IMG/VR virus record: IMGVR_UViG_3300012933_000236
Span: 1 to 64,000 of that record
Source of the DNA: a virus
Taxonomy: Duplodnaviria; Heunggongvirae; Uroviricota; Caudoviricetes
Strand: one strand, 5' to 3'
DNA length: 64,000 nucleotides
Shown: positions 1 to 64,000 of the stretch, piece after piece
How the letters are laid out: every line of letters starts with the position of its first letter
Numbering within the stretch: the stretch's first letter is position 1
Notes under the pieces: generated by a model
Told to the model about the DNA's origin: nothing
The model's input: only the letters and a program-made list of their open reading frames with translations
Database searches by the model: none
Translations under genes and position numbers: made by a program

Positions 1-218
1 TTACCCAACCTGAAATATACTGAACTATAACCTCTGGTCCCTAAACCAGTATTATAGTGTCTTTTGACTATTGGACGACAATCCGCATGCTAGAAATCCT
101 GCAGTACAGCGCAACTTGTACTTGCATTTTTAGTGATAGGGCTTTCACCTACCTCGACCGAAGTATGCTGCTAACTCTAGGGATTTGAGCAACAAGCATG
201 GCGGGACTAATTTCAGGG

Positions 219-330
219 TGAAGCTGGAAGGACTTGAACCTCCGACTCGCCTAGTGCATATTTATCTAGAAAATGTAAACACTATCGACAGTAACCTGCC
301 CAATGACTCTACCAACTGAGTTACAGCTTC
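219..330 (-). tRNA. tRNA-like element: perfect 7-bp acceptor stem (GAAGCTG/CAGCTTC), canonical D-arm and T-arm, but a ~40-nt insertion where the anticodon/variable region should be (disrupted or unconventional tRNA)
   Basis: Reverse complement reads GAAGCTG-TA-ACTC-AGTTGGTA-GAGT ... GGAGG-TTCAAGT-CCTTC-CAGCTTC-A. No 5+7+5 anticodon arm could be folded. Confidence 0.3.
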
Positions 331-335
331 ATATC

Positions 336-410
336 TGGTACGGCGTAGTGGAATCGAACCACTATTGAATGCTTAGAAGGCACTTGCACTATCCATTGTA
401 CTAACGCCGT
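336..410 (-). tRNA. tRNA-Arg(TCT): tRNA-Arg (anticodon TCT)
   Basis: Reverse complement: acceptor ACGGCGT/ACGCCGT, D-arm GTAC-AATGGATA-GTGC, anticodon stem AGTGC/GCATT with loop CTTCTAA (U33, A37), T-arm AGTGG-TTCGATT-CCACT, discriminator A, encoded CCA. Confidence 0.75.
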
Positions 411-422
411 TTGTTATCTCAA

Positions 423-599
423 TTATACATCAGTTTTTAACTTTGTGTCAACACTGCGTAAAATATTTTCTTTGATGTTCAACCTAGCTAGTTCGTTAAG
501 ATCAGACTGAGGCATCGACATACTAGATCGTAGTGTACCATTTTCATCAAACTGTTGCAACGTCTGATACTCTTTATTGTACTCATACATGTAACTCAT
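423..599 (-). CDS. small hypothetical protein (58 aa) immediately downstream of the DNA polymerase
   Basis: ATG preceded by AAGGA; translation MSYMYEYNKEYQTLQQFDENG...; below the 60-aa cutoff of the ORF track. Confidence 0.3.
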   Translation of the reverse strand: MSYMYEYNKEYQTLQQFDENGTLRSSMSMPQSDLNELARLNIKENILRSVDTKLKTDV

Positions 600-611
600 T
601 TCAATCCTTTC

Positions 612-2726
612 TTAGTGAACTTCTTTCCAGTTCTTACCAACCTTACCTTCGCCAACTAGTGGCACTTTAATCTTCAGAAGTGTACCAGCCTTAGAGATAG
701 CCTTTTCAATCATGTGTGACACCTCTACAGCTACCTCTTCTTGGCACTCATACTCAAGCTCGTCATGGAAATATCCAATTCTCCGAACAATACAATCTTT
801 GTACAGGTAGTACGGTCTGCGCTTTTCATCGAATTTTAAACCACCTAGCCAAACATCCATAAAACAACCTGCATAGTCCATCGAGATACCACCGCAGCTT
901 TGAAAGATGGTATTGAGTAGTGCAGACTTCTTCCGAGTAAGCAGGATTCTACCATCAATAGCTGGTAAATACTTCTTCTTACCTACAGACTCCCAATACT
1001 TTTCTAGGCTTTTCTTCAGCTCAGCAGTGCCGGGATTAGCTGCCCAAAACGCTTCTAGGGCCTCTTTACCGTACTGTTCAGGAATTCCGAGGGTGGAGGC
1101 TACCTTTGGTGCTGCAGCGCCGTACAGAATCGCATAGAAGCCGTTCTTTGACTTGTTACGGTAGGGTTTCCATTTGGGATTCTCCTTATCAAAATCCGGT
1201 GAGTTATAAATAGCTGCAACCTCGTCATAAATGCTGCCATAGAAAGCATTAGCATTCTTTGAGTGTACATCACCTTTAAGCAATTCATCAGCAGTTGCAC
1301 CGTCATCATACTTATATGTGTAATGTCCTTGCACCCGACCTTCCAGTGCAGCGGCATCACCAGCGGCAATTAGATACCCATCTTCTGCAATCCACAGTTC
1401 ACGGAACTCATACCCAAGCAAGACTTTCGGATCAGCTTTAGGTACATTCACCACAACTTTGTGCTTTTGACGGTGTGTTGAAGCAATGCCAGTACGGCCT
1501 GCACCGATACGACCATCGTATACAATGCGCTCGTTCTGAAGCCAGCCTGTAAGTACCGATAGTCTATTACGCAGTGACAACCACTTGACTACATCTTTTA
1601 CTAAGTCACCATCAAGCCTTTCTAAATTTGGGCACAACTTTCCAGTCTCTTGAATCTTAGGTGAAGTCGGGATTAGCTGTCTTGTAACAGGGTCACGCAC
1701 AGGTTTACCGTCTGGACCTTTCTTATAATTAAACAGTGTAGGTTTCCACCCCTGTTCCAAAAACCAGTCTTTCATCTGATCCTGATTTGCCATTTCCATT
1801 GGTAGTTTAACATCTAGGATTTTATCGGACTCTACCTTAACTTCTTTGTTGTAGAATATCCATAGATCATCCCCAATGTGAATAGCTTTGTGCTTCTTTG
1901 CAAACTTCTCCCATGTAGTGGAGTATTCTCCATCTTTACGGTAGGGTTTAGCTGGCATTTTATATTCTTTCTCTTCAGTCTTCTTTAAACCTCGTGGTGG
2001 CAACTGTGGTTCTACTCGCTGACGAATATCTTCCATCATGCCCTCAATTCTAGTTTTTAGTTTACCTGCAGCATCAACATCGAACTTCCAGCCTGAAAGC
2101 TCTTGGCAACTCATAAGGTAAAAGCTCTTCTGACCAGACTTAAAGTGCCGAGGCCACTCAGAGTTATCCCAAGTTCCGTACACATCAATCCACTCAGTAA
2201 TAAGTGATTTAAACACCATCTTACCAATCAGGGTATCACGTTCGCAGTACTTATCCATGATTCCGTTGTATTGCATGAATTCTGCGCCTTCAGGAGAGTC
2301 TGCAGTAATAGCCCCCGCAGTGATCAATTCTTTTCTGAAGTCAATCTTAGGCATATCAAATTTATTGCCCCAATACTCAATCGAGTGACGCTCGCGGTCA
2401 GGGTTAAGGTACATAGACATGTAGTATGTATCTGCAAAGTTAACAGGCATACCTTCCAATGTGTCTGGACCTACAGAGTATTCAATACCCATTACGAACA
2501 TCATCACAAAGATATCATAGCCAAGACCATTGTGAAAGCACACATTAGGTGTATCGTACTTTTCAACCCATGCAGCAAACTTGGCCCTAGCATCTACATC
2601 TCTGAACGGGTGCAGCTTCAGCTTTTCATTACTGTCGAGGTCTTCAAGGCACATAACCCACACATTGTTAGCCTGAAGGATAAAACCATCTGCTTCAATG
2701 TCAATAGAAAAACCGTTATATTTCAT
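612..2726 (-). CDS. DNA polymerase, family A (Pol I/T7-like), with N-terminal 3'-5' exonuclease motif
   Basis: 704 aa. N-terminal DIEADG (Exo I DxE), motif B-like ILYGAAAPKVASTLGI, motif C-like YFHDELEYE, and O-helix-like segment. Confidence 0.9.
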   Translation of the reverse strand: MKYNGFSIDIEADGFILQANNVWVMCLEDLDSNEKLKLHPFRDVDARAKFAAWVEKYDTPNVCFHNGLGYDIFVMMFVMGIEYSVGPDTLEGMPVNFADTYYMSMYLNPDRERHSIEYWGNKFDMPKIDFRKELITAGAITADSPEGAEFMQYNGIMDKYCERDTLIGKMVFKSLITEWIDVYGTWDNSEWPRHFKSGQKSFYLMSCQELSGWKFDVDAAGKLKTRIEGMMEDIRQRVEPQLPPRGLKKTEEKEYKMPAKPYRKDGEYSTTWEKFAKKHKAIHIGDDLWIFYNKEVKVESDKILDVKLPMEMANQDQMKDWFLEQGWKPTLFNYKKGPDGKPVRDPVTRQLIPTSPKIQETGKLCPNLERLDGDLVKDVVKWLSLRNRLSVLTGWLQNERIVYDGRIGAGRTGIASTHRQKHKVVVNVPKADPKVLLGYEFRELWIAEDGYLIAAGDAAALEGRVQGHYTYKYDDGATADELLKGDVHSKNANAFYGSIYDEVAAIYNSPDFDKENPKWKPYRNKSKNGFYAILYGAAAPKVASTLGIPEQYGKEALEAFWAANPGTAELKKSLEKYWESVGKKKYLPAIDGRILLTRKKSALLNTIFQSCGGISMDYAGCFMDVWLGGLKFDEKRRPYYLYKDCIVRRIGYFHDELEYECQEEVAVEVSHMIEKAISKAGTLLKIKVPLVGEGKVGKNWKEVH

Positions 2727-2748
2727 AGTACTCCTTTTACAGTTGACG

Positions 2749-2760
2749 CATTATAGCATC
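2749..2760 (-). promoter_or_regulatory. putative extended -10 promoter (GATGCTATAAT) upstream of the DNA polymerase gene
   Basis: Reverse complement of 2748-2758 is GATGCTATAAT, about 30 nt upstream of an AAGGAG RBS and the polymerase ATG. Confidence 0.3.
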
Positions 2761-2816
2761 TTTTCTTCGCTTTTCCAAATAAATCCACGATAAGATTGGT
2801 TGTACCCAAATGTCAA

Positions 2817-2841
2817 GAGTAAAAAAGAGGGCCGAAGCCCC
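2817..2841 (-). terminator. rho-independent terminator downstream of the primase-helicase gene
   Basis: Minus-strand GGGGGCTTCGGCCCTC hairpin followed by TTTTTT. Confidence 0.5.
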
Positions 2842-2845
2842 CTTG

Positions 2846-4588
2846 TTAAAATCCCGAATTATTCTCTGCAAGCCACTCATCCAAGTTGTGTAATGTATGA
2901 GTGTCGTTATCATAGTAGACGTTACCTGCTGGTCCTGTCAATCCACAAATACGATTCTTACTTAGTACAACCTTGGTAGTGTTGCGTTCAGTTGGGTCTT
3001 CTGCATATTTATTTCTACTTAGCAAAATGTTAGCTGAAGCTGACTTAATGATAGTAGAGCTACCTTGAATTTCTTCTTCAGTGAATGAACCACCTTGTGA
3101 AGAATTCTGTACACCAGAAGCTGACTTACGAACATGATTGATAAAGATCAGTGTTACGTTGTGACTCTTGATGATACCTTTGGACCACTTCATGAATAAC
3201 GCTTGGTCTTCATTGGATAGTCCATCTAAGATATCTTGCAAAGGATCAAGCACGATAATTCTGCAACCGCATGATACAACAAGCTCTTCTACTGTATCTT
3301 GAATCTCTTCGATTGTACCATCACGGTTATCGAGTAGATAGAAACGATGTTGACCATCTTCATTATAGAAAAGCTCGTTTGCCTTCTCACGTACTTTATC
3401 AGACTCCAACAAGTCTTTCTTAGCTTCATCATCTTGAATCAACGAGATTTTACGGCTAAGGTGTCTACCTAATAGTGTTTCACCATACTGACCAGAATCT
3501 AACTCCATTGAAACAATACCGATTTTATGTGGTGAGTTAAAAATCCAATGATAAACCATTTCGTTAACAAAGGATGTTTTACCAAGACCAGTACCTGCAG
3601 CAATGTTGATGATGTGTCCCAAAGGTAAACCACCTACAAGCATTTCATTCAATGTATTCATGAAGTGCGGAAACGGTACTTTTGGTACAGTAGCTTGAGC
3701 TAGAATCTTATCATACAGTTCACCACTACCTAATACACCAACAGGAGTATATCGTTTAGCTTCATAGAAGTTACGAATAAATTCATCTTGCTTACCTTCT
3801 TCAAGATAAGTATTTGGATCTTTATACCGCATGTGCATAACTTTAACTTTACCTTTTGGTAAAGCTTTAACTACGTCTTCTGTAGCTTCTTTACCAGCTT
3901 TGTCATTGTCATAACAAACAACAATTTGATCGAAGCTATCGAAAAAGCGATATTGTGCTGCAATTTGTTTATGTGAGTTAGCACCTGTAGTTGGACTAAC
4001 AACAGCCATTTCATACTCACCACCACGAGATTTATTGTATTCAGCAAACATCTGATATGCAGACAGTGCATCAAGTTCACCTTCTGTAATTAGAACATAC
4101 TTACCACCTCGATTAAACTTAAACTGCATAAACAGTTCGCAATCAGCACCAGTGCGACCTTTAGAATAAAAGTTCTTTGGTACTTCACGGATTTTGTATC
4201 CTACGATTTGACCATCTTGTGTAGCTGGATAGTATTGCTCTTCAACATCACCATTATCATCGTAAGAATATCGCACACCAAAAGGTTTGGTAGTTTCATC
4301 TTTAAGTCCACGAAAATCTTTACCACCTACACCAGTTAAAGATTTAATCTTTGTATTTTCTTCTGCAGTTAGTGCAGGTTTACCGCTTGGTTTAACTTCC
4401 ATACTTTTTTCTTCCTTTGATGTTGATGATTTTACTTTGGATTTCTTGTTGGAATTTTGTTCCTTGAATTCATCCGAAGGTACAGTATGCTCACAGACAA
4501 AGCAGTGCGTGGACTTATCCTCATACACTGCTCTACCATCAGATGAACCACACTCGTCACAATTGATGTGTTTAATAAATGCTGCCAA
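2846..4588 (-). CDS. bifunctional DNA primase/helicase (T7 gp4-like: zinc ribbon, TOPRIM, DnaB-family helicase)
   Basis: 580 aa. N-terminal CDECGSS...CFVCEH zinc ribbon, TOPRIM-like ITEGELDALS, Walker A GTGLGKTSF, Walker B IIVLDP. Confidence 0.9.
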   Translation of the reverse strand: MAAFIKHINCDECGSSDGRAVYEDKSTHCFVCEHTVPSDEFKEQNSNKKSKVKSSTSKEEKSMEVKPSGKPALTAEENTKIKSLTGVGGKDFRGLKDETTKPFGVRYSYDDNGDVEEQYYPATQDGQIVGYKIREVPKNFYSKGRTGADCELFMQFKFNRGGKYVLITEGELDALSAYQMFAEYNKSRGGEYEMAVVSPTTGANSHKQIAAQYRFFDSFDQIVVCYDNDKAGKEATEDVVKALPKGKVKVMHMRYKDPNTYLEEGKQDEFIRNFYEAKRYTPVGVLGSGELYDKILAQATVPKVPFPHFMNTLNEMLVGGLPLGHIINIAAGTGLGKTSFVNEMVYHWIFNSPHKIGIVSMELDSGQYGETLLGRHLSRKISLIQDDEAKKDLLESDKVREKANELFYNEDGQHRFYLLDNRDGTIEEIQDTVEELVVSCGCRIIVLDPLQDILDGLSNEDQALFMKWSKGIIKSHNVTLIFINHVRKSASGVQNSSQGGSFTEEEIQGSSTIIKSASANILLSRNKYAEDPTERNTTKVVLSKNRICGLTGPAGNVYYDNDTHTLHNLDEWLAENNSGF

Positions 4589-4601
4589 TTCTACCCCTTA
4601 T

Positions 4602-4766
4602 TCATTTGTTTTCCATGCGAAGTTCGTGCCATATTTTGATAGCTTCATCATAACCTTCCCAATTATCAACACCTGCCGCTTCTAAAGCATCAAGAAACAA
4701 AGATTGTGATTGTAATTCTTCATATTCAATAGCACAAACTGTAATGTATTTTCCTTCTTCGATCAT
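4602..4766 (-). CDS. small hypothetical protein (54 aa) between the RNA-ligase-like and primase genes
   Basis: Strong RBS AAGGAGT before the ATG; stop of the upstream gene abuts the start; translation MIEEGKYITVCAIEYEELQSQ... Confidence 0.45.
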   Translation of the reverse strand: MIEEGKYITVCAIEYEELQSQSLFLDALEAAGVDNWEGYDEAIKIWHELRMENK

Positions 4767-4775
4767 TTATACTCC

Positions 4776-5807
4776 TTATTCATTTTTGAGTAACCAAGAA
4801 TTTGAAATTGACTTAAAGCTGCGGTCATGCACACTGTTGCTCTTGAACACAACACCTTCACGATTACTGCCGTTAAGTAAAGACTTACCTTCTGCGTATT
4901 CCAAAATACTTTGAATCGTTTGTTCTTTAATCTCAGTGGCTTCTACAATGATAGGCACATGCTTTAACCCAAGCTTTTCACACGCTGCTTTAAGCTGTAC
5001 AGGCAAGATGTATTCTCCTGTGTGGGTATTGTACATGTCGTAAACGTAGAAGTCAAGCTGTACTTTGTACTGATTACCTTGAATACCTTCACCGATCATT
5101 TCACCTTGAATTGCCATACGTACCATAAAATTTCTACGCATGATACCTTCAATATCAAACTTACGTGCTACTTTCCAGAATGAATTTGCTTCATCTTCTT
5201 TCAGGTCTAAGTTACGTGAGCATACGTGGAATACACCTTCGTCATCAAGATAGAAAGTACAAGATGAACCATCAAGTTTTTCTGTGATTGACCACGTATC
5301 AAGCTGATATTGCTCAAAAGATCGTGTCAAGTTCTGAATACGCTCTTGATCAGTCTTCGGTACAAGCGCAGGAAAATTACCTCGTGCCATACCAGCGAGT
5401 TGAGCATTCATTGGGCGTTCCCACTTGATGATACCAAGAATATCACTTACATCTGATCCTTCGAATTCATCAGGAGCTACCCAAACAGCAACCCTTACTT
5501 CTGTAACAACAGATAAGGGTAATAACAAACCTTGTGAGATTTGACCACGTAGTTTTACTGTACGTAGGCGTTCACCTTTTACACCTTCAAATTCACGAGG
5601 CTCTTTACCTTTAGATAGGAATGCAGCTAGTTCTGTTGGAACCCAAGAGTCAATCTCTAGGTATACAGCAAGTGAATCAACTGCAAATTCACCCTTCTTT
5701 ACTACAACTTTCCAGCCATCAACTACAGCGACTTCAATAGCGTCTGCACCTTCAATGGGTTCAATTGCTGCGATTTTACGAATAGTTGCTAATTTACGTT
5801 CTGTCAT
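4776..5807 (-). CDS. ATP-dependent RNA ligase-like protein (DRB0094/Rnl-type N-terminus, KxDG nucleotidyltransferase motif)
   Basis: 343 aa. N-terminus MTERKLATIRKIAAIEPIEGADAIEVAVVDGWKVVVKKGEF is typical of the DRB0094 RNA ligase family. Motif I is ITEKLDGSS. Confidence 0.55.
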   Translation of the reverse strand: MTERKLATIRKIAAIEPIEGADAIEVAVVDGWKVVVKKGEFAVDSLAVYLEIDSWVPTELAAFLSKGKEPREFEGVKGERLRTVKLRGQISQGLLLPLSVVTEVRVAVWVAPDEFEGSDVSDILGIIKWERPMNAQLAGMARGNFPALVPKTDQERIQNLTRSFEQYQLDTWSITEKLDGSSCTFYLDDEGVFHVCSRNLDLKEDEANSFWKVARKFDIEGIMRRNFMVRMAIQGEMIGEGIQGNQYKVQLDFYVYDMYNTHTGEYILPVQLKAACEKLGLKHVPIIVEATEIKEQTIQSILEYAEGKSLLNGSNREGVVFKSNSVHDRSFKSISNSWLLKNE

Positions 5808-5895
5808 TTGTTATCCTTTCCGCATTTATACAAAAACCACCATGCAATATAAAACATCGGTGATATAACAATTATACTTACTATGTCTTGCCAAC

Positions 5896-6798
5896 TCATA
5901 GATCATCCTTGTGTCGAATGCCAACCAGTACTGGAAAGCGTGGGACATTATATCCTGTGCCAACGTCAAAGTACTTAACCTTTGCAAGTTGACCCATCAG
6001 TGATTCTCTGCGTTCCCACAAGTCTATACGAATAGCATCAGTCATACCACTGCCACAACTGAACGTATCGCCTTTAGAGGTACGTAGAATCAACGATCCC
6101 ATTGTATCTAGGGCTACCATACCTTCTTTAGCTGTAGAGCGTTCTGTGCGTCCTAGCTCGTTGGTCTTTGCTTCATTGGTGTTGGTGTACTTAGGCTCCC
6201 AACCAATGATTTCAAATTCATTATCTACAAAGCGTTTGACCTTCTGTAGTTCTGGATTCTTAGTGCCAGATCGACCGCATTTATATTTAGCATCTGAGTC
6301 ACGAAGCATGATACCTTCAGCACCTTGAGCAAGCATGTCAACTTCAAAGTCATCAATGTCTACCATTTCTTCTACAGGAAAGTGCTGAAGTACTTCTACT
6401 CGCAATGGCAAACGATCATCACGATCTAAGTTAACTAAATAAGCATAACGCTCCAACCAAGTAGATGTAGGATGGAAGCGGTCAAACACCCAAAATGTAA
6501 AATCAGGTTCACCTTCGATACGCATAACTCCAGAAGTACTTTGGTTGAACACATCAGGTGCATTCTTATTACCAACGATAAGTTCACCATCTGTACCTTC
6601 AAGGATTTCATGATTGGTTTTTACATAAGCTTGAATAAACTTATTTGGAATTGGTTTAAGACTACGTGAGTAAGCTACACCACCAAATACAATACAGCGA
6701 ATACCGTCAAGTTTTTCTGACATGTACATGTTCGCTGGTTGTGTTTTAACTTTGGTTTGCTCAATAGCTAATTGTGGACGAAAATCAGTCGGAATCAT
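5896..6798 (-). CDS. ATP-dependent DNA ligase (small T7/Chlorella-virus type)
   Basis: 300 aa. Motif I SEKLDGIR, EGIMLRD, motif V KVKRF, OB-fold C-terminus. Confidence 0.8.
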   Translation of the reverse strand: MIPTDFRPQLAIEQTKVKTQPANMYMSEKLDGIRCIVFGGVAYSRSLKPIPNKFIQAYVKTNHEILEGTDGELIVGNKNAPDVFNQSTSGVMRIEGEPDFTFWVFDRFHPTSTWLERYAYLVNLDRDDRLPLRVEVLQHFPVEEMVDIDDFEVDMLAQGAEGIMLRDSDAKYKCGRSGTKNPELQKVKRFVDNEFEIIGWEPKYTNTNEAKTNELGRTERSTAKEGMVALDTMGSLILRTSKGDTFSCGSGMTDAIRIDLWERRESLMGQLAKVKYFDVGTGYNVPRFPVLVGIRHKDDL

Positions 6799-7406
6799 AA
6801 ATTCTCCTTATTGTAAAATGCTGAACCTTGAGCGATTAAACTCAAAATATTTTCTCTACGCCATTGTCTGGCTAATTTAAATGCGATTTCTTTTGATGCT
6901 TCATCAATTATATCGTATTTAAAATATTTTTGAACTTTACGACCATCTTTATTCCTAAATTGTGCGTGTGCGTAGTAGTAAGTTTTACCATTGATATTTC
7001 TAACATAATCTGAAATTCCAAGTAAACCTGTTGTGTTCAATTTATTCAAACCTAAACCATTATGTTGATATGTTTTGTGGTTATTTTCTTTTGTAGAAAC
7101 AACTTCAAGATTTGATATTTTATTATTTAAATAATCATTATCTATGTGATTTATAACAAGACCTTGTGGAATCTCACCATTAAACATTTCCCAAATTACT
7201 CTATGATTAAAATAAGTTTCTTGATTTAATCCGAATCTCCAATACCTTGCTACTTTTCCAAAATTAGAAACGCTTCCAGCTACGTTACCAATGTGTTTTA
7301 GACTTCCACCCCTTCCTACTGTTTGTATCCATGTAAGACAACTCGGTGAATTTTCATCATAGGAAACATATCCGTACCAAGGCTTTAAGCCTTCTGGAAT
7401 TGTCAT
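6795..7406 (-). CDS. HNH homing endonuclease (HNH_3 plus AP2-like DNA-binding region)
   Basis: 203 aa. NHIDNDYLNNKISNLEVVSTKENNHK is a classic HNH motif. Overlaps the stop of the DNA ligase gene. Confidence 0.8.
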   Translation of the reverse strand: MTIPEGLKPWYGYVSYDENSPSCLTWIQTVGRGGSLKHIGNVAGSVSNFGKVARYWRFGLNQETYFNHRVIWEMFNGEIPQGLVINHIDNDYLNNKISNLEVVSTKENNHKTYQHNGLGLNKLNTTGLLGISDYVRNINGKTYYYAHAQFRNKDGRKVQKYFKYDIIDEASKEIAFKLARQWRRENILSLIAQGSAFYNKENL

Positions 7407-7512
7407 TATGGTGCTCCTACTTTAAAAATGCGATATCGTTTGTTACCAAGCTTCAAGTATACACCAGCATAGTAAAACATCTTAGGTGATTGCCAAATAA
7501 TTTTAGGAAAGT

Positions 7513-7878
7513 TCATTTAGCTTTCTCCTTAACTTTAGTTTTAATAACATCAAGTTCTTCTGCAAGTTTAAGTTCAATCAGTTCTAATGTTTGTTTACCA
7601 ATGTTGCTTTCCATGACTTTTTCACCAGTGTAAGCACCAGCCATCATCCACATTGTGCGTTCGCTTGGTAGAAATGCTCCGATTGTACCACAAGCTAGAA
7701 TCACAGTAATAGGCCATGAATGAAATTTACCTCTTTTATGCCAGTAGTCTACATTAGAAAGTAAATAACCTACTACATATAAAGCATAAAAAATACATGT
7801 ACTGGCAAAGATAACACTTAAAAATTTTGCAATACTGGTAATAACACCAGCCAAATAAATTAAAAATACTAAACTCAT
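7513..7878 (-). CDS. hypothetical membrane protein (3 predicted TM helices)
   Basis: 121 aa. Hydrophobic N-terminal two-thirds and a charged KE-rich C-terminus. Holin-like architecture, but it lies in the early region. Confidence 0.5.
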   Translation of the reverse strand: MSLVFLIYLAGVITSIAKFLSVIFASTCIFYALYVVGYLLSNVDYWHKRGKFHSWPITVILACGTIGAFLPSERTMWMMAGAYTGEKVMESNIGKQTLELIELKLAEELDVIKTKVKEKAK

Positions 7879-8004
7879 TGTTGTACCACCTGTAAAATCA
7901 TGTTAATACCTTGGATGATCATCTGTTGTTCCATTGGATTCAACTGATACCATGTTCGATTATCACCAAACTTAGCAGCTACTGCTTGCCAAAATTTTTC
8001 TACA

Positions 8005-8208
8005 TCAGACATCTTCACGTTCTCCTTTAACTGTAATAGCCATTAAACCAATTTTGATAGCACACTCTTCATGTAGATGAATTGACATGCCTTGATTTCT
8101 GTGCGAATACCAAGTGATCATATGTTCTCCTTTTACAATAGGTTTATCACATGCTCGGCAGAATGCGTTGCGCTCTGCAGGTCTTGCTTCTGGTAGAAAA
8201 TTAGTCAC
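8005..8208 (-). CDS. small Cys/His-rich hypothetical protein
   Basis: 67 aa with CRACDKP...HLHEEC. Start overlaps the upstream stop. Confidence 0.45.
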   Translation of the reverse strand: MTNFLPEARPAERNAFCRACDKPIVKGEHMITWYSHRNQGMSIHLHEECAIKIGLMAITVKGEREDV

Positions 8209-8624
8209 TTGGTTTCCTTTCGATAAGTCAACTCTTGTTTCATCAAGTCTTCTACATAAGTACCCTTGATTTGCTTTTGAGTCTCAAGTATAGCATGAAC
8301 ATGACTTGTATCCATAGCATAGAGAAAAATATAAACACCATGTGGAATGTGTTCACCATTCTTACCATAGCTTTTCCAAACGAAAGCTTGACGAATTATC
8401 TCAAATGAATCACTTAAGTAAACAGTGCAATCTGTAGCAGGTGTTGTATTTAAGCTACGGCGCAAGTATTCGTTGCCACCATCTACAATATAAGTTTCAC
8501 CGGATACTTTATCTAAGTGTTCTTTGTAGTCGTGCCTGTGATAACTACGCAGGTAAGTACCATCAGGTGTAAGTATTGCGTTACTTATAATTTGCTCAGA
8601 TATCATCCCATACTCCTTCTTCAA
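8205..8624 (-). CDS. hypothetical protein
   Basis: 139-aa ORF, tightly packed with neighbours. Confidence 0.5.
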   Translation of the reverse strand: MKKEYGMISEQIISNAILTPDGTYLRSYHRHDYKEHLDKVSGETYIVDGGNEYLRRSLNTTPATDCTVYLSDSFEIIRQAFVWKSYGKNGEHIPHGVYIFLYAMDTSHVHAILETQKQIKGTYVEDLMKQELTYRKETK

Positions 8625-8759
8625 TCTCAGTCCATACGTCTATAATTTCAGGATCATGTGCAGTGGCATCAAAAGACAACAAAGCTTCTTTAACGGCATC
8701 ATATTCATTTTCGGCTTCAACTTCAATTTGTTCTTCAATTTGTACTGTTACGTAATATT

Positions 8760-9029
8760 TCATGTGTTATTCATTTCTCGGATAGCTGCAGCGCACTCAA
8801 AAGCCATAGCATCACGCGCATTACTGTATTCATCTGGAAAATCTAGTTCTGGACCAGCATGTGCTTCACAAATCTTTGCATCAATCTCACGCTGGTCAGC
8901 ACGTACAAGGGCTTCAAAGGCTTTGATTGCCTTATGTGTGGTCACAAAAGTGTTGGACTTTTCAATGGTCCATTCTGTGCAACCAACATAAACGCGAGCT
9001 TCTTTCGCAATTTCTATCGTGTCTCTCAT
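8760..9029 (-). CDS. hypothetical protein
   Basis: 89-aa ORF. ATGA start/stop overlap with a 48-aa Zn-ribbon-like ORF (about 9026-9172, C..C...C..C). Confidence 0.45.
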   Translation of the reverse strand: MRDTIEIAKEARVYVGCTEWTIEKSNTFVTTHKAIKAFEALVRADQREIDAKICEAHAGPELDFPDEYSNARDAMAFECAAAIREMNNT

Positions 9030-9173
9030 TTGGTTTCTCCTTTAAGTTTAACTGCTGAAATTTGTCTGCACTTTGAACACTGAAGCCAATACTCTTTGTA
9101 CTTATATCCCTTCTCGTTAAAAAACCATTTGTGCTTGCAATCAACAATTTCAACAAAACGTAAAATGCTCATA

Positions 9174-9830
9174 TTACCAACCCTCCATAGGATACTCAAG
9201 ATAAACTTGAACTTGACTACGAATTTCGTTAGTTATATTCTTCACACGATCAGTTTTACGACTAATCCTCGCAAACCAACGCCAACCGTTCTTTGCTGCT
9301 TTTACACCTTGATGAAATGTACGATCATCAAACTGATATAGAAAACCACTTGTTGCTTTGTACAAAGAAAGGTTATGTTCTCTTACAGCTTGTTCTACTT
9401 GAGGATGCCAAACTTTATAGATATTGTTCTCTGGAATGTCTAATTCAATAAAACCCAAAGCGAATTCTGTAGGTGCAACTTCTGCATTCACTAAACCCAT
9501 CAAATGCTCTGAGCGATACTCAGGGTTTATATAATTGGGTTGACCATTCGGTGTACTACGTGGTACATCGTCATGATGCCAACCGGGAATACAGGGATAC
9601 CAACCTTTCATGAGCATGTGACTGCGTGTATCAATTACTGCATCTGCGGTCCAATCTTCTGGTAAAGAATCCATGAATGCTTGAGTAATAGGACCAGAGT
9701 GATCATATGCAAAATCTAAACTGCAATTAAAGAACATTGGTTCATTTTTAATTTCTTCATCTGTGAAAACACTATTGAAGCCAGCACCACGTAACTGAAT
9801 ACTTGATTCAATATTAACGTACTTTGTCAT
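9174..9830 (-). CDS. hypothetical protein, possible 2OG-Fe(II) oxygenase-like
   Basis: 218 aa. WHHDD (HxD), a distal FHQG histidine and RWFARIS (RxS-like) have the spacing of 2OG oxygenases. Weak. Confidence 0.35.
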   Translation of the reverse strand: MTKYVNIESSIQLRGAGFNSVFTDEEIKNEPMFFNCSLDFAYDHSGPITQAFMDSLPEDWTADAVIDTRSHMLMKGWYPCIPGWHHDDVPRSTPNGQPNYINPEYRSEHLMGLVNAEVAPTEFALGFIELDIPENNIYKVWHPQVEQAVREHNLSLYKATSGFLYQFDDRTFHQGVKAAKNGWRWFARISRKTDRVKNITNEIRSQVQVYLEYPMEGW

Positions 9831-9884
9831 TTCTATCCTTTCAAATCTCCAAACAATAAAAGGAGAGCCGAAGCTCTCCGTATG

Positions 9885-10682
9885 TTACTTAACGTTAATC
9901 ATTCCCTTGAAGTCCATTGGTACAACAATCGTATTCACACGACCTGCTGCAATGCCTTCTGCAATCTTCATTTGTGCCTGTGCTTGCATATAAGCAATTG
10001 ACTGACCAGAGTTAGAACTTAGTGCAGCCATGCGCTCAGATTCTTTCTTAGCGATATCAACTTCAGTTTGCTTAATCTTTAGTTCATTTTGAGCACGAAC
10101 ATAGTTTGTAGCAGACTGCAAAATTTCAGCGTTAGGTAGAATGTTACGCACTTGCACTACCGTCAATGATACAGAATTGTCCAGCTTTTCAGCTTTGAGT
10201 TGTTCGTGTACTGTATCACGAATTTGCTCTTCAATCTTAGCACGATTGTCTGCAATTTCAAGTGATTTATACTGACGAATAACTTTGTAACTTGCATTAT
10301 TGACCAATGTTGACATGTACGAATACATCAAGAAGATATCACCTTTTTCTTCAGCGTGAAAGCTACGACTCTTAGTTGAGTACAGTTCAGCAACTGAAGT
10401 AGGATTCAAACCGTAGACAACTGTAATATCGAAGTCTGCAAGAGCACTATTGTCTGCAGTCATTGGTGTTTTATTGTCAAGAGTAACAGAGATATCTTTT
10501 GTAGGAAATGTAAGTACAGAACCAATCATTGTCTGATTCCATGAACCGGGAGGTAGCTCAGAACCTTCGATTTGCTTTGATGCGTTGACTCGTACACCAA
10601 CTTCACCAGTTTCAATGCGAGTGCAACCTACAGATGCAAGTGCAACAACTACAGCAAGAACAACACTTTTAATAAATTTCAT
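9885..10682 (-). CDS. SPFH/band-7 (stomatin/prohibitin-like) domain lipoprotein
   Basis: Real start is MKFIKSVVLAVVVALASVGC (signal peptide plus lipobox) with RBS AGGAG. TGEVGVRV opens an SPFH-like domain, followed by a C-terminal coiled coil. The upstream part of the listed ORF is not coding. Confidence 0.6.
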   Translation of the reverse strand: MKFIKSVVLAVVVALASVGCTRIETGEVGVRVNASKQIEGSELPPGSWNQTMIGSVLTFPTKDISVTLDNKTPMTADNSALADFDITVVYGLNPTSVAELYSTKSRSFHAEEKGDIFLMYSYMSTLVNNASYKVIRQYKSLEIADNRAKIEEQIRDTVHEQLKAEKLDNSVSLTVVQVRNILPNAEILQSATNYVRAQNELKIKQTEVDIAKKESERMAALSSNSGQSIAYMQAQAQMKIAEGIAAGRVNTIVVPMDFKGMINVK

Positions 10683-10696
10683 AAATACTCCTTTGA

Positions 10697-10873
10697 TTAA
10701 AACAAAATAACAATTGCAGTCAGAATTGACAATGCAATGAACCCGAAGAACAGCAAGTATAGCACAGTTTTCACCGCTTTCCACTTTGCAGATGCATCTG
10801 ACTCTTTAAAAAAGAAAAATACTCCTGCTACAATCAGTGTTACTAATGATAGCACAAAAATTAGTTTGATCAT
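10697..10873 (-). CDS. small hydrophobic membrane protein (58 aa, two TM helices)
   Basis: MIKLIFVLSLVTLIVAGVFFFFKESDASAKWKAVKTVLYLLFFGFIALSILTAIVILF. ATGA overlap with the upstream gene; not in the ORF track (<60 aa). Confidence 0.45.
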   Translation of the reverse strand: MIKLIFVLSLVTLIVAGVFFFFKESDASAKWKAVKTVLYLLFFGFIALSILTAIVILF

Positions 10874-11817
10874 GAGTTATTATCCTTGAGTTTGGCTTCT
10901 TGCATATCCAACAGTACCAGCAACTGCGCGTCAGATCGAACACGACCGCCAATCCCTTTGGCATCGCTAATTAAGTCCAGCTTCGCATCATCTGTCAGCC
11001 CAACCCATTGCCGCTGTGCTGCGGGTGGGTCGGTGTAGAGCTTCATTCCGGCAATAGGCAGCTGCGTCCAAAGCACGAATACGCCCTCTCCAGTCCGTTT
11101 TGCTTTAACCGTTCCAACAGGCTCCTGCACAGGTGCTGGCTGATAGCTAACGTGATGCTTAATTGCATGGTCTTTTCCTTTGCCCAAATACGCACCGCAG
11201 TCAAACGCATCAGGCTCCTGCACAGGTGTTGGCTGTGCTGCGGGTGGGGTGTAAATGGCGCGAAGCCCATCGCATGTTTCGTCAACTTGAGCTTTTGACG
11301 GTGCGCGAGAAAGTACGCCAAACCCTAGATGTTCCAAGACTTCGCATATGGCAACGTATGCGGCTGCTTGTTGCGTCAGCGGTTCCTGCACAGGTGCTGG
11401 CTGTGCTGCGGGTGGGGTGCTTAACTTTTCAGAATGAATGATTCCTTTATGCAAAACACCATCCCATTCCTCTTCAGTTGCCACGGGCTGCTGCTCTAAC
11501 TGCTCATCCATCGCATACAGCTTCATGTGTTTGTCACCCTCCAGCTTCATCAAAATACCTATGGGTTCCAGCATCCCCTGCATAGGTACTGTATGTTTTG
11601 CAATCGCTGCAACAAGTTCAGCTTTATCTTCTGCACTCCAATTTGCCATTTCCGATGTAATTGGTCCTGCACTGAGAACTGGTACTGCTTTTAACTCAGC
11701 TTCCAACCGATCATTACGCGCACGTAACAAACGATTCTCTTGCTCTAGTTCATCAATGGCTTCATTATAACCAGTCTGATAACCTTCATTATAACCAACT
11801 GAATATTCTTCACTCAT
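10870..11817 (-). CDS. GC-rich hypothetical protein with N-terminal coiled coil and P/Q-rich internal repeats (PPAAQPxPVQEP, four copies)
   Basis: 315 aa. Nucleotide repeat CCTGCACAGGTGCTGGCTGTGCTGCGGGTGGGG at about 11010, 11120, 11213 and 11380. GC content is far above the flanking DNA. Confidence 0.6.
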   Translation of the reverse strand: MSEEYSVGYNEGYQTGYNEAIDELEQENRLLRARNDRLEAELKAVPVLSAGPITSEMANWSAEDKAELVAAIAKHTVPMQGMLEPIGILMKLEGDKHMKLYAMDEQLEQQPVATEEEWDGVLHKGIIHSEKLSTPPAAQPAPVQEPLTQQAAAYVAICEVLEHLGFGVLSRAPSKAQVDETCDGLRAIYTPPAAQPTPVQEPDAFDCGAYLGKGKDHAIKHHVSYQPAPVQEPVGTVKAKRTGEGVFVLWTQLPIAGMKLYTDPPAAQRQWVGLTDDAKLDLISDAKGIGGRVRSDAQLLVLLDMQEAKLKDNNS

Positions 11818-11976
11818 AGCTTCTCCATCTTAATATTCTTGAGAGTAGGACTCTTACGCATTTGCATCAGATGCCAGCTTGCACTTTTATCATCACAAGC
11901 GTAAGAACGAGATGAAATTGTACCATCGTTTTTAACTTCTTGCCATGTCAGACGAATATTTTTAATGTCTGTTTTC

Positions 11977-12357
11977 TTAAAATTCTTCACGTATTCTATC
12001 CTCTGGTTTAACTGCGGTAAATCGGTTCTTGATCATGTGCCAAGCTTCATAGTTGATTTGCATTGTAGCAGACAAATCACGAAAAGCTAAATTTTTAATC
12101 TTAATTACATCATATTTTTGACCACCAGTGTTAAGTTGCCAATGCGTACTGTTTTCTGCACAATCTAATGCTTCCTCGTGTGTATACTCAGGTACTCTTT
12201 TCATTTTACACAAAGAAAACTTTGTCTGCTTGATATAGTAATGATAATAATTCTTTTTAGTTTGCTCTTTAGCTTTCTCCAGAGATATCAAATATTCATC
12301 ACAAAGCTCAAATACAATATCTGCAGGAACTTCGGTTGTAACTTCTGCTTTACTCAT
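11977..12357 (-). CDS. hypothetical protein
   Basis: 126-aa ORF. Confidence 0.5.
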   Translation of the reverse strand: MSKAEVTTEVPADIVFELCDEYLISLEKAKEQTKKNYYHYYIKQTKFSLCKMKRVPEYTHEEALDCAENSTHWQLNTGGQKYDVIKIKNLAFRDLSATMQINYEAWHMIKNRFTAVKPEDRIREEF

Positions 12358-12602
12358 GATCCCATCCCTTCAGATGCCATTGGTTTATAGATTGTGTTGC
12401 GAGTAATGATTGTACCATCATCTAGCACCTTTTGAACAACAGATGTTTGCACATCATAGCAATTACCTAATCTTGGATGACCGATGATGTATCGCAAACC
12501 AGCTACAGGATAACGCACATCATCATTCCAGTTATAGAACTGCGGTACACCGATATAGTATACTGTAGCTTTATCATTGATTGTTGTATTCATTTCATTC
12601 AT
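12354..12602 (-). CDS. hypothetical protein (first gene of the leftward transcription unit)
   Basis: 82-aa ORF, RBS GGAGTAA. Confidence 0.5.
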   Translation of the reverse strand: MNEMNTTINDKATVYYIGVPQFYNWNDDVRYPVAGLRYIIGHPRLGNCYDVQTSVVQKVLDDGTIITRNTIYKPMASEGMGS

Positions 12603-12868
12603 TTGATTACTCCTTTACCTTGTGTTTAAACTTGTGCTTAACTGCAGTTATAACTTAAGTTATACTTAAATTGAAACTGAGTTTTTGAAACTTGAGCTTG
12701 TCAACTCTCGCTTGTCCCTCTGCTGCCCCTGACCCCTGAAGCGAATTCTACACACATCAACAACTCTTGTCAAGCCCTATCTGCAAAAATAATTTTAAAA
12801 TATTTGTTGTGTTGTGCAAAAAGTTGTGCTACAGTCAAACCTTCACTCAACAACCGAAAGGAAACAAC
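12603..12868. promoter_or_regulatory. divergent intergenic switch region between the leftward replication block and the rightward early block
   Basis: 266 nt non-coding. Minus-strand TTGACA at 12701-12706, plus-strand TGTGCTACAGT extended -10 at 12825-12835, RBS GAAAGGAAAC before the ATG at 12869. Confidence 0.45.
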
Positions 12869-13294
12869 ATGCTACTCAAAACTGAATTTCATCACATGGT
12901 CAACCATCTAGGTCTAGAAGACGGTGAACTGGCACTAGCTGAAATCGTGTGGGAGAAAGCGGAGCGAGCAATGCAAGGTAAACCTGTGCAAGAAGCTAAG
13001 TTGCTAAAGAGCGATACTTTTACTCGTAGCACTGATAAGTATGCATTGACTCAAGCTGAACTGCAATCTCTCACTGTAGGTTTAGCATATGTGCTTACAC
13101 ACGAACAAGAAGTATTGCAGAACTTGAAGCATCGAATTGATAACTGCTGGCGCAAAAGTGAACCTGACAATGCAGATACAGAAGTGCATTTCACACGAAT
13201 GAATGAACTACGAAATCATCAGCGTAAGATCAAGAAAGATCACGCAAAGCTTTCAGTCATCCAATATAAACTCAAACGCCAACAAGGTAAATAA
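12869..13294 (+). CDS. hypothetical early protein
   Basis: Start moved to MLLKTEFHH after a GGAAAC RBS; 141 aa. Confidence 0.5.
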   Translation: MLLKTEFHHMVNHLGLEDGELALAEIVWEKAERAMQGKPVQEAKLLKSDTFTRSTDKYALTQAELQSLTVGLAYVLTHEQEVLQNLKHRIDNCWRKSEPDNADTEVHFTRMNELRNHQRKIKKDHAKLSVIQYKLKRQQGK

Positions 13295-13638
13295 TGACAC
13301 GTAAACGCTATGAAATCATCGCTACAGCCTTCGATAAGAAAGGTAAGGTGCTAGGTACAGGAGTTAATGATTACAACCGCAGTCATCCACTTATGAAGCA
13401 TTTTGCTGTGCAAGCTGGAGAGTCAGAGCAAAAAGATAAAGTCCACGCTGAACTATCTGCTGTACTGGCATCTGGTCGTAAAAATATTCATAGCGTTTTC
13501 GTTCAGCGGTTTCACAACGATGGTTCAATGGCTACTGCTAAACCATGCATGACTTGCCAAGCTATGCTCAAAGGCTTTGGTGTTAAACTTGTTCGTTATA
13601 CATCTGAAGAAGGAATTAAAGAATATGAAGTTTTATAA
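13294..13638 (+). CDS. small cytidine/dCMP-deaminase-fold (CDA) zinc-dependent deaminase, TadA-like motifs
   Basis: 114 aa. VHAELSAV (H[AC]E) and PCMTCQAM (PCxxC) are separated by about 30 aa. Confidence 0.6.
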   Translation: MTRKRYEIIATAFDKKGKVLGTGVNDYNRSHPLMKHFAVQAGESEQKDKVHAELSAVLASGRKNIHSVFVQRFHNDGSMATAKPCMTCQAMLKGFGVKLVRYTSEEGIKEYEVL

Positions 13639-13882
13639 TCCGTTTAAACCGCACATCGTGCAGCTTTCTAATGGTAAATATGCTGTGCGTAGATGGTCTT
13701 TGCTTGCATGGGAATACAAAGAAAGTTGGACACTTCCGGGTACTGATTATTATTGGTGGAATTCTATGGAACATGTTCAGAAATGGTGTACAGTTAAATC
13801 TCTTGAAGAAGCTAAAGCATTATGTGGTGAGTCCAAATCTAAACTTAAACCTATGAAAGTGGTAAAGGTAATTCATGGCTAA
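13625..13882 (+). CDS. hypothetical protein
   Basis: Likely start MKFYNPFKP, overlapping the upstream gene end. Confidence 0.45.
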   Translation: MKFYNPFKPHIVQLSNGKYAVRRWSLLAWEYKESWTLPGTDYYWWNSMEHVQKWCTVKSLEEAKALCGESKSKLKPMKVVKVIHG

Positions 13883-14387
13883 TCAAAAAGACCTTGATGC
13901 AACATACATGGGTACTGCCATATTGCACAGCAAGTTATCTAAGGCCATTAGAGCACAGGTAGGAGCGATTCTAGTGACTAGGCAAGGTGTCACCCTCACT
14001 GGTTACAATGGGACTGCTGTAGATCGTCCTAATGAATGCGAAGATCGTATTTATCCAAATGAATACGCTGGTGATTTTCAACAACACTATGATGAATTTG
14101 ATGCTGCATTTCCATTTGTGGATTCTCGTGGGTATTACTGTAAGTTAGTTACAAAACCAGAAGTGATTCATGCAGAACTTAACTGCATTATGAAAGCTGC
14201 TCGTGAAGGTGTAAGTTGCGTAGATGCTACTGTTTATGTTACACTAGCACCTTGTGTACAGTGCGCTGCTATGATGCTACAAGCTGGTGTCAAGCGCGTG
14301 GTATATCTGCAACAGTACAGAGATGATTCTGGTGTAAAGCTGCTGCAGGAATCAAATGTAGTGGTACAATTGTACGATCAACTTTAA
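13875..14387 (+). CDS. dCMP deaminase (deoxycytidylate deaminase)
   Basis: 170 aa. VIHAELNCI and LAPCVQCAAMMLQAGVKRVVY match the ComEB/T4 Cd pattern. Confidence 0.85.
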   Translation: MANQKDLDATYMGTAILHSKLSKAIRAQVGAILVTRQGVTLTGYNGTAVDRPNECEDRIYPNEYAGDFQQHYDEFDAAFPFVDSRGYYCKLVTKPEVIHAELNCIMKAAREGVSCVDATVYVTLAPCVQCAAMMLQAGVKRVVYLQQYRDDSGVKLLQESNVVVQLYDQL

Positions 14388-14398
14388 GGAGAACTAAC

Positions 14399-14683
14399 AT
14401 GGCATTGAAAGATCAAAAAGACGTATTGATTGCTTGGATTAACGGTGAAGATATTCAACTTAAAATTGGGGATACATGGCACAACTGTAGTAAGTTTGCT
14501 GAATGTAATTCAATTGGTATTTCTGATGGTCAATACCGCATCAAACCAAAAGAAATTGTGACTACCACGTATATTAAATTTGAATTTGATATTCACCCAA
14601 CTTATACTTGTGTTCATCCTCACAATCTTCGTCTAACATGGTCGCCAGATGGTGAAACACTATTGAAAGCAGAGGTTATCTAA
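14399..14683 (+). CDS. hypothetical protein
   Basis: 94-aa ORF, RBS AAGGAG. Confidence 0.5.
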   Translation: MALKDQKDVLIAWINGEDIQLKIGDTWHNCSKFAECNSIGISDGQYRIKPKEIVTTTYIKFEFDIHPTYTCVHPHNLRLTWSPDGETLLKAEVI

Positions 14684-14967
14684 TGAAAACATATAACGCA
14701 GCAGTAGTTGTAGAATCAGAGGTAACGATTCGCATTAACCCTAACGTAAATACGAATACACTGATCGAAGAGTTCAGCGAATGCATGTACGGCGCAGACA
14801 CTATTGGTGATCTTATACAGTATGCTTGTATGTGTATTGCAAGACATGAGCCTACGTTTCTTGAAGGTATTGGTCGTATAGAATACGATTACGGTCAAGG
14901 ATGGGGAGATGATGTTGTAATGCTTTACACTATTAGCACTGATGTATCAACAGAGATTGTAGACTAA
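14683..14967 (+). CDS. hypothetical protein
   Basis: 94-aa ORF, ATGA coupling. Confidence 0.5.
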   Translation: MKTYNAAVVVESEVTIRINPNVNTNTLIEEFSECMYGADTIGDLIQYACMCIARHEPTFLEGIGRIEYDYGQGWGDDVVMLYTISTDVSTEIVD

Positions 14968-15176
14968 TGCTGCGCTGGTCAGGTACAATCTTCTACATGA
15001 TCGGTATGCTGCTGACTGCACTAAATATTTTTCCTTTGAATCTAATATTTGGTGCAATCGGTGGTACACTCTGGTGCATCGTAGGCTTTAACTACAAAGA
15101 CAAAGCCTTGATTTTAGTGGAGGCTGCATCTGCAGCTATCTATTTGTTTGGACTTTTACATTGGTGGATAAAATGA
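14967..15176 (+). CDS. small membrane protein
   Basis: 69 aa, two hydrophobic helices. Confidence 0.45.
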   Translation: MLRWSGTIFYMIGMLLTALNIFPLNLIFGAIGGTLWCIVGFNYKDKALILVEAASAAIYLFGLLHWWIK

Positions 15177-15376
15177 ATGAAAACATTGACAGGCTTGCCA
15201 TTGAGTGCTATCAGGCTCCTGAATTTGACTACAAAAAGTTTGCACAATTAATCATCAAAGAATATGAACAATTTCTTCCAGAGTATTGTCCTTGGTCTAA
15301 TGCAGATGAAAGTGGTCCAATGAAAGGTTGGCATGCTGCATTTGTTGCACGTAAACATTTTGGAGTTGAAGAATGA
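15161..15376 (+). CDS. hypothetical protein
   Basis: 71-aa ORF. Confidence 0.45.
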   Translation: MVDKMNENIDRLAIECYQAPEFDYKKFAQLIIKEYEQFLPEYCPWSNADESGPMKGWHAAFVARKHFGVEE

Positions 15377-15549
15377 CAGTAGCAGAGTTGATTAAACAAT
15401 TAAAGAAACTACCGCAGAATATCTCGGTAAGCGTTAATGACGAATCTAACGGCATTTTTCACGAGGTTGTTGAAGCAGTATTCGACATGCCCGAATCTGC
15501 CGATGGTTTTGACAAGGCTTGTGTAATCTTAGTAGTAAATGGAGTATGA
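15373..15549 (+). CDS. small hypothetical protein (58 aa)
   Basis: ATGA overlap; MTVAELIKQLKKLPQNISVSVNDESNG...; below the ORF-track cutoff. Confidence 0.35.
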   Translation: MTVAELIKQLKKLPQNISVSVNDESNGIFHEVVEAVFDMPESADGFDKACVILVVNGV

Positions 15550-15550
15550 A

Positions 15551-15727
15551 ATGACAGCAATTGAAGCATTACACATCGTTCTTGAACGAGCGCAGTATCT
15601 ACGTAGTGAAGGTGAATCAGACATGCGAAGTATCATTTACTTAGCTAGTGCTTTAATCCGAGATATTGAAGCTGGTAAATCAACTGAAGAAATTATGCAA
15701 GATTTTAATGAAGATGAAGATGAATAA
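15551..15727 (+). CDS. small acidic hypothetical protein
   Basis: MTAIEALHIVLERAQYL..., RBS GGAG. Confidence 0.4.
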   Translation: MTAIEALHIVLERAQYLRSEGESDMRSIIYLASALIRDIEAGKSTEEIMQDFNEDEDE

Positions 15728-15944
15728 TTGTCGTGCATACCCAACACAAAATTTCGAATACGATGGTCAGGGTAATGTTCTTCATTGGCAACATGAAGGT
15801 ATGAGTTTGCTTGATCATTTTGCAGGTCTAGCAATGCAAGCTTGTCTCGCACGAGGTGATGATAGTAATCGTCCCGGTATTGCTGAATGGTCTTATACAA
15901 TGGCAGAAGCTATGTTAAAAGAAAGAGCTAAGTATGAACGATAA
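15720..15944 (+). CDS. hypothetical protein
   Basis: Start moved to MNNCRAYPTQ; 74 aa. Confidence 0.4.
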   Translation: MNNCRAYPTQNFEYDGQGNVLHWQHEGMSLLDHFAGLAMQACLARGDDSNRPGIAEWSYTMAEAMLKERAKYER

Positions 15945-16051
15945 GATTGAAGAACTTATTACACAACCAATGGAAATTAAGTTGATGTTATCTGAAATAC
16001 TAAATGAATTAAAGTTAATTAATACATACCTAAACCAAATATTGGAAATAA

Positions 16052-16453
16052 ATGAATAAACCTACTTTATACTTAATCCGTGGAGTTCCCGGCGCAGGTA
16101 AATCAACCTTTGCTTGGCAACTATTTAAAAATCATTTAGTACAACGCATGTATGAAGCTGATGACTATTTTACAAATGCAGGTGAATATCAGTTTGACCC
16201 TACTCAACTTGAGCAAGCGCATCGGCAATGCAAACGCAATACATGGCTGGCGCTGTATGAAGGTATGTCAGTTGCTGTATCAAATACATCTTGTGCTGAG
16301 TGGGAAGTTGAAACTTATGCTACAATTGCACGAGAGACTGAAGCTAACTTTGTGAGTATCATTGTTGAGAACAGGCACGAAGGTAAAAATATTCACGGTT
16401 GCCCTGATGCTAAAGTCGAACAAATGAAACGAAAGTTTAGTGTAAAATTATAA
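16052..16453 (+). CDS. P-loop kinase (AAA_33/zeta-toxin-like fold; candidate polynucleotide or nucleotide kinase)
   Basis: 133 aa with N-terminal LIRGVPGAGKSTFA Walker A. Confidence 0.6.
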   Translation: MNKPTLYLIRGVPGAGKSTFAWQLFKNHLVQRMYEADDYFTNAGEYQFDPTQLEQAHRQCKRNTWLALYEGMSVAVSNTSCAEWEVETYATIARETEANFVSIIVENRHEGKNIHGCPDAKVEQMKRKFSVKL

Positions 16454-16462
16454 AGGAATGAT

Positions 16463-16747
16463 GTGATTGAATTAATTATTTATATGGCTGGTGTGATTAT
16501 CATGATGATTGCGTTCGCTATTCGCACTTCAAATACAGATATTACATCTGCTGTTATCCTTTCTATTTTTTGGCCATTGTCCATTTTAACCATGATAATC
16601 ATTAAGAGTTTATGGACTATTAATTGGGATATTCATGTTGTTGGAGTTAATGAATACTTCGGTTATCGTAAACCAAATAATTCTGAAGTAAAAGGTTTTG
16701 CAGTTACAATATTTAAACTTGAATTTCAATTTTGGAAAAGGAATTAA
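16463..16747 (+). CDS. small membrane protein
   Basis: 94 aa, two TM segments. Confidence 0.45.
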   Translation: MIELIIYMAGVIIMMIAFAIRTSNTDITSAVILSIFWPLSILTMIIIKSLWTINWDIHVVGVNEYFGYRKPNNSEVKGFAVTIFKLEFQFWKRN

Positions 16748-16749
16748 AG

Positions 16750-17625
16750 ATGCTATTAACATATGATGAACAGATGAATTTAGTTAATCGTGGATTAGCT
16801 ACATTTAGAAACGATGGTAAATATACTACGTTTAAATACGCTCGTAAGGCAATGTATGAGTATCTTTGGAATAAAGTACCTGCATTGTGTGAATCTCGTG
16901 GTCACGTATACTGTAATAACACAAAAGAACTAGTGCAAGCTGCACCACGTAAAAGCTTTAATTATCTTGAGCGCAATTACTGGAGTGATGTACCATTGGA
17001 TACTCCAGTTGAAATGCACAAGAAAGTCAATGGTTATATGGCTTGTGCTACACTACACAATGACGAACTTCTGGTTAGTACTACAGGTACAACTACAAGC
17101 GAATACGCTCAGTGGGCCAAAGAATTAATTGTTCGTGATTACAATCTATATGACTTGGTGATTGAATCAGAGGTTACTACGTTATTCGAAGTTGTAGTAA
17201 CTCAAGACCCACACATTGTGCAAGAGCGTAAAGGTTTGCACTTGCTCGGTGTACGTGAGAAAGCTAATGGTAATTTTCATCCTATGGGTGGAAGTATGCG
17301 TTGTACTCTAGAGCAAGCACTAGAAATCGCAAAGCATGATCGTGGTGAAGGTTTTATGATGTATCTGCTTTCTGATGGTGTTTATGATTATAACAACTGC
17401 TGTAAACTAAAGACTCCATACTACGTTGGTAAAAAGAAATTGATGCGTATGACAGCAAAGAATGTTGAAATCATGTATAATAACCTACCGCACACAATCA
17501 GTACATTACCTGAGATGTGGCATGAGGTTCCTGAGCAGATTGTACAAAGCGTCCATAAAGACACATGGTTAGCTATGAACGATCAACAACGCAGGGTAAT
17601 TCTTGAAGATTTAAATGGAGTTTAA
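16750..17625 (+). CDS. putative nucleotidyltransferase of the ligase superfamily (RNA ligase-like; KxNG motif)
   Basis: Start at MLLTYDEQ after AAGGA. HKKVNGYMAC (motif I KxNG, as in tRNA ligases), TLFEVVV, GEGFMMY, and LKTPYYVGKKK (motif V KxK). Confidence 0.4.
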   Translation: MLLTYDEQMNLVNRGLATFRNDGKYTTFKYARKAMYEYLWNKVPALCESRGHVYCNNTKELVQAAPRKSFNYLERNYWSDVPLDTPVEMHKKVNGYMACATLHNDELLVSTTGTTTSEYAQWAKELIVRDYNLYDLVIESEVTTLFEVVVTQDPHIVQERKGLHLLGVREKANGNFHPMGGSMRCTLEQALEIAKHDRGEGFMMYLLSDGVYDYNNCCKLKTPYYVGKKKLMRMTAKNVEIMYNNLPHTISTLPEMWHEVPEQIVQSVHKDTWLAMNDQQRRVILEDLNGV

Positions 17626-17627
17626 TT

Positions 17628-17960
17628 ATGACTAAGAAACTTGTAAAAAATTATCTTTATGAATTAAGTTTGTATGGTACGTTTGATGGTCAAACCATTG
17701 ATGAAGTAGTTACCAACTTAAGTGCAATAAAACAAAATTATCCAGAATCTAAACTTATTTTAGATGTATCCTATGGTGGATATGATGATGGATATTCAAT
17801 TAATTTACTTGAAGAACGTCTAGAGACTGATAAAGAATACAAAGAACGCCTAGACTCTGAAGAAAAAGAAAGACAATCTAAAGCTAAAGCCAAGGCTAAA
17901 GCTGAAGAAAAAGATCGTCAAGAGTATGAACGTCTAAAGAAAAAGTTTGAAGGAGTATAA
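17628..17960 (+). CDS. hypothetical protein with KE-rich C-terminus
   Basis: 110-aa ORF. Confidence 0.5.
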   Translation: MTKKLVKNYLYELSLYGTFDGQTIDEVVTNLSAIKQNYPESKLILDVSYGGYDDGYSINLLEERLETDKEYKERLDSEEKERQSKAKAKAKAEEKDRQEYERLKKKFEGV

Positions 17961-18122
17961 TTATGCGAAAGTTCAGTGAAGTTCTAGAAGAGTATTTAGA
18001 TTTACGTGATCGTCTTAATGGTGACTATTTCGATAATCGTCCAATTTATAGCCGAGGAATTGCACGAGAGGATTTTGTGAATTTAGCTGATGAATTAGAT
18101 CAGATCGTAGCGAAAGTACAAA

Positions 18123-18311
18123 GTGCAGGGGCATAACTTTAACCGTACATTACATGCCAAAGGTATGTTTGTGTATTGTAACAACTGTGGACTTATTCGT
18201 TTGAATAATCGTGCTACTGAAAAGCAGGTTAATAAGCCTTGCGTTGGATTACGAGAGCTAGAAGACGAAGAGTATTTAAAAATCAAAGGACAAATGAAAG
18301 GTAGAAAATGA
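18123..18311 (+). CDS. small Zn-ribbon-like protein
   Basis: 62 aa with CNNCG...C. Confidence 0.35.
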   Translation: MQGHNFNRTLHAKGMFVYCNNCGLIRLNNRATEKQVNKPCVGLRELEDEEYLKIKGQMKGRK

Positions 18312-18877
18312 AAATATTTACAAGTGATCTACACCACATGCATAATCGCATTGTTGAATTTACAAATAGAGGTGCTGATACAACTCAAGAAAATCACACC
18401 GATTGGTTAACTGAAGTATGGAACAACAATGTAACTTCTGGTGATCTTGTATATCATCTAGGAGATTTCTCTTTTGCTAAAAAGTACGATGATATTGCAA
18501 AGTTTACCTTTCACTTGAACGGTCAAAAGATTTTCATCAAAGGTAATCATGATAAGCGTGAAAACTTAGATCAACTCGTGAAAGACAATCTAATTCAAGC
18601 ATGGTATGATTACAAAGAGATGAAAGTGCAAGAGATTCCTACTGTGCTATTTCACTTTCCTATCTCAAGTTGGCATCGTCAAGGTCATGGTGCATTTCAT
18701 CTACATGGTCATTGTCATGGAAATCACAAAGATAATAAAGGTAAAATGCTTGACATCGGCTTAGATTTCGCATACAATGTATTTGGAGAGCACAGATTCT
18801 TTACAGAAGATGACATTGTGCAGCTACTAAAAGACAAGGAAACTCATATTTCAGATCACCACAAAGAAAGATTATAA
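18308..18877 (+). CDS. calcineurin-like metallophosphoesterase
   Basis: 189 aa with DLHHMH, LGDFS, and GNHD motifs. Confidence 0.8.
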   Translation: MKIFTSDLHHMHNRIVEFTNRGADTTQENHTDWLTEVWNNNVTSGDLVYHLGDFSFAKKYDDIAKFTFHLNGQKIFIKGNHDKRENLDQLVKDNLIQAWYDYKEMKVQEIPTVLFHFPISSWHRQGHGAFHLHGHCHGNHKDNKGKMLDIGLDFAYNVFGEHRFFTEDDIVQLLKDKETHISDHHKERL

Positions 18878-19546
18878 ATGCAAAAGATTGAAGATTACAC
18901 CACCGCAAAGCTAATTGCTTACTCACAGGCTACAGAAGAGTTTAAAGGGCAGTTTAAGACCATTAAAGACCTTGTAGCATACTGCGCTAGGGTAAGTAAC
19001 CCAAGCAACCAACTCAACATGGAAACCTCTGATAAACTCATTAGTTATCTACTGAAGCACAAGCATTTTAGTCCATTTGAAATGGCTAGTGCAACTATTG
19101 AAGTTGAAACAACTCGTGACATTGCTCGTCAGCTATTACGTCATCGTAGTTTTACATTTCAGGAGTTTAGCCAGCGTTATGCAGACCCTACAAAGGATTT
19201 GACGTTTGTAACTCGTGAAGCACGACTGCAAGACCCTAAGAATCGTCAGAACTCTGTTATTACTGAAAATCTTGCATTGCAATCGCTATGGGAGAACTAT
19301 CAGAACAAAGTAATTCAGACTGCACAAGATGCGTATGCTTTTGCTATTGCTAACGGTATCGCCAAAGAGCAAGCTCGTGCTGTACTACCAGAAGGTTGCA
19401 CAATGTCTCGTTTATATGTTCAAGGAACTATCCGTAGTTTTATTCACTACATTGAAGTGCGTAAGACTAATGGTACACAACTAGAACACGTTGTATTGGC
19501 ACAAAAAGCTGCAGAAGCTATCTCAAAGGTTTTCAATGTTGAATGA
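18878..19546 (+). CDS. thyX: flavin-dependent thymidylate synthase ThyX
   Basis: 222 aa. RHRSFTFQEFSQRY matches the ThyX RHR-x7-S signature. Confidence 0.9.
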   Translation: MQKIEDYTTAKLIAYSQATEEFKGQFKTIKDLVAYCARVSNPSNQLNMETSDKLISYLLKHKHFSPFEMASATIEVETTRDIARQLLRHRSFTFQEFSQRYADPTKDLTFVTREARLQDPKNRQNSVITENLALQSLWENYQNKVIQTAQDAYAFAIANGIAKEQARAVLPEGCTMSRLYVQGTIRSFIHYIEVRKTNGTQLEHVVLAQKAAEAISKVFNVE

Positions 19547-19790
19547 ACATGATATAAACGATTGGCAAATGATAACAGAACCTTTGAAACTTAAAGAGTT
19601 AAAAGAAGGTGAAATGTTTAGTTTCTTTGGAGATAATAACAACCGAATCTTCAAAGTAATGTGTAAAGCTAATCAAATTGTATTCGCAGAAACAGCAGAA
19701 ATATTCAATGCTTTTGCTTTACCAGATTTTATGGAGGTATTCCCTTGGGTGATAAACAAAAACGTAAATCAAAAAGCTACAGACAACTGA
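19536..19790 (+). CDS. hypothetical protein
   Basis: Start at MLNEHDINDW, overlapping the thyX end. Confidence 0.4.
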   Translation: MLNEHDINDWQMITEPLKLKELKEGEMFSFFGDNNNRIFKVMCKANQIVFAETAEIFNAFALPDFMEVFPWVINKNVNQKATDN

Positions 19791-20074
19791 TTCAAATGGT
19801 AGCTAAGTCTTCAGGTTATCATGTATATGAAGTAGAAGATGTACTTCAGCACTTGGTAGGTAATATTCAAGTAGTACTTGCTGCTGATATGCCTGTGAAG
19901 ATTAGTGGTCTTGGTACAATGCGTGTAAAAAAGATGAAAATTAAAGGTATTCCCGGTAAACATGCAGAGAATACATGCTATACTGCGTTCAGGTTGTCAG
20001 TCACCTCTGACACAGGATTGCAAAATCACTTAAAGGAGCATCATGTCGAATCAACAGACCCCTTCAACTACTAA
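19745..20074 (+). CDS. HU/IHF-like DNA-binding protein (probable start at MVAKSSG, 19796)
   Basis: ISGLGTMRVKKMKIKGIPGKHAENTCYTAFRLS resembles the HU arm and beta-ribbon. Confidence 0.45.
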   Translation: MGDKQKRKSKSYRQLIQMVAKSSGYHVYEVEDVLQHLVGNIQVVLAADMPVKISGLGTMRVKKMKIKGIPGKHAENTCYTAFRLSVTSDTGLQNHLKEHHVESTDPFNY

Positions 20075-20191
20075 TTGGCCTTTTGCGTTTATCAATGGTG
20101 AGCGTACTAAGGAATCACAGCAGTTGCTAGATTCCAAGCATTATAAAACCAAAGAAGTACTTGATACCAATGATTATGAAGAGGCTCTATT

Positions 20192-20641
20192 TTGAACGAA
20201 GCAGTTAAAAACTTTAGATTGATCAGTATTGACAAAATCTTAACTGATAAGAAGTTACCTAATTGGGTACTCAAGGCTGCTTTTGAAGTTAAGCATTCTG
20301 GTTTTCTACCAGCAGGTGAATACTTTGAAAAACTAGATGATGTTGAAATCTATGAAATGGCAAGTGCATTGGAATATATTCACACTGCTAACTTTCAGCA
20401 GTTCAATGTACTTTCTGAACAAGCAGAGAAAGACTTAAGTAGTCTAAGCTTACTTTGCTTTATCTTGGCATTAGGTGAAGGTGAAATAGAAGTTAATCCT
20501 GATAGTCTATCTTCTATGCTACAATATTTATTCCTACTTGTGAATATTGAAAGTATGCACAGGGAAGGTAAAGTAGAAGTTATTCGTGAGCATTATTCGT
20601 TATTCGGTGGTGACAAACCTGTAGTTAAAGCAAAGGAGTAA
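20192..20641 (+). CDS. hypothetical protein
   Basis: 149-aa ORF. Confidence 0.5.
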   Translation: MNEAVKNFRLISIDKILTDKKLPNWVLKAAFEVKHSGFLPAGEYFEKLDDVEIYEMASALEYIHTANFQQFNVLSEQAEKDLSSLSLLCFILALGEGEIEVNPDSLSSMLQYLFLLVNIESMHREGKVEVIREHYSLFGGDKPVVKAKE

Positions 20642-20643
20642 TC

Positions 20644-21120
20644 ATGAAAGTAAACATTGGTCGATATCCAAAAGGTGAAACTGAACGTAAAATTAGCGTT
20701 AAGATTGACAAATGGGATACATGGAGTGCAGATCATACGCTGGCACTGATTATTGCACCTTTGTTGCAGCAAATGAAAGAACAAAAGCAAGGTGCGCCAA
20801 ATGTAGATGATGCAGATGTACCTGAGCATTTACGTAGCACTGCTGTAGCACCTAAAGAGTGGGATTGGGACACAGATGATAACTGGCACTTACGTTGGGA
20901 TTATGTGCTAGATGAAATGATCTTTGCAATGCAAGAAATTGCTTCATGTAAAGAAGGTGAAAATGCTTTTTATGATCATTCACAAGTTGATGAAGGTGCA
21001 GGAATAAACGATCAAATCAATGCTATCAAAGTCGATTGGGAAGGTTTACGAGAACATCAAGCTCGTGTACAAAAAGGTTGTGAACTGTTTGGTAAATATT
21101 TTCAAGCATTGTGGAGTTAA
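20644..21120 (+). CDS. hypothetical protein
   Basis: 158-aa ORF, RBS AAGGAG. Confidence 0.5.
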   Translation: MKVNIGRYPKGETERKISVKIDKWDTWSADHTLALIIAPLLQQMKEQKQGAPNVDDADVPEHLRSTAVAPKEWDWDTDDNWHLRWDYVLDEMIFAMQEIASCKEGENAFYDHSQVDEGAGINDQINAIKVDWEGLREHQARVQKGCELFGKYFQALWS

Positions 21121-21368
21121 CGATGAACAGAACATTTAAAGAATTAGAACAGTTGGCATACATGAGTAATCTACCTAAGATTGCTGCTCTTTATGCACAG
21201 CTAGATGACAACGAACAAGATGAATATGAAATCGAAATACTAAATGCTAAAATTATTGATTTAGAATTTGACTATGAATATTCTCAACGGAAAGTATATC
21301 ACTTAGAAAATAAAATCGAGTCACTTGAAGATAAACTTAATAAAATCGAAGATGTCATCAATGAGTGA
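21111..21368 (+). CDS. hypothetical coiled-coil protein
   Basis: 85-aa ORF. Confidence 0.45.
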   Translation: MELTMNRTFKELEQLAYMSNLPKIAALYAQLDDNEQDEYEIEILNAKIIDLEFDYEYSQRKVYHLENKIESLEDKLNKIEDVINE

Positions 21369-21632
21369 AAAAATTGATGTACAATCAAGGTTCTCTGAGG
21401 GTGATCTAGAGTATGTGACCGAAGAAGACAGTTATCAGGTGCTGCAATCGTTTGATAGCTGGCATGAATACAAACATGAAAGGAATGAAGAATGAAATAC
21501 GTAGTAAAATGGAATAACGGTTATTGGAAACTATTTGATATGCACGAATACCGTGACGTATCAATGCATGGTTTAAAGACTGATGCAGATAAAGCTTGTG
21601 CAAGGATGAACGCACAGAGTTAAGCTTTAATA

Positions 21633-21659
21633 CCCTAGTTAACGCTAGGGTTTTTCTTT
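21633..21659 (+). terminator. rho-independent terminator
   Basis: CCCTAGTTAACGCTAGGG hairpin followed by TTTTTCTTTC. Confidence 0.6.
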
Positions 21660-21681
21660 CGTTTACATTTAGGAGAATCAT

Positions 21682-21846
21682 ATGCAAAAAGATACAGAAG
21701 TTCTAATCGTTCGCAATACACTAGTCAATCGTTTGTATGATGTAGTTATGGTAAATTATTTTCAAGAAACTGTAGATTTCATCGTAAAAGGTGTACAATA
21801 CGACCATGCTGTAGCGATGATGCTAGAGCTAGAAGAAACTAACTAA
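21682..21846 (+). CDS. small hypothetical protein (54 aa)
   Basis: RBS AGGAG; MQKDTEVLIVRNTLVNRLYD... Confidence 0.35.
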   Translation: MQKDTEVLIVRNTLVNRLYDVVMVNYFQETVDFIVKGVQYDHAVAMMLELEETN

Positions 21847-22003
21847 ACTTAAGGAAGATCATGTCACAAGGTTCATTTTTGCAGAACAACAAACGTAACA
21901 AGCGCAAGTTTGATGATGGTGGTTACGAGGAAAATGTTAAGCCTACCAAAAAACCTAAGAAGGACTTTAGTAAACAACGTGAGCAAAAGCGTGGAGAGTT
22001 TGT

Positions 22004-22180
22004 ATGAAAACAAAATTTAAAGATGTACCGTGGGGTGTCTATGTTGCAGCAGTCTTTTTGGTGCTAGTATGGGTTATGCTGTGTTTTGTGTATCCTGCGT
22101 TATTGTTTGGTTTGACTGTTGGTATTGGAACAGTCTTATCACTTGCTAGAGTATTGCATTACTTGTCATATGGAAATTAA
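22004..22180 (+). CDS. small membrane protein (58 aa)
   Basis: MKTKFKDVPWGVYVAAVFLVLVWVML...; RBS GGAG. Confidence 0.35.
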   Translation: MKTKFKDVPWGVYVAAVFLVLVWVMLCFVYPALLFGLTVGIGTVLSLARVLHYLSYGN

Positions 22181-22181
22181 T

Positions 22182-22358
22182 ATGAAACAACAAACATGCC
22201 TAATGTGCGATAAACCTGCAGATTGGATTCGTGGTACTCAGTTTGCAGGTGATCATCCGTTTTGTGAAGAACACGCAAGACAAGAGAGAGGATTTGGCAT
22301 CAACGATTCATATGAATATTGGTATAAAGTTAAGAAAGAAAATGATGCAACTTCTTAA
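22182..22358 (+). CDS. small Cys-rich protein
   Basis: MKQQTCLMCDKP...CEEHARQ; start moved from the listed ORF. Confidence 0.4.
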   Translation: MKQQTCLMCDKPADWIRGTQFAGDHPFCEEHARQERGFGINDSYEYWYKVKKENDATS

Positions 22359-22899
22359 ACGCTGGTCAATGTACATCGCAATCTTTATTGTTGCTATGTT
22401 TCTTACAGATCAATATCGAGAGTATCGTCAGCTACAGGAGCTTGAAGCTGTACGTCAAGATTTGATTAGGCAAGAGAAGGAAGCTGAAAAGAACTGCCTT
22501 AAGAACGCTTTGTGGTATGAAGCAGGTAATCAATCGCTATACGGTATTGAAGCTGTAGCTGCAGTGATTCACAACCGTAAGATTCATCCTGATTACCCTA
22601 GTACATACTGTGGTGTAATTAATCAACGCAGTCAATTTAGCTATACATTGCTAGGAAAACCTGATGTTGAAATCATCAAGGCTAACTTTAGACCAATGGA
22701 AGTAAAAGCTTATGCTAAAGTTGAAGAAGTAGCTGAAAGAGTCATGTCGGAAGAATTCAAACCTGTGTTAGAATCTTCAGTGCGTTTCTATGCAACAAAG
22801 CAGATTAAAAACTACTGGACCAAAACCAAGAAAGTAGCTGCTAGAATTGGTGATCATGTGTTCTATAAAGATAAGGAGAAATCTAATGACAAACGCTAA
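22342..22899 (+). CDS. cell-wall hydrolase, SleB/Hydrolase_2 family, with N-terminal signal-anchor helix (candidate endolysin)
   Basis: Start at MMQLLKRWSMYIAIFIVAMFL (TM helix). NALWYEAGNQSLYGIEAVAAVIHNRKIHPDYPSTYCGVINQRSQFS matches the SleB core. Confidence 0.65.
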   Translation: MMQLLKRWSMYIAIFIVAMFLTDQYREYRQLQELEAVRQDLIRQEKEAEKNCLKNALWYEAGNQSLYGIEAVAAVIHNRKIHPDYPSTYCGVINQRSQFSYTLLGKPDVEIIKANFRPMEVKAYAKVEEVAERVMSEEFKPVLESSVRFYATKQIKNYWTKTKKVAARIGDHVFYKDKEKSNDKR

Positions 22900-23239
22900 T
22901 AAACCCCATGTACATGCTGAAGTTATTAAAGCTTGGGCTGATGGTGCTGAGATTGAATATCGTAATACTTCTAACGATATGTGGCGAGATATACTAGGTA
23001 ATAGTCCTGCTTGGCACTCCTATGTACAATATCGTGCAAAACCACAACCTGTATTTAAATATCACGGTATTATGAAAGGTTTTGAAAATCAAGGCTTCCA
23101 TGATTTTAATCACACGACTGGTTATCATAGCTGTGCATCATATGTTCGTTCAGCAGAATCTGACAAATGGAAAGTTATTGCAATTGTAAAAACTACATTT
23201 GTAGAAGGTGTACCAGTTGCAATTGAACTTTTAAAATAA
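22886..23239 (+). CDS. hypothetical protein
   Basis: Start at MTNANKPHVHAE with RBS GGAG. Confidence 0.5.
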   Translation: MTNANKPHVHAEVIKAWADGAEIEYRNTSNDMWRDILGNSPAWHSYVQYRAKPQPVFKYHGIMKGFENQGFHDFNHTTGYHSCASYVRSAESDKWKVIAIVKTTFVEGVPVAIELLK

Positions 23240-23250
23240 GACCTTTATTT

Positions 23251-23281
23251 CCCTGTGGGCATATCCTACAGGGATTTTTTG
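23251..23281 (+). terminator. rho-independent terminator
   Basis: CCCTGTGGGCATATCCTACAGGG hairpin followed by ATTTTTTGTTG. Confidence 0.6.
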
Positions 23282-23342
23282 TTGTATAATTCATTCCAGA
23301 CATTAACTACATAGAGGATTTCAAACATCTATAAAGTATACC

Positions 23343-23371
23343 TTGAAAATTTAGGTAAATTGTGATATAAT
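23343..23371 (+). promoter_or_regulatory. sigma70-type promoter: TTGAAA, 17-nt spacer, TATAAT (with TGATATAAT extended -10)
   Basis: ttgaaaatttaggtaaattgtgatataat, 24 nt before the HNH gene start. Confidence 0.55.
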
Positions 23372-23395
23372 AGAGTTTTAACTTTAAGGGATATC

Positions 23396-24013
23396 ATGAA
23401 AATTTGCACAAAATGTAAGATAGAACAACCATTTGAAATGTTTGCTAGAGCTAACACAAGAAAGTCTGGTTATCAACCTTCTTGTAAAGTTTGTAATGCA
23501 AAATATAGGTCAGAAAATGCAGATAAACTTAAAGTTACCAATGCAGAATATTATGATAAGAACAGAATTGAAATATTAGAACAAAAGAAAGAGTATTATT
23601 TAGATCACAGAAGTGAAATACTTAGTGATAAGGTCATGTACCATGAAACGAACAGAGAAAAAATATTAGAATATCGTCAGAAATACCGAGAAGAGAATGT
23701 TGAAAAAATTAAAGAATGGGAAATCAACAACAGACATATTATCGCTAAAAATGCAGCCAATAGGAGAGCTAGAAAATTAAAAGCAACCCCAAATTGGTTA
23801 ACAGAAGATGAGAAAATGGAAATACTTGGTTTATATTTCTTGTGTAAGATTATAACAGAAGATACAGGTATTCAACACAATGTTGACCACATCGTACCAT
23901 TAAAGGGTAAGACTGTTTGTGGTCTACATGTACCTTGGAATTTGCAAATAATCTCTGCAGAAGAAAATTTCAGAAAAAGTAACAGATTGGATTTTATTCT
24001 CTCAGAATCATGA
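23396..24013 (+). CDS. HNH endonuclease with N-terminal Cys4 zinc ribbon
   Basis: 205 aa. CTKCK...CKVCN, then DHIVPLKGKTVCGLHVPWNLQIISAEENFRKSN (HNH). Confidence 0.75.
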   Translation: MKICTKCKIEQPFEMFARANTRKSGYQPSCKVCNAKYRSENADKLKVTNAEYYDKNRIEILEQKKEYYLDHRSEILSDKVMYHETNREKILEYRQKYREENVEKIKEWEINNRHIIAKNAANRRARKLKATPNWLTEDEKMEILGLYFLCKIITEDTGIQHNVDHIVPLKGKTVCGLHVPWNLQIISAEENFRKSNRLDFILSES

Positions 24014-24045
24014 TATAATCTAAGCTTCAACAACAGGAGTATGCT

Positions 24046-24303
24046 ATGATGACAATGAAAGAGTTTAACTTGGGTGAGTTCCAAGAGGAATCCTACGGTA
24101 ACTATTTTACTTACCGTAAGACTACTAATGTATGGGCTATTGAGCATGGTTTCATGCATGAAGTTGACGTAGGAGATTGTCAGGTGCGATTTGCACGAGT
24201 GCTAAAAACTGTAGCTTATATCTGTACAGATGAAGATGCAAATTGCAAACCTGTGTATGAAATTTGGAAGATTAAGAAACACAACTTGTACAATAAGGAC
24301 TGA
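24046..24303 (+). CDS. hypothetical protein
   Basis: 85 aa, RBS AGGAG. Confidence 0.5.
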   Translation: MMTMKEFNLGEFQEESYGNYFTYRKTTNVWAIEHGFMHEVDVGDCQVRFARVLKTVAYICTDEDANCKPVYEIWKIKKHNLYNKD

Positions 24304-24489
24304 TCATGCTTACTGCAATATTTGGATTGTTTGTTTGTGCAGCATATGATGCACCTTGGTGGTTATTTCTGATTGGATTTCTTTGTGTATGCTTTGACTG
24401 ATAAACCTGAGTAAATTGTAGGGTTATTCTGAAAGCTTAAAAATCCGTGATACAATTCATACATCGACAACACAACTACTGGAGTTTAT

Positions 24490-24948
24490 ATGCTGACTTC
24501 TCGCTATATTCAACCTGCATTGCCTACACCTACTCGCACTGGTGAATCCAAGGATTGTGCAGTAAGAGCACTTGCTGTAGCTGCTGTAATGGACTATGAT
24601 GATGCTCATGAAATGCTTGCATACTATGGTCGCACTGATGGTAAAGGTACAAAGGATGATGTACTGTTTACGTCATATCAAGCTGCAGGTTTTCGCAACA
24701 TTGAAGTCTTCGGTACAACTAAAGCAGCACGTTTCTATGCTCGTAAGTACGGAAATATTGTACAAAATATCAATAAAGGTATCACGCTGAAGAATTTCTG
24801 TAAGAAGTATAACAAGGGTCGTTACATTGTAGTATATGCAGGTCATGCGCTTGCTGTAGTCAATGGTGAAGTGATTGACAACGGTTTGAATCCTGCAAAT
24901 AAACGCATAGTGCTGGCATTTAAAAAAGTTGAAAAGTTCGGTGAATAA
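24490..24948 (+). CDS. hypothetical protein with possible Cys-His-Asp papain-like triad
   Basis: 152 aa. SKDCAVRALAVAA near the N-terminus, YAGHALAVVNGEVIDN near the C-terminus. Preceded by a TGATACAAT extended -10 at 24448-24456. Confidence 0.45.
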   Translation: MLTSRYIQPALPTPTRTGESKDCAVRALAVAAVMDYDDAHEMLAYYGRTDGKGTKDDVLFTSYQAAGFRNIEVFGTTKAARFYARKYGNIVQNINKGITLKNFCKKYNKGRYIVVYAGHALAVVNGEVIDNGLNPANKRIVLAFKKVEKFGE

Positions 24949-24999
24949 TCAAAAATCTCTGGTATAATTTAATCTTCAACAAACGTAAAGGAAATCACA

Positions 25000-25263
25000 A
25001 TGTCAAGCTCTAAAGTTTTCGCCAACATGATCGACCAATCCAACGGTAAGATGGTTACTGTTACTTTCATCAAACAAGATGGAAGCACACGAATTCTCAA
25101 TGGACGTTTGGGTGTAAAGAAATATCTCAAAGGTGGTAAACTCAATGTAGATACCAATGAATACATCAGTATTTATGATGTGCAAAACAAAGGTTATCGC
25201 AGTGTAAATCGCAATACAATTGTTGCTTTGCGTATGCAAGGTATTGAAGCTGTAGCTGTTTGA
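25000..25263 (+). CDS. hypothetical protein
   Basis: 87 aa. Preceded by a TGGTATAAT extended -10 at 24970-24978. Confidence 0.5.
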   Translation: MSSSKVFANMIDQSNGKMVTVTFIKQDGSTRILNGRLGVKKYLKGGKLNVDTNEYISIYDVQNKGYRSVNRNTIVALRMQGIEAVAV

Positions 25264-25275
25264 TTGGAGTTAATC

Positions 25276-25608
25276 ATGCAATTTGTACGTAATAAAGAAC
25301 TTTCAGTTGCTGCACGTAAACGACTCATTAAGGGTCTTAGTGAAGTTGCTGAGTTGTATTTTAGCGATAAGTACTGGCAATGCAGTGGTGTACCTGATAC
25401 AGTCTACATTGGTTGTGGTATTTGCAAAGCCTTGAGTGATCTCGGATACAAATATTCTTACATGGATATGGTAAATCTATTAGATGAAATGAATGAGTAT
25501 TCATATGGTCCATATTCATGTACACCAAAACAATGGGAACCAAGAGCAAATATGTGTTTGTTTCTGGTAGAATATCTCAAGGATACGATCAAAAAGGAAA
25601 AAGTATGA
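25276..25608 (+). CDS. hypothetical protein, paralog A of a duplicated pair
   Basis: MQFVRNKELSVAARKRLIKGLSEVAELYF...EPRANMCLFLVEYLKDTIKKEKV; the 5' 35 nt are identical to those of the paralog at 25943. Confidence 0.5.
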   Translation: MQFVRNKELSVAARKRLIKGLSEVAELYFSDKYWQCSGVPDTVYIGCGICKALSDLGYKYSYMDMVNLLDEMNEYSYGPYSCTPKQWEPRANMCLFLVEYLKDTIKKEKV

Positions 25609-25940
25609 AGACATATACAATCGCTGAAATCTTGCACTACGCTGCAGATAACAAACTTGCAAATGAAGCAACTGAGTATTGGAAACATGGTGGAAACAAA
25701 GAAAAATTCTCATGCTGTGCTATGCAAGAAGCTGTGTATGATTTATATCGTAATTCACCAGAGCCAGATAAACGTGAAAAACTAATTGCCAGAATTTCTA
25801 AAGGTTTAGAAGCAATGGGTTGCCCTACAGGTTCTTCACACGCTTTCAAAGATAATCGTAAATTTGTAGAGAAAAATCAACAAGCACGATACGCATGGTT
25901 GAAATTTGCTGCTACAATGGCAGAAGAGCAAGGGGTTTAA
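25605..25940 (+). CDS. hypothetical protein
   Basis: Start at MKTYTIAEIL with RBS AAAGGAAA. Confidence 0.45.
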   Translation: MKTYTIAEILHYAADNKLANEATEYWKHGGNKEKFSCCAMQEAVYDLYRNSPEPDKREKLIARISKGLEAMGCPTGSSHAFKDNRKFVEKNQQARYAWLKFAATMAEEQGV

Positions 25941-25942
25941 TC

Positions 25943-26284
25943 ATGCAATTTGTACGTAATAAAGAACTGACATTGAAAGATCGTAAAGAACTTATCAGAG
26001 GTCTTGCTCAAGTTGCTGAAATGTATTTCAATTCACAATATAGATTTGGAAGATTTGAAGGCAATGAAGATGTAGAACATGTTAATATCACAAACGGTAT
26101 TTGCAATGCATTGTGTGACTTGGACTTAGGAATTGCAGGATATTCATTGATTGAAAAATTGCAGATTGAAATGGACAATGATTTTGACAACTATTGTGAA
26201 ATTACTTCACCAGAAGGTTGGGAACCACGAGCGAACATGTGTTTGTTTATGGTAGAATATCTCAAAGATACAATTAAAAGGTAA
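25943..26284 (+). CDS. hypothetical protein, paralog B of a duplicated pair
   Basis: MQFVRNKELTLKDRKELIRGLAQVAEMYF...EPRANMCLFMVEYLKDTIKR. Confidence 0.5.
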   Translation: MQFVRNKELTLKDRKELIRGLAQVAEMYFNSQYRFGRFEGNEDVEHVNITNGICNALCDLDLGIAGYSLIEKLQIEMDNDFDNYCEITSPEGWEPRANMCLFMVEYLKDTIKR

Positions 26285-26470
26285 AGGTATGATACAATTC
26301 ATCACAGAATACGCAATACCTGTTCTTGTTGCAGATTTACCACAGGAATATAATGACTAAAAAGCTAAAGAAACTAAAGCTTAAACAAAGAAATCACCTT
26401 GTTGCTATTGTTATGCGTAAAGCTGTACAAAAGCACAAAGATCGTAAACGTGAGGCTAAAAACAAAGGAT

Positions 26471-26611
26471 ATGATGAAAAAAGTTAATCTATTTTTGATG
26501 GTATTGTTTGGTATCAATATTGGTATTGGTATTATGTCGGGTAGTCTTGCAGCTATCTGTGGGTGGACTGCTGCATTGATTGCACAGATTCAACTTTGCA
26601 ATTTGGAGTGA
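26471..26611 (+). CDS. small membrane protein
   Basis: MMKKVNLFLMVLFGINIGIGIMSGSLAAI... Confidence 0.35.
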   Translation: MMKKVNLFLMVLFGINIGIGIMSGSLAAICGWTAALIAQIQLCNLE

Positions 26612-26616
26612 ATAAT

Positions 26617-26826
26617 ATGAAAAAATATGAAGCAAAAGACGAACTAGACTATCTGCAATTGATTGAAGAAGTTGCACTAATCGACAAAGCTGCAGCAGAC
26701 TACATGCAAGGTCCAATGCGTGAAATTACTGGTTTTGCTGCATCAGATGATCTTTGGGATGTAGTTGTTTGGGAACATACTGCACAAGGTTGTGATTACT
26801 GGTTTAATATTGCGATTCAACTATGA
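26617..26826 (+). CDS. hypothetical protein
   Basis: Start MKKYEAKDEL, RBS GGAG. Confidence 0.45.
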   Translation: MKKYEAKDELDYLQLIEEVALIDKAAADYMQGPMREITGFAASDDLWDVVVWEHTAQGCDYWFNIAIQL

Positions 26827-27032
26827 ACAGAATTACATATAACAGTTTCAATGGTAAATTCTTCTATGAAATGACAAAATCTGAGTTAGAATATTGCATG
26901 AAGGTTATCAAAGATCAAATTGATGCGTATTCTCCAAGTATTTCGGGTATTTGTATTTCAGATCAAGAAGATCAGCAGTATCGTTGGAATGCTTGGCAAA
27001 ATGCAAACTTTAATTTAAATAAATTACTTTAA
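26823..27032 (+). CDS. hypothetical protein
   Basis: 69 aa. Confidence 0.45.
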   Translation: MNRITYNSFNGKFFYEMTKSELEYCMKVIKDQIDAYSPSISGICISDQEDQQYRWNAWQNANFNLNKLL

Positions 27033-27041
27033 GGAAATATT

Positions 27042-27224
27042 ATGTTTATTGAACTTAAAACATCAGATGGCAGCACTACATTTGTATTGAATTGTTTTCA
27101 AATTGTATCTGTGCATGAAAATATTTCAGGTGCTACTGATCTTTACAGCATTCATGACGAAAAGTTTATTACTAGTGAAAAGTATAAAGATGTGATTGAA
27201 AAACTAAATGCAGTTATTAACTAA
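27042..27224 (+). CDS. hypothetical protein
   Basis: 60 aa. Confidence 0.4.
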   Translation: MFIELKTSDGSTTFVLNCFQIVSVHENISGATDLYSIHDEKFITSEKYKDVIEKLNAVIN

Positions 27225-27235
27225 GGTATAAAATC

Positions 27236-27424
27236 ATGCAACTAGTTTTAGCTAAAGAAAATGCAGATGGTAGTGCAGTATTTACTGTTGAAATGACAGC
27301 AGAAGAGAATCGTGCGTTTGTATTGCTAGGTATCAAAACAGCGATTCTAGCAGGTATTGAGAGTGCAAAGGATTGGGACGGTGAGAGTGATCTTATTGAT
27401 GTGGAAGATGCAAATAACCCTTGA
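27236..27424 (+). CDS. hypothetical protein
   Basis: 62 aa. Confidence 0.4.
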   Translation: MQLVLAKENADGSAVFTVEMTAEENRAFVLLGIKTAILAGIESAKDWDGESDLIDVEDANNP

Positions 27425-27454
27425 TTTTACTCAGATATGTTTTGAAGTAAAAAC

Positions 27455-27465
27455 TGTGCTACAAT
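27455..27465 (+). promoter_or_regulatory. extended -10 promoter TGTGCTACAAT
   Basis: Same motif as at 12825 and 28316; RBS AAGGAG follows. Confidence 0.45.
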
Positions 27466-27491
27466 AGAGTCATTGCAACAAGGAGTAAATC

Positions 27492-27743
27492 ATGAAATGC
27501 AAATTTAACGAAGGTTCTAACTTTGATCGTCAAGGTCATTGGGTAATCGCAAAATACATTGATCAAGCTTGGATTACTGGCACTGTAATGGAAACTCGTG
27601 TAAAATACGGTGGTAAAGTGCAGCATAGTATCGTAAGTGATTCACCTACATATATCGGTGAAGAACTGCGAGAAGTCGGTAGTACTTTCTTGGTTGAAGA
27701 AGGTGATGTATCTGAAGCTCAACAAATGGAGATTACATTGTGA
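27492..27743 (+). CDS. hypothetical protein
   Basis: 83 aa. Confidence 0.5.
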   Translation: MKCKFNEGSNFDRQGHWVIAKYIDQAWITGTVMETRVKYGGKVQHSIVSDSPTYIGEELREVGSTFLVEEGDVSEAQQMEITL

Positions 27744-27906
27744 ATTTATATCGTAAAATGCACAAAGAGTTCTTTCTTAATTGTGCTGGACATAGAATGG
27801 AGCATTTTCTTATGGTACTATCTGAACAACACATTCTATCTGGTAAGTGGGCAACAGAAGCTGAAATTGAAGATTTTACATTGGCATACATGCAAGGTGG
27901 CGAACT

Positions 27907-28131
27907 ATGAATATCAGAAAGCAACGAAAGTTAAAACTAAGGCATGTACCTAGATACAACCAAGGTGGTGAGGGTTTATATGCTGGACATTGTTGTAAAA
28001 CTTGCTATTTTGGTTACGGTAGGTTCTTTTCTTTACGGCATCTTTATAAGCATGAAGCTGCAGAAAATAACTATGATGGTATACTAAAGAAGTACTGGAA
28101 AGACTATGATATGTTTGGAGAAATACAATGA
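27907..28131 (+). CDS. hypothetical protein
   Basis: 74 aa. Confidence 0.4.
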   Translation: MNIRKQRKLKLRHVPRYNQGGEGLYAGHCCKTCYFGYGRFFSLRHLYKHEAAENNYDGILKKYWKDYDMFGEIQ

Positions 28132-28313
28132 TGGACAACTTTAACGACTACGTGAAGCTTGAAGCTATTTGTACGTACTTCAAAAGCTATGGTTACAAAG
28201 CTATTGTACATAATATGAGTATGTCAGTGCATGTAATGGATGAAGAAGTAATCCTTGTGTTTACTACATGGGAAGCTGCAAGAGAATTTATCAAAGAGCG
28301 TTCACAAGCTTGA
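28128..28313 (+). CDS. hypothetical protein
   Basis: 61 aa. Confidence 0.4.
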   Translation: MMDNFNDYVKLEAICTYFKSYGYKAIVHNMSMSVHVMDEEVILVFTTWEAAREFIKERSQA

Positions 28314-28315
28314 TT

Positions 28316-28326
28316 CTGTGCTATAA
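28316..28326 (+). promoter_or_regulatory. extended -10 promoter TGTGCTATAAT
   Basis: Third copy of the conserved early promoter motif. Confidence 0.45.
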
Positions 28327-28387
28327 TTCAGTCAGAGCAATCCCAACGGGGTTGTGATTTTTCATCGTAAACAAACTGGAGTTCTAA

Positions 28388-28810
28388 ATGGCTTATGTAT
28401 CTCAAGAAGTTATCACCAAAGCTCGTGCTGCACTGAAAGCACTCAATAAAGAGTATGGTGTAAAAGCTACCCTCAGTGGTAAAGGTGATAGTACATTGTA
28501 TTTGACTATTGCAGAAGGTAAGATTGATTTTATTACCAACTACTGCGAGAATGTAACTGCTAAACGCAGACAGCATGATACTGCACAAGTTATTGCTTGG
28601 GTTACAAAAGAGCAAAACATCAGTGTAAATCAGTATTATCTTGATATTTCATTCTCAGGTATTGCATTGGAGTATTTGGAGAAAGCTAAAGCTATTATGC
28701 ACGTTGATCATTGGGATAAGTCTGATATTCAATCTGACTATTTTAATTGTGCGTATTATGTGAACATTAGTGTTGGTCGTTGGAATAAACCGTATAAGTT
28801 CGTAAATTAA
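28388..28810 (+). CDS. hypothetical protein
   Basis: 140 aa. Confidence 0.5.
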   Translation: MAYVSQEVITKARAALKALNKEYGVKATLSGKGDSTLYLTIAEGKIDFITNYCENVTAKRRQHDTAQVIAWVTKEQNISVNQYYLDISFSGIALEYLEKAKAIMHVDHWDKSDIQSDYFNCAYYVNISVGRWNKPYKFVN

Positions 28811-28820
28811 GGAGAATCAA

Positions 28821-29072
28821 GTGAAAGCTAAAAACGTAATTGAAACAAAAACAGTAACTACTGGAGTACCTGAACTTCAAATTACATTATCCATTGAAGA
28901 AGCAAAAGCATTGCTTGCGTTAGGTTCTACATCCCGATTTAACCGCATTGATTTTCTTTCATATTCTGATACTGAAAGAAAATATACAGACAAGGTTGTC
29001 AATTGCTCTATAATCTTAGGTGATTTATTTCACGAAGCAAAAAATTTTTTGCATGATCAAGAATTAATTTAA
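28821..29072 (+). CDS. hypothetical protein (last gene of the early block)
   Basis: 83 aa, RBS AAGGAGAA. Confidence 0.5.
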   Translation: MKAKNVIETKTVTTGVPELQITLSIEEAKALLALGSTSRFNRIDFLSYSDTERKYTDKVVNCSIILGDLFHEAKNFLHDQELI

Positions 29073-29083
29073 AAATCCTACCA

Positions 29084-29125
29084 CCCCTTTCAGACTAAAA
29101 ATCTGCTAGGGGTTTTATTTTTATT
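29084..29125 (+). terminator. terminator-like hairpin closing the early block
   Basis: CCCCT...AGGGG stem with an inner CAGA/TCTG stem, followed by TTTTATTTTT. Confidence 0.45.
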
Positions 29126-29199
29126 TCAAAAACCCGCTTGCCTATTTTTTTTGAAAAGCCGCCTTGGGTATTGGTTGCATAAAAACCTAAACTTTATTA

Positions 29200-29345
29200 G
29201 GTGCGACTGAGCAGTCAGCGACTAGACCGTTCAGTCAGAAACTATACTGTTTAGTCACAAATATACCATTCAGTAATAAAATGAACAGTACAGTTATAGA
29301 CTAGACCGTTTAGTATAATTATGACGAAATAGTCAGAAAAATACC
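29200..29345. repeat. iteron-like direct repeats ((C/T)AGTCA(G/C) heptamers; AGACTAGACCGTTYAGT, 2 copies)
   Basis: cagtcag appears three times, plus tagtcac, cagtcac, tagtcag. A 17-nt repeat occurs at about 29218 and 29296. Confidence 0.5.
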
Positions 29346-29381
29346 GCACAGTCACAATTTAAACGCAATAGTTGCAAATAA

Positions 29382-29511
29382 GTTATGCACAGGATATTCA
29401 CAGGTTATACATTATCCACAGATCAGCAAGTATCATGCCAGAGTTATCCACAGGTTATCAGTCTTATATAAGAGTCAAAATGTGGATAACATGCACTACT
29501 GGTGTGGATAA
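29382..29511. promoter_or_regulatory. cluster of four perfect DnaA boxes (TTATCCACA), two on each strand, plus one 8/9 box; origin-like region
   Basis: Boxes at 29412-29420, 29444-29452, 29481-29489 (reverse) and 29503-29511 (reverse); TTATgCACA at 29382-29390. Confidence 0.6.
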
Positions 29512-29620
29512 CTTTTTCTAAGGGGATAGGCGCTTGAAAGGTCAAAACGGCTAAAAAGTGCCTTAAAACCCGTTTAAAAGGCATGTATAAAATTACAGTA
29601 TGGCATGAATTTTGCTCTTC

Positions 29621-29639
29621 GCGTGCGCGTGTGCGCGTT
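29621..29639. repeat. alternating purine-pyrimidine GC tract (CGCGTGCGCGTGTGCGCG), potentially Z-DNA-forming
   Basis: 19-nt GC-only alternating tract inside DNA that is more than 70% AT. Confidence 0.4.
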
Positions 29640-29658
29640 ATTTATAATGCACATAAAT

Positions 29659-29794
29659 GAGAAACAAAAGTTTACATAGGGTTTTCACTGTAAAAATAAT
29701 TCTCCAACATGAAACAAACCCTAAAATATCTGTATAATCAATTACATGGTGAAGCGATAGGGCGCACCTAGTAAACGAGAAACAAAAGTTTACA
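29659..29794. repeat. 18-bp direct repeat GAGAAACAAAAGTTTACA (two copies, 118 bp apart)
   Basis: Copies at 29659-29676 and 29777-29794, in non-coding AT-rich DNA. Confidence 0.45.
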
Positions 29795-30029
29795 GTTCTT
29801 TAACAATTGAGAGTTTTCCATTATTAGTGCAAATAAAAGTACTAATAACCCCAAAACTCACAAATGAAAGTATTAAATGAATATCAAATTACAATCAGAG
29901 AATGCCCTTATTGAAGCAATTCAAAAACGTTTAGATTTTTCATGCTTGGGTTTCTCAGATAATGGCAAGATTTCCCGATTTTGCCGCATTAGAAACGAAT
30001 GGATTATTTATTAAACTGGAATTTATATT

Positions 30030-30191
30030 ATGACAAAATCAAATGTTTTAAATGTTTTCACGATTATCTTTTTATTTATTGTAGCGTTATCTTGTATTTT
30101 CTCAGCCTTAATTTTTAATATCTGGCCATTATGTTTTTTGAGTATCTTATGTTCATTATGTGCATTTGTTTTAATGTTCAACGGTGAATAA
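30030..30191 (+). CDS. small membrane protein (53 aa)
   Basis: MTKSNVLNVFTIIFLFIVALSCIFSALIF... Confidence 0.3.
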   Translation: MTKSNVLNVFTIIFLFIVALSCIFSALIFNIWPLCFLSILCSLCAFVLMFNGE

Positions 30192-30269
30192 TGTTATCTG
30201 ATAATATATTAGAATAACCTAGTATATTATCGGGCTAATATTGGCCGATTCTCAAATGAGATAATCAAA
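30192..30269. repeat. intergenic inverted-repeat element (GATAATATAT, 13 nt, ATATATTATC; ATTATCGGG), copy 1
   Basis: tctgataatatattagaataacctagtatattatcgggc; related copies lie before each of the next three genes. Confidence 0.5.
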
Positions 30270-30527
30270 ATGAAATATACAAAGACTGTATTTATTAAAT
30301 CAGATAATCAATATGATCAATTTAAAGCCCTTAAAATCGGACAATGGGTAAATGGATTATTCCTTGATAATAAATCGGTATTATATCGGGGTCAATTTAT
30401 GGGTTTTGATAATAATGAAAAACCGATTATTAATTTTCGAATTGATAATGCAAAGCATAATCTAGATTGGAAGAATCAATTTATATCTAATAAATATCTC
30501 CGGCAGTTTGCTAAAGTGAAAGCCTGA
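30270..30527 (+). CDS. small hypothetical protein P1 (85 aa) of the repeat-flanked cassette
   Basis: Leader gagataatcaaaatgaaatat is shared with P3. AT-rich codon usage distinct from the rest of the phage. Confidence 0.5.
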   Translation: MKYTKTVFIKSDNQYDQFKALKIGQWVNGLFLDNKSVLYRGQFMGFDNNEKPIINFRIDNAKHNLDWKNQFISNKYLRQFAKVKA

Positions 30528-30601
30528 TAATGTCAGATATAATACCTTAATAATATAGGGTATTATGTCGGATAATATTGTCCGAAATGAAAGTTAATAT
30601 C
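30528..30601. repeat. intergenic repeat element copy 2 (CTGATAATGT...TATTATGTCGGATAATATTGTCCG)
   Basis: Imperfect palindrome TATTATgtcgGATAATA. Confidence 0.45.
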
Positions 30602-30817
30602 ATGAAATTGATTTCCACTATTAATAAGTCAATCGGTTTTCAAGCTAAAGTTTATTATAATGCAGATTATAATGAATATGTCGTTAAATATTATGATGAA
30701 AACAAACGGATTATGTCAGAATCAACTTTTTATTACACAGATGATAAAGAGGATGCAATTAATACTGCATATAAAGAATTAGAATATATGGCAAATAATA
30801 AAGTATTATCGGATTAA
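30578..30817 (+). CDS. small hypothetical protein P2 (start uncertain: 30578, 30590 or 30602)
   Basis: Y-rich core FQAKVYYNADYNEYVVKYYDENKRIM...FYYTDDKEDAINTAYKELEYM. Confidence 0.45.
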   Translation: MSEMKVNIMKLISTINKSIGFQAKVYYNADYNEYVVKYYDENKRIMSESTFYYTDDKEDAINTAYKELEYMANNKVLSD

Positions 30818-30831
30818 ATGGAGATAATCAA

Positions 30832-31056
30832 ATGAAATACATTAAGGCATTTAATATCTGGAATATACCGCAGGAATTAATTAAATATATTCAACCCGGT
30901 CAATATATCTATGCTGGAGATAAAGATAATAAAGGAATTTATCAGGGGATTAAAAAATCGGGTATTATTGTAGTCGCTTGGCAGGGAAATATTAATAATC
31001 AAAAGGATAAAAAACAATACATTAAAACATTAAGGGATTATGCAAAATCAAATTAA
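30832..31056 (+). CDS. small hypothetical protein P3 (74 aa), distant paralog of P1
   Basis: Leader ggagataatcaaatgaaatac nearly identical to that of P1; MKYIKAF... versus MKYTKTVF... Confidence 0.5.
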   Translation: MKYIKAFNIWNIPQELIKYIQPGQYIYAGDKDNKGIYQGIKKSGIIVVAWQGNINNQKDKKQYIKTLRDYAKSN

Positions 31057-31138
31057 ATAGTGTTTTCTGATAATATATCGGTTTAATTATCGGTATATTA
31101 TCGGGATGATATTATCCGAATCAAAATGAGTCTATATT
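31057..31138. repeat. intergenic repeat element copy 3 (CTGATAATATATCGG...ATTATCGGTATATTATCGGGATGATATTATCCG)
   Basis: Several overlapping GATAAT/ATTATCGG half-sites. Confidence 0.5.
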
Positions 31139-31897
31139 ATGACATGCACAAAATCAAGCGCACAATATAATGGTTTTAAATCAGATAATCTATTGAGTAT
31201 TTCAAGCGATGCAAAAACATCAAAAGGGGAAAAACTAGGGTTTCTCACTGGCATTCTATATCTCGCACCATATAAAACAATATCAATTTATAATACTTGC
31301 GCAATGGCTGAAATAGCGGGTTGTGCTGAAGCTTGCTTATATAGTGCAGGGCGTGGGGCTTATTCTAGCGTACAAAATGCCCGTATTAACAAAACAAATT
31401 GGTTTTATCAGGATAGAGAATCATTTATTCATCAATTGATTAAGAATATATATTCTCTTATTTATAAGGCCAATAAGCTAGGATTAACCCCATTGATTCG
31501 ACTCAATGGAACCTCAGATATTAAATGGGAGAATATCGGGTTTGATTATCAGGGAAAGCATTATAATAACATTATGGAATTATTCCCCGATATTCAATTC
31601 TACGATTATACAAAGATTATTAATCGAGATAATCTACCTGCTAATTATGACCTTACATTTTCATATTCAGGTAAACCAGAGTTTACTAAATATGTTAATC
31701 AAGCCATTGATAAAAATATGAGGATCGCAGTAGTATTTAAAGATAAATATAATCTACCTAATGAATTTATGGGTTTAACTGTAGTTAATGGCGATAATTC
31801 AGATATCAGGCACTTAGATGATAATGGGGTCATTGTTGCATTATATGCAAAGGGTAAAGCTAAAAAAGATAATACGGGTTTCGTAGTTAATAATTAA
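31139..31897 (+). CDS. hypothetical protein with Cys cluster (C-x7-C-x3-C)
   Basis: 252 aa with NTCAMAEIAGCAEACLYSAGRG. No family could be assigned. Confidence 0.55.
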   Translation: MTCTKSSAQYNGFKSDNLLSISSDAKTSKGEKLGFLTGILYLAPYKTISIYNTCAMAEIAGCAEACLYSAGRGAYSSVQNARINKTNWFYQDRESFIHQLIKNIYSLIYKANKLGLTPLIRLNGTSDIKWENIGFDYQGKHYNNIMELFPDIQFYDYTKIINRDNLPANYDLTFSYSGKPEFTKYVNQAIDKNMRIAVVFKDKYNLPNEFMGLTVVNGDNSDIRHLDDNGVIVALYAKGKAKKDNTGFVVNN

Positions 31898-32629
31898 TAA
31901 AGGATAATATAATGATTAAAACATTCTTTTATATCATCGGATTATCTTATATAGGTATCTGGTGCATTATTGGTTCAATCTTAATTTGTGCAGTAATTAA
32001 GCATGAGCTAAGGGGTTTTGCAGGGGTTTAAGCGCATAGAATCGTCGGGTTATATCTTAGGGTGTAATCCGGCTTTTTTACGTTATAGCGCATTTAAATG
32101 ATTATAGCTTTATTTAATGCATAGCTTAAACCGATAGCCGTTGACGGTATGCAACAAAAAGAGATTGTCGTTATAGCGCATAAAAAGCGACAATGTAACT
32201 ACTGTATAAAACCACAGCAGTACTACAGAAAAAATTTTCGTCACTGCCCAATATTATATTATCAGTCAAATACATAATACAGTGAAACCGAAATACAATC
32301 ATATGATGCTTCGCATAGTATAAACAAAAGAATAGCAGATATTTTAAAATCCTAGTATTATCACACCGTAAGAAACGTTGTCCCATCAAGCACCCAAGAC
32401 TTACAGCAAATAATAATCCGTATATCTATCCCGTAGGTTTTACCCTAAACAATCACCTAACAATTGCTTCCAAAGCTGTTATCAGCGTATTTACACCCTC
32501 AACAAGCTGATTAAAACCGCTTTAGACAGCCTTAAATTACACTCTACATAGCATCTATGCAGTTAAACCTTATAGTGCCTTCTAGAGCGTTTAAACCCTT
32601 GTACGTGCTCGACACTTGCTTTGATATTT

Positions 32630-32672
32630 ACCCAAAGAAAAAACCCCAAGGCTGTTAAACCAAGGGGTTGTA
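32630..32672 (-). terminator. terminator downstream of the ClpP-like gene
   Basis: Minus strand AACCCCTTGG...CCTTGGGGTT hairpin followed by TTTTTTCTTTGGG. Confidence 0.4.
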
Positions 32673-32687
32673 AATTTTAATTTTTAT

Positions 32688-33401
32688 TTATTTAGAATTA
32701 TCTTCTTTGAGCAGTTGCTTTAGACTTTTAGCTTCAGCTTTAGCTCTTTTCTCTTGCATTTGACTTCTGATCTCTAACCTTCGAATAATCTCTTCAGCAT
32801 CAAACCACATCTCTTTACCCATAATGACTTCTTCAAGTTCTTTATCGGTTAAAAAGTCCCTGTATACACTGTGCATCAATACTCTGACTTGCTTATCTAC
32901 GAATGAAGCGTGAGAAATAACATCAGACTGCTTACCAAAAGCTCCAAACGTAGCAGAGTGAACCATCATTGTAGCGTAAGGCGATACACTAATACTTGGT
33001 GATGCTAGTGCAATAAGAGAAGCCGCTGATGCAGCTACACCATCAATCTCAGCATGTACGTCAGCATCTGTATTCTCAATAGCGTTAATAATTGCGATTG
33101 CACCATCAAGTTGACCACCGTAGCTATTAATCTTCATGAGTACAACATCACCTTCACCCAAGGATTCGATACCTTGTAGCACTGTGCGATAATATTTAGC
33201 TTCTCTGATATTTTCATCTAAAGGAATCTTAATGCAGCGATTAGTCTTTGTACTTTCAAAATAAGGTAAGTATTGTGGATTGCTTCTGATATTTACTTCA
33301 CCTTCGTCATCATCGTCATCATTACGAGCTACTTTGATCTTAAAATTCTTGTAATTACTTACGTTTTGCTGAAAAATCTTTTTATGATTTTGATTTTGCA
33401 T
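32688..33401 (-). CDS. ClpP-like serine protease (S14 family)
   Basis: 237 aa. INSYGGQLDGAIAIINAI, GVAASAASLIALA (Ser nucleophile region) and MVHSATFG (His). Confidence 0.75.
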   Translation of the reverse strand: MQNQNHKKIFQQNVSNYKNFKIKVARNDDDDDEGEVNIRSNPQYLPYFESTKTNRCIKIPLDENIREAKYYRTVLQGIESLGEGDVVLMKINSYGGQLDGAIAIINAIENTDADVHAEIDGVAASAASLIALASPSISVSPYATMMVHSATFGAFGKQSDVISHASFVDKQVRVLMHSVYRDFLTDKELEEVIMGKEMWFDAEEIIRRLEIRSQMQEKRAKAEAKSLKQLLKEDNSK

Positions 33402-34164
33402 TGGTTACTCCTTTAGTATTAAATTGATCAGTTACACTAGACTTAGTAAATTCAGCTTCAATCTCGTCTTCAAAAGCAATTACGAACTCTTTAGTCAAAC
33501 CACTACGAACTACGTGCTCTCTACTGAAGGTAGTAAAGCTACAATCATTGATATTGTACTTCTGGCAAATCTTCTCTAAGTACGTTAGTCCATCCATACC
33601 TTTTTTAACATCAGTTTGTGGACCTGTGTTATCACCACAAAAGATAATTTGAGAGTCATTACCTACACGAGTAGTTAGTGCTTGAATCTCCGGTACAAAT
33701 AAATTCTGACTTTCATCTACAATAATGATGCTGTCATTCCAGCTTCTACCTCTAATAGTTTCCAAGCTACAAATCTCAATTGTTTTATTCTTAAGGTGAA
33801 TCTCTGTAGTTGCTTTACCTAGATAATCCTCAAAGTAGTCAATCATTTGCTGATAAAACGGAAGTAACTTCTCTTCTGCAGTACCCGGAAGAAAACCAAT
33901 ACTTCTACCAGCTAAAGGTTGGTACGCACGAATCAATACAACTTTCTTGATGTCACCGTAATGCAATTTCTTAGCTGCATGATGAATAGCTAACAAAGTT
34001 TTACCAGTACCTGCACTACCACGAGCTACAACTAAAGTATTATACTTTAAAGCTTCCAGTAATTCACTCTGTTTGTCATTCATTGCATGTAATACAGGAA
34101 ACTGACTACGTTGGAACTTCTCTTTTTGTACACGTTGTGATTGCACTTTTTGATTTCTTTTCAT
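33382..34164 (-). CDS. phoH: PhoH-like ATPase
   Basis: 260 aa. ARGSAGTGKTLLAIHHA Walker A, IIVDESQN Walker B. Confidence 0.85.
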   Translation of the reverse strand: MKRNQKVQSQRVQKEKFQRSQFPVLHAMNDKQSELLEALKYNTLVVARGSAGTGKTLLAIHHAAKKLHYGDIKKVVLIRAYQPLAGRSIGFLPGTAEEKLLPFYQQMIDYFEDYLGKATTEIHLKNKTIEICSLETIRGRSWNDSIIIVDESQNLFVPEIQALTTRVGNDSQIIFCGDNTGPQTDVKKGMDGLTYLEKICQKYNINDCSFTTFSREHVVRSGLTKEFVIAFEDEIEAEFTKSSVTDQFNTKGVTNAKSKS

Positions 34165-34238
34165 AAATCCCCTTTTACTACTTAGGATAAATTAATAATA
34201 TACCTTAATTATTATCTTAAGGTATTATGACGATAATA

Positions 34239-34484
34239 TCAAATATTATCTTTTGGTTTACGACCACGTTTAACTTCAGTATTATCTTGCACAATAACTT
34301 CAGTAACTAATTCATTTGTGTCTTCAATTTCAGGTTTAACCATACCTGCAACTAGCATCGAACCAAATGCAGTTGGGAATAATTCATTACTATTGAAGTC
34401 AAATCTCCAACCTTCAATGATACTTTGCTCTATCACTTGACAAAACTCATATAAGCTATAAGTTTCAATTTTCTTAATTTCCAT
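34239..34484 (-). CDS. hypothetical protein
   Basis: 81 aa, first gene of the leftward unit. Confidence 0.45.
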   Translation of the reverse strand: MEIKKIETYSLYEFCQVIEQSIIEGWRFDFNSNELFPTAFGSMLVAGMVKPEIEDTNELVTEVIVQDNTEVKRGRKPKDNI

Positions 34485-34630
34485 AAGTACTCCTTATTAA
34501 GTTGATCAACACTCACTATGTGTTAAATGAATTATAGCATAGGTGTCAGTGTAAGTCAACTAAATTATTTTGTAAAAGTACTTGACAAATACTATTTCGT
34601 GTGATACCCTAAGAAATACATAAGATATAA

Positions 34631-34856
34631 CATAGGTTATAACATTAGTTAGTACATAGAATATTACATAGGTTATAATATAGATTAACCTTATATTTAG
34701 TACTTATATAAGTATATCTAATAGTAACATCTACTGTTAACATTAAATGTACTAATAGTTTAATTGATTTATAAATAAGATATAAATAAACTAAAGATTA
34801 ATATAGGTTATAACATAGGATAAACTTCAGTTGATACTTTAAGTTATAACCTATAT
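34631..34856. promoter_or_regulatory. operator-like repeats built on the 14-bp palindrome TAGGTTATAACCTA (three direct half-site copies ATAGGTTATAAYAT, one inverted GTTATAACCTATAT)
   Basis: Copies at 34631-34645, 34667-34680, 34803-34818 and inverted at 34843-34856, in a roughly 440-nt AT-rich divergent intergenic region. Confidence 0.5.
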
Positions 34857-35152
34857 TAATATTCTATAATAGTCGCAGTGCTATTTATTTTAAATTATTA
34901 ATTTCTTATTTTTAGTTATGCAGCATGGACGCTCAAGGCGCTTTGCCTGTCCTACGGACGGTTAGATGCAACTTCAACTGTTCTTGCTCGACTACAAGCT
35001 TCACTAAAGCACCTATAAGCCTCTACAAGCTGTCAATTTCAGTTAGTCTAGGGCTTGGTAGCCTGAAGGTACGAAACGAGCATATAGAGCGTTTAAACAA
35101 ATTGATAATTGTGCAAAAAAAAAGATTAGATGTCAACTTTAAGAAAGTAAGC

Positions 35153-35635
35153 ATGAAAATAAAAGAATTAATTGATTATGATTTGCTTGAAGGTAGTTTC
35201 TTTATTTTAAAGAATAATATCAGATACCGAAAGATATTTCCAAATGAAGATGGTTATTTAGTATTTTATAAACAAAGCAATAGAATAAAACTAAAAGCTA
35301 ATAAAGTAGCAATTGAGTTGGTGCAAAATATAATTGTGCAAAGAGATAAAGTAGTATTGCATAAAAACTTAAATGAAAAAGATTATAGATATTGCAATTT
35401 AAAACTAATATCCAAGAAAACATATAATGCTATAAAAGAATCTTATAGAAATTTGAATGGATATTTAAAACTGCAGCCTCACCCTAAAGATATGTTTTCA
35501 TATGTACTTATCTGGAAAGAAAATGGAAAAGATAAAATATTAGTTGTGCAAGATATAGTAGTTGCGAAACGAATGCTAAATAAGTTGCAGTTGAAGTATG
35601 CCAAGATTCTCAACAGACATTGTATATTTGACTAA
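35153..35635 (+). CDS. hypothetical protein, possible HNH-like homing endonuclease
   Basis: Start moved to MKIKELIDYDLLEG. VVLHKNLNEKDYRYCNLKLISKKTYN is HNH-like (weak). The upstream 228 nt of the listed ORF are GC-rich non-coding. Confidence 0.35.
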   Translation: MKIKELIDYDLLEGSFFILKNNIRYRKIFPNEDGYLVFYKQSNRIKLKANKVAIELVQNIIVQRDKVVLHKNLNEKDYRYCNLKLISKKTYNAIKESYRNLNGYLKLQPHPKDMFSYVLIWKENGKDKILVVQDIVVAKRMLNKLQLKYAKILNRHCIFD

Positions 35636-35650
35636 TGATTGATATTACGC

Positions 35651-35679
35651 TTGAAATTACTGATTTTATATGATATAAT
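35651..35679 (+). promoter_or_regulatory. sigma70-type promoter: TTGAAA, 17 nt, TATAAT (TGATATAAT)
   Basis: ttgaaattactgattttatatgatataat. Drives a roughly 250-nt leader before the 35931 ORF and the tRNA cluster. Confidence 0.5.
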
Positions 35680-35930
35680 CAAGCATCTATGTAAATTAAA
35701 CTTTCAATCTTTAGTAAATCATGGTATTAAGCGCCTTGAACCTGCGTAAGATACAATTTGGTTTAACCCTGCTAGATATAAATCTTTGTATGTTCGACTA
35801 TGTATCTTTAAACTCCTTTCAGTCATAGTTACTTCAGTACAAGCTGGATAAGTAACCAGCAACTATTTTTTCATTGTAGACAATTTCTACAGTGTTTGTA
35901 CATAATGGCTAACAAAAAGAATAATACAAT

Positions 35931-36143
35931 ATGAACTGCATTACATGCAATCGTTACTTTAAGCAAAACGCTTTCAACAAAACAGTAGAGTGTGAAGACT
36001 GCTTAGATAGTGCTTTTTTGAACTTGGATTCAGAAGTACAAGTAGACTTCGAATTGCTTAAGAATCCTTCTGGTAAAACAAGTCCTGTATTTTATGATGA
36101 CGAGTACAACGATCCAGAAATTGACAGTAGAGATTCAATCTGA
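35931..36143 (+). CDS. small Cys-rich (zinc-ribbon-like) protein
   Basis: 70 aa with CITCN...CEDC. Confidence 0.45.
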   Translation: MNCITCNRYFKQNAFNKTVECEDCLDSAFLNLDSEVQVDFELLKNPSGKTSPVFYDDEYNDPEIDSRDSI

Positions 36144-36186
36144 AGTATTGACAGAAGCTAAAACTGCTGTTACAATAACTTTATAA

Positions 36187-36261
36187 GCTGGAATAGCTCA
36201 TCTGGTAGAGCAACGGTTTTGTACTCCGTAGAGGTGGGTTCGAGTCCTACTTCTAGCACCA
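36187..36261 (+). tRNA. tRNA-Thr(TGT): tRNA-Thr (anticodon TGT)
   Basis: GCTGGAA acceptor, TAGCTCATCTGGTAGAGC D-arm, anticodon loop TTTGTAC, T-arm GTGGG-TTCGAGT-CCTAC, encoded CCA. Confidence 0.75.
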
Positions 36262-36268
36262 AATTTAA

Positions 36269-36343
36269 GCTACTATCGTCTATCGGTTAGGACATCTGGT
36301 TTTCATCCAGACAAGCGGAGTTCGATTCTCCGTAGTAGCTCCA
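36269..36343 (+). tRNA. tRNA-Glu(TTC): tRNA-Glu (anticodon TTC)
   Basis: GCTACTA/TAGTAGC acceptor, anticodon arm TCTGG-TTTTCAT-CCAGA, T-arm CGGAG-TTCGATT-CTCCG, CCA. Confidence 0.75.
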
Positions 36344-36512
36344 GTATTTACTAAAGTCCAGTGGGTCAAATCCCCGTCCTCTGAGTATTGCCCAATGCTT
36401 GGCGGTGGTGTAGAGAAACACATTAGTATTTACGTGTAATCCGCAACTACGTTAAAAGTTCGGCTGCTCAATCGCCAACGGAAAGAGCATAAGGTTACAG
36501 TTGGATAAATTT

Positions 36513-36587
36513 TGGCATATAGCTCAGAGGTAGAGCAAACGGCTGTTAACCGTTCGGTCTGTGGTTCGATCCCACATTTGCCAGCCA
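36513..36587 (+). tRNA. tRNA-Asn(GTT): tRNA-Asn (anticodon GTT)
   Basis: D-arm GCTCAGAGGTAGAGC, anticodon arm AACGG-CTGTTAA-CCGTT, T-arm TGTGG-TTCGATC-CCACA, CCA. One T-T mismatch in the acceptor stem. Confidence 0.65.
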
Positions 36588-36593
36588 ATCAAT

Positions 36594-36671
36594 CTATATA
36601 TAGGCTAGTCTGGTTAAGTCACCTGATTTGGGGTCAGGAAGTCGGTGGTTCGAATCCATCTATATAGACCA
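36594..36671 (+). tRNA. tRNA-Pro(TGG): tRNA-Pro (anticodon TGG)
   Basis: CTATATA/TATATAG acceptor, anticodon arm CCTGA-TTTGGGG-TCAGG, T-arm GGTGG-TTCGAAT-CCATC, CCA. Confidence 0.7.
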
Positions 36672-36678
36672 TATATTT

Positions 36679-36754
36679 ATATCTCTAGCTCAACTGGCAG
36701 AGCAACGGATTCCAAATCCGTAGGTTGTAGGTTCGATTCCTACGGGGTATGCCA
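36679..36754 (+). tRNA. tRNA-Trp(CCA): tRNA-Trp (anticodon CCA)
   Basis: D-arm GCTCAACTGGCAGAGC, anticodon arm ACGGA-TTCCAAA-TCCGT, T-arm GTAGG-TTCGATT-CCTAC, CCA. Acceptor has two G-U pairs. Confidence 0.7.
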
Positions 36755-36763
36755 AAGATAAAT

Positions 36764-36836
36764 AGCGGGTATTCAGGGCATCCGTAAGTCTCATAAGCTC
36801 TACGCAGAAGTTTCGAGTACTTCACCCGCTTCCAAT
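36764..36836 (+). tRNA. tRNA-like element with perfect acceptor stem (AGCGGGT/ACCCGCT), T-arm GAAGT-TTCGAGT-ACTTC and CCA, but no recognisable D or anticodon arm (possible pseudo-tRNA)
   Basis: Only 66 nt before the CCA; no canonical cloverleaf could be built for the central 36 nt. Confidence 0.3.
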
Positions 36837-36873
36837 TAGGTGTTCCGCTACCTTAAGTGCGGGATCAAAATTA

Positions 36874-36960
36874 GGGTACGTATACCGTTAAGGAGGCGGT
36901 CTGGTCTGTAAAACCAGTGCTACTATAGCTCGTCTGGATCGTTACCAGAAGTGCCCACCA
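36874..36960 (+). tRNA. tRNA-Tyr(GTA): tRNA-Tyr-like (anticodon GTA, type II with long variable arm)
   Basis: Anticodon arm CTGGT-CTGTAAA-ACCAG is identical in its loop to E. coli tRNA-Tyr. Variable arm GCTA-cta-TAGC, T-arm TCTGG-ATCGTTA-CCAGA, acceptor GGGTACG/AGTGCCC (one mismatch), CCA. The D-arm spacing is irregular. Confidence 0.5.
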
Positions 36961-37215
36961 AACATGACCTGAAATAACGGTCCGACAGGTGAAATGCCTG
37001 TACCTAACATTACCTATCCCCTTAGGATCGTTGTCGCCAACGGTTATCTACTCATGTAGAAGGCGTCCCTCGAATCTGTTGCGAGGTAACATAGAGGGTG
37101 ATACCTCTAGATAAGCATTGCCAAGTGCTTATGCAAAGAATACAGCGTTCCATCTGCGGTAGATACGAAAAGGCTACTCTGGAGTCGTAACCAGAACTAA
37201 TTTATAAGGAATAAT

Positions 37216-37560
37216 ATGTCATTCGTAAAAGGTAAATCCGGTAATCCAAACGGTCGCCCTAAAAGCGTAAACCTACTTGAAAAGCCAACTAACCGTGAAC
37301 TAAAAGAGCGTGAACTTGTGATGCTTCTACGCAAGATTAAACCTCACGTAGCTGAAGCAATTATGCAAGCTGCTGCAATCATGAAGAATGAAGAAGCTAG
37401 TCATCAAAACCAACTAAAAGCTGCAACTATCCTTTTGGATAACTATCGCAGACTAACTTTAGATATGTATGATGGTGAAGAGCAAGCTGATGAAGCTGGT
37501 ACAGAAGTACAACAACACAATGCTCCAATTTTCAGCTTGAAGGTTGTAAACGAAGAATAA
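37216..37560 (+). CDS. putative terminase small subunit
   Basis: 114 aa. N-terminal GKSGNPNGRPK motif is common in phage TerS-like proteins. Sits immediately upstream of TerL. Confidence 0.5.
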   Translation: MSFVKGKSGNPNGRPKSVNLLEKPTNRELKERELVMLLRKIKPHVAEAIMQAAAIMKNEEASHQNQLKAATILLDNYRRLTLDMYDGEEQADEAGTEVQQHNAPIFSLKVVNEE

Positions 37561-37569
37561 TAGGATAAT

Positions 37570-39039
37570 ATGTCAGAACAAATAACGATTGCACCAGCTT
37601 CTAAAAAGCAAGAGATGTTTTTAAATAGTCCAGCAACTATTACATTAGCAGGTGGTGCTGCAGGTTCTGGTAAAACATACACATCATTACTCATTGCATT
37701 GAAGTTCATGCAGCACCCTAGAGCAACGGGTGTAATCTTTCGTAGAACTTCTAAGATGCTTACTGCTCCCGGTTCAATCTGGCATGAAGCAGTGCATTTA
37801 TACACAAGTCTTTATCCAAACCTAAGAATCCGAAGTAGAGAACTTGAGTTAGTGTTCCCAAATGGAGCATTACTTAAATTCAGTCATATGCAACACGCAA
37901 CTAACATGTATGATCACAAAGGTGGTCAGTACTCATTGGTTATTTTCGATGAAGCAACTGATTTTGAAGAAGAAATGGTAGTATACCTTCTTTCTCGCAT
38001 GCGTAACGCTTATGTTGATTATAAACCACAGATGTTTATGATGACTAACCCTGATTACAATTCCTTCTTACGATCATGGATTGAAGATTACTATCTTGAT
38101 GCAAATACAGGTATTCCTTTACCAGAAAAAACTGGTCATCAGCGTTATTTCTTTCGTCAAGGTAACACAATGCTTTGGTACGATAGTTTAGAGCAAGCCG
38201 AAGCTGCTCATGGTGCTGGTAACGAATCAGGTATTTCATCTTTTACCTTTATTGGTGCTACTTGTCGAGATAACCCTCCGCTACTCAAAGCACAACCAGA
38301 TTATATCAGTAGATTGATGTCTTTACCAAGAGTAGAGAAAGAAAGATTACTTGATGGTTCATGGTTTGCTCGTCAGGAGTCTGCTGGTTTATTTAAGCGC
38401 GAATGGGTCGGTTTAGTTGATCACGCAAACGGTAGAGCAAGAAAAAGAATCAGAGCTTGGGACTTTGCTTTCAGTAAACCTTCTGAACAATATCCAAATC
38501 CTGACTGGTCAAGAGGTGTTCTAATCTCTAAAGACCCACATAATTTATATACAGTAGAAGATGTAGTATCCATTAGAGATAGAGTGCATGAAGTAGAAAA
38601 GCTAGTATTCGATACTGCTTTACAAGATGGTCAAGACGTAACAATTAGCATTCCGCTAGACCCCGCTGCAGCCGCTGGCGCTTATGCCAAAGACTTACAG
38701 CGCAAGTTAGCTGAAATGGGTTTCAACGTAAGATTAACAAAGCCTGTTAAATCAAAGATTACTCGCTTTGCACCTTTTTCAAGTATAGCACAAGCTGGTT
38801 TCGTAAACGTAGTAAAAGCTAATTGGAATAAAGATTTCTTTGACGAATTAGAAGTCTTCGATGGTGATCCAAAGAAAAAAGACGACCAAGTTGACTGCTG
38901 CTCAGATGCAATGCTTTTATTAAATAAAGATACACAATTGCCGCAATTTACTCTACCAGATTTTACAGGTACTAGTCCATTTGATGGAAGTGTATCAGGT
39001 TTTAATATCCCTACTTTTAATAGTTCATTAGTTTCATAA
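37570..39039 (+). CDS. terminase large subunit
   Basis: 489 aa. Walker A LAGGAAGSGKTY, Walker B LVIFDEATDF, and a C-terminal nuclease-domain acidic residue pattern. Confidence 0.9.
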   Translation: MSEQITIAPASKKQEMFLNSPATITLAGGAAGSGKTYTSLLIALKFMQHPRATGVIFRRTSKMLTAPGSIWHEAVHLYTSLYPNLRIRSRELELVFPNGALLKFSHMQHATNMYDHKGGQYSLVIFDEATDFEEEMVVYLLSRMRNAYVDYKPQMFMMTNPDYNSFLRSWIEDYYLDANTGIPLPEKTGHQRYFFRQGNTMLWYDSLEQAEAAHGAGNESGISSFTFIGATCRDNPPLLKAQPDYISRLMSLPRVEKERLLDGSWFARQESAGLFKREWVGLVDHANGRARKRIRAWDFAFSKPSEQYPNPDWSRGVLISKDPHNLYTVEDVVSIRDRVHEVEKLVFDTALQDGQDVTISIPLDPAAAAGAYAKDLQRKLAEMGFNVRLTKPVKSKITRFAPFSSIAQAGFVNVVKANWNKDFFDELEVFDGDPKKKDDQVDCCSDAMLLLNKDTQLPQFTLPDFTGTSPFDGSVSGFNIPTFNSSLVS

Positions 39040-39051
39040 TCAAAGGAGCCG

Positions 39052-40530
39052 TTGATGGCACGTAAATCACAAAATAACTCAGTACAAAAAGCAGTGGATG
39101 ATACACCAGATCGCTTCAAATTAAGTGAATCAGGATATCTTGGTTTAAATGTCTTTAATGGTGTTTCTAGTGATGAATTAAAACGCGAATTAAATTTCCC
39201 AAATAGCATTAATACTTATAAGCAAATGTCTTATCATGGTAGTATTAATTCTGCATTGACTTTATACGAAAACTTAATCGGAAAAGTAGATTGGGTATTT
39301 AAACCAATTAAAGATGCTTCTGCTGAAGAATTAAGACAAGCTCAAATCATCAATGAAATGATGCAAGACCTTACTGATCAAACTTGGTCTGAGTTTATTT
39401 CAGAAGCACTATCCTCTAATATGTATGGTTTCTCAGTACAAGAGAAAGTATATCGTAGACGTTTAAAATCAAATGGTTCGAAATATAACGATGGTTTGGT
39501 TGGTTGGAAAAAGCTACCAATTCGTAATCAGGAAACAATTGAAAAGTTTATCTTCAGTGAAGATGGTAATGAAGTAAAGGGTGTAAAGCAAAACCTTTCT
39601 GCCATTTCTGATGTTTATAATCGTTATTCAAGTCGAACAAATAACGAAGTAATTTTACCTCGTAGCAAAATCATGCTGTTTCGTGCAGGTAAGCACAAGG
39701 GTGATCCGTTTGGTAAATCCATGCTTCGTGATGCCTACTTAGCTTGGAGATTCTTGAGTGTAATCGAAGAGATTGAAGCAAATGGTGTAGCTAAGGATTT
39801 AGCAGGTCTACCAGTACTAAAGCTTCCTCCACAGTATCTATCGTCAGATGCTTCTCCTGATCAAAAGGCAATTCGTGCTTACTATGAAAATGTAATGCGT
39901 AATTTGCAGCTAAATCAGCAGTCAGCTTTGATTTTACCACAAGCGCATGATCCTGACTCCAAACAACCTATGTTTGAATTAGAATTACTATCTCTAAATG
40001 GTAGTAAGGCAATGGACACATCCAAGATTAAAGAATACTATAAAAACCTAATCTTGACATCCTTATTTGCTGATATTCTAGTACTAGGTCAATCAGGTGG
40101 TGGTTCCAATGCTCTAGGTCAAGTAAAAAATTCTCTTTCCGCTTCTGCTGCTGAAGCAATGCTGAGAAAGATTCGTGATGTTATCAATGAAGAGTTAATT
40201 AAACAGACATATGAACTCAATGGTTGGGATACTTCCAGAATGGGTCACATGGATTTTGATAACTTAGAATCAGAAGATTTAGAATCATTCTCTAAAGCTG
40301 TTCAGCGTTTTGCAAGTACTTCTGTTATTGAAGTTGACCGCGCAGTTCTCAATAGAGTTCGTGAGAGCATTGGTGTTGATGCTTTACCAGAGGATATGGA
40401 ACCTGATAAAGAAAAGCTACCAGCTATGACTTCTCGTAGTGGTGATGGTTTTAAAACTGCAGGTGAAGGTACTGCAACATCACCATCTGGTAATGACACA
40501 AGTTCTGGTAACTTAGAGAATGCAGCATAA
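39052..40530 (+). CDS. portal protein (putative)
   Basis: 492 aa, directly after TerL. Size and acidic C-terminus are typical of lambda gpB-like portals. Confidence 0.55.
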   Translation: MMARKSQNNSVQKAVDDTPDRFKLSESGYLGLNVFNGVSSDELKRELNFPNSINTYKQMSYHGSINSALTLYENLIGKVDWVFKPIKDASAEELRQAQIINEMMQDLTDQTWSEFISEALSSNMYGFSVQEKVYRRRLKSNGSKYNDGLVGWKKLPIRNQETIEKFIFSEDGNEVKGVKQNLSAISDVYNRYSSRTNNEVILPRSKIMLFRAGKHKGDPFGKSMLRDAYLAWRFLSVIEEIEANGVAKDLAGLPVLKLPPQYLSSDASPDQKAIRAYYENVMRNLQLNQQSALILPQAHDPDSKQPMFELELLSLNGSKAMDTSKIKEYYKNLILTSLFADILVLGQSGGGSNALGQVKNSLSASAAEAMLRKIRDVINEELIKQTYELNGWDTSRMGHMDFDNLESEDLESFSKAVQRFASTSVIEVDRAVLNRVRESIGVDALPEDMEPDKEKLPAMTSRSGDGFKTAGEGTATSPSGNDTSSGNLENAA

Positions 40531-40879
40531 AATTGCAGTTCTATATTGGTTGCATCTAAAAGAACACACTGACGTATTCACACAAGGATATGTTGGTGTT
40601 ACTACTCGTTTAATTGAAACCAGATTCAAAGAGCATTGTGGTAAATTTAATAATTCTTATAATCCTTATAATCCTTTGCATCTGGCATTTAAAGAATACG
40701 GAATTGAAAATATTATTAAAACCAGACTCTGTGTTTGTGAAGAAAAACAAACATATGAATTAGAGAAGATTTTCAGACCATTTGAATACATGGGTTGGAA
40801 TACTGTACAAGGTGGTAAGTTCTCACCACAAGCAAGACAACTTATAATTAGGAATAAAAATGCCATATTCAACCGATAA
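40520..40879 (+). CDS. GIY-YIG homing endonuclease (small)
   Basis: 119 aa. IAVLYWLHL (GIY-like), GYVGVTTRLIETRFKEH (YIG plus Arg/Glu), and a conserved N near the C-terminus. Confidence 0.65.
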   Translation: MQHKIAVLYWLHLKEHTDVFTQGYVGVTTRLIETRFKEHCGKFNNSYNPYNPLHLAFKEYGIENIIKTRLCVCEEKQTYELEKIFRPFEYMGWNTVQGGKFSPQARQLIIRNKNAIFNR

Positions 40880-41084
40880 TATCCCACAGTGGGCTAATAA
40901 AAAGTCTAAGTCAGTTCAAGAAGTAGCCATTAGAGTATTTAATCAGACTTTGAAAGATACAGGTTCTGAAGAAAAAGCCAGAATTGCTTCACTTGCTGCC
41001 ATGAAAAATGCAGAAGAAGCTAACAAGAAAGATAAAGTTAAGAAATCCGTAGAGGATATTATTAAAAGTAAGTATCTCAAATAA
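40860..41084 (+). CDS. hypothetical protein
   Basis: 74 aa. Confidence 0.45.
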   Translation: MPYSTDNIPQWANKKSKSVQEVAIRVFNQTLKDTGSEEKARIASLAAMKNAEEANKKDKVKKSVEDIIKSKYLK

Positions 41085-41092
41085 GGAACAAC

Positions 41093-44041
41093 ATGCAATG
41101 GACTGCAGATAACACACCGTCTACTATACAAAGTAAATCTTTAAAATTAAGAGAATTATTTGCAAAAGTAGCTAATGCTTCCTTAGATAAAGGTTTCTCA
41201 AAAGAAGAATCTATTTTTGCAGGTACTAATGCTGTAAAAATTGAAGAGCGTAAAAATCAACCCGCTAAAGTTAAGGCTCCTAAATTACCATCACACGTAG
41301 AAGCACTTAGAAGTTATACGAATCCTTTTGAAGTTGTTTCAAAAGCTGAAGAAATTATAGAAGTTCAAAGTACTGTAAAATCTGCTGAATTTGATGCAGA
41401 TGGACATTTGATATTGTCAATGTCAGATGGTAAGAAGATTAAAACTAAAAATAAAGCTGCAGAACAAAATATTGAACAGAATATTGCCATTGCTCCAAAT
41501 GTTCAGTTATTTTCATCAAATGATAGTGTAAATATTACTCAAGATGGTCAAGCTTTTGATTTGACTACAGTTGGTTCAAATGTAGATGTAATTTCATCTG
41601 ATGGTACTATAACAGTTTCACAAACTGGTGATGTATTTGATTTAAGTGCATCATCTGGAAGTGGAACTGTAAATTTGACATCCTTGGATGGTAGTATTGT
41701 TATCACAGAAAATACTGGTAGTTATGATTTAGCAGTATCAGCAGCTTCCCCTGCTTCCACTTTAGTTGTTCAGGTAAGAAATCAAACGGGTTCTACATTA
41801 ACAAAAGGAACTGTTGTTTATATCAACGGTGCTTCTGGAAATAAACCACTGGTTAGTAAAGCTCTTGCAACTTCGGATGCAACTTCTGCACAAACACTTG
41901 GTTTGATAACTGCAGATATTAATACAAATCAAAATGGTTACGTAACAATCATTGGTGTGGTTGCAGGTTTAAATACATCAGCATTCGCAGAAGGTGTTCA
42001 GTTATATCTAAGCCCTACTGTTGCAGGTACATATACGGCAACAAAACCACATGCTCCTAGTCATCTCGTATATGTTGGTGTTGTAACTAGAAGTCATCAA
42101 AATCAAGGTTCCATCGAAGTTAAAGTTCAAAACGGTTATGAACTCGATGAAATTCATGATGTACAAATTGTTAATCCTACTGATGGTCAGATAATTGCAT
42201 ATGATTCTGATACACAACTTTGGAAAAATATTGATGCACCTGCAAATTCTGTAACATCAGTAACAGCAACTGCTCCAATTAATAGTACTGGTGGATTAAC
42301 TCCTATAATTTCTATCACTGAAGCTACCACAACTTCTTCTGGTAGTATGAGTGCTGGTGATAAATTAAAGCTTGATGGTATTAGCGTTGGCGCACAAGTT
42401 AACAGTATAACTTCTGTAGCTGGTAAAACTGGTGATGTAACTTTAGATAAATCAGATGTTGGTTTATCTAATGTAGATAATACCGCTGATTCTGCTAAAA
42501 GTGTAGCCAGTGCATCTACTCTAACTACAGCACGTTTAATTAACGGTGTATCTTTTAATGGTTCTGCAGATATTACTATTGCAGATTCAACCAAGCAACC
42601 TCTGGATAGTGATTTAACAGCAATTGCAGCTTTAACAGGAACCTCTGGTTTACTTAAGAAAACCGCAACAAATACTTGGACTCTAGATACAAATAATTAT
42701 GTTACCAGTTCAGGAGTAACATCTGTAAATGCTACAGGTACTGTAAGTGGTTTAACATTCAGTGGTACAGTTACATCAACTGGTGACTTAACATTATCGG
42801 GTCAACTAGAAGTTTTACCTTCAGATTTTCAAAGTCAAGCTGCTAATTTAGTTTTAGCATCTCCAAATTCTACAACTGGTAAACCTACTTTCAGAGCTTT
42901 GGTGACTTCTGATATTCCAAACTTAGATGCTTCTAAGATTACAAGTGGTACTATTGACGCTGCACGTTTACCTAGTTATATAGACGATGTTCTAGAGTTT
43001 TCTAATTTAGCAAGCTTTCCATCTACAGGTGAAACTGGAAAATTATATGTAGCACTAGATACTAATAAAGTTTATCGTTGGAGTGGTAGTACTTATATTT
43101 TTATTACAAGTGGAGCCGTTGATAGTGTAGCTGGTAAAACTGGTGTTGTTACATTAAATAGTTCTGATGTAGGATTAAGCAATGTAGAAAATAAAAGTTC
43201 ATCTACAATCCGTAGTGAAATTACTAGCACCAATGTAACTACAGCATTAGGTTTCACACCATATAATGCCACAAATCCTAACGGATATATTACTACTGAT
43301 AGTAATATCACTGGTACAGCTTCTAATGTTACTGGTACTATTTCTACATCAAATGGTGGTACTGGATTAACAAGTTATACAGCAGGTGACATATTATATG
43401 CATCTGATTCAAATACATTGACTAAATTACCAATTGGTTCAGTAGGAGATGTGTTACAGGTTGATAGCGATGGTAAACCAAGCTGGTTGGCATCAAGCTC
43501 AGGTTCAACTTTAACAGTTGCTGATTCTGCTCCTAGTGATCCATCATCAGGAGATGAATGGTTAAACACAACCGATGGTATTAAATACACCTATGTATCT
43601 GATGGTACTTCTGATCAATGGGTAGAACTTGAGAGTTTACTATCTATAAATAATAATGTAAGTATTTACTCAAATGAATATGTTTTAACAGGCACAACAA
43701 ATGATGACGTTGAAAAAGAAATATTTGTAAACGGAATAGCTGACAATAGAATTGGTATAGCTACTAATACTTTTATTTATTATACTTTAGATATTGCTTG
43801 TAAGAGTACTGATTCTAGTACTGATTTTGCTGCCTTCTATGTAAAAGGTGCTGCCACTAATAATGCAGATGTTGTATCAGATGCTGGTTCTTTATATGAA
43901 ATTGTTGTAACTAGAAGTAATCCCAATATATTAATTGACGTTAGAGTAAATTCTACAACGAAAACATTGAATGTATATGTAACTGGTCTTCCCGGAAAAA
44001 CATTTTCTTGGAAAACAGCATTAAAAATAGTAGAGGTTTAA
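41093..44041 (+). CDS. large fibre protein with Phage_fiber_2-type repeats (tail or head fibre)
   Basis: 982 aa, S/T/G-rich. TTARLINGVSFNGSADITIA matches the phage tail-fibre repeat. Many beta-rich repeats. Confidence 0.6.
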   Translation: MQWTADNTPSTIQSKSLKLRELFAKVANASLDKGFSKEESIFAGTNAVKIEERKNQPAKVKAPKLPSHVEALRSYTNPFEVVSKAEEIIEVQSTVKSAEFDADGHLILSMSDGKKIKTKNKAAEQNIEQNIAIAPNVQLFSSNDSVNITQDGQAFDLTTVGSNVDVISSDGTITVSQTGDVFDLSASSGSGTVNLTSLDGSIVITENTGSYDLAVSAASPASTLVVQVRNQTGSTLTKGTVVYINGASGNKPLVSKALATSDATSAQTLGLITADINTNQNGYVTIIGVVAGLNTSAFAEGVQLYLSPTVAGTYTATKPHAPSHLVYVGVVTRSHQNQGSIEVKVQNGYELDEIHDVQIVNPTDGQIIAYDSDTQLWKNIDAPANSVTSVTATAPINSTGGLTPIISITEATTTSSGSMSAGDKLKLDGISVGAQVNSITSVAGKTGDVTLDKSDVGLSNVDNTADSAKSVASASTLTTARLINGVSFNGSADITIADSTKQPLDSDLTAIAALTGTSGLLKKTATNTWTLDTNNYVTSSGVTSVNATGTVSGLTFSGTVTSTGDLTLSGQLEVLPSDFQSQAANLVLASPNSTTGKPTFRALVTSDIPNLDASKITSGTIDAARLPSYIDDVLEFSNLASFPSTGETGKLYVALDTNKVYRWSGSTYIFITSGAVDSVAGKTGVVTLNSSDVGLSNVENKSSSTIRSEITSTNVTTALGFTPYNATNPNGYITTDSNITGTASNVTGTISTSNGGTGLTSYTAGDILYASDSNTLTKLPIGSVGDVLQVDSDGKPSWLASSSGSTLTVADSAPSDPSSGDEWLNTTDGIKYTYVSDGTSDQWVELESLLSINNNVSIYSNEYVLTGTTNDDVEKEIFVNGIADNRIGIATNTFIYYTLDIACKSTDSSTDFAAFYVKGAATNNADVVSDAGSLYEIVVTRSNPNILIDVRVNSTTKTLNVYVTGLPGKTFSWKTALKIVEV

Positions 44042-44042
44042 A

Positions 44043-44510
44043 ATGACTAGAAGAACAAGAAGTTTACTTATTGATAATACATTCGGTAAAATATTTACAG
44101 GTATTAGTAAAACATCAGAAGGTGCTGCTGATAAATTAATTGCAGGAACAAAACTATTAACAAAATCAATTACACAAAATCAGAGATTTGTTGTTGTTCC
44201 TGTTAACAATTTAGGAAATGGTCAAGGACTTATTTTATCTGCGAGTGAATCTCTTTTGACCCAAATAAGAATTAGTGTATTTGTTGCATCATCAGGTCAA
44301 CCTGTTAGTATTTTATTATTAAAAGGCACAAGTTACGCTACTTCTACACAATTAGGTACATACAGTCTTGCTGCAGGATCAAAAGTAGCTTCATTCAATG
44401 TTTCACATCAGATATTATCAGGTGAGAAACTATTTGTAAATATCATACAATCAGGATCAACACGTAGAGCTACTGGTTTATCTTTAAGTTTCATTTATTA
44501 CGGAGCATAA
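44043..44510 (+). CDS. hypothetical structural protein
   Basis: 155 aa. Confidence 0.5.
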   Translation: MTRRTRSLLIDNTFGKIFTGISKTSEGAADKLIAGTKLLTKSITQNQRFVVVPVNNLGNGQGLILSASESLLTQIRISVFVASSGQPVSILLLKGTSYATSTQLGTYSLAAGSKVASFNVSHQILSGEKLFVNIIQSGSTRRATGLSLSFIYYGA

Positions 44511-44511
44511 T

Positions 44512-44718
44512 ATGAACGATCAACAAATTCTCGATTATTTTGGTAATCATATTATTTATAATTTTAACGGAAACCAAGATGAGTTTCTTTCAGTTTTAGC
44601 TGATAAGAATGTTAATTATATTATTACATCATATTCAATTTATTTTATTAGCAGTGAAGTTTTAGTAACAGATGACCGAATTACGGTTTTCGCAGATAAT
44701 ACTCAAGGGGTAGCTTAA
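44512..44718 (+). CDS. hypothetical protein
   Basis: 68 aa. Confidence 0.45.
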   Translation: MNDQQILDYFGNHIIYNFNGNQDEFLSVLADKNVNYIITSYSIYFISSEVLVTDDRITVFADNTQGVA

Positions 44719-45764
44719 TGTACGCAAAATTAGTAGTAGGTCCATCAAATATTAGCGCAGTTCGTGCAATGCGCGATATTGGCAGATTAATTACATCAGA
44801 AAATCCAAGTCTAGCTTTAGTTACAGCATTTAATAAAACATCTTCTGTTATAGTTGATCCTACTCCTGCGGGTTGGACTTATGTTGGTGGACTTAATGCA
44901 AGTGATCAACCATCTATTGCAGCAGTTAATTCAGCAGCAGATACTACTTCTCCTTATGGTTATACAACTGATGTAAATTATAATTTAGGATTTTCAGCAC
45001 CTTGTTTAAATAGAGAATCACGATTAAAATATGCTGTTCTTAGTCTTGTGTGGAGAGGCGCACCTGCCGCAGCATATACATTTTCACTTACAGCGGCAGC
45101 AAGTATTGCTACAAACGGTGGAACTACCAATGAAGGACCAAGAGTTGGTGCTGGTTCCATTGAAGGTATTGGTGAAACCAATCCTTTGGCAATTTGGAGC
45201 GCAGCAAATCAAATTCTCCATGTAATTGCGACTCCTCGTCATATTACAATTATTCAAGAAGGTAGAGGTTTATCTGCTGTTTGGGAATCAACCAATACTG
45301 AAGTACACGATTTTTATAATAAACCAGCAGTCGTTCAATATAATCATACTCAATGGTCAACTACTAGACATCCTATTCTTGTACCCACTGGTTATACAAC
45401 AACTCAACTTCCCGGATGGATGGCAATTGCTATCGGTGTAACTAATGTTAATAATGGAACTTTCTACGGTACTTATGACATATCAGAAAATGCAACTGCA
45501 AATCTTGGTATTTTAGCTCAGGCATCTGCAAGTTATAGAAATAATTCTATTGATTCTGCAGGTAATCCGAAATATCAAATCTCACCAATATATTATCAGA
45601 TTGGAGAGTTGGGTTATCCTACACAGTTTGTAACGGGAGTTGTGCCGATATATTGGACTCGTGGTAATATTGGTACAACAGGTGATACAGTTGATGTAAG
45701 TGGTGATACCTATACTTTCTTTAATTGTGGTACTGGTTTTGGTGTAATTATGAAGACTACTTAA
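44718..45764 (+). CDS. hypothetical structural protein
   Basis: 348 aa, T/G/N-rich and beta-rich. Confidence 0.5.
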   Translation: MYAKLVVGPSNISAVRAMRDIGRLITSENPSLALVTAFNKTSSVIVDPTPAGWTYVGGLNASDQPSIAAVNSAADTTSPYGYTTDVNYNLGFSAPCLNRESRLKYAVLSLVWRGAPAAAYTFSLTAAASIATNGGTTNEGPRVGAGSIEGIGETNPLAIWSAANQILHVIATPRHITIIQEGRGLSAVWESTNTEVHDFYNKPAVVQYNHTQWSTTRHPILVPTGYTTTQLPGWMAIAIGVTNVNNGTFYGTYDISENATANLGILAQASASYRNNSIDSAGNPKYQISPIYYQIGELGYPTQFVTGVVPIYWTRGNIGTTGDTVDVSGDTYTFFNCGTGFGVIMKTT

Positions 45765-45766
45765 TA

Positions 45767-45937
45767 TGGCAGCACTATCATTAACTATTCAAACAATAGA
45801 TCAAACTAGATGGGCAACTTTAGAATCAATTCAGGAATATCTAAAAGCTGAAGCAACAAAAAGGTTGTCAATCTCACTGGACCCTTTGATTGATCCAAAT
45901 ATTATTAATCCAGAAGAAGCTTATTCTTTTGACTAAG
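45767..45937 (+). CDS. small hypothetical protein (56 aa)
   Basis: MAALSLTIQTIDQTRWATLESIQEYLKAEA... Confidence 0.3.
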
Positions 45938-45951
45938 GATTTAAGAATTTT

Positions 45952-46365
45952 ATGACAACTTTAAATTTTCCTTCAAGTCCTAGTGTAGATGATGAATATA
46001 CTTTCGGATCAAAAACATGGGTTTGGAATGGTTCAGCATGGTATTTAAAACAGAATCAACCCCTGCTAATTCTTGATCTAATAAAAACAGTAGATGGTCA
46101 TAACAGTGGTTTAGACGCAGATTTGTTAGATGGTAATCACGCTAGTAATTATTTAACTACTACAGGCAATGCAGCAAGTGCTACTGTGTTGCAAACTGCA
46201 AGAACAATTAACGGTGTGTCTTTCGATGGTTCCGCAAATATTAATATAGCAACAAAACTGACTATTTTAAATAGAGCTAGTGCATCTGTGGATATAAGTA
46301 TAACAAATGGATTATTATCTATTTTAAATAGAGTAGGTTCAACAATTAACGTAGCTGTGAGCTAA
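45952..46365 (+). CDS. fibre protein with Phage_fiber_2 repeat
   Basis: 137 aa with LQTARTINGVSFDGSANINIA. Confidence 0.55.
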   Translation: MTTLNFPSSPSVDDEYTFGSKTWVWNGSAWYLKQNQPLLILDLIKTVDGHNSGLDADLLDGNHASNYLTTTGNAASATVLQTARTINGVSFDGSANINIATKLTILNRASASVDISITNGLLSILNRVGSTINVAVS

Positions 46366-46374
46366 AGGAGAAAT

Positions 46375-46761
46375 ATGGCAATACGATATCCGTTAGTCTT
46401 AAACGGTACAACAATTCAAGAAATTCAAGCAACAGATGTTTTATTATCAACAAGTGTAGACATAAAGACAGCTATACCTGCAAGTAATATTGACCTAAAT
46501 ACTGGTAATTTTTTTACTAGAACAATATCAGGTGCAACTACACTTACTGTTTCTAATGTTGTATCTTCTGGTAATACAAATAGTTTTATATTAGAATTGA
46601 CAAATGCAGGTTCTGCTGCAATTACTTGGTTCTCTGGTGTAAAGTGGACAGGTGGCACAGCACCCGCTTTGACTTCATCTGGTGTAGATATTTTAGCATT
46701 TTATACACATGATGGTGGAACAAATTGGCGCGGTATGCTTTTATCTAAGGATAATAAGTAA
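46375..46761 (+). CDS. fibre-associated protein sharing its C-terminal domain with the 60728 gene
   Basis: 128 aa. NIDLNTGNFFTRTISGATTLTVSNV...AGSAAITWFSGVKWTGGTAPALTSSG is nearly identical to the C-terminus of the 245-aa tail protein. Confidence 0.55.
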   Translation: MAIRYPLVLNGTTIQEIQATDVLLSTSVDIKTAIPASNIDLNTGNFFTRTISGATTLTVSNVVSSGNTNSFILELTNAGSAAITWFSGVKWTGGTAPALTSSGVDILAFYTHDGGTNWRGMLLSKDNK

Positions 46762-46853
46762 TATTGAGTATGAGATTTAATCCTTAAGATATATTTCTCT
46801 TGATTTTACTATAAAATTATGGTATAATTATGTTTATACATTTACAATAAGAG

Positions 46854-47657
46854 GTGAGCATGGAAACAGTAAATAAAGCTAAAAGTTTTGCTCCCACAGA
46901 TGCAATGCGAAATAATGCTAGACGAGGTTTGGCATTACGTGAAAAATGGAATCGTGGTGGACTAGACGCTTCTCAAGCTAGTGCAGAGGGAGTAGGTTCT
47001 GGAGTAGCTAGAGCAAGAGACATTATTAACGGTAATCTTAGTTTAGATACAGTTAAACGCATGTACGCTTTCTTTAGCAGACACGAAAAGAATTATGCAC
47101 CAAAGAAGAAAATGCCTGATGGTGGACCAACTGCTGGTACTATCGCTTGGTTACTTTGGGGTGGTTCTGCTGGTTTAGCATTTGCTAGACGAGTATTAAA
47201 AGAAGAAGAAATTCTAAAAAGTTATATCAAAGATATTACAGATGAAGAAGTAAATTCTGAAGATAGTTTACTGGGAGTAAAACTTCCAATTACAAAAGCA
47301 GTTGACGAAGAATTAAAACAAGCTACATTTATTGTAATGACACCTGAAGAAACTGATCTACATGGTGACATTACCAGTGAAGCAGAAGTTCGTAAGGCTT
47401 GTCACAATTTCAATAAATACAGTATGAAAGCTAATTTGTTTCACTTAGTTGAAACTGATACTTTCGAATTCTGTGAAAGCTATTGCTGCCCTAGTGATTT
47501 TGTCTTAGGTGATAAATTTGTAAAAAAAGGTACTTGGTTAGCAACTATTCAATCCTTAGATGACAATCTTTGGGAATTAATCAAGTCTGGTGAAATCAAT
47601 GGTTTGAGTATTGGTGCTTTAGCATCTGTTGAATCAATCGAAGAGGATGATGAATAA
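46854..47657 (+). CDS. putative prohead protease / head maturation protein (XkdF-like)
   Basis: 267 aa. N-terminal ARRGLALREKWNRGG...GVARARDIINGNLSLDTVKRMYAFFSRHE domain and C-terminal ETDLHGD region. Sits upstream of scaffold, as gpC does in lambda. Confidence 0.4.
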   Translation: MSMETVNKAKSFAPTDAMRNNARRGLALREKWNRGGLDASQASAEGVGSGVARARDIINGNLSLDTVKRMYAFFSRHEKNYAPKKKMPDGGPTAGTIAWLLWGGSAGLAFARRVLKEEEILKSYIKDITDEEVNSEDSLLGVKLPITKAVDEELKQATFIVMTPEETDLHGDITSEAEVRKACHNFNKYSMKANLFHLVETDTFEFCESYCCPSDFVLGDKFVKKGTWLATIQSLDDNLWELIKSGEINGLSIGALASVESIEEDDE

Positions 47658-48634
47658 TGGCAACACAACGAAAAGCTAAAAGAAAACTATCAGATATTAG
47701 TTTTGAAAAAGAAGGCGCTCACGTAGCACTTACCAGTAAGCAACAAGGTGGACCTGCTAATGGTCACGATTATGCACTAGTACTAAAAGCTAATAAATTT
47801 AGCGAAGAGTTTGTACAAAAGATGCAACAGGTTCGTGTAACTATGGAACTACCTGATTTCTTACGCAAGTTCTTTTCCGTATATTACGAAGATGCCGAAG
47901 TTTTAGCTCGTATGATGGGTTACGAAAAACCGGAAATGACTGAAGAAGTCAAAACACAAGATTATGAAGATTATATTCAATCAAAATTAGAAGCATTTGA
48001 AATTCTGAAATCTGCTAATGATTCAGAGAGTTTATCACAAGTGTTATCTGATTTAGATGAAAATGAATATTTGGCGATGCTCAATGATCAAGAACGAATT
48101 GAAAAAGCTCTTTTTGATATTGAGAAATCTGCAAAAGAATCTGCACCTACTGCTTCTGCAGACGGTAATGATACCTCAACAAACGCTGGCGTTGAGAATA
48201 TTGAAGGGGTGTCTACCTCTGTTAACAAAGAAGAATTGGAGAAATCTAAGATGGAAGACGAAGTAAAAGTCGAAACCGTTGAAAAAGCTCAATTTGAACT
48301 TGTACAAAAAGCTTTAGAAGAGCAAAAAGTACAACTACAAAAAGCTATGGAAACAATCGCTCAATTTGAAGCTGAGAAAAAAGAAGCTATCAATAAAGCG
48401 AAAACTGAAAAAGTTAAAGCTATCGTTAAAGACGAAAGCAAAGTAGAAGCAATCGCTAAGGCTGTAGAATCCGAAGATGATTTTACAGCATTCCTCGCCG
48501 CAATGGAAGCGATGATGACTACTGTTGAAACATCTGAGATGTTCGTAGAAAAAGGTGCTTCAACTCAAGAAGAAACCGTTGTTAAAGAATCTGCTGTGGC
48601 AAAATTACTTAAAGCCAAGCAAGTAACTAAGTAA
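47657..48634 (+). CDS. scaffolding protein (putative)
   Basis: 325 aa, acidic, E/K-rich coiled coil, immediately upstream of the decoration and capsid genes. Confidence 0.5.
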   Translation: MATQRKAKRKLSDISFEKEGAHVALTSKQQGGPANGHDYALVLKANKFSEEFVQKMQQVRVTMELPDFLRKFFSVYYEDAEVLARMMGYEKPEMTEEVKTQDYEDYIQSKLEAFEILKSANDSESLSQVLSDLDENEYLAMLNDQERIEKALFDIEKSAKESAPTASADGNDTSTNAGVENIEGVSTSVNKEELEKSKMEDEVKVETVEKAQFELVQKALEEQKVQLQKAMETIAQFEAEKKEAINKAKTEKVKAIVKDESKVEAIAKAVESEDDFTAFLAAMEAMMTTVETSEMFVEKGASTQEETVVKESAVAKLLKAKQVTK

Positions 48635-48649
48635 TAAAAGGAAAATAAA

Positions 48650-49045
48650 ATGCCATTAATCGCAACAGAAGCTAAACGTCTTTCTAACGTTGTCAAACAA
48701 GAACTATTCCCTGAATCTGCCTACTGCCGTGTAGCTGTAACCTATAATGGTACTGCTGCTGCTCTAGTTCCCGGTACTGTTCTCGGTAAAGTCACTACTG
48801 GTGGTAAGTACAAAATTGCTGTGCAAACTGCTACCGATGGTTCAGAAGTTGCTGACGCTATCGTGATGGTTGAACAAACCGTTGCTGCTACCACTGACAC
48901 AAAGGTTCTATGCCTAGTTCGTGGTCCTGCTATCGTATCCAAGGCTGGTCTAGTTCTAGATGCAACCTACAATACTGATGCTGAATTAGCCGCTGTATAC
49001 GCTGCTCTAGAAGCCAAGGGTATTCTCTGCAACGATGCAGTTTAA
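48650..49045 (+). CDS. head decoration protein (gpD-like, putative)
   Basis: 131 aa, A/V/T-rich, directly upstream of the capsid gene. Confidence 0.45.
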   Translation: MPLIATEAKRLSNVVKQELFPESAYCRVAVTYNGTAAALVPGTVLGKVTTGGKYKIAVQTATDGSEVADAIVMVEQTVAATTDTKVLCLVRGPAIVSKAGLVLDATYNTDAELAAVYAALEAKGILCNDAV

Positions 49046-49082
49046 TATCTAAATTACCGAACAATAAAACAAGGAAATTATA

Positions 49083-50096
49083 ATGCAAACTCGTAGTTTT
49101 GAAAAACCATTTGAACTAGTCGATTACACAGAAGAACTACTCTTAGTTCCTAATAAGTGGGGCTTGATCAATGAATTAGGTCTATTCGGTGAAGAAGGCG
49201 TAGCTCAACACAGCGTTACCGTTGAATCCAGCGAAGGTACTCTCGGTCTAGTTACCGACAAAATCCGTGGTGAGCGTAACAACGTAGCTAAGAGCGACAC
49301 ACGCGCTTTACGTTCATTCGCCATTCCACACTTTCCAATGGATGATGCAGTTAAGCCTGAAGATGTCCAAGGTAAACGTGCTTATGGTTCTGCTGATCAA
49401 GCTGAAACCGAAGCTGCTGTTATCGCTCGTAAACTAGAGCGTATCCGCATGAACCACTCAGTAACTCTAGAAGCTGCTCGTGCCTATGCAATTACTGTTG
49501 GTGCTATCTACGCTCCTAACGGTACTGTAGCTGGTAACTTCTACACTGATTTCGGTATCACACGTAAGTCTATTGACTTCGTACTCGGTACTTCCACTAC
49601 TGACCTAAACGCTAAGTCAGAAGAAGGTATTGCTCACATTCAGGACACAATCCAGAGTGGTGAAGTTGTTAGCAACATTATCGTACTATGCTCTCCAGCA
49701 TTCTTCGCTAAGTTGATTAACCACGCTACCGTCAAAGAAGCTTACAAGTACTACACAAGCACTCAAGAGCCTCTACGTAACCGTCTAGGTTCTGGTGTAT
49801 ATCGCCGTTTCGTACACGGTGGTGTTGAGTACATCGAATACCGTGGTTCTTACAATGGTACTGCTCTAATCCCTGCTGGTGAAGCTTACATGCTACCACA
49901 AGGTACTTCTGACATGTTCAAGACTTACTTTAGCCCTGCTAACAAGTTCTCACATGTTAACACCATTGGTGAGCAAGCTTATGTATTCACTTACAAAGAC
50001 CCTAAAGACAGCGAAATTCAGATTCAATCAGAAGCTAACTTCTTGAACTTGATTCGCCGCCCACAAGCTGTTGTTCAATTGACAACTTCTAACTGA
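49083..50096 (+). CDS. major capsid protein (lambda gpE-like family)
   Basis: 337 aa, high-expression codon usage, followed by tandem terminator hairpins. Confidence 0.75.
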   Translation: MQTRSFEKPFELVDYTEELLLVPNKWGLINELGLFGEEGVAQHSVTVESSEGTLGLVTDKIRGERNNVAKSDTRALRSFAIPHFPMDDAVKPEDVQGKRAYGSADQAETEAAVIARKLERIRMNHSVTLEAARAYAITVGAIYAPNGTVAGNFYTDFGITRKSIDFVLGTSTTDLNAKSEEGIAHIQDTIQSGEVVSNIIVLCSPAFFAKLINHATVKEAYKYYTSTQEPLRNRLGSGVYRRFVHGGVEYIEYRGSYNGTALIPAGEAYMLPQGTSDMFKTYFSPANKFSHVNTIGEQAYVFTYKDPKDSEIQIQSEANFLNLIRRPQAVVQLTTSN

Positions 50097-50101
50097 TGAT
50101 T

Positions 50102-50155
50102 GCCCTTCGGGGCTTTCTAAAGTAAACTTAGATTCCCTCTTCGGAGGGGTCTAAT
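50102..50155 (+). terminator. tandem rho-independent terminators after the capsid gene
   Basis: GCCCTTCGGGGC followed by TTTCT, then CCCTCTTCGGAGGGG followed by TCTAAT. Confidence 0.6.
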
Positions 50156-50229
50156 ATAAAAACTATGTGTAACATTACTAGTGTTGTATTTAGTTTTTAT
50201 ATTAGATATATTTATATAAGGAATAATAA

Positions 50230-50637
50230 ATGGCTACAATCCAAGACCTTCGCTATGAACTAGGTGATACTTCAGCCGAATTCCCGATTATGAGTGATGC
50301 TGAGTACACTTATTTTTTGACTAAGAATTCAGGTGTTCTTTACCGATCTGCAATGGATGCTGCAAAAAGCATTATGCTTAAGCTTTCAATGCGTACTGAT
50401 GAAACAGTAGATATCTTTAGTATTAAAGGTGCTTCTGCTGCTAAGAACTACATGCAAGCTTTGCAAATGTATATTAAGAATCCTGACCTAAATGCAATGT
50501 ATGATAAAGTACAAGGTTATGCTGGTGGTATCTCAAAAGCAGATATGCAAGCTAACGATTCTAACTTAGATAATAACATTGTTGTGCAACCTACTGACGA
50601 AACATTTACATACCGCCCAAGTTCATTCGGTATTTAA
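50230..50637 (+). CDS. head-tail connector protein (putative)
   Basis: 135 aa, by position. Confidence 0.4.
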   Translation: MATIQDLRYELGDTSAEFPIMSDAEYTYFLTKNSGVLYRSAMDAAKSIMLKLSMRTDETVDIFSIKGASAAKNYMQALQMYIKNPDLNAMYDKVQGYAGGISKADMQANDSNLDNNIVVQPTDETFTYRPSSFGI

Positions 50638-50651
50638 GCCAAGGAAATACT

Positions 50652-51008
50652 ATGGATAAATACTTAGCGATAGCACTCAAAGCAATTAGTACTCACGGTA
50701 AAACTTGCAGCTACACCATAGTAACTGAAGGTTCTTATGATATTGAGACAGGTAGTACAACCAACACAGAAACATCATATTCTGTTAAAATGTATAAGAA
50801 GCACGTTAGAGCAAGTCAATATAACTTTCCAAATATGATCGGCAGAGATTCTGCTCTATTCTATTTACCCAATAATAACTTGGGTTTTGTACCTGCACCT
50901 ACAGATAAGATCACAATTGATTCTATTACTTATACAGTAGATTCTGTTACAGAACATGCTGCTGATGGTCTTGTAATTTTATACAAAATATTAACTGTAA
51001 AAGGTTAA
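50652..51008 (+). CDS. head-tail joining protein (putative)
   Basis: 118 aa, by position. Confidence 0.4.
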   Translation: MDKYLAIALKAISTHGKTCSYTIVTEGSYDIETGSTTNTETSYSVKMYKKHVRASQYNFPNMIGRDSALFYLPNNNLGFVPAPTDKITIDSITYTVDSVTEHAADGLVILYKILTVKG

Positions 51009-51010
51009 CC

Positions 51011-51502
51011 ATGCAAGTTACATGTGATACTTCAAAACTAGAACAAAGCTTAAAGAAGTTCCATGAAGAAGCTGTTCGTAAAATGCAAGGTATGGTTCAA
51101 AAGTTTTCATATATTGTTGCATGGACTGCTATTGATAATACACCTCTTGGTGATTCTATAAAATGGGAATCATTATATTTGAAGCGTGAAAAATCTATTG
51201 GTTTAGAGCCAATTGAAGGTTTTGCTAAAGGTTCTTGGCGAGTATCAATGGATGGTACATTAGAAATGCAAACTCTATATGGTCAAGATTCTGATGAAAT
51301 GGCTGCTTCTCTAATTAGACAAGACTTGAATCAGTATAAACTTGGTGAGACTGTAATGATCAGTAACTTTGGTCCTTATATTGTAGAGTTAGAGAAAAAC
51401 TTTACGAGATACAATAAACAACAACCAATTGTACAACCAACTATGGAATCTGTTTACAGAACATATCAGTTGAGTTTAGATGATTATTATAAGGCAAGTT
51501 AA
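51011..51502 (+). CDS. neck/tail completion protein (putative)
   Basis: 163 aa, by position. Confidence 0.4.
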   Translation: MQVTCDTSKLEQSLKKFHEEAVRKMQGMVQKFSYIVAWTAIDNTPLGDSIKWESLYLKREKSIGLEPIEGFAKGSWRVSMDGTLEMQTLYGQDSDEMAASLIRQDLNQYKLGETVMISNFGPYIVELEKNFTRYNKQQPIVQPTMESVYRTYQLSLDDYYKAS

Positions 51503-51909
51503 TGGCAATACTAGAAATTAAAAGAGCAGCCGAAAGAAAACTGAACACATTAAGTCCTGTATTACCTACAGCTTATGAAGGTGTTACTTTTAATCCTCCT
51601 AATGGATTATATCAAAGAGTGCAGTTTACTATTCAAACTCCAGATGATCCTGTGCTTGGTACAGGCTTTCACAGAGAAAGAGTAACAATGCAGATATTCA
51701 TAGTCGGTGCTGCAAACAAAGGAACCTCAGAAGTAATTACTCGTGCTGAATTGATTAGAAATCATTTTGCAAAAGGTTTGGTGCTTCAAGAAGGTAATGT
51801 AAAAATACACGTATTAAAAACTCCGCAAGTTGCTGGAAATACAGTTGTATCTGAAAGAGTAATTTGTCCTGTGCTAATTGAATTAGTTGCAGAAATCTAT
51901 TCTTATTGA
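51502..51909 (+). CDS. tail terminator protein (putative)
   Basis: 135 aa, by position, immediately before the major tail gene. Confidence 0.4.
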   Translation: MAILEIKRAAERKLNTLSPVLPTAYEGVTFNPPNGLYQRVQFTIQTPDDPVLGTGFHRERVTMQIFIVGAANKGTSEVITRAELIRNHFAKGLVLQEGNVKIHVLKTPQVAGNTVVSERVICPVLIELVAEIYSY

Positions 51910-51973
51910 AAACAAGGTTGCTGAACCTAAACCAGCGCATTTGCAAATGCTAAATTTAAATTAAGGAAATAAT

Positions 51974-53179
51974 ATGACAATTTCAAAAGGTACAGCCAAG
52001 CAGGTTGCTTACAAAAAGGAAACTACATTTGGTACTCTAGCAGGTAATACTTCTGGTAAACTATTGCGTAGAGTTACAGCTAACTTTAACTTGGTAAAAG
52101 AAGCTTATGAATCAGCCGAAATTCGTGTTGATCGTCAGGTAGCTGATTTCCGTCACGGTGTTCGTTCTGCTGAAGGTACTCTAAATGGTGAACTCTCTTC
52201 AGCTTCATATGCTGACTTTATGGGTTCTATCGTAGGTAAAGATTTTGCTGCTGTTACACTCGGTTCTGCTGTTCAAACTACAGTTACTGCTGTTGGTACA
52301 ACATACACTCTAGTTCGTTCAACTGGTTCATGGTTAACTGATGGTATTCGTGTTGGTATGGTTATTCGTGCCAGTGGTTTGACTGCTACTGCTGATAACG
52401 GTAAAAACTTACTAGTTGCATCCTTGACTGCAACAAATGCTGTTGTAGTGCCTCTAAATGGTTCTACCATCACTGCACAAGCTGTAGCAAGTTCAGTTAC
52501 ACTAACTACTCCCGGTAAACAAACCTTTGTACCTGCAACTGGTCACACTGACGATTCTTACACTGTAGAAGAGTTTTATTCTGACATCGCTCAGTCTGAA
52601 GTATACACAGGTATGAAAGTTAACAACCTATCTGTTCAGTTACCTGCAACTGGTTTAACAACTGTAGATATCGGTTTTGCTGGTAAAGACTTAACTCAAG
52701 TTGGTACTAGTCAGTATTTCACATCTCCTACTGCTCAGAATTCAAACGGTATCTTTGCTGCTGTAAACGGTGTGATGCTTGTTGATGGTGCTGCCGTAGC
52801 TCTAGTTACTTCTGCAGATTTTGCAATCGAACGCGCTACTGAAAATGCTGCTGTTGTTGGTTCCAACTCTGTTGCTGATATTTTCACTGGTCGTATCCGT
52901 GTAACTGGTAACTTAAGTGTTTACTTCCAAGATGCTGCTTTCCGTGATTACTTCGATGACGAAACTCCTGTTTCAATCGTATTGACAGTAACTGCTGATA
53001 GTTCTGATGCTGCAAACTTCGTAGCGTTTACCTTACCTAAAGTTAAGCTCGGTAGTTTCACAAAAGATGACGGTGAACTTGGTCTAATCGCTTCAGCAAG
53101 CTTTCAAGCTCTATTGAACGATGTTACTAGTGCAGGTCTAGCTGCTACTACAATTCAAATTCAAGATTCTGCAGCATAA
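51974..53179 (+). CDS. major tail protein (putative)
   Basis: 401 aa, strong RBS AAGGAAA. Followed by a terminator, then the chaperone and tape-measure genes. Confidence 0.5.
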   Translation: MTISKGTAKQVAYKKETTFGTLAGNTSGKLLRRVTANFNLVKEAYESAEIRVDRQVADFRHGVRSAEGTLNGELSSASYADFMGSIVGKDFAAVTLGSAVQTTVTAVGTTYTLVRSTGSWLTDGIRVGMVIRASGLTATADNGKNLLVASLTATNAVVVPLNGSTITAQAVASSVTLTTPGKQTFVPATGHTDDSYTVEEFYSDIAQSEVYTGMKVNNLSVQLPATGLTTVDIGFAGKDLTQVGTSQYFTSPTAQNSNGIFAAVNGVMLVDGAAVALVTSADFAIERATENAAVVGSNSVADIFTGRIRVTGNLSVYFQDAAFRDYFDDETPVSIVLTVTADSSDAANFVAFTLPKVKLGSFTKDDGELGLIASASFQALLNDVTSAGLAATTIQIQDSAA

Positions 53180-53201
53180 TATTGCTAGTGTAACTTGATA
53201 A

Positions 53202-53230
53202 GCCCCGGTTAATAGCCGGGGTTTTTTTTT
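53202..53230 (+). terminator. rho-independent terminator
   Basis: AGCCCCGG-TTAATAG-CCGGGGT hairpin followed by TTTTTTTT. Confidence 0.7.
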
Positions 53231-53241
53231 GCTTACATCAC

Positions 53242-53270
53242 TTGATTTATCATAAAAAATATGCTATAAT
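53242..53270 (+). promoter_or_regulatory. sigma70-type promoter: TTGATT, 17 nt, TATAAT (TGCTATAAT extended -10)
   Basis: ttgatttatcataaaaaatatgctataat, upstream of the chaperone gene. Confidence 0.5.
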
Positions 53271-53305
53271 CAGTACTTCATTAACAATAACAGAAAGGAA
53301 CTATT

Positions 53306-53719
53306 ATGACTTTTGATCTAGCAAAACATAATTACACAGAGATTGCCGAAGTAGGCTACAAATTTGAATTGAAACTTCCCGGTACTGGTGAAGCAACTGG
53401 AGTATTCATCACAGTGCGTGGTGATCAATCTAAAACAGTTAAAGCTTTTGCTCGTAAGAAGTATGCTGAATTCAAACTACGTGAACAACAAGCTAAACGC
53501 AGAGGTAAAGATGTTGAAGACATGACCTTGGAAGAAGCTGAAGAACTTAGTATTGAATCTGCTGTTGTACGAGTCATTGGTTGGGAGAACATTACTGAAA
53601 ACGGTAAGGTCGTTACTTTCACTAAAGAAAATGCAGAAAGAATCTTTAAGGATTATCCTTGGATTAAAGAAGCGGTGATGGAGGAATCAGGTCAAATCCT
53701 GAACTTTCGATCAGAGTGA
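53306..53719 (+). CDS. tail assembly chaperone (gpG-like)
   Basis: 137 aa, immediately upstream of the tape-measure gene. RBS AAAGGAA. Confidence 0.6.
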   Translation: MTFDLAKHNYTEIAEVGYKFELKLPGTGEATGVFITVRGDQSKTVKAFARKKYAEFKLREQQAKRRGKDVEDMTLEEAEELSIESAVVRVIGWENITENGKVVTFTKENAERIFKDYPWIKEAVMEESGQILNFRSE

Positions 53720-54098
53720 AATTCAAGAAGCTATAACTTTTTCTAAACAAGAGTTTGGCTTCGGTAAGCGTTCTAAAGATGGCTCTACCTTAAGAGATCA
53801 ACTCAATTCCGTATGGAGACAAACAGGTATAAAACCTAAAGAGCTTGAAGATATTGTTGAGCTACCTGATGGTTGTATTCATGTATGGAAATGGTTTATT
53901 GATCTGCATAATGCACGAAGCTCTAACGGCTTTGGTGTCAACCCAATAGCTTATACAGAAATTAAAGCTTATTTTGATTTAATAGAGTTGCAGCCTGAAG
54001 AATGGGAAATTAACTTGATTAAGTTATTTGACAATGAAGCATTACAAGCTTACGCGAAAGAAGCTGAAGCTGAACGCAAGAAAAGTAATAAGAAATAA
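53703..54098 (+). CDS. C-terminal extension of the tail assembly chaperone (gpGT-like), expressed by a putative +1 programmed frameshift at UUU-CGA near 53705
   Basis: A 132-codon open frame (+1 relative to G) opens 5 codons before the G stop and contains no ATG/GTG/TTG start. The -1 frame is closed. Slippery TTT followed by the rare CGA codon. Confidence 0.45.
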   Translation, partial: TFDQSEIQEAITFSKQEFGFGKRSKDGSTLRDQLNSVWRQTGIKPKELEDIVELPDGCIHVWKWFIDLHNARSSNGFGVNPIAYTEIKAYFDLIELQPEEWEINLIKLFDNEALQAYAKEAEAERKKSNKK

Positions 54099-54187
54099 AG
54101 TAGTAGCCTTCTAACGAGGGCTTCTATGTGTATGGATTAATGTAGTTTATACACATAGGAATTTACATCCACAACGGGAGAAATGCT

Positions 54188-57100
54188 ATGGATTTAGCAG
54201 AATTAAAGTTCGTAGTTAATACGAAAGAATTGGAAGCTGCCGCTATTAAAGTTGCAGAGTTAGGTACTGCTGTATCTAAGTTAAATAAACCAATGCAGAA
54301 CTTAAGTAAAGAATCTGCAAAAACAAATAAAGAATTAGCTAAAGCTGAAGAAGCTGCTGCTAAGGCTGCACTTGCTCAAACAAAATTAGAACAGGCACAA
54401 GCCAAAAGTGCTCAAACTGCTGCTAAGTCAAGCAGTGTATTAGAGCGTCAGAATCTTATCCTAGAGTACATGGCCCAAGGTAACTCTAAGGGTCAAGCAT
54501 CTATCTTAGCTACAGCTAAAGCTGCTGGTGCATTAGATGATGAAATGCTGCAGTTAAATAAGACTCTTGTTACTCAGCGTACTCTAATCGGTGGTGATCC
54601 ATTCGATAAGAGTATTGGTTTGATGCAGAAGCTACAAAACGAATATAAGACCACAACAGAAGTCACAAATCTATTCAATAAAAACTTAGGTCTTACTCAG
54701 AAACAAATGACTGATCTAGCCCGTGAAAAGGAAAGATTGGTTGCGTTATATGGTATTGAAGGTAAAAGCTTAAATGGATTGTCTGCTGAATATGACAAGT
54801 TGATTCAAAAGAGCGTAAAAATTAACCAAGCTAATTCTGAGCGCACTAATAGTATGAAAGCTCAGATTAAGGCACAAGATGACGCTGTAAGAGCAAGTAC
54901 TTATCTTTCTGCTGAAATGGAAAGAGTTAATAGATTAACACAATCTGGTGGTGATGTTACAAGTTCTGTTAACAATAAATTAATTAAATTTGAACAAGCA
55001 TTAAAGCAATCAGGTCAAAGTGCCAATGAACAAGTCTTAGCCTTAGAAAGATATAAGACAGCTTTAATGTCGATTCAGAAGGCAGCAGGTAATCGTCAGG
55101 TTGATTATCTATCAAGAGCGTTAGGTCCACAGATTACCGACATTGCGGTAGGTTTAGCTACGGGTCAAGCACCTCTAACTATTCTATTGCAACAGGGTGG
55201 TCAGTTACGAGATCAATTTGCTTTAGCTGGTGTAGCTGGTAAAGATATGGGTGACATGCTTACAAAAGCTGCAATAGGAATGGTCAGCAGTGTTAAGGAT
55301 GTTGCTTTAGCCATTGGTGGTGCATTAGGTGGCGCATTCGTTGCTGCTGGTAAATCCGTTAAGAATTTCATTATGGATATTACAGGTACAAGTTCTGCAC
55401 TAGAATATATACGATATCAAATTGCTCTTCTTGATGGTTCCAATGGTATTCTAATGAAAAGCTTCTTGGCAATGGGTGGTCTGTTAACAGGTGTTATTGC
55501 TACAGGTATTTTTGCTGCTGTCGCTGCCTTTATTGCATATGGTGTTGCTCTAAAAGAAGTTATCTCTCAAGAATCTGCTTTATCAAAAGCAATTAATCTA
55601 ACAGGTGGTTCTCTTGGTCTTACTACAGATTCGGCTCTAGGTTTATCAGAAACTCTTGCGGGTTCTAAAGGTAATGTAGGAGCATATCTTACTGCTATTA
55701 CAGACATTGCAAAAGCAGGTAATGTTACATCAGATAATTTAAAAACTGTAGCTAAAACTATTGTTGAAGTCAGTAGAGTAACAGGACTTAGTTCAGAAAC
55801 TCTTGCTAAGAATTTCAGTAAGATATCAGAAAAGCCACTAGAAGGTTTGATTCCCTTTGCTAAAGAATTAGGTACAATTAATGTTGAAATTCTTAAGCAC
55901 ATTCAACGATTAGAAAAAGCAGGTAAATATACAGAAGCTGCTAAGATTGCAACAGATGCATACGCTGGTGCTTTAAGAAACGCTGGTAAGGCAATAAAGG
56001 AAGACATGGGATTCTTAGAGGATTTCTTCTTTCATATTGCTAGAGGCGCTAACATGGTGTGGAATGAAATCCTTAATATTGGTCGTGCTACACCTCTTGT
56101 TAAACAATTAGCAAAGGCTCAAGAAGAACTTACATCATTGCAAAATGGTGATGGTTTCATGACAGACCAATATCGTAAGAACTCAATTCAAGTTGCAGAA
56201 GCGGTTATTAAAGGTATTGAAAATCAAATTACTGCACAGAAAAAACTAGGTGAAGTAAAGGCTAACAATGTAAAAGAAGTTGTTGCTTTAGAAAGAAGTT
56301 TAAAAACTAAGGATGAAAAAGCAATTGTAGTACCAATGAGTAGAGATATTTCTATTATTCAGAAAGATTACAATGAACAGTTGAGACTTGCTGAAGGTTT
56401 CGCTAGAGATGAACGAAGTGTATTGAAAGCTCGTTTTGATGCAGGTTTAATTGAACGTGCTGAATTCATTACAAAAGATACTGACTTACTTGTTAGATCA
56501 GAAGAAAAGCAGTTGTCTGTTATTGAATCATTTAGAGGTAAGTATAAGAAAGCTTATGAAGAACAAACTGCAGCTTTAAATAAAGCTTTGGGTTCTACTA
56601 AAGATGAAGAAAATAGAAAAGTATTGAAGTTATCTATTGAAAACTTAACTAAAGACTTTAATGAATTTAATGCAACATTGGATGATACCAAAACAAAAAT
56701 TGGTTCAGCATTTGGTGCAAGAGAACAGGTGGCATTGTTAGAGTTTGAGAAAGCTGCTTTTGCAAGTACTAAAACTTTCCAAGAATATGCTAGAACACAG
56801 GAAGATGTCGCTGCCAATAAGAAAGTTGATCTACAATTACAAGACAGATTAACAAATGCTTATGGTGCTGAAGCTTCTCAAATTAAAGCAGTAGCTGAAG
56901 AAACAAAAAAACAAACTGCAGAAATTTCTAAGTTTACTAAAGCACAAGAAGAAGCTTACAAACAGTATTTAATCGTACTAAGTAATCCGGCATCATCCTT
57001 AGCTCAATTAGAAGCTGCTGGTGGTGCTTATACTACTGCAATGATCAATGCTAATAAAGCAATTGCGATCTCTAGAGTGAGTATTGAAAATGCAGGTACA

Positions 57101-59725
57101 GACGCTGTTGTAGCTTACTACAAGCAAGAATACGATAGAATCAGTAATGGTGTAACTGACAGTATTGTAACCGCTTTATTTGAAGGTGGTAAAGCTGGAA
57201 GTAAAAAATTTAGAGACTTAATTACTGCTGAACTTAAGAAGCCAATTACAATCATGGTCAAAGCCTTGGTTGATGCTACATTGGGTAGCTCTATTCAAAG
57301 TTTCATGGGTGGTTCAACAGGTAGTGCTGTTGGTTCTGCTGGTGGTAGTATGCTTGGTTCTATGGCTGCATCGGGCGGTTTTGTCGGTTCAGTTGCTAGT
57401 GCTGGTCAATATTTTAGCACAGGATTTATGAATACAGTTGCTGGAACTGGTGCAAGTGCTGGTGCAACGGCTGGAGCCAGTATTGGTGGAGCAAACGGTT
57501 TTGCAATGCAAGCAGGTGCTTACGCTCCCTATATTTTAGCTGCAGTTGCCCTTGTCTCTCTGATTAAATCCTTGGATGATTCAGGTACATATCATACAGG
57601 TGGTGGATCAAAATACAGTGCTGCAGGTGGTTTAACCACTGGTAATACTGGTGGAGAGTTCTTTGATGTTCAATATGGTAAACAAGCGATTGATCTAACA
57701 ACAAATATCACCAAAGCAGTTGTTGGAATTTTAGACTCAACTGCTGTAGCATTTGGTAAAACTGCAGGTTATGAAGCTGCAACTAGTTTTGCTGATGATA
57801 CTAGTAAAGATGGTGCATGGGGTGCTTTACTCATTAATAAAATGGGTGAGAAGCTAATTGATTGGAATGATACTCGTGAAAACAAATGGGCTCCTCGTAA
57901 TTTCTCTGATGGACAACAAGGTATTACTGAATACCTGAATCTTGTAGCTTCAGATGTTCGTAAGTTGTTAATTCAGGAAACACCGGGTTGGGCAGATACA
58001 ATGCTTAATGCCTTGGGTGATGCTCCTACTCTTGAAAATCTAGCTGCTGTTGTAAATCAGATTGGAATGATTCAACAAGCATTCGTTAAATTTGGAAAAG
58101 TATTACCGGGATTCGCTAATATTTCGGATACAAGCATTGAAAGTTTATTGACTTTATTCGGTGGAATTGATAATCTTAATAACTCTTTGAGTTTCTTCTA
58201 TGAGAATTATTTCAGTGAACAGGAGAAAGCTGCAAATCTTACAACAGAGTTAACTGCTCAGTTTAGAGAATTAGGTTTAGAATTACCAACTACTCGTGAA
58301 GCTTTCAGAGCATTGGTTACTGCTGCTAGAGAAGCTGGTGATGATAAACAAGTTAAAAATCTACTTGATTTACAACAATCATTTGCACAGTTAGTACCTG
58401 TTACAGAAATGCTTGTGGGTACAGTTGATGTTCTTACAGAAACCATGCAGGATCTCTTGAAAGAAAGAGCAAATCTTGAAGTGGAATTATTACAGGTACA
58501 AGGTAGAACAGATGAAGCCAATGCTGCATTACGTAGAATTGCTACTGAAGGTTTTACTGAAGCTGAAATAGCTGCTTATGATTACAATCAGAGTTTAAGA
58601 GATCAGATTCAGTCTTATAAAGATGCAGATGAAGCTATTAAATTGCAAAAAGAAAACGCTGAGAAACTACTTCAAACTAGAAAACAGGAAACTGATATAG
58701 CTCTTGATAGTGTAAGACGAGCAATTGACGCTGAAAAAGAATTAGTTCAGGTTCGTTTAGATGCTGCTGAAAAAGAAGAACGGTCTATTAAAGCTGTCTT
58801 TGATTTACTATCTTCTACTATCTCAGATATTAGAGGGCAGTCAAATGCAGCAGGTAGCCTAAGTTCAGCGAGAGATTTAATCTCTAATGCTATCAACACT
58901 GGTGTATTACCTGATGCTGATAAGTTATCAGATGCATTGAATGTTGTTAGACGCAGTATTGAATCTACAGCATACGCTACAAAGACTGAGCAAATCAAAG
59001 CAGGTTTAAAACTTGCTAATGAACTTCAGTCATTACAAGATATTGCTGAACCTCAGTTATCTGCAGCGGAACGAGCCGTTATTTTGGCACAAGACCAATT
59101 AGTGATATTAGATAATCAACTCAAACAAGCTCAATTACAAGTTGATGCATTGAGAGGTGTTGATACTTCAATCGTTAGCTTGAGTACTGCAATGAGTAAT
59201 TTAGCTATTGCTATCTCAGCAGAAGCTGCTGCTAAAGCTGCTGTTGCTACTTCTAATAAGACTTCCACAACTACAGGATCACAGACTTCTGCAGGTGGTT
59301 ATAATCTTGTAAGAACTGCAACTGGTGCTACTTTGAACTTCCCCGGTGGTGGTTCTCACTCTGTTGCTGGACCAGACGCTGTTAAATTGCTGACAGACAC
59401 TTATGGTTTAGTATCTGGTCCCGGTGGTAGTTTAGTAAGAACTAGAGCCGATGGTGGTTATACACCTCCCGGTATGACTTTGGTTGGTGAAGATGGTCCA
59501 GAATTGGTTAACTTTAGTCGCCCAAGTATGGTTTACACTGCTGCACAAACTAGCTCTTTGATGGGTGGTTCTTCTTCTGAAGAGCTTGCTGCTATTAGAC
59601 AAGAGTTAATAATGCTTCGTGCAGAAACTCGTGCAGTTGTTAGCAACACATCTAAGACAGCTAAAATTCTTGACAGGTCTAGTCCAGATGGACAAAGCTT
59701 GCAAGTTACTGTTGTTACACCTTAA
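54188..59725 (+). CDS. tape measure protein
   Basis: 1845 aa, extended coiled coil, A/G-rich central region with GG motifs, directly after the chaperone genes. Confidence 0.9.
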   Translation: MDLAELKFVVNTKELEAAAIKVAELGTAVSKLNKPMQNLSKESAKTNKELAKAEEAAAKAALAQTKLEQAQAKSAQTAAKSSSVLERQNLILEYMAQGNSKGQASILATAKAAGALDDEMLQLNKTLVTQRTLIGGDPFDKSIGLMQKLQNEYKTTTEVTNLFNKNLGLTQKQMTDLAREKERLVALYGIEGKSLNGLSAEYDKLIQKSVKINQANSERTNSMKAQIKAQDDAVRASTYLSAEMERVNRLTQSGGDVTSSVNNKLIKFEQALKQSGQSANEQVLALERYKTALMSIQKAAGNRQVDYLSRALGPQITDIAVGLATGQAPLTILLQQGGQLRDQFALAGVAGKDMGDMLTKAAIGMVSSVKDVALAIGGALGGAFVAAGKSVKNFIMDITGTSSALEYIRYQIALLDGSNGILMKSFLAMGGLLTGVIATGIFAAVAAFIAYGVALKEVISQESALSKAINLTGGSLGLTTDSALGLSETLAGSKGNVGAYLTAITDIAKAGNVTSDNLKTVAKTIVEVSRVTGLSSETLAKNFSKISEKPLEGLIPFAKELGTINVEILKHIQRLEKAGKYTEAAKIATDAYAGALRNAGKAIKEDMGFLEDFFFHIARGANMVWNEILNIGRATPLVKQLAKAQEELTSLQNGDGFMTDQYRKNSIQVAEAVIKGIENQITAQKKLGEVKANNVKEVVALERSLKTKDEKAIVVPMSRDISIIQKDYNEQLRLAEGFARDERSVLKARFDAGLIERAEFITKDTDLLVRSEEKQLSVIESFRGKYKKAYEEQTAALNKALGSTKDEENRKVLKLSIENLTKDFNEFNATLDDTKTKIGSAFGAREQVALLEFEKAAFASTKTFQEYARTQEDVAANKKVDLQLQDRLTNAYGAEASQIKAVAEETKKQTAEISKFTKAQEEAYKQYLIVLSNPASSLAQLEAAGGAYTTAMINANKAIAISRVSIENAGTDAVVAYYKQEYDRISNGVTDSIVTALFEGGKAGSKKFRDLITAELKKPITIMVKALVDATLGSSIQSFMGGSTGSAVGSAGGSMLGSMAASGGFVGSVASAGQYFSTGFMNTVAGTGASAGATAGASIGGANGFAMQAGAYAPYILAAVALVSLIKSLDDSGTYHTGGGSKYSAAGGLTTGNTGGEFFDVQYGKQAIDLTTNITKAVVGILDSTAVAFGKTAGYEAATSFADDTSKDGAWGALLINKMGEKLIDWNDTRENKWAPRNFSDGQQGITEYLNLVASDVRKLLIQETPGWADTMLNALGDAPTLENLAAVVNQIGMIQQAFVKFGKVLPGFANISDTSIESLLTLFGGIDNLNNSLSFFYENYFSEQEKAANLTTELTAQFRELGLELPTTREAFRALVTAAREAGDDKQVKNLLDLQQSFAQLVPVTEMLVGTVDVLTETMQDLLKERANLEVELLQVQGRTDEANAALRRIATEGFTEAEIAAYDYNQSLRDQIQSYKDADEAIKLQKENAEKLLQTRKQETDIALDSVRRAIDAEKELVQVRLDAAEKEERSIKAVFDLLSSTISDIRGQSNAAGSLSSARDLISNAINTGVLPDADKLSDALNVVRRSIESTAYATKTEQIKAGLKLANELQSLQDIAEPQLSAAERAVILAQDQLVILDNQLKQAQLQVDALRGVDTSIVSLSTAMSNLAIAISAEAAAKAAVATSNKTSTTTGSQTSAGGYNLVRTATGATLNFPGGGSHSVAGPDAVKLLTDTYGLVSGPGGSLVRTRADGGYTPPGMTLVGEDGPELVNFSRPSMVYTAAQTSSLMGGSSSEELAAIRQELIMLRAETRAVVSNTSKTAKILDRSSPDGQSLQVTVVTP

Positions 59726-59736
59726 TGCAATAAACA

Positions 59737-59762
59737 GAGGGAGTTAATTCTCCCTTTGTTTT
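59737..59762 (+). terminator. rho-independent terminator after the tape-measure gene
   Basis: GAGGGAG-TTAATT-CTCCCTT hairpin followed by TGTTTTA. Confidence 0.5.
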
Positions 59763-59831
59763 ATATTCGAAGGAATAAAATGAAGTTACTTAAATTCAAA
59801 GATAACTTAGATATAAATCAAGAGAGTTGTT

Positions 59832-60731
59832 ATGCAAGTTCTTAAGCCTCTAGTATTTCAAAACTCTCAACTGATTAGTACTACTGCAGTTAATGCAGAT
59901 GCTAATTATAATTCAGGTACAACATATGCATTAGGTGCAAAAGTATCTTATCAAGGTATTCGTTATGAATCTTTGCAAAACACTAACTTAAATAAAACAC
60001 CCGATGTTTCACCTACTTGGTGGCTTAACATAGGTGCAACTAATCAGTTTGCAATGTTCGATCAGTTTGTAAGTACTAGTACCACAGCAACTACAAGTTT
60101 AACTGTAGTATATGCTCCGGGTGCAGTATTTAATAGCATCGCACTCATTAACTTAGAAGCTGCTGTTGTTACTATAACAATTAGAGATGGTTTAGCTGGT
60201 CCTATTGTATATGAAAATTCTGCAGGTCTTTCAGGTGCTAACGTAACAAATTGGTATGATTATTTCTTTCTTGATCCTCTATTAAAAAGAACACAAGTCG
60301 TATTCTCTGGATTACCTGCTTATGTAAATTCGTACATTACAATTGAATTAACAAATAGTACAGGTCAACCAGTAAGCGTAGGTCAAGTTGTAGCGGGTGA
60401 TCTTGCTTCTCTTGGTCAGACTCAATATGGTGTATCTGCAGGTATTGTAGATTACAGTGTTAAAGAAACTGATGAATTTGGTAATACAACATTTGTTAAA
60501 AGAGCATTTAGTAAAAGAATGCAATCTGATTTCTTCTTGGAGAATAATCAATTAAATAGAGTACATGCTTATCTAGCTTCAGTGAGAGCTACACCTGCTG
60601 TATGGATTGGTTCTAGTGATCCTCAGTTTGAAGAAGCATTAATTATCTATGGTTTCTATAGAGAATTTTCATTGCAAATTGCATACCCAAATAATAGTTT
60701 ATATAATATTGAGATAGAAGGATTAACATGA
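59832..60731 (+). CDS. tail tip protein (distal tail protein-like position) with N-terminal CBM5/12-like carbohydrate-binding motif
   Basis: 299 aa. YNSGTTYALGAKVSYQGIRYESLQNTNLNKTPDVSPTWW resembles the CBM5/12 W...Y.G..V.Y.G..Y....W pattern. Confidence 0.45.
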   Translation: MQVLKPLVFQNSQLISTTAVNADANYNSGTTYALGAKVSYQGIRYESLQNTNLNKTPDVSPTWWLNIGATNQFAMFDQFVSTSTTATTSLTVVYAPGAVFNSIALINLEAAVVTITIRDGLAGPIVYENSAGLSGANVTNWYDYFFLDPLLKRTQVVFSGLPAYVNSYITIELTNSTGQPVSVGQVVAGDLASLGQTQYGVSAGIVDYSVKETDEFGNTTFVKRAFSKRMQSDFFLENNQLNRVHAYLASVRATPAVWIGSSDPQFEEALIIYGFYREFSLQIAYPNNSLYNIEIEGLT

Positions 60732-61465
60732 CAACAATTACAACTTTACCTACAGCACCAAGTAGAAGTGATCCTATTAACTTTGCAGATAGAGCAGACG
60801 AATTTCTTGGTGCTTTACCTACTTTCGGTGATCAAGCAAATGCTGTAGCTAGTGAAGTAAACGGTTACGCGAGCAATGCACAAACTGCTAAAACACAAGC
60901 TGAAGCTGCCGCTGCTGCTGCACTAGCAACTGCTAACACAAGTCTTTGGGTCAGTGGTACAACTTATGCTGTAGGTGTAGTTACGTATAGTCCTATTACC
61001 TTTTTGAGTTATCGTAGAAAAACATCAGGTGCAGGAACTACCGATCCTTCTGCTGATGCAACAAATTGGCAACTAGTTGCTGGTTCAGGTGATGTTACTT
61101 TAACGGGTACACAAACACTGACTAATAAAACATTAATTTCTGTTATTTCAACTGCTACTAAAGAGACTAAGGTTTCTATGCCAGCTAATAACTTTGATTT
61201 GAATACAGCTAATTATTTTACTAAGACAATCAGCACAACAACTACTTTTACAGTAAGTAATGTACCATCAAGTGGAACAAGTATTGCTTTTATTTTAGAT
61301 GCTACAAATGCAGGTTCTGCTGCAATTACTTGGTTTTCTGGTGTGAAATGGGCTGGTGGTACAGCACCTGCTTTGACAGCAAGTGGTAGAGATATCTTAG
61401 GATTCTTTACACATGATGCAGGTACTACTTGGAATGGCTTACTTTTAGCTAAAGATATTAAATAA
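60728..61465 (+). CDS. tail fibre protein (conserved TTLPTAPSRSDPINF N-terminus; C-terminal domain shared with the 46375 gene)
   Basis: 245 aa. C-terminal ...AGSAAITWFSGVKWAGGTAPALTASG... is paralogous to the 128-aa protein. Confidence 0.55.
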   Translation: MTTITTLPTAPSRSDPINFADRADEFLGALPTFGDQANAVASEVNGYASNAQTAKTQAEAAAAAALATANTSLWVSGTTYAVGVVTYSPITFLSYRRKTSGAGTTDPSADATNWQLVAGSGDVTLTGTQTLTNKTLISVISTATKETKVSMPANNFDLNTANYFTKTISTTTTFTVSNVPSSGTSIAFILDATNAGSAAITWFSGVKWAGGTAPALTASGRDILGFFTHDAGTTWNGLLLAKDIK

Positions 61466-61474
61466 AGGAGTATT

Positions 61475-63454
61475 ATGACAGCAAGAAATATATTAATGGC
61501 TGCAGCGGGGGGTTCTACTGACGCTAATTATATTGAGGATGTGTTCTCGACTTGGCTTTACACAGGCAACGGCTCTACACAGACAATCACCAACGGGATT
61601 GATCTGGCAGGTAAGGGTGGGTTGGTATGGTTGAAAGATCGATCAGGTGCGAGTATTAATCAGCATACGTGGGTTGACACGAATCGTGGCGTAAATAACT
61701 GGATTAATTCAGCAAGCACATTTGAGCAATCACCTAGTAACATTCTGTCTTCTTACAACGCAACTGGTTTTACTCTTTCGGATAGTGTACGCAGCAACCA
61801 ATCAGGTGCTTCCTATGTGGGATGGACATTCCGCAAGCAGCCAAAGTTCTTTGATGTTGTGACGTATACGGGGAATGGGACAGCAGGGCGTCAAATTGCG
61901 CATAACTTAGGATCAGAACCCGGTTGCATCATTTTCAAACGAACCGACAGCACAAGCGATTGGGCTGTGTATCACCGAGGTTTAAATGGTGGATCAGGGC
62001 CAGAGGACTACAAGATATTCCTAAACACGACCGCTGCACAAGCAAGCGGTGCACCATACGTTATCAGCACACTTGACTCAACAACCTTCACTCTTGGTAG
62101 CGATGGTTCTGGTGGTGGCTCTACGCTCACCAACGTGAACGGAGCAACTTACGTAGCCTACCTATTCGCCCACAACGCAGGAGGCTTTGGCCTGACGGGT
62201 ACGGACAATGTGATTTCGTGTGGGTCGTTTATGACTGATGGGTCTGGTAATGCTACGGTTGATCTTGGGTATGAACCACAGTGGTTAATGATGAAAGGTA
62301 CTACAGCGGGGCAACCGTGGTGGCAAGTTAACAATATGGCTGGTTTTGTTGCTGCTCCCGGCACAACAACCAGATATTTGGCTGCAAATTCAACAGATGC
62401 TGAAAATAGCTGGGGAAGTGTTATGGCCCCAACAGCAACAGGTTTTGTAACAACAGGCCTTGCAAGTTCCACCATCTACATCTACATCGCCATACGCCGT
62501 GGCCCGATGAAAGTGCCTACTGATGGGACTAAGGTGTTTAATGTTGTGTCCCAGACACCAAGCGGCACAACCACAGTTACCAATTCTTTTGCGTCTGACA
62601 TGGTGCTTTCTTGTCAGCGGTCTAACGGCGGTGGTTGGGGTTTTAACGTAGCGGACAAGCTGCGGGGCTCTTCTATCCCCAGCGGGTCACCTTATCTGAC
62701 AACGCCAACAACAGCAGCAGAGGGCAACTTCTCTGGCTACGGCTTTAATTTAACTAACACAGACATCCAAGAAAACTTCTGGAACGTGGCGCTAGGTGTT
62801 TCAACACCCGTTGTATACGACGTATTCCAACGTGCTCCCGGCTTTTTTGATGAGGTTTGCTATACGGCCACAGGAGCAAACCTAAACGTGGCACACAACC
62901 TGCAAGCCGTGCCTGAGTTGATGATTGTAAAAGCTAGGAGTTCTGCTGGCTGGAATTGGACTGTGTACGCTGCTCCGCAAGGCGCAACAAAACGTGGGTA
63001 TCTTAATAGTACTAATAATTTTGGTACGTCAGCTTTGATGTGGAATAACACAGCACCAACATCTACTGTATTTACGGTGGGCGCAGGTGATGATACAAAC
63101 CCGTCTGCGGGCGTAACAATGGTGGCCTACCTCTTTGCCACATGCCCCGGCGTGAGCAAGGTCGGTAGCTACACAGGCACAGGCACAACTCAGACCATCA
63201 ACTGTGGCTTTACGGGTGGGGCGAGATTTGTACTCATCAAAGCTGCCAGCACCACAGGTAATTGGTATGTATGGGACAGCGCACGGGGCATCGTAGTGGG
63301 TAATGATCCATACCTAGTGCTCAACAGCACTGCTGCCGAAGTCACAACAACCGATTGGGTTGACACTGCCGCAACAGGATTTGAACTCAGCAACGCTGGT
63401 GGCAATTTGGCTAACAGTACTGGTGTCACATACCTCTTTTTAGCTATCGCATAA
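61475..63454 (+). CDS. tail fibre / receptor-binding protein with three internal repeat modules; GC-rich relative to the genome
   Basis: 659 aa. Repeats ...IIFKRTDSTSDWAVYHRGL / ...MIVKARSSAGWNWTVYAAPQG / ...VLIKAASTTGNWYVWDSARG. GC content visibly higher than neighbours. Confidence 0.6.
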   Translation: MTARNILMAAAGGSTDANYIEDVFSTWLYTGNGSTQTITNGIDLAGKGGLVWLKDRSGASINQHTWVDTNRGVNNWINSASTFEQSPSNILSSYNATGFTLSDSVRSNQSGASYVGWTFRKQPKFFDVVTYTGNGTAGRQIAHNLGSEPGCIIFKRTDSTSDWAVYHRGLNGGSGPEDYKIFLNTTAAQASGAPYVISTLDSTTFTLGSDGSGGGSTLTNVNGATYVAYLFAHNAGGFGLTGTDNVISCGSFMTDGSGNATVDLGYEPQWLMMKGTTAGQPWWQVNNMAGFVAAPGTTTRYLAANSTDAENSWGSVMAPTATGFVTTGLASSTIYIYIAIRRGPMKVPTDGTKVFNVVSQTPSGTTTVTNSFASDMVLSCQRSNGGGWGFNVADKLRGSSIPSGSPYLTTPTTAAEGNFSGYGFNLTNTDIQENFWNVALGVSTPVVYDVFQRAPGFFDEVCYTATGANLNVAHNLQAVPELMIVKARSSAGWNWTVYAAPQGATKRGYLNSTNNFGTSALMWNNTAPTSTVFTVGAGDDTNPSAGVTMVAYLFATCPGVSKVGSYTGTGTTQTINCGFTGGARFVLIKAASTTGNWYVWDSARGIVVGNDPYLVLNSTAAEVTTTDWVDTAATGFELSNAGGNLANSTGVTYLFLAIA

Positions 63455-63465
63455 GGAAAATAATC

Positions 63466-63948
63466 ATGCAAATTAGAATTAAATCAACAGGTGATGTTGT
63501 ATCAGAACAAAGTTTTCGTACTTTAAATTCCAATACTTCATTACCTGTGCAACTTACTGAAGAAGTCATCAATGCTCTTGGTGGCGATATAATCTTTGAA
63601 GGTCCACAGGCAACAGCAGATAATGCATATCAATATAGTCAGTACGCTGGTTTAGAAGAAGTTAATGGTAAGTGGTACACAAAATATGTACTTGGTCCAA
63701 TCTTTACTGATAATGATGACGCTACTGCTGCTGAACAAGAAGAAGCTTATAAATTAATTAAAGATAATGAACAAGCTAATTCTGTGCGTAGTACTCGTGG
63801 TCAAAAACTCAAGGATTGTGACTGGACTCAAGTAATTGATGCACCAGTAGATCAAGTATCTTGGGCTAAGTATCGTCAAGAACTTCGGGATTTGACAAGT
63901 CAGAAAGGTTTTCCTTGGAATATCGAATGGCCTGTACAACCGGAATAA
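63466..63948 (+). CDS. tail fibre assembly protein (Tfa-like chaperone)
   Basis: 160 aa. C-terminal LKDCDWTQVIDAPVDQVSWAKYRQELRDLTSQKGFPWNIEWPVQP matches the Tfa family pattern (DW...W..YRQ.LRD...WP). Confidence 0.65.
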   Translation: MQIRIKSTGDVVSEQSFRTLNSNTSLPVQLTEEVINALGGDIIFEGPQATADNAYQYSQYAGLEEVNGKWYTKYVLGPIFTDNDDATAAEQEEAYKLIKDNEQANSVRSTRGQKLKDCDWTQVIDAPVDQVSWAKYRQELRDLTSQKGFPWNIEWPVQPE

Positions 63949-64000
63949 TCAATATTAAACCTTGATTATTATCAATATCAATGATATAATAGTATCATTA

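Follow-up and report, generated by a model that had tools for sequence, protein, structure and literature searches.

Phage accessory regions are the birthplace of new genes, and the wiring and movement of these genes are little known outside the T4-like phages. This question is raised by a cassette of small plus-strand genes within the 64,000-nt stretch of freshwater phage DNA analysed here (referred to as the window), in which, according to a preliminary description of the sequence, every gene follows an element built from the same GATAAT-type inverted half-sites. Are these repeats the common operator or promoter of a small regulon, do they belong to duplicated moron-like units with individual control elements, or do they act at another level? 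As comparison material we took Limnohabitans phage DC31 together with contigs of uncultured phages. Limnohabitans, the host genus of DC31-like phages, is a major member of the lake bacterioplankton (PMC12195039).

Results

The four consecutive plus-strand ORFs were confirmed at positions 30270-31897. They encode P1 (30270-30527, 85 aa), P2 (30602-30817, 71 aa), P3 (30832-31056, 74 aa) and P4 (31139-31897, 252 aa). For P2, starts at ATG 30602 (71 aa), at 30587 (76 aa) and at TTG 30578 (79 aa) can be considered, of which ATG 30602 is the best-supported candidate in view of the analogous leaders of the other genes and of the PHROG alignment given below. The cassette opens with a 45-aa ORF (29877-30014, plus strand) and a 53-aa hydrophobic ORF (30030-30191, plus strand), both of which are kept in loci L002 and L018 at 92-100% identity and are without a family match among the Pfam and PHROG profiles. 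Downstream of P4, the source's gene caller places a 39-aa hydrophobic ORF (31912-32031, plus strand) that is conserved in relatives. A canonical intrinsic terminator on the plus strand (stem 32044-32073 plus TTTTTT, to 32083), detected by a terminator scan, closes the plus-strand unit and is faced by convergent genes. The large ORFs of the phage encode DNA pol A, a primase-helicase, ligases, terminase and portal, and its G+C content is 37% compared to 59% in the host.

Ahead of P1, P2 and P4 lies a complete copy of a two-hairpin element of about 70 nt, which appears to be an RNA motif without earlier description. The proposal that each of the four genes has its own element holds for these three, but not for P3, where only a remnant is left. 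From 5' to 3', the element consists of a conserved single-stranded flank with the consensus (YAG-)TRYTATC, a first hairpin (H1), a second hairpin (H2), an A-rich spacer that contains a Shine-Dalgarno sequence, and finally the ATG. H1 has 10-16 bp (typically 13-16 bp) and a loop of 5-9 nt; its sequence is free to vary, while an invariant G is kept, mostly as a U·G wobble. H2 is a 5-6-bp hairpin, GGnTAATATTrnCC, which adjoins H1 with 0 nt between them and whose UAAUAUU top is almost invariant (TAATATT in 56-58 of 58 copies). Overall, an element measures 57-77 nt. H2, directly 3' of H1, had been overlooked in the preliminary description; the "perfect 10-nt" inverted repeat with a 13-nt spacer reported there comprises nine Watson-Crick pairs followed by T·G, and is in reality part of a 14-15-bp stem with a 6-nt loop.

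The copy ahead of P1, termed E1 (30192-30261, plus strand; covariance model R1, 81.7 bits, E = 2.9e-18), starts with the flank TGTTATC at 30192-30198, which adjoins the stop codon (30189-30191) of the upstream ORF. It continues with the H1 stem 30199-30212/30219-30232 around the loop AATAAC and the H2 stem 30233-30237/30242-30246 (GGCTA-ATAT-TGGCC), and its A-rich spacer with GAG leads to the P1 ATG at 30270. The RNA folds with -24.2 kcal/mol (z = -5.1), compared to -17.7 kcal/mol for the minus strand. E2, ahead of P2 (30528-30597, plus strand; R1, 52.3 bits, E = 1.4e-10), has the variant flank TAATGTC, an H1 stem at 30537-30549/30556-30568 with loop ATAATA, an H2 stem at 30569-30574/30579-30584 (CGGATA-ATAT-TGTCCG) and an additional mini-hairpin at 30524-30536 across the P1 stop codon (fold -23.3 kcal/mol, z = -4.7); its DC31 ortholog shows compensatory changes in H2 (CGGG...CCCG). 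E4, ahead of P4 (31061-31130, plus strand; R1, 79 bits, E = 1.5e-17), carries the flank TGTTTTC, an H1 stem at 31068-31082/31089-31103 with loop TTAATT and an H2 stem at 31104-31108/31113-31117 (GGATG-ATAT-TATCC). It folds with -25.5 kcal/mol (z = -3.9; minus strand -13.4 kcal/mol), and pair 57-68, which is A-U in the other copies, is G·U here.

Two further stretches are decayed. At the junction of the P2 end and the P3 leader, the remnant e3 (30804-30837, plus strand; R1, 13.4 bits) retains a 3'-arm fragment, GTATTATCGG, that now codes for the P2 end, while H2 and the 5' arm are absent. Directly 3' of this fragment come the leader that P3 shares with P1, ATTAAATGGAGATAATCAA, and the ATG of P3. 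The intergenic leader of P3 measures 14 nt. The leader is nearly identical to that before P1; the reported common form, GAGATAATCAA(A)ATGAAATA, is indeed present at both genes. A degenerate element-like stretch (GATAATAAATCGGTATTATATCGGGG...) lies inside the P1 coding sequence (30358-30439, plus strand; R1, 23.8 bits, E = 0.0042); the P1 orthologs of L002 and L003 show weaker matches at the equivalent position. The half-site fragments noticed earlier within coding regions are thus real, being located at 30358-30439 in P1 and at 30804-30837 at the P2 end.

The repeats are not AT-rich noise. The half-site TATATTATCGG occurs eight times with up to one mismatch, compared to 1.1 expected, and none of 100 shuffles reaches eight; CTGATAATATAT occurs five times versus 0.9 expected. 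The folds of the complete elements are much more stable than those of shuffled sequence (z = -3.9 to -5.1). A covariance-model search of the 64-kb window returns exactly three copies, all on the plus strand, with E-values from 1e-10 to 3e-18. Shuffles, fold z-scores and E-values together rule out a low-complexity or chance repeat. Within the window, the H2 motif was found in these three elements and nowhere else.

To evaluate the structure across phages, we aligned 58 distinct copies, taken from the window, from DC31 and from contigs of uncultured phages. Hereby, 95.5% of the stem cells are paired, versus at most 47% when the partners are slid, and 13 of the 19 pairs change on both sides; this alignment (A3) was fitted to the covariance model, and many of its copies are phylogenetically related. 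A plain MAFFT alignment of 11 copies gives a similar picture (92% of cells paired versus at most 52% with partners slid). At least 12 unrelated H1 sequences each form a hairpin between the same flank and H2. In H2, pair 55-70 is seen as CG, AU, UA and GC, and it is mainly this one base pair that carries the covariation of the second hairpin. The pairing is strand-specific: U(5')·G(3') wobbles number 183, compared to 12 G·U, and would be C·A mismatches if read as minus strand, for which only 80.5% of the cells in the same columns pair. In line with this, the window elements fold with -23 to -25.5 kcal/mol on the plus strand and with -13 to -18 kcal/mol on the minus strand, and all copies are co-oriented with their genes. 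Pairing, covariation and the 183 sense-only wobbles hence point to an element that works as sense-strand RNA rather than as a DNA operator.

With respect to the genes, an upstream ORF ends -3 to +11 nt before the element in 52 of 57 copies (median 5), and the distance from H2 to the ATG is typically 19-23 nt (median 19, range 3-25). The element is portable: across phages it heads at least 27 different downstream N-termini, and the same fold recurs with different sequence in many uncultured phages. Loci carry one, two, three or five copies. The covariance model finds three in the whole 76-kb DC31 genome, and DC31-type phages have three to five copies inside 1-1.6 kb of one operon; the more distant phages show one copy each within the 4-14-kb stretches examined. 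The exact H2 15-mer shared by most distant copies partly reflects ascertainment by the pattern search. At the element borders, gene content varies by whole genes among the window, DC31 and loci L002, L003, L005, L088, L120 and L124: L120 has a new 83-aa gene with elements on both sides, L124, L005 and L088 have new genes directly 3' of an element, and relatives carry an extra 117-119-aa gene at the e3 junction. An obligatory linkage to GP88 (the family of P4, see below) was rejected, as 18 of 44 loci with at least 2.5 kb of upstream sequence are without a GP88 homolog in the examined stretch. Among cultured phages, the element was found in none beyond DC31. A host origin was discarded: in the species genomes of 185,579 bacteria and archaea, the exact form that was searched, TTATC-N26-46-GGGCTAATATTGGCC, gave only 10 chance matches without H1 and none that was genuine.

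Contrary to the initial view that no protein of the cassette is assignable to a family, P4 belongs to Pfam PF17338 GP88 (E = 2.5e-45; 155.6 bits versus a gathering cutoff of 24.4), with residues 25-251 aligned to profile positions 9-229 of 230. The cysteine cluster described for P4 is present, and 36 homologs all retain C54, C62 and C66. P4 combines this C54-x7-C62-x3-C66 triad with a partial beta/alpha barrel; radical SAM proteins are recognised by a CxxxCxxC cluster, or one of its known variants, within a partial TIM barrel and by a sequence or fold match to the superfamily. The cysteines of P4 are spaced C-x7-C-x3-C. P2 matches phrog_7884 (E = 2e-13, residues 2-57 on profile positions 5-58). 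P3 is a member of phrog_21585, a family limited to DC31-like phages, which P1 matches over its full length at E = 0.007. P1 aligns end to end with the P3 family at 35% identity (common MKY, GQW, DNK and LR-AK), and BLASTP relates P1 to P3 at E = 0.05. The suspected duplication is accordingly borne out, P1 and P3 being distant paralogs. For P1, P2 and P3, no Pfam, PDB, PADLOC or fold match was obtained.

A number of other identities were considered and rejected. Candidates for a sigma-70 -10 box (TGATAATAT, TATATT/TATTAT in the 3' arm, TATAAT in the E2 5' arm and TAATAT in H2) have neither a -35 box nor conservation in orthologs, and a 10/12 promoter match at 30516-30543 is not kept in DC31. 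The distant H1 3' arm CACTATAGGG resembles the core of a T7 promoter, but no single-subunit RNA polymerase is encoded by the phage, and this sequence is just one of at least 12 H1 sequences. The terminator scan finds no intrinsic terminator at E1, E2 or E4; directly 3' of H1 lies H2, and the sequence after H2 is GAUUCUC, GAAAUG or GAAUCAA, whereas the real terminator of the operon has a U-tract. A ribozyme was discarded as CUGAUAA resembles a hammerhead core without the essential G. A pseudoknot between flank and H1 loop, and a helix in which the flank would pair with the GAU 3' of H2 to close the element, have complementarity in few copies and are sterically unlikely. The families of Rfam 15, ribozymes and phage cis elements included, gave no relevant match for positions 29000-32800 of the window (E <= 5) or for four distant-variant loci (E <= 1).

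Discussion

With a probability that we put at roughly 0.45, the repeats would represent a portable intercistronic leader of about 70 nt that acts post-transcriptionally as sense-strand RNA. Its binding partner and its effect on the mRNA are what we infer here from position and conservation. A polycistronic early or accessory transcript would end at the 32044-32083 terminator, and each copy would form a protein-recognised structure that serves as a processing or stabilising boundary for the adjacent cistrons and sets up translation of the gene 3' of it. The closest mechanistic analogies may be the T7 RNase III sites and 5'/3' stabiliser hairpins. The early RNase III sites of T7 and T3 (R0.3-R1.3) are related intercistronic hairpins that act as sense RNA on one polycistronic transcript. 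Like these, the present element is conserved in structure and located just upstream of the next ribosome-binding site, with the preceding stop codon -3 to +11 nt away and the ATG about 20 nt past H2. In the T7 sites, however, one long hairpin, with about two helical turns of duplex, has an internal loop where RNase III cleaves, whereas the element has a regular H1 and a second small hairpin. H1 with H2 stacked upon it would total 19-21 bp in the window copies; H1 alone has 10-16 bp and no internal loop.

Several observations speak against the leader reading. H1 is regular, without an internal loop of the T7 RNase III type, and with 10-11 bp in L138 it is short for RNase III. One copy per 4-14-kb stretch in the distant phages fits a promoter, an antiterminator or an origin better than a general intercistronic signal, and the near-invariant TAATATT of H2 and the flank would also be expected from a DNA-binding or sigma-like factor. 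It is possible, if on the unlikely side, that the element constitutes a new class of phage cis-regulatory RNA, read by a specific host or phage protein via the UAAUAUU top, the H1 G and the YAG-TRYTATC flank. Candidate recognisers would be a dedicated endoribonuclease, a translational regulator or, as for the put RNAs discussed below, RNA polymerase itself.

The preliminary suggestion of a common operator or promoter finds no support, given that the stems covary, the wobbles are sense-only, a -35/-10 pair is not conserved and H2 is confined to the elements. The promoter deserves closer consideration with respect to the promoter-early stem-loops (PeSLs) of T4-like phages, mobile regulatory cassettes with promoter and terminator activity and mini-circle formation (Arbiol et al. 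2010, PMC2839356; Comeau et al. 2014, PMC4122927). In a T4-type arrangement, TAATAT of H2 would be a -10 box used without a -35 box by the host RNA polymerase, maybe with a phage factor; transcription would start just 3' of H2 to give a 15-20-nt leader with the Shine-Dalgarno sequence, and H1 would attenuate or terminate upstream transcripts. The near-invariance of TAATATT and the distance of 28 nt between the end of TAATAT and the P1 ATG would suit such a promoter. The resemblance of the units to PeSL cassettes is also considerable (PMC2839356, PMC4122927): intergenic stem-loop motifs of about 70-100 bp are repeated ahead of small genes in a plastic AT-rich region, the motif travels with its gene, and relatives show insertions, deletions and replacements of small ORFans at motif borders. 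Yet PeSLs have strong sigma-70 boxes (TTGACA-N17-TATAAT or a variant) and a terminating stem-loop with a G/C tract, whereas here we find two abutting hairpins with sense-specific pairing, no conserved box pair and no U-tract 3' of H1 or H2; the hosts of PeSLs are T4-like myoviruses, compared to a 76-kb Limnohabitans siphovirus. PeSL stem-loops can sit upstream of, or overlap, promoter boxes, and other GP88 phages (L024, L025, L028) have TTGACA-N17-TATATT with a hairpin in the spacer, but in the present element the region 16-18 bp upstream is the variable H1 loop or arm without a -35-like hexamer, and a TG extension is missing. E4 has G at the essential -11 position (TGATAT) and L003 has C at -7; the A-to-G change in E4 keeps a G·U pair but would destroy the -10 box. 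Moreover, the bases flanking the hexamer covary to stay paired and U·G 56-69 is strand-specific, neither of which a promoter needs, and sigma-70-like matches in the region (58) hardly exceed the shuffled expectation (54.5). We thus regard a promoter as unlikely.

An RNA that acts in cis on the transcribing polymerase, i.e. a processive antitermination or anti-pausing signal of the HK022 put or nut type with a boxA-like flank and a hairpin, would account for the two adjacent stem-loops of this sense-strand element, its length of about 60-70 nt and its conserved 5' motif in single-stranded form, and for single copies in the stretches examined for the more distant phages. The HK022 putL and putR RNAs are about 70 nt long, have two side-by-side stem-loops whose structure is kept over sequence, and act in cis as nascent RNA in early operons by binding the beta-prime zinc-binding domain of RNA polymerase and suppressing terminators (PMC9378689); the element, with 57-77 nt and 0 nt between its hairpins, shares this layout. 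It is nevertheless improbable that it works in this way. Put RNAs have bulges and a triplex and occur as two copies just past early promoters, whereas the stems here are regular and up to five copies fall within 1.6 kb of one operon in DC31-type phages, the last copy of the window lying only about 0.9 kb ahead of the operon's terminator and the convergent genes. Each copy is fused at a fixed distance to a Shine-Dalgarno sequence and an ATG, which put and nut do not require. Alternatively, small genes could be moved by a DNA-level hairpin or cruciform site resembling attC, IS200/IS605 or REP-RAYT, any effect on expression being secondary; to this we give only a slim chance. REP/BIME palindromes and attC are structure-conserved, sequence-variable hairpins that mark the limits of genes or cassettes; upstream mRNA can be stabilised by REPs, and mobile single-gene cassettes are bordered by attC sites. 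A strand-specific hairpin with a guide-like 5' flank also recalls REPs and the ends of single-strand transposons. Genes are gained and lost precisely at element borders, and G·T pairs are tolerated in DNA hairpins. Unlike these systems, however, the element precedes its gene and comes with a ribosome-binding site, the cassette proteins include no integrase, HUH/Y1 transposase or RAYT (Pfam, PHROG, PADLOC), and the searched form has no genuine copy in the scanned bacterial genomes. The element is always oriented with transcription and has a ribosome-binding site at fixed distance, which argues for a role in expression, and homologous recombination between 70-bp repeats would be enough for the shuffling (PMC2839356). 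Very improbable, finally, is an operator whose GATAAT/ATTATC half-sites are bound as double-stranded DNA by a dimeric regulator, e.g. the HU-like protein, of a small regulon. While the inverted half-sites are conserved among E1, E2, E4 and the DC31 orthologs and the AATATT core of H2 is palindromic, H1 arms of other phages are wholly different in sequence and still complementary, the complementarity spans the whole supposed spacer down to the 5-9-nt loop, the distance of the half-sites varies, and the 183 U·G wobbles render two DNA half-sites non-equivalent.

Under the intercistronic leader reading, the copies would double as points of homologous recombination, given the repetition of the same 70 bp at intervals of a few hundred bases, and units of element plus small gene would be duplicated, inserted and lost. 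Such an exchange would account for the P1/P3 paralogs, the decayed copies and the differences in gene content among relatives. In our best reading, the RNA leader would thus at the same time be a hot spot of cassette exchange, in analogy to the T4 PeSLs. The earlier idea of duplicated moron-like units with individual control elements is supported in this respect by the diversity of the headed genes, the indels at the borders and the P1/P3 paralogy.

Conclusion

In conclusion, the element provides an alignable marker by which the borders of gene cassettes can be recognised in freshwater phages of a globally distributed group, and a well-supported structured-RNA candidate, absent from Rfam, for which a cultured phage-host pair is available. 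Should it constitute a new class of cis-regulatory RNA, it would in effect be a transferable "expression plug" for newly gained genes in a phage of 37% G+C within a host of 59% G+C. If it turns out to be a portable module for processing or translation, the PeSL idea of mobile regulatory cassettes would no longer be limited to DNA promoters but would include RNA structures, and the element might serve as an insulator part for polycistronic constructs.

Results

Four consecutive plus-strand genes, P1 to P4 (30270-31897), form the tail end of a long plus-strand run of small genes in a phage genome with a G+C content of about 36-37%, and the 30-32 kb interval is the G+C minimum of the window (28%). 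This block ends in a canonical plus-strand terminator (stem 32044-32073, then T6), and convergent ClpP-like and PhoH genes lie beyond it. The closest cultured relative, and the only close one, is Limnohabitans phage DC31 (PQ492658), which shows 80% nucleotide identity across 70% of the interval 29000-33500. DC31 is a Limnohabitans siphovirus of 76.2 kb (PMC12195039). While P4 is a Pfam GP88 protein, P1 and P3 belong to phrog_21585 and P2 to phrog_7884, and P1, P2 and P3 have no match in Pfam, PDB or PADLOC or by fold. Strongly hydrophobic mini-ORFs at 30030-30191 (53 aa) and 31912-32031 (39 aa) flank the cassette on both sides and are kept in relatives.

The half-site words reported ahead of these genes in the preliminary description are indeed enriched (8 matches vs 1.1 expected and 5 vs 0.9, neither equalled in any shuffle), and the repeat unit is present, albeit bigger than was stated. 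Each full copy begins with a 7-nt flank (TGTTATC, TAATGTC or TGTTTTC), followed by hairpin H1 (13-16 bp in the window) and, with no spacer, by hairpin H2 (5-6 bp; GGCTA-ATAT-TGGCC, CGGATA-ATAT-TGTCCG or GGATG-ATAT-TATCC), an A-rich stretch terminating in GAG or GAAAG and an ATG about 20 nt 3' of H2. Such copies precede P1, P2 and P4, so that the claim of an element before every gene fails for P3, which lacks a full copy; a truncated one (30804-30837) covers its 14-nt intergenic leader and the final P2 codons, and a degenerate one lies within P1 (30358-30439). Folding energies are -23.3 to -25.5 kcal/mol (z -3.9 to -5.1) for the plus-strand element RNAs, and their reverse complements do no better than -13.4 to -17.7 kcal/mol.

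When 11 copies (window, DC31 and three uncultured relatives) are aligned by MAFFT, 92% of cells pair, compared to at most 52% with slid partners. With the covariance model derived from this alignment, the 64-kb window yields exactly three copies and the complete DC31 genome also three; every one of them lies in this cassette and has the orientation of the genes. For 58 distinct copies, taken from 79 loci with GP88 homologs and from loci retrieved by an H2 15-mer, pairing reaches 95.5% vs at most 47% in slid controls, with both-sided changes at 13 of 19 pairs, counts that come from related sequences in an alignment fitted to the model. H2 pair 55-70, for example, occurs as CG, AU, UA or GC. An independent check on these counts is provided by at least 12 unrelated H1 sequences (among them CTGATAATAT.., CCTATAGTGCC.., CTCAAGGCCTA.., CTGCAAGCCC.. 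and CTTTTAAAGCC..), each of which pairs into a hairpin bounded by the same flank and H2. Invariant are flank positions T1, T4, T6 and C7, a G in the H1 3' arm (58/58; its partner is U in 47 and C in 11) and, in H2, GGnTAATATTrnCC. The wobbles are one-sided (U·G 183 vs G·U 12), and on the opposite strand they become C·A mismatches and pairing falls to 80.5%. This places the functional structure on the sense strand, where it would most simply act as RNA.

For 52 of 57 copies, the flank is preceded at -3 to +11 nt (median 5) by the end of an ORF on the same strand, and the next ATG, preceded by a purine-rich Shine-Dalgarno sequence, typically follows H2 by 19-23 nt (median 19, range 3-25). The element thus fills the intercistronic gap, and any separate promoter would have to sit within the upstream coding sequence.

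Gene content differs at the repeats. The window, DC31 and locus L018 share the order E-P1-E-P2-(remnant)-P3-E-P4, E denoting the element. An additional 117-aa gene lies between P2 and P3 in L002, the first element is shifted one small ORF upstream in L003, and in L005 and L088 a new 55-aa gene separates the last element from P4. The order in L124 is [77-aa protein with P1's IGQW motif]-E-P2-[119 aa]-E-[new 66 aa]-P4, and in L120, where the element occurs five times within 1.6 kb, it is E-[small ORF]-E-P1-E-[new 83 aa]-E-P2-...-E-[new 94 aa]-P4. Units of element plus small gene have therefore been gained, lost and duplicated here, and the paralogy of P1 with P3 and the window's two decayed copies are traces of this process.

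Among 185,579 bacterial and archaeal genomes, the flank-gap-H2 pattern gave only chance matches, all without H1, and a host element was therefore rejected. A stable H1 was scored in about 47 of 63 metagenome matches, of which a handful have no conserved flank and could be chance; judged from record names, most of the matches come from JGI freshwater samples. DC31 is the only cultured phage in which the element was found. More distant phages (G+C about 43%) carry one copy in the 4-14 kb examined per phage, usually 0.3-0.8 kb 3' of the GP88 gene; the ORFs 3' of the element in these phages (MDYYLAF...) are likewise small. At 18 of the 44 element loci with at least 2.5 kb of upstream sequence, the stretch covered shows no GP88.

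Just 5' of the cassette, an 800-nt non-coding stretch (29072-29876), conserved in DC31 and in locus L001 (2600-3530), looks like a phage replication origin. The window has four perfect DnaA-box 9-mers (TTATCCACA; 29412 and 29444, plus; 29481 and 29503, minus), and all are packed into a 100-bp part of this stretch, with iteron-like repeats CAGTCAG(C/A)(G/A)ACTAGACCGTTCAGT 5' of them (29212, 29232, 29291). A GC hairpin (CGCGTGCGCGTGTGCGCG) followed by TTATTTAT (29620-29645) and a TAAA(T/C)GAGAAACAAAAGTTTACA sequence present twice at 96% identity (29654-29676 and, conserved in DC31, 29772-29794) are candidate signals for termination and initiation, which would set off 29.8-32.05 kb as a transcription unit of its own. 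Three CGTTATAGCGCAT(T/A)(T/A)AAA-like sequences (32081-32098, 32169-32186, 32578-32595) lie in the convergent intergenic region, 650 nt long, that separates the plus-strand terminator from the ClpP-like gene. Elsewhere, the window encodes a five-tRNA cluster (Thr, Glu, Asn, Pro, Trp; 36187-36754; DC31 has Tyr in place of Trp) and a separate tRNA-Arg(TCT) (336-410), a set in keeping with a phage of 37% G+C that grows in a host of 59% G+C, and a 982-aa ORF without Pfam match (41093-44041) immediately 3' of the Mu-type portal gene.

Discussion

Taken together, these results reveal a portable intercistronic leader on the sense strand, conserved in structure and joined to a ribosome-binding site. 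We favor, with a probability of roughly 45%, a post-transcriptional role as a processing or stabilising boundary combined with translation setup. A protein would recognise the double hairpin in the polycistronic mRNA, the hairpins would mark a boundary for processing or stabilising, and the element would set up translation of the gene at its 3' side. Recombination between homologous copies may then exchange cassettes as a by-product.

The common promoter of the preliminary description found no support: there are no conserved sigma-70 boxes, every candidate -10 lacks a -35, and promoter-like matches in the region equal the shuffled expectation. A promoter inside H2 that needs no -35 would draw on the nearly invariant TAATAT of that hairpin and is an unlikely, if the next best, explanation; in E4, the copy before P4, the critical -11 of the H2 hexamer is a G, a change that keeps a G·U pair. 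A general phage promoter was rejected because the window contains the H2 motif only within the three elements. In the commonest distant variant (L121 1349-1411 and about 40 similar loci), the H1 3' arm and H2 start read GGGGCACTATAGGGC; the T7-class core CACTATAGGG inside it was taken as coincidence, given that neither the window nor the DC31 annotation showed a single-subunit RNA polymerase. A terminator was rejected since neither hairpin has a U-tract 3' of it. Neither the window copies nor four distant variants match any Rfam 15 family.

That the transcript modifies polymerase in the manner of put (the HK022 antiterminator RNA) or nut would also agree with a sense-strand RNA, and we consider it improbable. 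A hairpin acting in DNA recombination, which the gain and loss of units at the repeats might suggest, is slightly less probable still. The wobble asymmetry bears on the double-stranded operator proposed earlier, which we regard as very improbable. Of that earlier account, the observation is confirmed in part and the interpretation, which included duplicated units, is supported in part.

Under the favored post-transcriptional role, the element would resemble T7 RNase III sites in how it works as RNA and, in its behaviour within the genome, the PeSLs (promoter-early stem-loop cassettes) of T4-like phages. It is not itself a PeSL, because the sigma-70 promoter defining these is absent. It differs in this from the classical PeSL-type arrangement seen directly 5' of GP88 in other phages that encode this protein, L024/L025 (about 3925-3965) and L028 (about 3935-3975), a promoter of textbook form, TTGACA-N17-TATATT, whose spacer contains a hairpin (ACCCTATTAAATAGGGT). 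In conclusion, the element is real and conserved, has apparently not been described so far, and falls among the mobile regulatory cassettes and intercistronic hairpins of phages.

Follow-up and report, generated by a model that had tools for sequence, protein, structure and literature searches.

A short tail assembly chaperone gene (G) in the window, by which we mean the whole stretch of 64,000 nucleotides of phage DNA that was analysed, is followed in the +1 frame by an open segment (T), and a +1 slip of the P-site tRNA-Phe from UUU to UUC very probably joins the two into a longer GT chaperone. Judged from sequence comparison, the locus encodes the G and GT tail assembly chaperones of a freshwater siphovirus, with Limnohabitans phage DC31 and Curvibacter phage P26059A as cultured relatives. 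G runs from 53306 to 53719 on the + strand and under standard decoding encodes 137 aa ending in GQILNFRSE, and T occupies 53709-54098 on the + strand (129 codons and a stop in the +1 frame), where it is predicted to be read only after the shift. The pair lies between the genes for the tail tube protein (51974-53179, + strand, upstream of G; Pfam Phage_tube_2, E=2.1e-37, and phrog_290) and the tape measure (54188-59725, + strand, downstream of T; Pfam TMP_2, E=1.1e-29, with phrog_25966 and phrog_24), all on the same strand. Upstream of G a consensus scan picked out a terminator-like hairpin with a T-run (53200-53233, + strand) and a sigma-70-like promoter, TTGATT-17-TATAAT (53242-53270, + strand), each of them a pattern match only.

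Relative to G, the +1 frame is open from 53703 to the TAA at 54096-54098, a run of 131 sense codons and a stop, and our own arithmetic (37% GC, a stop frequency of ∼6.8% per codon) gives a chance of ∼1e-4 for 131 open codons. Before it opens, this frame is stopped at ∼53676 and again by the TGA at 53700-53702 (+ strand), which lies directly 5' of the proposed site and forms the upstream bound of the shift window. The overlap between G and T is 17 nt (53703-53719), the sequence at 53699-53719 reads CTG AAC TTT CGA TCA GAG TGA, and the overlap in the window contains no slippery heptamer of the form X_XXY_YYZ. The preliminary description of this DNA had proposed a G/GT-type chaperone, with T overlapping the end of G in the +1 frame and the -1 frame soon closed. 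All of this holds, given the PHROG and Pfam matches, the flanking genes, a T frame that stays open until shortly before the tape-measure gene and a TAA that closes the -1 frame at 53734-53736 (+ strand), nine codons past the site. It had also stated that the T frame has no possible start codon, which is correct for ATG and GTG (none of either) and mistaken for TTG, which occurs twice (53988 and 54015, T codons 96 and 105); the error is harmless, and peptides begun at these codons could not exceed 36 aa.

G matches phrog_313, 'Tail assembly chaperone', with E=2.6e-18 and phrog_8233 with E=5.4e-6, and reaches 17.6 bits against Pfam Phage_TAC_4, below the cutoff of 21.1. The T frame matches Pfam PF23812 (Phage_TAC_18) with E=5.5e-19 and 68.5 bits, the cutoff being 27. 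Since the phrog_8233 profile matches G (profile positions 18-131) and then T (171-258) in order, both parts are collinear in one family. An NCBIfam search gave no match, a sequence search of PDB chains with the GT fusion returned nothing below E=0.26, and an AlphaFold2 model of the 263-aa GT built from the single sequence (mean pLDDT 38.3, pTM 0.22) was unusable. A homology search of public proteins with GT gave four matches, all of G-only length, which are uninformative on fusions but show that T is not called as a gene. In both DC31 and P26059A GT is unannotated, and the two ORFs are labelled 'hypothetical'.

In the mechanism that we propose, most ribosomes would translate G and stop at UGA 53717. 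A minority would pause on the site AAC_UUU_CGA (53702-53710, + strand), with AAC (53702-53704) in the E site, peptidyl-tRNA-Phe on UUU (53705-53707) in the P site and CGA (53708-53710) as the zero-frame A-site codon. The tRNA-Phe (anticodon GAA) would then move one base forward and re-pair with UUC at 53706-53708, so that the C at 53708 is skipped and decoding restarts in the +1 frame at GAU (53709). The resulting GT product is predicted to join 53306-53707 to 53709-54095, with a length of 263 aa and a junction of QILNF/DQSEIQ, or, written out further for the window, …ESGQILNF-DQSEIQEAITFSK. As in lambda, the C-terminal T domain (Phage_TAC_18) would be expected to bind the tail tube protein and the G part to bind the tape measure. 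Competition between zero-frame and +1-frame decoding probably sets the level of shifting, which is probably low, in the range of a few per cent, and we infer both that the mechanism is ribosomal and that it serves the stoichiometry of G to GT.

The site was compared across 73 distinct homologous loci spanning G to T, taken from the two cultured phages and from IMG/VR contigs, which are mutually related so that the counts overstate independence. T lies in the +1 frame in 61 of these loci and in the -1 frame in 12, and an in-frame fusion of G and T was found in none (0/73). In every one of the +1 loci (61/61) the overlap contains a single in-frame UUU with C or U after it; five have UUU_U in place of UUU_C, where re-pairing would be with UUU, and a TGA or TAA homologous to the stop at 53700-53702 is present in most relatives. 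With T in the +1 frame and UUU plus a pyrimidine the single slip codon in each overlap, the comparison points to a P-site slip of tRNA-Phe. The overlap is at its smallest in four loci (L019, L036, L043 and L103), where it is reduced to AAC-UUU-CGN, the G stop coming right after CGN and the +1-frame stop just before AAC. This leaves Leu, AAC, UUU and CGN as candidates for the P-site codon, and only UUU re-pairs in +1.

The alignments indicate that the site is conserved beyond the needs of the protein sequence. Its Phe codon is fixed synonymously: all 55 distinct sequences have TTT there, while both Phe codons occur in other columns where the residue is conserved (TTC 45/TTT 10, 23/23 and TTT 35/TTC 19). 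The E-site codon is AAC in 46/52 sequences, in a window with an overall AAT:AAC ratio of 440:190, and AAY-UUU followed by a pyrimidine is found in 58/58 +1 loci; the codons after CGN vary widely among relatives. T itself is shown by its substitution pattern to be under purifying selection, the column entropies at codon positions 1, 2 and 3 being 75.8, 45.0 and 135.5, with the third the most variable; T identity in the 61 +1 sequences goes as low as 44%. Conserved residues in the T frame begin at T codon 4. The +1 slip at UUU_C that had been put forward in the preliminary description is thus supported by the invariance of UUU plus pyrimidine, by the fixed TTT and by the -1 relatives, which carry heptamers instead.

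The accompanying explanation, a slippery codon followed by a hungry CGA, finds only partial support. Across the 61 loci the zero-frame A-site codon is CGA in 35, CGC in 16, CGU in 4, UGC or UGU in 5 and CAA in 1, so the conservation that was to be looked for in UUUCGA is found for UUU-pyrimidine, but for CGA in little more than half of the relatives, CGN being present in 55/61. In bacteria CGU, CGC and CGA are decoded by the inosine-containing tRNA-Arg(ICG). CGA occurs 4.0 times per 1000 codons in the long ORFs of the window (10% of Arg), and CGG (0.6) and AGG (1.3 per 1000) are rarer, making CGA a minor codon but not the rarest; the usual +1-frame codon, GAU or GCU, is found 41.8 or 49.6 times per 1000. 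In a host with a GC content of 59% (PMC12195039), CGC is unlikely to be hungry. In-frame TTT-CGN is not avoided in the long + strand ORFs of the window (6 observed versus ∼5.8 expected), which suggests that the dicodon alone gives only low-level shifting. On these counts, the site conserves UUU and the pyrimidine after it and strongly favours CGN, and a rare or hungry CGA is not among its conserved features.

A structure scan and an inspection of Shine-Dalgarno spacing revealed no recognised stimulator. RNAalifold, applied to 31 representatives (<88% identical) over -30..+30, 0..+70 and 0..+121, returned no consensus structure, and an Rfam search of 53100-54300 gave sub-threshold matches only, on the terminator. 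An upstream hairpin at -30..+10 seen in the window alone (z=-3.7) was set aside, being unconserved and in a position where it would be unwound inside the ribosome. A Shine-Dalgarno-like GGAGGA (53680-53685, + strand), inside Met-Glu-Glu codons and 20 nt upstream of UUU, is a possible modulator of shifting. GGAGG precedes UUU in 54/61 +1 loci, at 20 nt in 48 and at 17 nt in 6, and is absent from the nested -1 relatives L110, L118 and L119, even with identical amino acids. The Glu codon at -24 is GAG in 45/50 sequences, and the window-wide GAA:GAG ratio is 523:114. The spacing of 17-20 nt is outside the known stimulating ranges.

A +1 shift at some other codon of the overlap, such as GAG_UGA in the manner of RF2 or CGA_U, was considered, given that the overlap in the window holds AAC, UUU, CGA, UCA, GAG and UGA and that +1 shifting is known to be stimulated, as in prfB, when a stop codon occupies the A site. 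However, re-pairing is impossible for tRNA-Glu moving from GAG to AGU and for tRNA-Arg moving from CGA to GAU. UCA and GAG are missing in the four loci where G ends after CGN, the post-CGN codons are highly variable, and the invariance is limited to UUU plus pyrimidine; we regard a shift elsewhere in the overlap as very improbable. The same frame would also be reached by a -2 shift like that of phage Mu GT (GG_GGG_CGA), and ORF architecture by itself cannot tell +1 from -2. The Mu chaperone does use -2 with an A-site CGA read by tRNA-Arg(ICG) (PMC3458567). Re-pairing in the window would nevertheless be poor, whether by UUU to ACU with CGA to UUC or, in the alternative, by AAC to UGA/UAA with UUU to ACU, and there is no G-run or homopolymer like Mu's. 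As the pyrimidine 3' of UUU (61/61) matters to re-pairing in +1 and not in -2, a -2 shift appears highly unlikely.

That T is a separate protein, made without a frameshift either from a start of its own or by termination and reinitiation close to the end of G, is also very improbable. Gene callers do sometimes call a fragment of T (P26059A_0023 starts from an internal ATG and has 75 aa), and in 11/61 loci some ATG, GTG or TTG falls within the first 30 T codons, yet no T start codon is conserved across the 61 +1 relatives. Any ATG or GTG is lacking from T in 13/61 loci, the first starts are scattered over codons 29 to 116, and in the window the two late TTG codons are all that the T frame offers. 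The ATT near the G stop is unconserved (ATT 22, ATA 12, CTA 10, TTA 3). Amino-acid conservation, by contrast, begins upstream of every candidate start, the T frame always opens before the G stop and always spans UUU plus pyrimidine, and the public protein collection has G-length homologs only. An indel introduced in sequencing or assembly, or a pseudogene in decay whose true gene was in-frame or -1, has next to no chance of accounting for the locus. An indel near 53700-53720, which the preliminary description had named as a possible flaw, could in principle give such a pattern in a single sequence; such a local error is ruled out by the recurrence of the +1 layout in 61 distinct sequences, which come from many independent metagenome assemblies and include two isolate genomes, and the selection on T and the lack of in-frame fusions argue against both forms of the explanation. 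Slippage of RNA polymerase, making a GT message by a 1-nt deletion or a 2-nt insertion in the mRNA, is known in some phage and bacterial genes (PMC5009743) and is here extremely unlikely. The run at the site is only T3, or T4 in five relatives. Productive transcriptional slippage takes runs of about 7 or more, and those relatives that do have T7 runs (ZQG1, PMBT14 and DLP4) are all of the -1 type. The +1 slip of tRNA-Phe on UUU therefore remains the preferred reading.

For comparison with the -1 mode of expression we combined the 12 -1 loci of the 73 with five cultured -1 homologs. An in-frame X_XXY_YYZ heptamer is present in 15 of these 17 -1 relatives, versus 2/61 of the +1 relatives. The -1 heptamer is often A_AAU_UUU_A, placed on the same Asn-Phe codons as the +1 site, and the base after UUU is A in 5/5 -1 loci that use A_AAU_UUU; distant homologs have lambda-type heptamers (G_GGA_AAC in Pasteurella Pmp13 and G_GGA_AAG in Mannheimia 1152AP2). 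Bootstrapped trees imply that the direction of shifting has switched at least two times in the family. For a flip between A_AAU_UUU_A and AAC_UUU_CGN, a 1-2 nt indel would suffice if joined by two substitutions, one turning AAU into AAC and the other replacing the A behind UUU by a pyrimidine. More tentatively, and with the balance of our judgment on the side of doubt, these observations might be drawn together into a single picture in which UUU_CGN is a minimal, structure-independent 'PA-X-like' +1 cassette for bacterial and eukaryotic ribosomes alike, the family has toggled its direction of shifting on the same Asn-Phe codons no fewer than two or three times, and GGAGG acts as a long-range modulator. 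That such a cassette would work on both kinds of ribosome might be owed to the inosine tRNA-Arg that decodes CGU, CGC and CGA in each of them, and the GGAGG, at a fixed 17 or 20 nt and in +1 members only, could be a long-range modulator of a new kind.

The category itself is not new, +1 chaperone shifts being already annotated in hundreds of actinophages (PMC10274946). What the present locus offers is an annotation rule, T in +1 with a junction of AAY-UUU/Y, that would add GT across an abundant group of freshwater phages. For the study of recoding, it supplies 61 natural +1 variants with differing A-site and E-site codons, and the sister lineages with -1 shifts on the same codons complete a comparative set for direction and efficiency at bacterial UUU sites. 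This set allows one to ask whether the UUU_CGN preference of eukaryotic RNA viruses is a general ribosomal property.

The reference system is the G/GT pair of lambda, in which, as PMC5009743 has it (summarising Levin 1993 and Xu 2004), the shift is -1 at G_GGA_AAG and the G/GT layout is conserved in long-tailed phages. The window resembles lambda in having two overlapping ORFs between the major tail and tape-measure genes, the second without a start of its own, and in its predicted output of a short, abundant product and a rare, C-terminally extended fusion. It differs in that the proposed event is a +1 slip of a single P-site tRNA on UUU_C, and that of lambda a -1 tandem slip on a heptamer. 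Closer in direction are the tail-assembly-chaperone shifts of the SEA-PHAGES actinophages, of which the PRFect training data hold 350 forward and 2,368 backward (PMC10274946), and the +1 tail-assembly-chaperone frameshift of the archaeal virus HSTV-2 (PMC5009743); gene, position and direction are the same. The PRFect rule fits the window, with a homotriplet or homotetramer in the P site and a +1-frame A-site codon (GAU) commoner than the zero-frame CGA. Unlike in the actinophages, the site here belongs to AT-rich phages of freshwater Comamonadaceae, and 61 relatives narrow it down to a single codon. Our literature search found no experimental proof of the actinophage +1 sites, and the paper on Pakpunavirus Adele and the announcements of clusters EE, GA and EA5 proved to describe -1 cases.

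Like E. coli prfB (RF2, CUU_UGA), the locus combines a proposed +1 P-site slip onto UUN with a Shine-Dalgarno-like GGAGG upstream, but it departs from Shine-Dalgarno-stimulated shifting of the prfB kind, with GGAGG 20 nt upstream of UUU in the window (17-20 nt among relatives, versus 3 nt in prfB), CGA and not a stop in the A site, and no autoregulatory logic. Schwartz and Curran reportedly tested UUU/C-CGG/U dicodons in E. coli in 1997. UUU_Ynn sites are prone to +1 shifting in bacteria, and a +1 fusion of YopN and TyeA is known from Yersinia (PMC5009743); the present site is like these in pairing UUU with a pyrimidine and in needing no adjacent stop codon, and unlike them in being, as we propose, productive and conserved across a phage clade. 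The Mu chaperone, which shifts by -2 at GG_GGG_CGA with an efficiency of about 2.2% (PMC3458567; PMC3498833), shares with the window a tail chaperone with T in the +1/-2 frame, an A-site CGA for tRNA-Arg(ICG) and a low, here predicted, efficiency; unlike Mu, the window has no G-run, and -2 re-pairing is poor on AAC_UUU_CGA. In influenza A, PA-X is made by a +1 shift on the UUU_C of UCC_UUU_CGU, and 'PA-X-like' UUU_CGN sites, which prefer CGN in the A site, occur in fijiviruses, chronic bee paralysis virus and amalgaviruses (PMC3498833). As with PA-X, tRNA-Phe would move from UUU to UUC in the P site with CGN in the A site (55/61 here), the E-site codon is synonymously conserved (AAC here, UCC there), no RNA-structure stimulator is evident and efficiency is expected to be low. 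The differences are that the ribosomes are bacterial, and that the product would be a virion assembly chaperone, whereas PA-X is a host shut-off factor.

The locus consists of a short open reading frame, G (53306-53719), which starts at an ATG with AAAGGA 5' of it and encodes 137 amino acids ending in GQILNFRSE, and of a second frame, T, which lies +1 relative to G and is open from 53703 to a TAA at 54096-54098 (131 sense codons). The overlap is 17 nt, with +1-frame stops 5' of the open stretch at ∼53676 and 53700-53702, and the -1 frame is shut by a stop at 53734-53736. Base composition alone (37% GC) gives a chance of ∼1e-4 for 131 stop-free codons. Reading the region thus bears out the layout given in the preliminary description, which also held that T contains no ATG, GTG or TTG; neither ATG nor GTG occurs in the window's T frame, but TTG is present at 53988 and 54015, near the frame end, where at most 36 amino acids could be made from either. 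G matches phrog_313 ("Tail assembly chaperone," E = 2.6e-18) and also phrog_8233, and T matches Pfam PF23812 (Phage_TAC_18; E = 5.5e-19, 68.5 bits against a cutoff of 27). Because G falls on positions 18-131 and T on the C-terminal positions 171-258 of the phrog_8233 profile, the two are collinear parts of one chaperone family. They lie between the Phage_tube_2 tail tube protein gene (51974-53179) and the tape-measure open reading frame (54188-59725, 1845 amino acids), which is the classical position of G and its trans-frame fusion, GT.

Two scans of IMG/VR returned 135 loci, reduced by removal of duplicates to 73 different G..T regions, of which 61 carry T in the +1 frame and 12 carry it in the -1 frame. 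One contig (L050/L068) has a G 100% and a T 99% identical to those of the window in the same frames, so the arrangement is not an assembly error, and the sequencing error that the preliminary description had raised against its own reading is ruled out for this assembly. Among cultured phages, the closest are Limnohabitans phage DC31 (81% identical in nucleotide sequence across the locus; GC 37.6%, host GC 59.25%; PMC12195039) and Curvibacter phage P26059A, a siphovirus (PMC5964084). AAC TTT CGA and a +1 T are retained in both genomes, whose annotations give two hypothetical reading frames and no join; neither a frameshift nor a tail assembly chaperone comes up in either paper (PMC12195039, PMC5964084). 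The GenBank taxonomy line of DC31 (L001, PQ492658.1) gives the genus Pakpunavirus, described as Pseudomonas myoviruses (PMC12846349); the Phage_tube_2 tube gene, G/GT and long tape measure of its tail module resemble those of the siphovirus P26059A, and the placement looks doubtful.

Column entropies summed by codon position (75.8/45.0/135.5 over the 41 loci of equal T length) make the third position the most variable, and pairwise differences to the window follow the same pattern (for example, 22/9/51 for DC31). Residue conservation in T starts at codon 4 (E, then A, F and Q-E-F). The T frame lacks any ATG or GTG in 13 of the 61 +1 loci, the position of such codons elsewhere is scattered from codon 29 to 116, and an ATT adjoining the G stop is not conserved among relatives. 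These patterns indicate that T is translated without initiation of its own.

The window reads CTG AAC TTT CGA TCA GAG TGA at 53699-53719, and the overlap of each of the 61 +1 loci holds a single in-frame TTT with C or T as the next base. In four of them (L019, L036, L043 and L103) the G stop comes immediately after CGN (TTT CGC TGA or TTT CGA TAA) and a +1-frame stop lies just 5' of AAC, which limits the P-site candidates to the Leu codon, AAC, UUU and CGN; among these, +1 re-pairing is predicted to be feasible for tRNA-Phe on UUU alone, to UUC or UUU. Across the +1 loci the E-site codons are AAC 52, AAU 6, UCC 2 and UCA 1, the zero-frame A-site codons CGA 35, CGC 16, CGU 4, UGC 3, UGU 2 and CAA 1, and the +1 A-site codons GAU 23, GCU 15, GAC 12, GUC 5, GCC 4, GUU 1 and AAU 1. 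Conservation of UUUCGA, proposed earlier as a check, therefore holds for UUU and the following C/U (61/61) but for CGA in only 35/61. The Phe codon of the site is TTT in 55/55 distinct 184-nt neighborhoods; both codons occur in other conserved Phe columns (TTC 45/TTT 10; 23/23; TTT 37/TTC 4; TTT 35/TTC 19). With a pooled TTC fraction of ∼0.29 and 31 clusters at <88% identity, the chance of such retention is ∼2e-5, a naive figure because the sequences share kinship. AAC occupies the E site in 46 of 52 sequences, compared with an AAT:AAC ratio of 440:190 in the window, and because all -1 relatives have AAU here, we infer that AAC suppresses a dead-end -1 slip.

The preliminary description explained the slip by a slippery UUU followed by a rare CGA. 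The first half stands, and CGA is one of the window's minor codons (Arg codons per 1000: CGA 4.0, CGT 13.7, AGA 14.6, CGC 4.0 and CGG 0.6), but relatives use CGC, CGU, UGY or CAA, so that A-site rarity is not the conserved feature. GAU, the +1 A-site codon, is ten times commoner than CGA, giving A1>A0 in the sense of PRFect (PMC10274946). Six phage tRNAs are encoded at 336-410 and 36187-36754, namely Arg(TCT), Thr(TGT), Glu(TTC), Asn(GTT), Pro(TGG) and Trp(CCA), a set in keeping with an AT-rich phage whose host is GC-rich; the tRNA-Arg reads AGA, the tRNA-Asn serves the codon in the E site of the shift, and none of the six serves CGN or Phe. In bacteria, CGU, CGC and CGA are all decoded by a single inosine tRNA-Arg(ICG). 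A CGN codon in the A site is common to 55/61 +1 loci, the same preference as in PA-X-like sites of eukaryotic RNA viruses (PMC3498833). Elsewhere in the window in-frame TTT-CGN shows no avoidance (6 occurrences against ∼5.8 expected), which argues for a low intrinsic efficiency of the site; this prediction is compatible with the low GT:G ratio of lambda (∼1:30) and the 2.2% shift efficiency of Mu (PMC5009743, PMC3498833).

Neither flank of the shift site yielded a conserved RNA structure, and an Rfam search of the locus gave no match. A Shine-Dalgarno (SD)-like GGAGG precedes UUU in 54/61 +1 loci, 20 nt away in 48 and 17 nt away in 6 (the P26059A subclade); in the window it is GGAGGA at 53680-53685, inside the G coding sequence. 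It is built from different codons by subclade (ATG-GAG-GAA in one, CAG-GAG-GCG in another), its Glu codon at -24 is GAG in 45/50 and GAA in 5 (GAA:GAG in the window, 523:114), and nested -1 relatives lack it even with an identical peptide (ATG GAA GAG in L119). Another Glu column, at +46, is GAG-rich as well. The stimulatory SD spacing for the -1 shift of dnaX is ∼10-14 nt. That for the +1 shift of prfB is 3 nt (PMC5009743). A spacing of 17-20 nt thus lies well outside the known stimulatory range and fits no known SD-type frameshift stimulator, and, given this and the second GAG-rich column, we regard GGAGG as at most a possible modulator.

The type of slip site follows the direction of the shift. 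In remoter homologs, whether cultured or not, T lies in the -1 frame and classical in-frame heptamers are present: G_GGA_AAC in Pasteurella Pmp13 and the L121-L125 group, G_GGA_AAG in Mannheimia 1152AP2, U_UUU_UUC in Pseudomonas ZQG1 and PMBT14 (with the same T7 run in Stenotrophomonas DLP4, from sequence only), A_AAU_UUU_A in L110, L118, L119, L126 and L127, and A_AAU_UUC in L128. Such a heptamer is present in 15/17 -1 loci versus 2/61 +1 loci, and the base 3' of AAY-UUU is a pyrimidine in 58/58 +1 loci and A in 5/5 -1 loci using A_AAU_UUU. The A_AAU_UUU_A sites fall on the very Asn-Phe pair that the +1 site uses: L110 (…GTA ACA AAT TTT ACG CCG…) and P26059A (…GTA ACT AAC TTT CGA CCC…) align base for base through the Phe codon, and their T proteins from the residue after it (F-YAEDLEE versus F-DPNDLEE). 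In neighbor-joining trees of the G+T proteins (35 taxa, 200 bootstraps) the +1 taxa were monophyletic in 0/200 replicates, a clade of L113 (+1), L110 (-1), L119 (-1), P26059A (+1) and L114, L115, L117 (+1) appeared in 193/200, and the Fitch parsimony minimum was at least two direction changes in 200/200 and at least three in 197/200, figures to be read with the short proteins, the neighbor-joining method and possible mosaicism in mind. Trees from G only and T only were qualitatively alike. Repeated -1/+1 switching on the same codons, as these comparisons suggest, would go beyond what is routine for such sites. The +1-type locus L107 (IMGVR_UViG_3300033067_000161; CTA AAT TTT CGA) carries a canonical -1 heptamer, A_AAU_UUU_C, and a +1 UUU_C site on the same bases, and could represent an intermediate stage in evolution or shift in both directions.

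Other elements surround the locus. Between the T stop and the tape-measure start, a short GC-rich stem (54106-54121) adjoins a near-perfect AT-rich stem of 16-18 bp (54122-54160). Almost all of 57 distinct relatives keep both hairpins; the arms of the second vary among them yet remain complementary, a sign of covariation, and neither matches Rfam. This element could be an RNase III/processing site, an attenuator or a DNA palindrome before the tape-measure gene, and other long AT-rich inverted repeats at 50150-50206 (28-nt arms, 82% complementary, just 3' of the major capsid gene) and 34794-34863 (24-nt arms, 92% complementary) may belong to the same class. Within 53200-53270, 3' of the tail tube gene, lies a strong hairpin that resembles a terminator and has a T-run; a sigma-70-like promoter (TTGATT-17-TATAAT, extended TG) comes immediately after it, so the chaperone and tape-measure genes may be transcribed apart from the tube gene.

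The arrangement and function of G/GT are lambda-like, and the +1 direction is already recognized elsewhere for this gene: SEA-PHAGES annotations of the tail assembly chaperone count 350 forward versus 2,368 backward shifts (PMC10274946), HSTV-2 is very likely +1 (PMC5009743), and in Mu a -2 shift leads into the same frame (PMC3458567). The proposal of a +1 shift at UUU_C appears correct and comparatively well supported, and the predicted GT is an unannotated case of this known type. Unlike prfB, the site has no A-site stop and its SD-like sequence is too distant; it obeys the bacterial UUU_Ynn rule, is similar to the YopN-TyeA site (PMC5009743) and is formally of the same dicodon type as UUU_CGU of influenza PA-X (PMC3498833). 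What goes beyond the routine is how sharply the +1 site is defined and its PA-X-like preference for UUU_CGN on bacterial ribosomes.
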